Positions 1 to 13,663 of a DNA stretch of 13,663 bases are shown here, in pieces. The notes under the pieces are model-generated. The model saw only the letters and a program-made list of their open reading frames with translations. It was not told the origin of the DNA and made no database searches. The DNA is taken from assembly GCA_016839745.1 (NCBI GenBank), contig JAEOTS010000159.1, positions 1 to 13,663 on the forward strand. Reading direction: 5' to 3'. Numbering within the stretch: the first letter of the stretch is position 1; every line of letters starts with the position of its first letter. This stretch comes from Promethearchaeota archaeon (GTDB lineage Archaea > Asgardarchaeota > Lokiarchaeia > Sigyniarchaeales > SOKP01). The position numbers were made by a program, and so were the translations under genes.

Positions 1-1225
1 CTTTAAATTCTTTTATCTTTAAATTTCCTAATTTATTTGCAAGAGTATTTGCACATTCATGGGCACAAACTAAACCTTCTAGTAAAGAGTTACTCGCTAA
101 TCGATTTGCACCATGCAATCCTGTACAAGTAGATTCTCCAATTACATACAGGTTTTTCACTTTGGTAGATCCATCAATTTTCGTTAATACACCCCCACAA
201 CAATAATGCGCTGCTGGAACAACAGGAATAGGTTCTTGAGTAATATCTATGTTAAAATTTTGGCAGGCGTCATATACTCCTGGAAAGTGACTTCTAATAA
301 AATCTGAACTCCTATATGAAGCTATATCTAAATAAACATAATCATCTCCTGATTTTTTAAGTTCAGCATCAATTGCTCTAGATACAATATCCCGTGGAGC
401 TAATTCTTTAGCGGGATGATATTCTTGCATAAACTCATGTCCGCTTATGTCTTTAAGAACAGCTCCCTCACCTCTCATGGCTTCGGTAATTAATAGTGAT
501 TTTGCATATGGATGATATAAGCATGTTGGATGAAATTGATAAAACTCCATGTTTGCAATTATAGCTCCTGCCCGGTAAGCCATAGCAATCCCATCTCCTG
601 ACGCCACATCAGGATTTGTTGTATAAAGATAAATTTTCCCTGCTCCACCCGTCGCCAAAACTGTTACTTTAGCTGCTATATTATGTATCTCCTCATTTTC
701 TTGATCTAGAACATAAGCTCCATCACACCTAAAATTAGCTGAAAACAAATTAATTGCACACCAATATTCCTTTATTTGAATATTATGGTGTCTTTTTACT
801 TCTTCAATCAGTTGCTTTTCTACATTCTGGCCTGTTAAATCATTGACGTGTAAGATTCTTCTTTCAGAATGACCCCCTTCCTTTCCCAGATCGTATTCAC
901 CATTCTCACCCCGGTTAAACTCAACTCCTAGATCAATTAACTCTTTTATCCTTTCTGGCGCTTGAGTTATAATTTTTCTAACAACCACTTCATTGCATAA
1001 TCCATCTCCTGCAATTAAGGTATCTTTAATATGGTTTTCAAAACTATCGTTTCCATTCCACACACAAGCAATACCTCCTTGAGCATAAAATGTATTAGAT
1101 TCTTTGAGGCTCTCCTTAGTAATTAAAAATATTTCTTGATCTGGTATTAATTTCGCTAGCTTTATTGCCAATGATAATCCGGAGATTCCACCTCCAATTA
1201 TTAAAATATCAGTTTTAATCTTCAA
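1..1225 (-). CDS. nadB: L-aspartate oxidase (NAD biosynthesis), partial; 3' end lies beyond the left edge of the window
   Basis: Translated by hand from TTG at 1225, preceded by GGAG: MKIKTDILIIGGGISGL (FAD GxGxxG), SNTFYAQGGIA, EGGHSERRILH, and near the edge GLHGANRLASNSLLEGLV. These are NadB motifs. Not in the ORF track because no stop lies in the window. Confidence 0.95.
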   Translation of the reverse strand, partial: MKIKTDILIIGGGISGLSLAIKLAKLIPDQEIFLITKESLKESNTFYAQGGIACVWNGNDSFENHIKDTLIAGDGLCNEVVVRKIITQAPERIKELIDLGVEFNRGENGEYDLGKEGGHSERRILHVNDLTGQNVEKQLIEEVKRHHNIQIKEYWCAINLFSANFRCDGAYVLDQENEEIHNIAAKVTVLATGGAGKIYLYTTNPDVASGDGIAMAYRAGAIIANMEFYQFHPTCLYHPYAKSLLITEAMRGEGAVLKDISGHEFMQEYHPAKELAPRDIVSRAIDAELKKSGDDYVYLDIASYRSSDFIRSHFPGVYDACQNFNIDITQEPIPVVPAAHYCCGGVLTKIDGSTKVKNLYVIGESTCTGLHGANRLASNSLLEGLVCAHECANTLANKLGNLKIKEFK

Positions 1226-1309
1226 AGAGCTCCAAAATTTCCTAATTATTATTATAAATATATTTTTAATATCCTTAATATAATTGACAATTAATAGTTT
1301 TTTCCTAAA
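1069..1309. repeat. Direct repeat copy 1 (nadB first 52 codons plus upstream region); partner at 13361..13603
   Basis: Manual alignment: 1069..1225 vs 13361..13517 gives 143/157 identical, ungapped. 1267..1309 vs 13561..13603 gives 39/43. The ~41-43 nt between the two blocks are diverged. Confidence 0.95.
1267..1309 (-). promoter_or_regulatory. Putative nadB promoter/operator block
   Basis: Conserved (39/43) between the repeat copies while the adjacent non-coding DNA has diverged. The minus strand reads AAAAAACTATTAAT (BRE/TATA-like). Contains the palindrome TAATTG-A-CAATTA (1281..1293). Confidence 0.5.
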
Positions 1310-1317
1310 TGATAAAT

Positions 1318-1446
1318 TTTTAATTCATTAATATGCTCTTGAACCATTTCAGCATTTTGCACTTGTTATAATTGGTTAAACAAATTTAAACTTTCTTCAA
1401 AATTAATCATAGCATTATGATAATCTCCAGATAATTCTTTTTCCAT
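1318..1446 (-). pseudogene. Remnant of the C-terminus of a tetratricopeptide-repeat (TPR) protein
   Basis: Minus frame reads MEKELSGDYHNAMINFEESLNLFNQL*QVQNAEMVQEHINELK. This matches the TPR pattern G-x-Y-x-x-A-x-x-x-F/Y-x-x-A/S-L plus a capping helix, with an in-frame TAA at 1366..1368. Confidence 0.5.
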
Positions 1447-1527
1447 AATATTTATTCCCTGAAATTCTCAATCCAAATTTATTGATGATTTACTTTTTTT
1501 TTAAAAAAGAATTAGCTTTTTTGGAAT

Positions 1528-1541
1528 AAAAAGCTTAAATA
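1528..1541 (+). promoter_or_regulatory. Archaeal BRE/TATA-like promoter upstream of kdgK
   Basis: AAAAAGC-TTAAATA about 80 nt upstream of the ATG at 1624. A similar AAAAAAGC-TTTATAAA precedes the DMT gene. The AT-rich background limits specificity. Confidence 0.4.
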
Positions 1542-1623
1542 TTTCAATATATCATCACAAATAATTAATTATTACAAAAAAAACCATAAATTCAAGATTA
1601 AAAAGCTCAGAGAGAGATTCATA

Positions 1624-2661
1624 ATGAGCGGAAAAGTTGTTACTTTTGGAGAAATAATGCTTAGACTTTCCCCCCCTAATTTTAAACGATTTATCCAAAC
1701 TCGTTCTTTTGATGTAATATATGGTGGAGGTGAAGCTAATGTTGCAGTATCATTGGCTAATTATGGAATTCCTGTTAATTATATAACTAAATTGCCGAAT
1801 AATGAAATCGGTGATGCTTGTATTCAATTCCTTAGACAATTTGGTGTGAATACGAAGAATATAGTGAGAGGAGGGAATAGAATTGGAATTTATTATCTCG
1901 AAATGGGATCTTCTATTCGACCAAGCAAAGTCATTTATGATAGAGCTAATTCTGCCATTTCAGAAGCGAATTCTCAAGATTTTAATTGGCACGAGATATT
2001 TAAAGGAGTAACCTGGTTTCATTGGACGGGTATTACACCAGCAATTTCTCAAAATTTAGCAAATATCTGTCGTGAAGCTGTAAAGGTGGCAAAAGAAAAA
2101 GATATCACAATTTCATGTGATCTAAATTACCGGAGTAAACTTTGGAAATATGGAAAAGAACCTAAAGATATTATGCCCGAATTAGTAAAGTTTTGTGATG
2201 TAGCGATAGGAAATGAAGAGGATGCTGAGAAAGTTTTAGGTATCAAAGCTCCAGATACAGATGTGACGACGGGAAAGTTAGATGCCGCAAATTTTAGATT
2301 TGTAGTTGAAGAAATTGTAAAGCAATATCCTAATCTGAAAAAAGTAGCAATAACTCTAAGGGGGTCAATTTCTGCTAGCAATAATACTTGGTCAGCAGTT
2401 CTCTACGATGGAATTAAAATGTATATTGGTCCTCAATATGAAATAACACCGATCGTTGATAGAGTAGGTGGAGGTGATTCTTTCATGGGAGGCTTAATTT
2501 ATGGATTACTCACATACAAAGAAGATCTTCAAAATGCACTTAACTTTGCTGTTGCTGCTTCCTGTCTAAAACATACGATCTTAGGCGATTTTAATTTAGT
2601 TTCGGTGGATGAAGTTCTTAAGTTAATGGATGGAGATAACTCTGGACGTGTTTCAAGATAA
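1624..2661 (+). CDS. kdgK: 2-dehydro-3-deoxygluconokinase (PfkB family sugar kinase)
   Basis: KVVTFGEIMLRLSPP, YGGGEANVAVSLA, YDRANSA, DLNYRSKLW, GNEED, DRVGGGDSF (PfkB catalytic motif) and the C-terminal GRVSR typical of long-form KdgK. eda lies in the same cluster. Confidence 0.9.
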   Translation: MSGKVVTFGEIMLRLSPPNFKRFIQTRSFDVIYGGGEANVAVSLANYGIPVNYITKLPNNEIGDACIQFLRQFGVNTKNIVRGGNRIGIYYLEMGSSIRPSKVIYDRANSAISEANSQDFNWHEIFKGVTWFHWTGITPAISQNLANICREAVKVAKEKDITISCDLNYRSKLWKYGKEPKDIMPELVKFCDVAIGNEEDAEKVLGIKAPDTDVTTGKLDAANFRFVVEEIVKQYPNLKKVAITLRGSISASNNTWSAVLYDGIKMYIGPQYEITPIVDRVGGGDSFMGGLIYGLLTYKEDLQNALNFAVAASCLKHTILGDFNLVSVDEVLKLMDGDNSGRVSR

Positions 2662-2674
2662 TTAATCCAAGAGG

Positions 2675-3493
2675 ATGAATAGGATAATGAATAAAAATCA
2701 AAAGTTAATTATTACTGCTACTACAGCAAATTCATGGATATATCCTGAAGTTAAGAATTGGCCACAGACAATTGATCAATTAGTCGATGATGTAGTGGCG
2801 TGTTATAAGGCTGGTGCTGCGATTGTCCATGTTCATCTCCCAAGGGGAGAAGAAGTTGAAACTGTGAGGCGTATACGGGAAAATTGTGATGTTCTTATCC
2901 AAGCTGGTATGTCGAGTGAATCAATCCCTAAAAGAAAAGGTGATTTTGATGCCAAACCAGATATGATGTCTGTTATATTAAATCACCATGCTGAACATTT
3001 TACTCAAGTAACTGTAGATGTTTTACATCCTTTAGAGGAATTAGAAGAATATTGTGTAAAATGTAAAGCAGCTAATATCCGACCAGAATGGGAAGTTTGG
3101 CAACATGGTTCCTATTGGAATTTAAATTATTTAATAGAAAAAGGATTATTAGAATGGGCAAAACCTCATATCTTAACATTATTTTTTAATTGGCCTGGTG
3201 GAACATGGAGTCCTGCTAATTTCGAAGAATATATGCATAGAAAGAGATATATACCACCTAATTCTGTCCATACAGTAAGTGTAATGGGTGAGGATCAAAT
3301 GAAACTTTTAGTCTTTGTTCTTACGCATGGTGGAAACATAAGAATTGGTACTGAAGATTATCCTTTTATAAGAAAAGGAGTAACAGCAAAAAATAATGCC
3401 GAAATTGTTAAGAATTATGTGAGTATTAGTAAATATCTAGGTCGTGAAACAGCAGATCCATCTGAAGCTCGTAAAATATTAGGTCTGAAATGA
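2675..3493 (+). CDS. Beta-keto acid cleavage enzyme (BKACE / DUF849 / Kce family)
   Basis: KLIITATTA, CYKAGAAIVHVH (Zn HxH), IRPEWEVW, GGNIRIGTED (third Zn ligand Glu), GRETADPSEARKILGL. The start may instead be the ATG at 2687. Confidence 0.9.
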   Translation: MNRIMNKNQKLIITATTANSWIYPEVKNWPQTIDQLVDDVVACYKAGAAIVHVHLPRGEEVETVRRIRENCDVLIQAGMSSESIPKRKGDFDAKPDMMSVILNHHAEHFTQVTVDVLHPLEELEEYCVKCKAANIRPEWEVWQHGSYWNLNYLIEKGLLEWAKPHILTLFFNWPGGTWSPANFEEYMHRKRYIPPNSVHTVSVMGEDQMKLLVFVLTHGGNIRIGTEDYPFIRKGVTAKNNAEIVKNYVSISKYLGRETADPSEARKILGLK

Positions 3494-3536
3494 TTTCTTT
3501 ATTCTAACTTATAATAAACTTTAAAAAAATAGGAAT

Positions 3537-3647
3537 TTGAAATTAAAAGATGAATTAGCCATAATAAAAGGAGCAGGACTAGGGGAATCTACTACTCTAC
3601 TATTTATTAAAAATGGAAAAAGGCAAAAAAGCTTTATAAACACTTAA
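3537..3647 (+). pseudogene. Truncated N-terminal remnant of a short-chain dehydrogenase (SDR)
   Basis: TTG-started 36-codon frame MKLKDELAIIKGAG--LGESTTLLFIKNGK aligns with the SDR at 10568 (MKLKGKVAIITGAGAGIGEATALLFAKEGAK). The glycine motif is damaged by a 2-codon deletion and similarity ends near 3620. Confidence 0.7.
3625..3640 (+). promoter_or_regulatory. Archaeal BRE/TATA-like promoter upstream of the DMT gene
   Basis: AAAAAAGC-TTTATAAA about 65 nt upstream of 3706. Confidence 0.45.
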
Positions 3648-3705
3648 CGCAAAGGTATTATTATCTTATCTTCATCTTATTTTAAACAAAAACTAAAAGA
3701 AGTGT

Positions 3706-4605
3706 TTGGAAAAAATGAATGGTTCATTTTATTTATTAGGTGTTTTCTTAGCTATCTTATCTGGAAGTATAAATAATATAGGTTTAGTGTTACAAAAAAA
3801 GGTAGTTAATGAAGTATCCCCTGAAGCAAAATTCTTTAGAAGTTTAGTGAAAAAGCCCCTTTGGATCACAGGGTTATTAATGGAGCTAGCAATAGGTTCA
3901 GTTTTTTTCATGATTGCTCAAATTTATATTGGTCCTGCCTTAATTCCAGGCTTGATGGCATTCGGTTTAATTTTTCTCGCTATAGGATCTGTTAAAATTG
4001 TGGGTGAAACTTTAAAAAAGGAAGAAATGATCGGAATTATTTTAATGATTATAGCGATCTTTTTATTAGGTCTTTCTGAACTAAGTATAGATATTGCTGG
4101 CATAAACATTTTAGCTATTGATCTTGTTCTAAACATGACAATCTTTACGATTGTTTTATTTTTAGGTTCCTTGGTATGTGAGATTTTACAGAGAAAAGTT
4201 GAAAAATTAAAAGGAATATTATTAGCAATATCCTCAGGATTCCAATTTTCCTTAACTAATTTTTGGATCGCACCTCTAATGGCGGTAATTGCTCATGTTT
4301 TTGGAGGAAATGCTACTTTAAGCGAATTTTTCTTATTTCTAGCTTGTGCAGTTATTTTAATTGTAGCAAGTATCCTAGGGATAATGAAAATTTCACAATC
4401 ATTTCGAGTAGCCAACGCTAGTCGAATGATTCCTATTCAACAAGTACCTATACAAGTTACACCAATAATAGCATACTTTTTTGTTTTTACGCTAACGCCT
4501 CCTACAATCTTTCCTATCATTTATGTGATTTTTGGGGTTTCTTTAATCCTATTAAGCTCGTTTCTGCTAGCAAAAAGGCAAGCACAATTAGAAGCTATAA
4601 AGTAA
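3706..4605 (+). CDS. DMT-superfamily (NIPA-like) multi-pass membrane transporter
   Basis: About 9 hydrophobic segments. N-terminal GVFLAILSGSINNIGLVLQKK and KKPLWITGLLM...GPALIPGL resemble NIPA/DMT proteins. Start is TTG 3706 or ATG 3715. Substrate unknown. Confidence 0.7.
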   Translation: MEKMNGSFYLLGVFLAILSGSINNIGLVLQKKVVNEVSPEAKFFRSLVKKPLWITGLLMELAIGSVFFMIAQIYIGPALIPGLMAFGLIFLAIGSVKIVGETLKKEEMIGIILMIIAIFLLGLSELSIDIAGINILAIDLVLNMTIFTIVLFLGSLVCEILQRKVEKLKGILLAISSGFQFSLTNFWIAPLMAVIAHVFGGNATLSEFFLFLACAVILIVASILGIMKISQSFRVANASRMIPIQQVPIQVTPIIAYFFVFTLTPPTIFPIIYVIFGVSLILLSSFLLAKRQAQLEAIK

Positions 4606-4615
4606 GGTCATAAAA

Positions 4616-5410
4616 GTGGCAAAAATAATATTCTTCCAACCACATCCGGACGACTTAGAAATAAACTGTGGGCATCTTATCCATTACCTTGCAATAAAAA
4701 GTAAAAATAACCATATTATTAAGATCGCTTCAATCACTAAAGGTGAATATGGCCTTCCTAGTGCTCAATATGATAAATTTAAAGGTGATTTGCTTGCAAA
4801 AGTCAGAACACGAGAATTGTACAATGCTCAAAGCATTCACGGAATACCTCCAGAAAATATACACTTTTTTGGATATGTTGATGGTTTAATAGAATTTACC
4901 AGAGATTTTGTAGAAGAGATTGCTGAATATTTGAAGAAGGAAAAACCTGATGTAATTTTCGCACCAGAAGCAATTTATACGTCTTATTACCACATGGATC
5001 ATGTAAATACAGGTAGGGCAATATATTACTGTATTCACAACAAATTAATCAACTTTGCTCCAACACTTTATTTTTACTCAACTTTAAGCCCAAATTTTTT
5101 CTTCGGTTTTAAGAAAGAAGGTTTTAATTTAATCGATCAACTACTAGCTTGCCATAAAACACAATTTTGGCTTATTAATTACGTAAAATGGACTTATAAA
5201 CCAAAAACACGATTAGCAGGAAGAAAATTAAGAGGTTGGAAATATGCCGAGAAATATCGAAGAGTTTATTTTCATAAAAATAATGAAAATAAGAATAAAC
5301 CATCATTGATCGTTAAAATGTTAAGCCATTGGTATTCGAGCATGCCTTGGTTTAAAGCTAAATACCCACAAGATGTGTTAGAACAGCTTAAAAAAAAAGG
5401 AAAAATCTAA
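4616..5410 (+). CDS. PIG-L/LmbE-family metal-dependent de-N-acetylase
   Basis: FFQPHPDDLE (PHxDD), TKGEYG, RTREL, KPDVIFAP, HMDH (HxDH), CHKTQF, YAEKY. GTG start 10 nt after the DMT stop. Confidence 0.9.
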   Translation: MAKIIFFQPHPDDLEINCGHLIHYLAIKSKNNHIIKIASITKGEYGLPSAQYDKFKGDLLAKVRTRELYNAQSIHGIPPENIHFFGYVDGLIEFTRDFVEEIAEYLKKEKPDVIFAPEAIYTSYYHMDHVNTGRAIYYCIHNKLINFAPTLYFYSTLSPNFFFGFKKEGFNLIDQLLACHKTQFWLINYVKWTYKPKTRLAGRKLRGWKYAEKYRRVYFHKNNENKNKPSLIVKMLSHWYSSMPWFKAKYPQDVLEQLKKKGKI

Positions 5411-5560
5411 TTATTTAGGAAAAATATTAATAATGTTTTTAGTGAAATTAAGTATAATAAAACTATATATAGAACAAAAGCAAAATAACCTCAATATATA
5501 ACAAAGAATTAAATTATTAATTTGATAATTTAACAACTAAAAGAAAAGAGGTGTATTTTA

Positions 5561-5902
5561 TTGGCGACTCCTGAAGAAATTAAAGAAGCCTTAAATAAAT
5601 GGGTAAAAGTTTTAGACGATCCTGAGATTGCGGATGAATTTGAAGGATTTAATAAAACCATGCAATTTGAATTTTCAGACTTAAATTATAAAATAAAAAT
5701 GATTTTTGAAAATAAAACAGCAAGATTAGAGGAAGGTTTTGATGAAAATGCTGAAATGGGTTTAGAAATTAATTCTGCTCTTTTTGTAGGAATTGCTACC
5801 GGTGAAGTTGATCCAATGGAAGCGTTTATGGAAGGAGAACTTAAAACTAAGGGCGATATGAACTCATTACAGAAATTAGAAGTCTTCATGGATATTGAAT
5901 AG
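5561..5902 (+). CDS. Stand-alone SCP2 sterol/lipid-binding domain protein
   Basis: LFVGIATGEVDPMEAFMEGELKTKGDMNSLQKL is the typical SCP2 C-terminal motif. TTG start with a GAGGTG RBS 7 nt upstream. Confidence 0.9.
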   Translation: MATPEEIKEALNKWVKVLDDPEIADEFEGFNKTMQFEFSDLNYKIKMIFENKTARLEEGFDENAEMGLEINSALFVGIATGEVDPMEAFMEGELKTKGDMNSLQKLEVFMDIE

Positions 5903-5918
5903 CGAAGTTTATTAAGGA

Positions 5919-5946
5919 TTTTTTTCAAATACTGTTTTTTTTGTTT
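5919..5946 (+). terminator. Possible archaeal oligo-T terminator after SCP2
   Basis: Two runs of 7-8 T within ~45 nt of the stop codon. Confidence 0.3.
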
Positions 5947-6071
5947 GGGAAAATAAGAAGATTTGAAAGAGATAATATGAATTAATTTAAAAATCAAAAA
6001 TTTAGGAATATTGAAAATAAGTATTTTTATAAGAAAAAATATAAAAAAAATTTATTCTGGTATGATGAGAA

Positions 6072-7196
6072 ATGGAACCAATTGGTTTTAATAAAGAAAG
6101 AACACGCAATGTTTTAGAAAAGCACGATATAGATGTGCTAATTGCATCTACTCCCGTAAATGTTTTTTACTTAACTGGTTTACCAACATTACATGTAGCT
6201 CCAAATCCTATTTTATATGTTTTATATAATCAATACCCTAGTTTGTCTTTAGTACGGAGAGACGGTGAGGAAAGTCTGATAACGTGGATTACTTTTCGTA
6301 GCGTAGATAAATTTTCATGGGTAAGTGATATTCATGGAATAGTATCTCCTAAAGGTGCTATGGTATCAGTATCTGATAAGATTGAAGAATGGGGTTTATC
6401 AAATAGAAAGATAGGATATGAGTCTCTTATGCCTTCTTATCAATCTGAATATCTAAGGATTAGATTTCCAAGTGCTACATTTATCAATGGCGATCAAGCT
6501 TTTTTAGATATGCGTTTAATTAAATCTGAAGAGGAGGTAAAACGAATAAAAAAATCAACAGAAATTTCTGAAAAAGCTATAATGAAGATGATTGAAGCAT
6601 CTTATGAAGGAATTACTGATTTAGAATTATTACAAATCGCTCGGAGAACAATCGTTAATGAAGGTGCAGAAGGATGGGATCATTTAACAATGAATTTGGG
6701 ACCATCCGATCCTGAAGCACCAGGAGTAGGAACTATTCTGAAAGCAGGAGATCTTAATAGATTTGACATTGGAACTATTTGGAAAGGATATGTCTCAGAT
6801 ATTAGTCGAGAGTTAGTGATAGGACAGATACCTGAAGGAGCTGAGGAAGTTATGAATAGATTGATAAAAGTTCAAGAATTCTGTGAAGAGAATATTCACC
6901 CTGATTTAAATATGAAAGAATTGTATAATAATGCTATTAAATTTCATAAATCTTTAACAAAGAAGGGGAGAGCCTTTGTAACGGGTCATAGCATCGGGCT
7001 AGAATGTGAGGAAACTCATTTATTTAGCCCAATGAAAAAGTTAGATAGGCCTTTTGAAGAGAACATGGTTCTTGATATTGAGGTCTGGCAGAATTTTAAA
7101 AATCAAGGATTAGTAGGCATTGAAGATTGTTATAGAATAACTAATAATGGGTGTGAGAGGCTCTCAAGTTTAGATAAGAATATTTTTGTTAAATGA
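6072..7196 (+). CDS. M24 (Xaa-Pro peptidase/creatinase-fold) metallohydrolase, divergent
   Basis: Creatinase-like N domain (NVFYLTG) and MRLIKSEEE linker. Metal ligands: FDIG (D), SDISR (D), GHSIG (H), DIEV (E), GIED (E). Confidence 0.85.
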   Translation: MEPIGFNKERTRNVLEKHDIDVLIASTPVNVFYLTGLPTLHVAPNPILYVLYNQYPSLSLVRRDGEESLITWITFRSVDKFSWVSDIHGIVSPKGAMVSVSDKIEEWGLSNRKIGYESLMPSYQSEYLRIRFPSATFINGDQAFLDMRLIKSEEEVKRIKKSTEISEKAIMKMIEASYEGITDLELLQIARRTIVNEGAEGWDHLTMNLGPSDPEAPGVGTILKAGDLNRFDIGTIWKGYVSDISRELVIGQIPEGAEEVMNRLIKVQEFCEENIHPDLNMKELYNNAIKFHKSLTKKGRAFVTGHSIGLECEETHLFSPMKKLDRPFEENMVLDIEVWQNFKNQGLVGIEDCYRITNNGCERLSSLDKNIFVK

Positions 7197-7255
7197 AAAG
7201 AAAACCTTAAAGCCATAACCTATATTAATTAATAAAATTATTGGAGTATAATTAA

Positions 7256-8392
7256 ATGAGTGATTTTGTAAAGTTTGGAATAATAGGAGCGGGTTCTGCT
7301 GTTTGGCGCTATCATAAGTTAGGCACCAAAAATAATCCACAAGTCAAATTTATTTCGGGATACGACATTAACGAGAAGAAATTAGCTAAAGCTGCTAAAT
7401 ATTCAAAGTTAGAACCTTTTTCGAAGTTAGATGATTTTTTAAAAAGTGATATTGATGCTGTTATGGTTTTAGTACCACACTATCTACACAGTGATATAGT
7501 TATTGCTGTAGCTGAGGCTGGAAAACATGTTATCTGTGAAAAACCTATGGCGACCACGCTTGAGGAATGTGATGAGATGATCGCAGCAACAAAAAAAGCT
7601 GGTATAAAATTTATGATTGCGGAGAATCATCGATTCCTACCGGCTCATCAATTTATAAAAGATGCCTTAGAGCGTGGATTCATAGGAGATGTATTTCTTG
7701 GGCGAACTTACGAAGGTGCCTATGCTAGTTCACAATTTTTTGACATTAATGATTGGAGTTTCACTTATTCTAAAGGAGGTGGTGGTGTAGTTTCAGATCA
7801 AGGAGTTCACAAATTTACTATGCTGAATTGGTTTCTTGGTGAGGTAGATTCAGCTCAATGTTGGTTAAGTAAAACTTTGAAATCTCCCCCCAATAAAGGA
7901 GAAGATACTGCCATAATTCTATTGCGCTATAAATGTGGAGCTACTGTGACTGTTGATATTTCCTCTAGTACAGTGCATCCGCTTACGAATAAAACAGAAT
8001 TGCATGGAACTAAGGGTACTATTTTTGAAGATCATGATTGGGAAAGACCAGTTAAACTATTTTCGTCACATCCTGAGGCTGAGGTTAAGGGAGAGTTTTA
8101 TAGTCCGAAAATTGAACATGGACCATTTCCTGACTATTATAAAATTTCTATGGGTCATGAAGATGCATATTTTGCTGAATGTATTTTAGAAGATAAGAAA
8201 CCAGAATTTACACCAGAAGAGGCAAGGCAAGGTGTTGCAGTGGTTCTCTTAGCATATCTATCTGCCAAAAACGGAAGAATGACTTCGATGGATGAATTAA
8301 TGGAAATTTATAAAAAAGAAGGTACAAGAAGCATATTAGAAGGACTTGGAGAAGTAACACAAAAAAATTATGAAAATCTAAATTGGGATTAA
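7256..8392 (+). CDS. Gfo/Idh/MocA-family NAD(P)-dependent oxidoreductase
   Basis: FGIIGAG, VPHYLH, AGKHVICEKPMA, GGGVVSDQGVH; GGAG RBS upstream. Confidence 0.92.
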   Translation: MSDFVKFGIIGAGSAVWRYHKLGTKNNPQVKFISGYDINEKKLAKAAKYSKLEPFSKLDDFLKSDIDAVMVLVPHYLHSDIVIAVAEAGKHVICEKPMATTLEECDEMIAATKKAGIKFMIAENHRFLPAHQFIKDALERGFIGDVFLGRTYEGAYASSQFFDINDWSFTYSKGGGGVVSDQGVHKFTMLNWFLGEVDSAQCWLSKTLKSPPNKGEDTAIILLRYKCGATVTVDISSSTVHPLTNKTELHGTKGTIFEDHDWERPVKLFSSHPEAEVKGEFYSPKIEHGPFPDYYKISMGHEDAYFAECILEDKKPEFTPEEARQGVAVVLLAYLSAKNGRMTSMDELMEIYKKEGTRSILEGLGEVTQKNYENLNWD

Positions 8393-8489
8393 AAAATAAT
8401 AATAGAATCTTTTTTTCTTTTTAATAATATAATTCTATTCCTATAATTGACTAAGTAGTTAAAGAATATGTTAATTGTTTAAAATAAAT

Positions 8490-10421
8490 TTAAATTTGTG
8501 TAATTTTTACTGTATGGATTCCATCTTCTTTAATAGTTATAGATACTAATTGATTTTCTTTATCTTTTTCTATTTCACCCTCAGAAATACTTATATCATA
8601 ACCGTTTGGATATTGAATTCTTGGAACAAAAAGAATTGTTGAAGCTTTTATAGAAGTATCGCCATCAAACTTAAAATAAAAGCATCCCTCCTTTATATCA
8701 AATTCCATTTTTAATGGGATCCCTGTACATCGAATGAAATGTGGGCGGCAGAAGCCCTTAATTGCTCTTCCACCACTATTTATATCATCTGGATCAACTT
8801 GTTGATCTTTACTAAAAATTGATAAATCTTCCAAATTCCACAAATCTCCCCATTCGTTAATATTATCTGCAGTATAATTCCATTGTAATGCATGTAATAA
8901 ATTAGCATCTAATGCATTATAATAATTGTTTAGTGCTTTTGTATGTGTTTTCCAAGCTTCATCTGGTTCAGTTTTTAACTTCTCATAAGCTTCTTTTTTA
9001 TTTAAATCATAAGGCAGTCCAAATTCTCCGATTATTGTTGGAATTCCTCCAAAAAAAGAAGTAGAGTAATCTTTAATATTTAATAATTGTGAGATAAACA
9101 TTTGTTGTACATTTTTTTTACCAATAACTGGATTTCCTGTAATAAGATTATAATTAGCTTTAAGCATTGCTCTTTTCGTACCAGTCGTAGCTACATCGTA
9201 CCAGTGGGCAGCATGTGCGCTATTAGGCGGTATTTCTAATTCAAATAACTCTCCTTTCATCACCCTTTCCATAGGTCCTGTAAAAAATATTATTGCTTTT
9301 GAAAATTCACTTCGGATAGCTTCAGTATAGCTTTTTAGGAAAGGAGACAAATAATCTCTATAAAAATCAATTTTTTCTCCATTTTTATAAATGAAATAGT
9401 CGTTTTTCAAAATTTTTGGATTTCCGTCCTTATCTAATCCCCATACACCTTCTTTTTTCCAGATATCTTCAAATCCTTCTAACCAACATGATATTTTCAT
9501 CTGATTTAGCTCTTCTTTTCTAGTTTCTTTAATACCAAATCTCTTAACTTCTTGATATCCAATAGTTCTATTATATCCTGCTCCAGTAAGCATAGCATCT
9601 ATTGGTGTAAAGACATAGCCTATTACTTCAGATTTTCCTTCCCATTCACTTCCATCTACAAATCTGCCAATCCAACCTTCGGGTGGTTCATTTAATATAT
9701 CAAATCCTAATATATATGGATTATCTTTTATCCTTATGGCTATTTGCTTTATTGTATCAATAAAATGGTTTTGTAAGTAATCCTGAGCGTTAATTCCATC
9801 AACCATACATGAAGGAGCAAATTGTTTTCCCCCAAAGAATAAAGTCCACATCATTCCATTCGCAAATCTATAAGTATTCCCCATCCAATGCATTGGAAGA
9901 TATTTTGTAAGGTCATCAGGGTCATATCTGTGTTGCATTACAAATGCTGCCTCTGAGCTTTCAAATTTAGTATAATCTAAACCAACTTTTTCAAATGTCC
10001 AACCAGGGGCTCCATCTCCTCCTGTCATCCTACTCCAAACATCTTGATGAGGATCTATAAATATGTAAAAGCTATATTCTCCAGCAATCTTTAAAATTTC
10101 TTCTAAATAATCAAGATATTCTTTATCATATTTTTTTGGTCCACTATGTTCAATTGCTTCCCATGTAACTAAAAATCTTAGACAATTAAAGCCCCAGTGT
10201 TTTAATCGTGAAAAATGTTTATCTGCATCTTTTAAAGGGAATGGACGACCAACAAAAGAAACATTTTTGTGATCACTAAAATCAGTTTTTATGTGTGTTG
10301 CCCCATTGGGAGAATAAGGGATTTTTGAGCTTCCTCCCAAATTTACACCTCTAAGTAGTACTGTTCGACCTTTTTCATCAACAAACCGCTCATTATAAAT
10401 TCTCAATGTCATTTGAATCAA
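8490..10421 (-). CDS. Glycoside hydrolase family 5, endoglycoceramidase-related (EGCrP / steryl-beta-glucosidase-like), with C-terminal beta-sandwich
   Basis: LRGVNLGGSSKIP, FVGRPFPL, WGFNCLRFLVTWEAIEH, IDPHQDVWSRMTGGDGAPGW, acid/base NEP, nucleophile IIGEFG, WNLEDLSIFS, GGRA. No signal peptide evident. Confidence 0.9.
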   Translation of the reverse strand: MIQMTLRIYNERFVDEKGRTVLLRGVNLGGSSKIPYSPNGATHIKTDFSDHKNVSFVGRPFPLKDADKHFSRLKHWGFNCLRFLVTWEAIEHSGPKKYDKEYLDYLEEILKIAGEYSFYIFIDPHQDVWSRMTGGDGAPGWTFEKVGLDYTKFESSEAAFVMQHRYDPDDLTKYLPMHWMGNTYRFANGMMWTLFFGGKQFAPSCMVDGINAQDYLQNHFIDTIKQIAIRIKDNPYILGFDILNEPPEGWIGRFVDGSEWEGKSEVIGYVFTPIDAMLTGAGYNRTIGYQEVKRFGIKETRKEELNQMKISCWLEGFEDIWKKEGVWGLDKDGNPKILKNDYFIYKNGEKIDFYRDYLSPFLKSYTEAIRSEFSKAIIFFTGPMERVMKGELFELEIPPNSAHAAHWYDVATTGTKRAMLKANYNLITGNPVIGKKNVQQMFISQLLNIKDYSTSFFGGIPTIIGEFGLPYDLNKKEAYEKLKTEPDEAWKTHTKALNNYYNALDANLLHALQWNYTADNINEWGDLWNLEDLSIFSKDQQVDPDDINSGGRAIKGFCRPHFIRCTGIPLKMEFDIKEGCFYFKFDGDTSIKASTILFVPRIQYPNGYDISISEGEIEKDKENQLVSITIKEDGIHTVKITQI

Positions 10422-10468
10422 ATTAGTATTAATTCTATTTAAGAGTTCTTATCAGTAAATTACTCTCT

Positions 10469-10489
10469 TTTCATTAAAGTTTTATGAAA
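10469..10489. promoter_or_regulatory. Near-perfect 21-bp palindrome between the divergent GH5 and SDR genes
   Basis: TTTCATTAAA-G-TTTTATGAAA, 9/10 arm positions complementary. Confidence 0.35.
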
Positions 10490-10567
10490 TAAAAATCAAA
10501 TTATATTTAACTTTTATAATTTTTATCCACATCTATTCTAAATTTAATCTAACAATGATAAAAAAAA

Positions 10568-11317
10568 ATGAAACTAAAAGGGAAGGTTGCTATAATAACG
10601 GGAGCTGGAGCAGGTATTGGTGAAGCAACTGCTCTTCTTTTTGCGAAAGAAGGTGCAAAAATTTGTTGTAATTCATTAACCGAGTCAGCTAAGAATGTCG
10701 TAGGAAAAATTAAATCCTCCGGAGAAGATGCAATATTTGTTCAAGCAGATATTTCTGTGGAAGAGGAAGCGAATCGTATAATTGAAAAAACCATAGAATT
10801 TTATGGCAAAATTGATATTTTGTTTAATAATGCAGGAATTGTACTTGGTGGAGCAATCGATACAATGTCTACAGAAGACTGGGATAGAACTATGGCTGTC
10901 AATGTACGTGGTATATACTTGGTAACGAAATACGCGATTCCCTATTTACGAAAAACGCGAGGTGTAATTATAAATAATTCTTCTTCAGTTGCATTTAAAG
11001 GTGTAAAAGATAGAGCTGCATACACAGCGTCAAAAGGAGCAGTTCTATCAATGACTAGAGCTATGGCTGCAGATTATCTTGAAGATAAAATCAGAGTAAA
11101 TGCAATATGTCCTGGAACTACAGATACACTATCATTGACAGAAAGGATTAAAAGTAGGGGAGGAAATTTTGAAAAAGTAAGGCAACAGTATATCAGTCGC
11201 CAGAGATTAGGAAGGCTTGGAACACCTGAAGAAATAGCAGAAGGAGTACTATTTCTTACTGTGAATGAATTCTGTACCGGTGTAAGCCTCTTAGTTGATG
11301 GAGGTATGACAATGTAA
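10568..11317 (+). CDS. Short-chain dehydrogenase/reductase, resembling the BDH2 / 2-keto-3-deoxy-L-fuconate dehydrogenase group
   Basis: TGAGAGIG, NNAG, YTASK. C-terminal NAICPGTTDTLSLTERI...RQQYISRQRLGRLGTPEEIA resembles BDH2/KDF dehydrogenases; the subfamily call is less certain than the SDR call. Confidence 0.9.
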   Translation: MKLKGKVAIITGAGAGIGEATALLFAKEGAKICCNSLTESAKNVVGKIKSSGEDAIFVQADISVEEEANRIIEKTIEFYGKIDILFNNAGIVLGGAIDTMSTEDWDRTMAVNVRGIYLVTKYAIPYLRKTRGVIINNSSSVAFKGVKDRAAYTASKGAVLSMTRAMAADYLEDKIRVNAICPGTTDTLSLTERIKSRGGNFEKVRQQYISRQRLGRLGTPEEIAEGVLFLTVNEFCTGVSLLVDGGMTM

Positions 11318-11360
11318 TAATTAAATAAGTAAAATTATTTTGAAATCTGGAGTGATAAAT

Positions 11361-11658
11361 ATGGTTAAACATATAGGGATTGTTGCTTGCAGTGCAGAAG
11401 CTTAGGAAAAGTTGTTTAAATACAGGCACCCATAGATAATGATAGAATAATATTTGAAGAGTTAATAGTATCTTTTCAGAAGAATCTCGGTGAGTTTATA
11501 ACAAAGTTATACAAAAGTTAGAAAAGAATGGTTGTAATGCTATTGTTCTTGGTTGTACGGAAATTCCTTTACTCATAGATCCGAATGATTGTTCATTACC
11601 TATTTTAGATTTTGCTAGATTACTTGCAAGTGCAGCAATTAAAAAGGCTATCGAATAA
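11361..11658 (+). pseudogene. Aspartate/glutamate racemase family pseudogene (large internal deletion, stops, frameshift)
   Basis: GGAGTGA RBS then MVKHIGIVACSAEA* (TAG 11403). Later DRIIFEEL, a frameshift, then VNSIFSEESR*VYNKVIQKLEKNGCNAIVLGCTEIPLLIDPNDCSLPILDFARLLASAAIKKAIE*. LGCTEIP is the racemase second catalytic Cys motif. Confidence 0.85.
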
Positions 11659-11675
11659 AAAATAAAAAAAGATTA

Positions 11676-12452
11676 TTATTGAGTTGTCCAGCCACCATCA
11701 ATTCTTAGATCTGCACCCGTTATGTAGGAAGATTCATCCGTCGCTAAATAGAGTATTCCCGTAGCTATTTCTTCTGGTGTTGCCCAACGTCCCATTACAC
11801 CTTCTTGTTCAAATTCTTTTTTAACTTCTTCATATGTTACCCCTCTATCTCTCGCTTGTTTCGCAACATCACCTTGTAGCATTGGTGTGTCTGTAGCACC
11901 AGGACTTACACTATTCACCCGAACATTATAAGGTGCCAAATCTAACGCTAAGGCTCTTGTATAACCTAGCACACCTGCTTTTGTGGAACAATAATTAGCA
12001 TGGGCAACTTGACCAATATGAGCAGCTACAGAAGCTAATGTAATTATAGACCCTGATTTTTGCTTTTTAAAATATGGTACAGCATATTTACATGTATAAT
12101 GAGTTCCTTTTAGATTAACGTTAATCAATAAATCATAATCTTCATCTGGAAAAGTTTCTATTGGTCCAACTCGTACCACTCCCGCATTTACAATTAAAAC
12201 ATCAATTCTTCCATATTTTTCAATAGTTGAATCGATCATATTCTTAACTTCGTCTGGATTCCTTACATCTACTTTCATGATAGTGGTTTTATCTTTTCTA
12301 TCTTCAATCAATTCAAGAGTTTCTTTTAAGCCTTCTTCACTTATATCTGAGAGGATTTGAATTGCACCTTCTTTCGCAAATAAGATTGCGGTAGATCTTC
12401 CAATTCCGGAAGCAGCTCCAGTTAATACAACAATTTTATCTTTAACTCTCAA
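11676..12452 (-). CDS. Short-chain dehydrogenase/reductase (probably NAD-preferring)
   Basis: TGAASGIG, Asp after beta-2 (LSDIS), VNAG, YCSTK, VNSVSPGATDT, DGG. TTG start with GGGAG RBS. Confidence 0.92.
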   Translation of the reverse strand: MRVKDKIVVLTGAASGIGRSTAILFAKEGAIQILSDISEEGLKETLELIEDRKDKTTIMKVDVRNPDEVKNMIDSTIEKYGRIDVLIVNAGVVRVGPIETFPDEDYDLLINVNLKGTHYTCKYAVPYFKKQKSGSIITLASVAAHIGQVAHANYCSTKAGVLGYTRALALDLAPYNVRVNSVSPGATDTPMLQGDVAKQARDRGVTYEEVKKEFEQEGVMGRWATPEEIATGILYLATDESSYITGADLRIDGGWTTQ

Positions 12453-12547
12453 TCTAGCTCCCTTTTTTATAAAATGTTAAAATTTTATATATTTCTTATC
12501 TAATAAATGATCCGATATAAACAGATTTCATAATAAAAATTTAATTC

Positions 12548-12643
12548 TTAAATATAATCATAATATTCCTCAGTGATTTCTGGATCATCCAACTTTTTTG
12601 CCCATTTTCCTAATGCTTGTTTTAATTCTTTTGCAGTTATCAT
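12548..12643 (-). pseudogene. Truncated paralog of the SCP2 gene (31 aa)
   Basis: GAGGTG RBS plus MITAKELKQALGKWAKKLDDPEITEEYYDYI*; 16/31 identical to the N-terminus of the SCP2 at 5561 (MATPEEIKEALNKWVKVLDDPEIADEFEGFN). Confidence 0.8.
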
Positions 12644-12717
12644 CTATTTTCACCTCAAAAGAATTAAATTTACGAATGTCTAAAGCCCTGTGAAGATAAT
12701 TTTTGGCGATGGTATCC

Positions 12718-13353
12718 TTATCCAATTTCTGAATGAATTAATGAGATTGCCGTTTTGGTTAATTTTTTAATCTCCTCAAATTGTCCAGTAGAAATCAAAT
12801 CTTTTTTTACTATCCAACTTCCTCCACACGCAAGAACATTACTTAGTTTCAAATAATCAATTAAAGAATCAATATTTATTCCACCAGTTGGTACAAATCT
12901 CATTTCTGGATATGGTCCTGCCAAACTTTTAAGCATCATAGTTCCTCCAGAAAGATTAGCTGGGAAAAATTTAACGATTTTTAAACCTTTATCAAGCGCC
13001 CATTCCACTATTGTAGGTGTATTAACGCCGGGAATAATAGGAATTTTGTTAATTATACAATAATCAACAATTTTCGGATTAAATCCTGGTGTAACAATAA
13101 ATTTTGCTCCTGTCTTTATAGCATCCTTCACTTGATCAACTTTTAGAACTGTACCCGCTCCTACTAATATATCTGGTAATTCAATAGTTAATCTCTTAAT
13201 AGATTCTGTCGTAGCTTCAGTTCTAAATGTTACTTCAATGATAGGAAGTCCTGCTTCAATTAGTGCTTTCCCTAAAGGAACTGCATCATCCACGCTATTT
13301 ATAACTGCAACAGGTATAAGTTTTAATTCTTTTATTCTTTTATAAACATCCAT
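12718..13353 (-). CDS. eda: KDPG/KHG aldolase (bacterial-type class I)
   Basis: IEVTFRT (catalytic Glu/Arg), VGAGTVL, GAKFIVTPG, VKFFPA (Schiff-base Lys), FVPTGGI, ACGGSW. Confidence 0.95.
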   Translation of the reverse strand: MDVYKRIKELKLIPVAVINSVDDAVPLGKALIEAGLPIIEVTFRTEATTESIKRLTIELPDILVGAGTVLKVDQVKDAIKTGAKFIVTPGFNPKIVDYCIINKIPIIPGVNTPTIVEWALDKGLKIVKFFPANLSGGTMMLKSLAGPYPEMRFVPTGGINIDSLIDYLKLSNVLACGGSWIVKKDLISTGQFEEIKKLTKTAISLIHSEIG

Positions 13354-13517
13354 TTTTTGACAATACCTCCTTGAGCATGAAATGTATTAGATTCTTTGAG
13401 GCTCTCCTTAGTAATTAAAACTATTTCTTGATCTGGTATTATTTTTGCTAGTTTTATTGCCAATGATAATCCGGAGATACCTCCTCCGACTAGTAAAATA
13501 TTTGTCTTAATTTTCAA
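13332..13517 (-). pseudogene. nadB: Truncated duplicate of the nadB 5' end (52 NadB codons plus a 9-residue unrelated tail overlapping the eda start)
   Basis: 46/52 aa identical to the nadB starting at 1225. Homology stops abruptly after AQGGI at 13361. Confidence 0.9.
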
Positions 13518-13603
13518 AGAACTCCTATGGTCTCCAATTTTTTCATATTAATATTTAAATTAATATCCTAAATATAAATGACAATTAATAATTTTTTCTT
13601 AAA
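13361..13603. repeat. Direct repeat copy 2 (nadB 5' end plus upstream region)
   Basis: Same orientation as 1069..1309, offset 12,292-12,294 bp. Confidence 0.95.
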
Positions 13604-13663
13604 GTGATTAATTAAATAAGTATTATCCCTTTTAGAAATTAACGATATCTTTTTTAATATTTC

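Follow-up and report, generated by a model that had tools for sequence, protein, structure and literature searches.

A 12-kb catabolic island at nadB in Loki-type Asgard archaea, probably brought in by recombination together with its own nadB start

How does a block of catabolic genes come to lie at the start of a housekeeping gene when it carries no recombinase of its own? The question is raised by a 13,663-bp contig (C139), the whole of which is the window analysed here, and in which a 12-kb sugar-breakdown gene block adjoins the start of nadB. To our knowledge, little has been reported on chromosomal gene gain and loss in Asgard archaea, and the integrated elements described so far all have integrases or transposases. 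An earlier note on this DNA had described a direct repeat of ~240 bp flanking the whole cluster, one copy heading an apparently intact nadB and the other being a 52-codon stub, and had proposed entry at nadB by homologous recombination or by a recombinase acting in trans.

The flanking repeat was recovered by repeat search and alignment. It is ~250 bp long, 87–91% identical, and joins window positions 1069–1318 (left copy, L) to 13361–~13613 (right copy, R) in direct orientation. The repeat search returned block D1 (1069–1250 and 13361–13542; 182 nt, 87%, spacing 12,292 nt) and block D3 (1266–1309 and 13560–13603; 44 nt, 91%, spacing 12,294 nt). In the alignment, homology sets in abruptly at 1069/13361 and fades out at ~1309–1320; the coding part is identical at 143 of 157 nt (91%). 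From left to right, the identity between L and R is 96% over 1069–1150, then 85%, then 78%, and identical tracts of 18, 41 and 20 nt come next after the sharp boundary at codon 52. No further copy was found in the 3.5-Mb MAG that holds the contig.

The left copy (1069..1318) comprises nadB codons 1–52 and ~93 nt of upstream DNA; of the two copies it is the divergent one, and it forms the start of the functional gene. Its 44-nt upstream block (1266..1309, repeat D3) contains the dyad AATTGACAATT at 1282 and is also kept in the outgroup genome G010. The gene behind it encodes L-aspartate oxidase (2..1225, minus strand, TTG start at 1225; Pfam FAD_binding_2, 5e-89). It was called apparently intact; in the window the contig end cuts it after 408 codons, but the orthologue in the relative G046 is full length and scores 728 bits against NCBIfam NF006567 (L-aspartate oxidase, cutoff 629), with TIGR00551 also above its cutoff. 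The coding part of the right copy (13361..13517, minus strand) is the stub, nadB'. As described earlier, it holds 52 nadB-like codons (Pfam FAD_binding_2), here within a 61-codon ORF (13332..13517) whose open frame continues to 13332, inside the aldolase gene eda. The upstream region of this copy (13518..13613, minus strand) contains a TATA box, TTTAAATA, at 13552–13559 and the 44-nt block at 13560–13603. At 13614..13663 begins the resident intergenic DNA toward a gene for a low-molecular-weight (LMW) phosphotyrosine-phosphatase, collinear past the repeat with G019, G013, G046 and G058.

Between the repeats, an insert of 12.05 kb holds 11 catabolic genes (metabolic or transport ORFs). An island-specific region (1319..1623, plus strand) with TATA-like elements at −90 and −82 lies upstream of the kinase gene; it is seen only in genomes that carry the island and has no match in those with an empty site (see below). 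On the plus strand are a pfkB-family 2-keto-3-deoxygluconate-type sugar kinase (1624..2661; Pfam PfkB; NF041633 kinase half, 541 bits; KDG/KDGal kinase models match), a BKACE-family beta-keto-acid cleavage enzyme (2675..3493; PF05853, 1.6e-45), a polytopic membrane protein with at least six hydrophobic segments, probably a transporter (3706..4605; no strong family match, weak EamA match), a PIG-L/LmbE-family de-N-acetylase (4616..5410; PF02585, 7e-20), an SCP2-domain protein (5561..5902; PF02036), an M24 creatinase/prolidase-family hydrolase (6072..7196; PF00557 and PF01321), a GFO/IDH/MocA oxidoreductase (7256..8392; Pfam, with an iolG-like match below its cutoff) and the short-chain dehydrogenase SDR1 (10568..11317; Pfam adh_short_C2). 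The minus strand encodes a GH5 glycoside hydrolase with a GH5 C-terminal domain (8490..10421; PF00150 and PF18564), a second short-chain dehydrogenase, SDR2 (11676..12452; Pfam adh_short_C2), and the KHG/KDPG aldolase Eda (12718..13353; PF01081; TIGR01182, 256 bits, above cutoff), whose ATG is 7 nt from the nadB' junction.

A right-hand copy misjoined by the assembler, that is, a strain chimera fused to eda, was a concern for several reasons. The contig is short, is analysed whole and ends 60 nt past the right copy; its MAG has 5.8% contamination and contains another nadB locus (C15) and another copy of the cluster (C4). However, two further MAGs (G046:C80 and G058:C19) and the JGI metagenome contig SMTZ1_10034121 share this eda|nadB' junction, with lineage-specific substitutions and indels, and G046:C80 is a 20.6-kb contig with long collinear flanks. 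Further, the joined sequences are non-homologous, so that no shared k-mer could have caused the joint. Recurrence in independent assemblies effectively refutes an artefact and confirms a real insertion. Contig C139 is nevertheless probably mis-binned, because the MAG has its own nadB locus at C15, different from that of the window. Given these signs the host of the window is uncertain; mis-binning touches the host assignment, not the structure. As a practical warning, islands of this sort assemble as orphan contigs and land in the wrong MAG bin.

The description of the cluster as integrase-free was upheld: Pfam, NCBIfam and PHROGs searches revealed no recombinase or transposase domain in any ORF of at least 50 aa between the repeats. 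Neither an integrase nor an integrase remnant was found across the 12 kb of the island, and no tRNA gene or Rfam family was found. Terminal inverted repeats are absent from the island edges, the inverted pairs returned by the repeat search being weak and internal only. A transposon or IS composite does not fit, there being no transposase and no inverted repeats at the edges, and the duplication measuring ~250 bp rather than being short. No plasmid or viral form of the island was matched in PLSDB or IMG/VR, and no circular junction (eda joined to the kinase gene via one repeat copy) was present among the contigs of JGI metagenomes and IMG/VR that match the conserved block.

These searches bear on site-specific integration of an element like e14 or phage 21, which would carry a replacement gene end and use an integrase acting in trans or since lost, with the crossover core located where the repeat begins abruptly on the left. 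The geometry is that of icd - e14 - icdC, where the element supplies one end of a gene that stays intact and the resident end, displaced, persists as a pseudogene (PMC13626634); the sharp codon-52 boundary followed by the three identical tracts would suit such a core, and Asgard genomes encode tyrosine integrases (PMC11529989). Against this stand 12 kb containing neither integrase nor remnant, ORFs that are all metabolic or transport, cargo collinear with clusters, such as G000:C4, that are ordinary parts of the chromosome elsewhere in the genus, and the failure of an excised form to appear in metagenome and virus contig searches. We regard such an integration as very unlikely.

An empty site, for which the earlier note had pointed to relatives, was found in three sister genomes (G019, G013 and G054). 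Each has a single nadB 5' region, with nadB joined directly to the DNA that continues the right end of the window and adjoining the phosphatase gene. Both window flanks overlap there by ~265 bp: positions 1069–1318 and 13361–13613 both map to 10305–10574 of the G019 locus (L033), and likewise in G013 and G054. No relative was seen with the cluster beside nadB and lacking the stub. Three genomes are empty and three or four loci are occupied, the cargo measuring 12, 3.9 and 3.6 kb. With its fixed site, presence or absence among close relatives and variable cargo, the locus is a flexible (additive) genomic island.

Empty sites might also arise by loss, if the common ancestor of the five-lineage clade already had the island and these three genomes had lost it by recombination between L and R. 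They do match the product of such a crossover (L-side gene body with R-type upstream region), identical tracts of 18–41 nt are on hand for it, and decay of the island is evident in G046 and SMTZ1. An AU test does not reject the two carriers as one clade (p = 0.21). Yet the outgroup G010 has an upstream region of the R/empty type, so that a site never occupied looks the same, and no empty site bears an L-type scar such as a 19-nt deletion. We consider an ancestral island unlikely; it concerns direction only, and the original insertion and duplication would still be needed.

The two copies differ in their relation to the empty sites. The upstream part of R is 98% identical to G019, and its third codon positions are 88.5% identical as against 90.7% in the nadB body. 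The upstream part of L is only 74–79% identical to the empty-site genomes (78% to G019) and has a 19-nt deletion; its third codon positions are 76.9% identical to G019, compared with ~91% in the gene body (Fisher p = 0.006, G019). At 4–5 sites L has the outgroup state, the derived state being common to R and the empty-site genomes. The stub shows an excess of first- and second-position changes (p = 0.002–0.05), indicating relaxed constraint; in G058 it is frameshifted and contains stops, and in G046 its GxGxxG motif is broken, while the L copy is intact in all carriers. Because it matches the empty-site genomes best and decays as a pseudogene, R is the displaced resident 5' end of nadB. The L copy would then be an imported, homeologous one, the case from its coding part being modest (4–5 informative sites, significant against G019 only).

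The upstream divergence of L could instead reflect promoter remodelling after the duplication. This would be required if foreign DNA had been joined illegitimately within the nadB 5' region in situ and ~250 bp of resident DNA copied to both sides, as in insertion with long target duplication. With repeats of more than 30 bp, an insert below 20 kb, no mobility genes and an empty-site comparator, the geometry agrees with the criteria used for that class (PMC2853133). L and R are 96% identical over 1069–1150, and no donor lineage with the L-type nadB promoter but without the island was found among relatives and JGI metagenomes. The upstream difference of 22% between L and R, as against 2% between R and G019, would however demand a roughly tenfold rate asymmetry. 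Neither the outgroup states of L, at sites derived in R and the empty-site genomes, nor its third positions, more diverged than the gene body, favour a copy made in place. We therefore think such an origin unlikely.

Displacement of the resident end would have moved a promoter. The TATA box of R lies at −42..−35 of the stub, GGAGGT is found 11 nt upstream of the eda ATG, and the R upstream copy is the sole promoter-like DNA upstream of eda. This suggests that eda is transcribed from the duplicated nadB promoter.

All carriers have exactly the same eda|nadB' joint, running from 7 nt before the eda ATG to nadB codon 52, and this illegitimate joint was therefore formed once. Third-position identity between the window and G046 is 84% for nadB, 66% for the BKACE gene and 95% for SDR1 plus eda (p = 2e-7), a strong synonymous-site mosaicism which shows exchange between lineages at this locus by homologous recombination. 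As the AU test does not reject a single carrier clade, the island may have descended vertically from one origin, with alleles exchanged later. The short islands (3.6 and 3.9 kb) are deletion derivatives of the 12-kb form, the 3.6-kb variant keeping remnants of SDR2 (29 codons) and GH5 (44 codons).

Alongside the directly observed duplication, empty sites, pseudogene decay, deletion derivatives and mosaicism, the best explanation as a whole, and in our judgement a fairly probable one, is recombination-driven entry of the island at nadB, bringing its own nadB start and promoter, with later exchange and deletion. In one clade of Loki-type Asgard archaea, a catabolic cassette would have been spliced between nadB and the upstream LMW phosphatase gene, by recombination that needed no island-encoded recombinase. 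The incoming DNA would have carried a homeologous nadB start and promoter, and this imported left copy would now head the working nadB. The original start would have been pushed to the far end of the insert, to decay there as the 52-codon pseudogene, its TATA-box promoter now reading directly into eda, itself lacking any upstream region. Afterwards, the island would have passed between lineages, with homologous recombination in nadB and the right flank reshuffling it, and internal deletions would have whittled it down.

The route of entry may have been a circle integrating by single crossover, or linear DNA entering by one homologous and one illegitimate crossover. Of the entry proposed in the earlier note, recombination at nadB is supported by the duplicated 5' end and promoter, the lack of an island recombinase and the mosaicism; the Campbell route specifically is not shown. 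The geometry is indeed that of a Campbell product (intact gene, insert and truncated copy in direct orientation), but linear entry, spread of an existing island by double crossover and insertion with long target duplication end alike. Excision as a circle of 12.3 kb, likewise proposed there, may be possible. L is resident-like on its left and R on its right, a pattern that double crossover or gene conversion also yields.

The locus offers a natural series: three empty sites, a 12-kb island, two independently shrunken versions, and a displaced gene start at three stages of decay. The series shows how ordinary homologous and illegitimate recombination, without a dedicated mobility enzyme, adds, probably rewires (by promoter capture) and erodes catabolic clusters. 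It is conceivable, though doubtful, that Asgard archaea move metabolic cassettes more widely as recombinase-free 'pop-in' units, which would bear a mimic of a housekeeping start and promoter and integrate through host homologous recombination, the target being kept working and the displaced promoter given to the cargo. If so, such units would be a general, self-wiring route of cassette exchange in the archaeal relatives of eukaryotes.

Campbell-type pop-in and pop-out of circular DNA carrying a gene fragment is familiar from suicide plasmids in bacterial and archaeal genetics. A single crossover in the cloned 5' fragment likewise leaves the gene intact, with the insert and a truncated copy beside it, and the repeats can recombine out. 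Here, neither a circular form nor any replication gene or plasmid backbone came to light, and for such a circle to arise naturally one illegitimate joint would still be required. Homology-facilitated illegitimate recombination, known from naturally transformable bacteria and E. coli conjugation (PMC3240628), supplies one: a homologous anchor (nadB) plus one illegitimate joint explains both the single shared junction and the imported divergent anchor segment. We know of no documented case in archaea, nor of any characterisation of DNA uptake in Asgard archaea.

Integrated elements of Asgard archaea, Yucahu-i and the iMGEs of Atabeyarchaeia (PMC11529989) and HeimV1 and the aloposons (PMC8813620), are also ~10-kb insertions present or absent between related genomes. 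However, they have tyrosine integrases or transposases, 11-bp att cores or tRNA-adjacent sites, and replication or partition genes, none of which the island has. In the order icd - prophage - icdC pseudogene formed by e14 or phage 21 in E. coli (Hill et al., 1989, summarised in PMC13626634), the insert also supplies a diverged replacement end, the housekeeping gene stays intact, the displaced resident end is a pseudogene, and loss of the insert recombines the two copies. But e14 has its own site-specific integrase, targets a 3' end and excises on SOS induction, whereas here, without a recombinase, a 5' end and promoter were replaced and the freed promoter copy may now drive an island gene.

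Insertion with long target duplication is known for bacterial restriction–modification cassettes, and no archaeal case passed the published screen (Furuta, Abe & Kobayashi, 2010, PMC2853133). There too, inserts of a few kb to 20 kb without integrase or transposase lie between direct repeats, tens to hundreds of bp long, whose sequence is single-copy at the empty site. In the known cases the repeats scarcely differ from one another or from the target, whereas here the copies are 87% identical and one is far from the target; and the known cargo is restriction–modification in bacteria, as against catabolic cargo in an Asgard archaeon. Such insertions were reportedly also described by Nobusato and co-workers in 2000. 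Insertions like the nadB island are already familiar from bacteria; in Asgard archaea one is now documented, together with relatives that have the empty site and with variants that are shrinking. It widens insertion with long target duplication to include archaea and metabolic cargo.

The cluster is flanked by a direct repeat, which a repeat search of the window resolved into two collinear blocks. The first (1069–1250 and 13361–13542) spans 182 nt with 87% identity. The second (1266–1309 and 13560–13603) spans 44 nt with 91% identity and is offset by 2 nt relative to the first. Homology between the left copy (L) and the right copy (R) begins sharply at 1069/13361 and fades at ~1309–1320. In the coding part, 143 of 157 nt are identical in the alignment. 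The window is all of contig C139 (13,663 bp), assigned to the 3.5-Mb MAG G000, in which the nadB 5' segment occurs in these two copies only. The description given in the earlier note, a ~240-bp direct repeat around the cluster with one copy heading nadB and the other forming a 52-codon stub, proved accurate. L heads the gene for L-aspartate oxidase (nadB, 2–1225, minus strand; Pfam FAD_binding_2, 5e-89), and R holds an ORF of 61 codons (13332–13517), 52 of which belong to nadB. The full-length nadB orthologue of carrier genome G046 scores 728 bits on NF006567 (cutoff 629). In all lineages examined, nadB starts with TTG (window 1223–1225 and 13515–13517), and neither ATG nor GTG occurs in frame close to the GxGxxG motif. 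The 44-nt block upstream is conserved in both copies and even in the more distant G010, and contains a near-perfect dyad (AATTGACAATT) at 1282. Possibly nadB and the divergent phosphatase gene share this block as an operator or promoter element.

The empty site predicted for relatives was found in three genomes (G019:C90, G013:C6 and G054:C19), where window 1–1318 and 13361–13663 both align to one nadB 5' region. The long flanks of the G046 contig overlap by ~265 bp at these sites. Only G000 (C139) and G046, out of the 42 genomes of the genus, carry the segment twice. The G046 contig (C80, 20.6 kb) has long collinear flanks around a 3.9-kb island of the same architecture, which corresponds to window 1319–3493, 10412–11464 and 12664–13360. 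Contig C19 of carrier G058 is ~96% collinear with window 951–13663 and reaches 0.8 kb further right. Scanning the JGI metagenomes with the conserved 44-nt block yielded two contigs identical to the G046 type and a 3.6-kb variant with both repeat copies (SMTZ1_10034121). The joint between eda and the stub (nadB') thus recurs in independent assemblies, where its substitutions and indels differ by lineage. This excludes the mis-assembly or strain chimera named beforehand as a refutation. We regard an assembly artefact as extremely improbable; the insertion polymorphism is real and well supported. The right-hand neighbour gene at the locus encodes an LMW phosphotyrosine phosphatase. All lineages of the clade have two paralogues of this family (9357–9869 and 11623–12099 of the G046 locus, L052) and a macro-domain gene immediately upstream of nadB, an NAD/ADP-ribose-related neighbourhood.

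MAG G000 (89% complete, 5.8% contaminated) has its own collinear nadB locus on C15 (2757–4339). This site is empty and matches G014/G015 at 92% identity, against only ~75% for C139. C4 of this MAG carries the whole cluster a second time (46381–57709; 70–83% nucleotide identity), collinear and lacking eda. Because of these additional loci and because no G019-like flanks are present on other G000 contigs, C139 is most probably a mis-binned contig from a co-occurring sister lineage. G058 likewise combines its island contig with its own nadB on C59 (72% identical). Mis-binning affects the host assignment, not the structure. As the host is archaeal, promoters are expected to be of the TATA/BRE type; sigma-70 promoter logic was therefore dropped and TATA-box elements were sought instead.

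The 11 island genes encode a KDG-type pfkB kinase (1624–2661), a BKACE enzyme (2675–3493), a polytopic membrane protein that is probably a transporter, a PIG-L deacetylase, an SCP2 protein, an M24 hydrolase, a GFO/IDH/MocA oxidoreductase, a GH5 glycosidase, two SDRs (SDR1 and SDR2) and a KHG/KDPG aldolase (eda). We interpret these genes as a cassette for the catabolism of glycosides or sugar acids that feeds a predicted KDG/KDPG route. The kinase matches NCBIfam NF041633, a KHG/KDPG aldolase–sugar kinase fusion, over the kinase half with 541 bits. A circularly permuted aldolase–kinase fusion cluster is unsupported, as eda is a solitary gene at 18 other Asgard loci and is absent from collinear clusters of the C4 type. 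In the plasmid database PLSDB, the only DNA matches to the kinase are distant Bacteroidota sugar kinases (65–72% nucleotide identity), which hints at a bacterial origin of the gene. The N-terminal coding regions of the convergent/divergent SDR paralogues form a 90-nt inverted repeat (10569–10658 and 12362–12451, 70%), through which the intervening segment could be inverted.

The island had been called integrase-free, and indeed none of its 11 genes encodes a recombinase; neither a tRNA nor an Rfam family was found in it. The hypothetical 299-aa ORF was considered as a hidden recombinase and rejected, being the polytopic membrane protein. That a site-specific recombinase acted in trans, or has since been lost, appears improbable to us.

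The short islands are independent deletion derivatives of an ancestor of the 12-kb type. In the SMTZ1 variant, SDR2 and GH5 survive as their first 29 and 44 codons, respectively (1130–1216 and 2297–2428 of SMTZ1_10034121), remnants that mark two deletions. The G046 deletion end points differ from those of SMTZ1 although the shared DNA is 98.5–99.8% identical, and the full 12-kb gene order exists in collinear clusters elsewhere in the genus. Loss of cargo within one population is rapid. Third-position identity between the window and G046 was compared region by region with the nadB body (84%). It is 81.5% for the kinase (p = 0.42), 66% for BKACE (p = 3e-7) and 95% for SDR1 plus eda (p = 2e-7), with 96% in the stub. 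This unevenness shows that the locus is a mosaic shaped by homologous recombination between lineages. BKACE (window 2675–3493 and L052:6391–7209; 80% identical in protein) diverges much more strongly than nadB beside the island or the adjacent kinase gene, which suggests allelic replacement of a single gene inside the island. Polyphyly of the carriers on the nadB tree is unsupported: the inner branches are unresolved for carriers, and an AU test did not reject the window and G046 as one clade (p = 0.21). Repeated independent gains are therefore not claimed.

The two copies show opposite trends in comparison with the empty site of G019. Identity on the left declines from 94–98% in the nadB body to 91% (1069–1150), 85% (1151–1225) and 78% further upstream, where L also has a 19-nt deletion; R has 89%, 92% and 98% in the same three repeat segments. 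At third codon positions, identity to G019 is 88.5% for R, 90.7% for the gene body and 76.9% for the 52 codons of L. The excess in L is significant versus G019 (Fisher p = 0.006), not versus G054 or G013. R has an excess of first- and second-position changes (p = 0.002–0.05). In G058 the stub carries a frameshift and several stops, in G046 its GxGxxG motif is broken, and L is intact in every carrier. As R is resident-like and carries these defects, the stub is the displaced resident 5' end, decaying as a pseudogene, and the functional nadB is headed by the divergent copy. At 4–5 sites L has the outgroup state, and R shares a derived state with the empty genomes. L was likely imported. The coding sites that are informative for a foreign origin number only 2 fixed and about 3 partial ones, and we count them as modest evidence. 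Remodelling of the promoter after duplication is an alternative to import of L.

The arrangement at R suggests promoter capture by eda. Homology to nadB stops 7 nt away from the eda ATG, GGAGGT (about codons 50–52 of NadB) is 11 nt upstream of this ATG, and the reading frame of the stub runs 22 nt into eda before ending. The sole promoter-like element upstream of eda is the R-copy TATA box TTTAAATA at 13552–13559, 35–42 nt before the TTG of the stub. The kinase operon has its own island-specific upstream region of 305 nt. Linkage of eda is specific to this island, given its solitary position in the other Asgard loci.

The illegitimate eda/nadB' joint formed once, since it is identical in all carriers. 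The final structure could have arisen from a circle with a nadB 5' mimic by single crossover (Campbell model), or by homology-facilitated illegitimate recombination (HFIR) of linear donor DNA, anchored by homology in nadB and joined illegitimately at codon 52. From there the island could have reached empty sites by an ordinary double crossover that ended on one side within the repeat, which explains the identity gradients as well as a circle does. The Campbell route favoured in the earlier note stands as one of several that give the final structure; its circle junction was not found in JGI metagenome contigs, IMG/VR or PLSDB, nor was a viral contig or plasmid form (IMG/VR was searched by DNA pattern and kinase protein). 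Identical L/R tracts of 18, 41, 20 and 26 nt would allow pop-out. The genomes of the genus and the JGI contigs contain no L-type scar at empty sites, which are either ancestral or pop-out products, two readings apart from the insertion route. With some reserve, we consider the probable origin to be an insertion-duplication driven by recombination, in which circular or linear DNA brought in a homeologous 5' end. In-situ insertion with long target duplication, after which L diverged, fits the island in all formal respects except that the repeats are not near-identical (PMC2853133), and we judge it rather unlikely.

The published survey of the latter insertion type includes no archaeal case (PMC2853133), and HFIR has been documented in bacteria (PMC3240628). 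The island is notable for its Asgard host and for a duplication of 5' end plus promoter that may have rewired eda, and also for stub decay in three stages and nested cargo deletions. Asgard integrated elements so far described use tyrosine integrases and short att cores or tRNA-adjacent sites, and word searches of the two main papers on these elements found no mention of homologous recombination or direct repeats (PMC11529989, PMC8813620). The best functional analogue is icd–e14–icdC, where a gene end is replaced and the displaced end is a pseudogene; unlike the island, e14 encodes an integrase of its own, and the gene end that it targets is the 3' one (PMC13626634).

Follow-up and report, generated by a model that had tools for sequence, protein, structure and literature searches.

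In this study, we describe a set of eleven enzyme and transporter genes that spans 12 kb of an Asgard archaeal contig and probably encodes one undescribed pathway for the breakdown of a glycoside. This view is based on the recurrence of the set across several Asgard lineages, where the gene order is shuffled; the cluster is a real, recurrent functional unit and not a one-off accretion, its role is probably catabolic, and no paper describing it was found in the literature. We read the window, that is the whole stretch of 13,663 nucleotides that was analysed, as carrying a single copy of a cytoplasmic catabolic supercluster specific to Asgard archaea, the candidate substrate being a decorated mono-β-glucoside with an at least partly hydrophobic aglycone, and we give this reading an even chance of being correct. 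A previous sequence-only reading had proposed a pathway built from the same genes. The functional unit and its probable catabolic nature stand, whereas the steryl-glucoside or glucosylceramide substrate, the membership of Eda, the direct link from sugar oxidation to 2-keto-3-deoxygluconate (KDG) and the use of the SDR and BKACE proteins as sugar-acid enzymes are not supported or are weaker.

The eleven genes were all found intact (Table 1), ten of them by Pfam and NCBIfam matches, with the DMT transporter label being weaker. The product of this last gene is indeed a polytopic membrane protein, but it has no significant Pfam match (EamA E 0.026); the ESM-Atlas clusters nearest to it are ones with NIPA/EamA families, its structure model is of low confidence, and on sequence grounds it is probably a NIPA/EamA-like DMT permease. 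The kinase and BKACE genes are separated by 13 nt. In other loci SDR1 lies directly 3′ of BKACE, the place where an SDR remnant is found here, and the racemase that is a pseudogene in the window is intact at the same position (Pfam PF01177/TIGR00035). The remnant of a second SCP2 gene, noticed earlier, was also recovered.

Table 1. Features of the window, with positions, strand and the evidence for each assignment
Feature	Position	Strand	Evidence
nadB (L-aspartate oxidase), N-terminal 408 aa	2..1225	-	NCBIfam TIGR00551, 491 bits, above cut-off
Left direct-repeat copy: first ~52 codons of nadB + ~90 nt upstream	1069..1318	.	Repeat comparison
PfkB-family KDG kinase-like (KdgK)	1624..2661	+	Pfam PfkB 4.5e-31; NCBIfam KDG kinases below equivalog cut-offs
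BKACE (β-keto acid cleavage enzyme family)	2675..3493	+	Pfam PF05853 1.6e-45; Kce PDB 2y7d 3.6e-24
SDR N-terminus remnant, 31 aa, 55% identity with SDR1	3537..3626	+	tblastn E 2e-4
Polytopic membrane protein, probably NIPA/EamA-like DMT permease	3706..4605	+	Hydropathy; ESM-Atlas neighbours
PIG-L/CE14 de-N-acetylase	4616..5410	+	Pfam PF02585 7e-20; HPDD motif at N-terminus
SCP2 lipid-binding domain protein, stand-alone	5561..5902	+	Pfam PF02036 7e-14
M24B metallohydrolase, prolidase-like (Creatinase_N + Peptidase_M24)	6072..7196	+	Pfam; Pyrococcus prolidase 1wy2 1e-24
Gfo/Idh/MocA NAD(P)-dependent sugar dehydrogenase	7256..8392	+	Pfam/NCBIfam, solved relatives
GH5 + GH5_C, exo-β-glucosidase of fungal Sgl1/SglA (EGCrP2) type	8490..10421	-	PDB 8exd 6.7e-103; 7lpo 2.6e-95
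SDR1, classical short-chain dehydrogenase	10568..11317	+	Pfam, NCBIfam
Asp/Glu-racemase pseudogene, internally deleted: aa 1-43 + 168-223 remain	11352..11628	+	tblastn E 1e-23, 9e-7
SDR2, nearest to 3-hydroxybutyrate and (3R)-hydroxyacyl dehydrogenases	11676..12452	-	Profile and structure-relative searches
Second SCP2 gene remnant, aa 1-38, 42% identity	12530..12643	-	tblastn E 3e-7
Eda (KDPG/KHG aldolase)	12718..13353	-	Pfam 8.6e-68; TIGR01182 256 bits vs cut-off 156
Right repeat copy: nadB 5′ remnant (56 codons, 84% aa identity) + upstream region	13350..13603	-	Repeat comparison, tblastn

The description of the cluster as a repeat-bounded unit was borne out by a direct repeat of about 240 nt on both sides (1069–1318 versus 13361–13603, 86–87% identity, spacing 12292 nt), which consists of the duplicated 5′ end of nadB and its upstream region. 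The 12.3-kb unit probably moved en bloc, in this lineage, into the intergenic region between nadB and a tyrosine-phosphatase gene with duplication of about 240 nt of the target. The finding that the two genes adjoin each other in relatives supports such an insertion, and an identical insertion is present in a second assembly (L004). The nadB gene is truncated by the contig end and, as a flank of the island, lies outside the pathway; at the other end, the eda start codon adjoins the right repeat copy. The contig may be mis-binned.

Recurrence was assessed by comparing 106 non-redundant GH5-bearing loci, with GH5 being present in 63 of 251 Asgard genomes. Partner genes adjoin GH5 in 28 of the 35 Loki-type loci, where the single counts, for which related genomes are non-independent samples, are 27 for Gfo/Idh/MocA, 21 for PIG-L, 20 each for the DMT-like permease, SCP2 and M24, 15 for SDR1 and 14 each for SDR2, BKACE and KdgK. 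The same gene set is found in altered order and orientation in Thorarchaeota (L019, L062, L068, L076 and L078), Hodarchaeum (L070), isolate BC3 (L067) and a Lac Pavin archaeon (L073), and partner genes lie beside GH5 in none of 46 Heimdall or bacterial loci. L073 lacks the DMT and PIG-L genes and has an MFS_2 glycoside-type transporter and a CE4 deacetylase in their place, which, judged from the gene content, is a non-orthologous displacement. The sequence-only reading had taken a lack of co-occurrence elsewhere, together with unrelated origins and a lack of co-expression, as the sign of an accretion hot spot; what we found is co-occurrence in many genomes and at least four archaeal lineages. 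A recombination hot spot that had gathered unrelated genes without a common pathway would be consistent with the variable spacer between nadB and the phosphatase gene (in G071 it holds a gene for a 1058-aa repeat protein), the four gene remnants within the window and the cargo between SDR1 and SDR2, which differs among loci. However, the same ten families stay together in these lineages despite rearrangement and are never found beside a bacterial GH5, the divergence matrices of GH5 and its partners correlate (Mantel r 0.57–0.79) and purifying selection acts on all eleven genes (dN/dS 0.08–0.26); we disfavour this explanation as extremely improbable.

The proposed EGCrP-like GH5 proved to be a true Sgl1/EGCrP2-type enzyme, based on its PDB matches, key residues and structure model (TM 0.89 to Sgl1 versus 0.53 to open endoglycoceramidases). 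Translation probably starts at codon 4, an ATG. The eight residues for catalysis, glucose binding and the cap are all invariant, with K33, H125, N244, E245, E466, W514, W528 and E531 corresponding to Sgl1 K47, H142, N269, E270, E520, W570, W584 and E587 (PMC8497620). None of the four aglycone-pocket residues tested in Sgl1 (PMC8497620) is kept (L431 to E, L458 to T, L290 to V and A470 deleted), and because these residues differ, a sterol substrate is not supported, nor is the glucosylceramide proposed alongside it. Bacterial homologues with 44–48% identity are common (Chloroflexota, Leptospira, Binatia), so that the range of the GH5 family extends beyond Asgard archaea and eukaryotes.

It is unlikely, in our view, that the cluster is there not for nutrient catabolism but for the cell to turn over or remodel its glycosylated isoprenoid membrane lipids, or to salvage glycosidic archaeal lipids from sediment, with GH5 and SCP2 acting as Sgl1/EGCrP2 does on endogenous fungal steryl glucosides. 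Such a role would agree with the finding that the soluble proteins lack a signal-peptide-like or membrane segment in a simple hydropathy scan, which places all enzymes in the cytoplasm, with the very strong conservation of GH5 (65–84% identity among Asgard classes), with SCP2 being a core cluster member and with the endogenous glycolipid substrates of the fungal homologues (PMC8497620). However, within the same family, many complete genomes do without the cluster (GH5 in 30 of 54), its presence in one or two copies and its movement as an island fit an accessory trait, and the linkage to a permease, kinase, aldolase and BKACE also speaks against such a role.

Another possibility, which we consider doubtful, is that amino sugars, chito-oligosaccharides or glycopeptides are the substrates broken down by the cluster. 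PIG-L/CE14 would then deacetylate terminal GlcNAc like the Thermococcales Dac, GH5 would act as an exo-β-glycosidase on the deacetylated sugar, Gfo would oxidise GlcN to glucosaminate, and deamination would give KDG or KDPG for cleavage by kinase and aldolase, with M24, racemase and peptidases handling the peptide part. In agreement with this, the nearest solved structures to PIG-L are archaeal diacetylchitobiose deacetylases (3.5e-12), the enzyme replacing PIG-L in L073 is again a deacetylase, a GH20 hexosaminidase adjoins a second GH5 in one genus, and the SDR1–SDR2 gap holds, depending on the locus, an N-sulfoglucosamine-sulfohydrolase-like sulfatase, a radical-SAM/SPASM protein, an Asp/Glu racemase or a prolyl oligopeptidase. 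In addition, a route from CE14 through a sugar dehydrogenase and glucosaminate to KDPG has been proposed in natronoarchaea (PMC12343721). However, GH5 and the glucose-specific Sgl1 have one and the same −1 subsite, the loci yielded neither a glucosaminate ammonia-lyase nor a GlcN kinase or deaminase, each accessory gene is restricted to one genus or locus, and SCP2 and the SDR/BKACE genes are left without an account. PIG-L, M24, the racemase and, in some genomes, GH20, sulfatase and prolyl oligopeptidase fit an amino-sugar or glycopeptide equally well as a glycolipid.

As for the sugar-acid arm, relatives of the kinase (46–58% identity) are fused to KDPG aldolase, UxuA, KduI, UxaC or GH88. Only one further locus among the GH5 loci compared carries the type of Eda seen in the window, which speaks against Eda being a member of the pathway. 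The cluster encodes no aldonate or uronate dehydratase, lactonase or CoA-transferase, and without a dehydratase the direct route from sugar oxidation to KDG is weakened; candidate dehydratases (MR/MLE and IlvD/Edd) are located elsewhere in the genome. Members of the PIG-L family act on GlcNAc-inositol compounds, and the cluster might instead degrade a cyclitol or inositol glycoside, with PIG-L acting on a GlcNAc-inositol unit, Gfo proteins serving as inositol dehydrogenases, the BKACE-fold enzyme opening the ring as a β-diketone hydrolase, and SDRs, kinase and aldolase taking the product to pyruvate and triose phosphate. Among NCBIfam families IolG is the best match for Gfo (1e-42), whose top solved relatives include Thermotoga TM0414 (3ezy), and the kinase also matches IolC (5e-30); however, these scores are all far under the family cut-offs, IolE, IolD, IolB and a phosphodiesterase were not found, and an α-linked GlcN-inositol needs no β-glucosidase, which makes this explanation very unlikely.

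The two SDRs and BKACE, previously assigned to sugar-acid metabolism, resemble β-hydroxyacyl/3-hydroxybutyrate dehydrogenases and a β-keto-acid cleavage enzyme, and look like a branch that converts a β-hydroxy acid to a β-keto acid and cleaves it. BKACE has kept the zinc-binding HxH and E-D motifs aligned with Kce (2y7d), and M24 all five metal ligands aligned with 1wy2. From gene linkage and family membership, we infer the following flow for the breakdown of a decorated β-glucoside. The compound would be taken up by the DMT permease, its single terminal β-glucose cut off by GH5, and the greasy substrate or product held by SCP2, while the PIG-L deacetylase and the M24 metallohydrolase would remove N-acetyl and aminoacyl or amide decorations. 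The released sugar would be oxidised by the Gfo/Idh/MocA enzyme and, after a dehydratase step encoded outside the cluster, the KDG-type kinase, with KDPG aldolase where present, would convert the 2-keto-3-deoxy acid to pyruvate and glyceraldehyde-3-phosphate. In a second branch, SDR1 would oxidise a β-hydroxy acid to the β-keto acid, from which BKACE would form, with acetyl-CoA, a shortened acyl-CoA and acetoacetate, the latter being interconverted with 3-hydroxybutyrate by SDR2.

Parts of this scheme have counterparts in known systems. Fungal Sgl1/EGCrP2 (Cryptococcus, 7LPO) and SglA (Aspergillus, 8EXD) have the same catalytic glutamates and glucose-binding residues as the Asgard GH5, the same Trp cap limiting the site to one sugar and likewise no signal peptide, and the models suggest that the entire fold is alike, cap and C-terminal β-sandwich included (TM 0.87–0.90). 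However, the Asgard protein is smaller by about 150 aa, has the changed pocket (A470 falling in a deleted loop) and is encoded in a multi-gene cluster. With the Thermococcales chitin-oligomer route (Dac and the exo-β-glucosaminidase GlmA) and the predicted natronoarchaeal route (PMC12343721), the cluster has in common that a CE14 deacetylase is paired, in the archaeal cytoplasm, with an exo-glycosidase, a sugar dehydrogenase and a KDG/KDPG-type kinase and aldolase; its glycosidase is a GH5 with a glucose-type subsite and not a GH35, and it differs further in lacking chitinase, GlcN kinase, deaminase and ammonia-lyase and in having SCP2, M24 and BKACE. With the end steps of the semi-phosphorylative Entner–Doudoroff and hexuronate routes (KdgK and Eda/KdgA) it shares the PfkB KDG-kinase-like gene and a bona fide Eda, and the kinase–aldolase fusions in relatives add to this likeness, but Eda is present in a few loci only, and gluconate, mannonate or altronate dehydratase, isomerase and KduI are missing. 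A precedent for an operon of SDR plus BKACE is the oxidative deoxyribonate pathway of Pseudomonas simiae (PMC6365646), where the two genes adjoin as in the cluster and the chemistry, from β-hydroxy acid over β-keto acid to acyl-CoA and acetoacetate, is that proposed here; differences are the absence of lactonase and glycerate kinase and the linkage of the two genes to a KDG-type kinase and a glycosidase cluster. Lastly, the dehydrogenase of peroxisomal MFE-2 (2et6) is the best solved match for both SDRs, and the SCP2 gene close to them recalls MFE-2/SCPx, in which an SDR-type 3R-hydroxyacyl dehydrogenase occurs with an SCP2 domain. In the cluster, the proteins are separate and hydratase and thiolase are absent, and BKACE would fill a thiolase-like role on the free acid.

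The contig that makes up the entire window (C139; 13,663 nt, ~32% GC) comes from a 3.5-Mb metagenome-assembled genome with a completeness of 89% and a contamination of 5.8%. The gene set that had been proposed in the sequence-only reading was confirmed, position for position, by ORF listing together with Pfam/NCBIfam scans. A PfkB KDG-kinase-like gene is followed after a 13-nt gap by BKACE, the permease candidate is a polytopic membrane protein of 299 aa, and PIG-L, SCP2, Gfo/Idh/MocA, Eda and an M24 gene with Creatinase_N and Peptidase_M24 domains were also identified. GH5 is encoded on the opposite strand as a protein of 643 aa with a GH5 C-terminal domain, while SDR1 and SDR2 are both classical SDRs and mutually convergent. 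A hydropathy scan revealed neither a signal peptide nor a membrane segment in the enzymes of the window, and scanning the window for Rfam families and tRNAs gave no matches. The reading we put forward, though it is an even call, is that of a cytoplasmic supercluster, specific to Asgard archaea, for the catabolism of a decorated mono-β-glucoside, with glycolipids, amino-sugar conjugates and glycopeptides as candidate substrate classes. According to this model, the sugar branch would end at KDG/KDPG and a second branch would handle a β-hydroxy acid via BKACE, for which there is precedent (PMC6365646).

The solved structures closest to GH5 are the fungal sterylglucosidases SglA of Aspergillus (E 6.7e-103) and Sgl1 of Cryptococcus (E 2.6e-95), with the endoglycoceramidases far lower. 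Based on the functional residues listed for Sgl1 (catalytic, glucose-binding, cap and pocket; PMC8497620), the catalytic glutamates E245 and E466, located in NEP and GE(F/I)G motifs, align with Sgl1 E270 and E520; K33, H125, N244, W514 and E531 correspond to the glucose-binding residues K47, H142, N269, W570 and E587; and W528 corresponds to W584, the tryptophan cap that limits the site to a single sugar. All of these residues are invariant in 15 Asgard GH5 sequences of 44-78% identity. The AlphaFold model (pLDDT 85, pTM 0.89) shows a capped TIM barrel with a C-terminal β-sandwich, and Foldseek gave TM scores of 0.89-0.90 to 7LPP/7LPO and 0.87 to 8EXD, but only 0.53 to the open endoglycoceramidases EGCase I/II. 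Residues and fold thus bear out the earlier description of GH5 as EGCrP-like. The accompanying idea of a steryl-glucoside substrate is not supported: the sterol-pocket residues L290, L431, L458 and A470 of Sgl1 are not kept, the HMMER alignment placing V, E, T and a deleted loop at these positions. Among the four, L458 alone affected Sgl1 activity (PMC8497620). Homologues of this GH5 are almost exclusively found in Asgard archaea (Promethearchaeota/Loki, Thor, Hod, Hermod and Heimdall). A Leptospira homologue matches the fungal enzymes with a score only somewhat below that of the window's GH5 (296 vs 348 bits), so that the family is widespread among prokaryotes. We consider it very improbable that the cluster represents a eukaryotic-kind endogenous glucolipid cycle in Asgard archaea, with an Sgl1-type glucosidase and SCP2 acting on glucosylated isoprenoid lipids and with the module, or its GH5, evolutionarily continuous with the fungal/eukaryotic steryl-glucoside system. 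If it were true, the BKACE/SDR branch would serve as a CoA-sparing shortening of the released lipid acid. One SCP2 homologue has been noted in Prometheoarchaeum (PMC12139934).

PIG-L matches PF02585 with 72.2 bits (cut-off 28.2) and has the metal-binding HPDD motif near its N-terminus (FQPHPDDLE); it scores below the BshB equivalog cut-offs of NCBIfam and, among solved structures, is remotely closest to archaeal diacetylchitobiose deacetylases. BKACE matches PF05853 with 156 bits (cut-off 24.8), and its Zn-binding HxH and E-D motifs align with those of Kce (2y7d); however, it falls under the Kce equivalog cut-off (131 vs 382), which indicates that its substrate differs from that of Kce. With this score far under the cut-off, and with neither an aminomutase nor a diaminohexanoate dehydrogenase, lysine/β-lysine fermentation was rejected. 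The M24 protein, of the M24B prolidase/aminopeptidase P type with a pita-bread domain, retains D, D, H, E and E in the alignment with Pyrococcus prolidase 1wy2, which we take to be its five metal ligands, and it is below the PepQ equivalog cut-off (84 vs 630). Ectoine catabolism, to which M24, a deacetylase, a racemase-family protein and an aldehyde dehydrogenase could be assigned, leaves GH5, Gfo and the kinase unexplained and was likewise set aside. Gfo matches sugar C1 dehydrogenases, sugar C3 dehydrogenases and inositol dehydrogenases without separating them, and SDR1 and SDR2 are both nearest to (3R)-hydroxyacyl-CoA, DHRS6 and 3-hydroxybutyrate dehydrogenases. The ring-opening enzyme of the Thermotoga inositol pathway may belong to a family other than BKACE, and a role for BKACE as an inositol ring-opening enzyme was therefore given low weight.

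For the sugar branch, Eda exceeds its model cut-offs (TIGR01182, 256 bits vs 156; PRK05718, 263 vs 241). The kinase scores 108.7 bits with PfkB and is below the cut-off of the KDG-kinase equivalogs (227 vs 440), and reaches 541 bits with the kinase half of an aldolase/kinase fusion model. Fusions of the kinase to KDPG aldolase (PF01081), UxuA, KduI, UxaC or GH88 occur in many relatives and support its predicted role as a KDG kinase. Candidate aldonate dehydratases are encoded in the cluster-bearing genomes, but outside the cluster. The uronate-pathway fusions, together with a GPH-type transporter at the locus of a Lac Pavin archaeon (L073), led us to weigh a glucuronide route; this was rejected, as the GH5 subsite is of the glucose-specific type and no linked UxaC, UxuA or UxuB was found. 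The permease candidate has ~9-10 hydrophobic segments; in Pfam it matches no family significantly (EamA, E 0.026), and its closest ESM-Atlas clusters carry NIPA (32% of members) or EamA; its AlphaFold model (pLDDT only 59) is too weak for a fold test, and no significant fold match was returned. The permease and PIG-L have substitutes at the Lac Pavin locus, namely a glycoside-type transporter of the MFS_2 family and a CE4 deacetylase, which speaks for the uptake of a glycoside and the deacetylation of a sugar as integral parts of the process. This locus, from an archaeon labelled Methanobacteriota, is a divergent version of the cluster and also encodes an FMN reductase together with a putative cyclase.

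GH5 occurs in 63 of the 251 genomes of the phylum, including 30 of 54 in family f1, 15 of 19 in f13 and 8 of 59 in f8. Forty loci from GH5-positive genomes and 79 from a one-genome-per-species scan gave 106 non-redundant GH5 loci, which were searched with all window proteins for partner genes. At least one core partner gene is present at 28 of the 35 loci with a GH5 identity of at least 64% (Loki-type), at 6 of 12 loci at 57-63% and at 3 of 13 at 50-56%, and at none of the 46 below 50% (Heimdall, Chloroflexota, Leptospira, Binatia and proteobacteria). The partner-bearing loci at 50-63% belong to Thorarchaeota, Hodarchaeum, isolate BC3 and the Lac Pavin archaeon, and no recurrent neighbour genes hinting at a substrate were seen at the Heimdall and bacterial GH5 loci. 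Among the 35 Loki-type loci, many of them on short contigs, Gfo was found at 27, PIG-L at 21, the membrane protein, SCP2 and M24 at 20 each, SDR1 at 15, SDR2, BKACE and KdgK at 14 each and Eda at 1. Gene order and orientation vary by lineage: Loki has GH5 and Gfo in convergent orientation, PIG-L, Gfo and GH5 are co-directional in Thor with a Gfo-GH5 gap of 28-43 nt, and M24-SCP2-permease is divergent from GH5-PIG-L in Hod. The pairwise divergences of each partner gene and of GH5 are correlated (Mantel r 0.57-0.79, values inflated by relatedness), and dN/dS is 0.08-0.26 for all eleven genes when the window is compared with L004, a near-identical locus in a second assembly. It had been proposed that the genes form a pathway, the alternative being accretion of genes that never co-occur elsewhere. 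Recurrence in rearranged order, correlated divergence and low dN/dS argue against this alternative.

The gap between SDR1 and SDR2 carries a different cargo depending on the locus, namely a racemase, a sulfatase, a radical-SAM/SPASM gene or a prolyl oligopeptidase. A GH20 and a Pab87-like serine hydrolase adjoin GH5 in single genera and are lineage-restricted. Additional genes near the cluster in other genomes are listed in the table.

Remnants and repeats in the window, and accessory genes at other GH5-carrying loci (L numbers)
Feature	Position	Remark
Direct repeat, left copy	1069-1318	start of otherwise intact nadB plus ~90 nt upstream
SDR N-terminus remnant	3537-3626	after BKACE
Asp/Glu racemase remnant, internally deleted	11352-11628	between SDRs
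SCP2 N-terminus remnant	12530-12643	after SDR2
Direct repeat, right copy	13361-13603	56-codon nadB remnant plus matching upstream region; abuts eda start codon
Sulfatase with N-sulfoglucosamine sulfohydrolase C-domain	L009:11856-13382	between two SDR genes
Radical-SAM/SPASM gene, possibly sulfatase maturase	L042:12071-13516	between two SDR genes
Prolyl oligopeptidase, split into β-propeller ORF and catalytic ORF	L019:16936-18984	within cluster; Thorarchaeota
456-aa ORF with LAGLIDADG domain	L017:14337-15707	inserted next to permease gene in one genome
HpnA/3β-HSD-like extended SDR, aldehyde dehydrogenase, TM1586-type nitroreductase-like protein, URO-D-like genes	L008, L009 (e.g. L009:18221-19219, L009:1934-3064)	adjoin second Gfo/M24 pair in some Loki loci
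Ras-family small GTPase, HEAT-repeat protein	L030:3780-4274 and neighbours	few kb from cluster; several Loki genomes

The window holds, as had been noticed, a repeat-bounded unit, the two direct repeat copies being 86-87% identical. In the relatives G000:C15 (a contig of the source genome's own bin) and G177:C21, nadB lies next to a low-molecular-weight tyrosine-phosphatase gene in divergent orientation, at a distance of ~230-260 nt. L004 (G216:C19), with 94-99% nucleotide identity per gene to the window, carries the identical insertion and nadB remnant and then continues into the phosphatase gene. It follows that a 12.3-kb block is inserted into the nadB-phosphatase spacer with a duplication of ~240 nt of target. 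Despite the repeats, no integrase or recombinase gene is present in the window or in the further 1.1 kb available in L004; we infer that a circular intermediate bearing a diverged nadB 5' segment would produce this structure by a single crossover. The spacer in genome G071 holds a gene for a 1058-aa tandem-repeat protein, which marks it as a variable site; the observation on this spacer is tied to loci L044, L045 and L046 besides the window. The source genome and G216 are from different genera. Both possess a nadB of their own at another position (80% and 73% identical; contigs G000:C15 and G216:C59), and a second cluster lies on contig C4 of the source genome. On these grounds C139, which has a near-identical counterpart in the other genus, may have been mis-binned from a related population; alternatively, it may be an island acquired by recent transfer. 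Many loci (for example L006 and L048) contain two paralogous cassettes of permease, PIG-L, M24 and Gfo, with or without SCP2, together with two GH5 genes, and the window corresponds to the KdgK-to-SDR2 stretch of such a two-cassette supercluster. Its spacers hold four remnants, of SDR, racemase, SCP2 and nadB, the third being the second SCP2 remnant that had been suspected and that is indeed an SCP2 N-terminus. The racemase, SCP2 and SDR remnants mark the island as a trimmed mosaic of the larger supercluster.

Asgard archaea are hard to culture and little is known of the carbon they use, and a conserved ten-gene, cytoplasmic, transporter-linked cluster points to decorated glucosides as a substrate class for enrichments. 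The cluster also yields prokaryotic, signal-less relatives of a fungal sterylglucosidase and an unassigned BKACE subfamily in close linkage with a KDG-type kinase, and the window provides an example of an archaeal metabolic cluster moved as a block via target duplication. If the substrate were a membrane glycolipid, the cluster would be relevant to how lipids are recycled in sediments and how they were handled before the rise of eukaryotes.

In the literature on endoglycoceramidases and SCP2 in Asgard archaea, on archaeal sterylglucosidases and on lokiarchaeal BKACE, we found no description of this cluster. It differs from the chitin-oligomer route of the Thermococcales, whose GH35 GlmA, GlcN kinase and GlcN-6-P deaminase are absent among the window's genes and whose Dac has only a remote relative there, PIG-L. 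For an amino-sugar conjugate as the substrate, the closest published analogue is the predicted CE14-glucosaminate route of natronoarchaea (PMC12343721).
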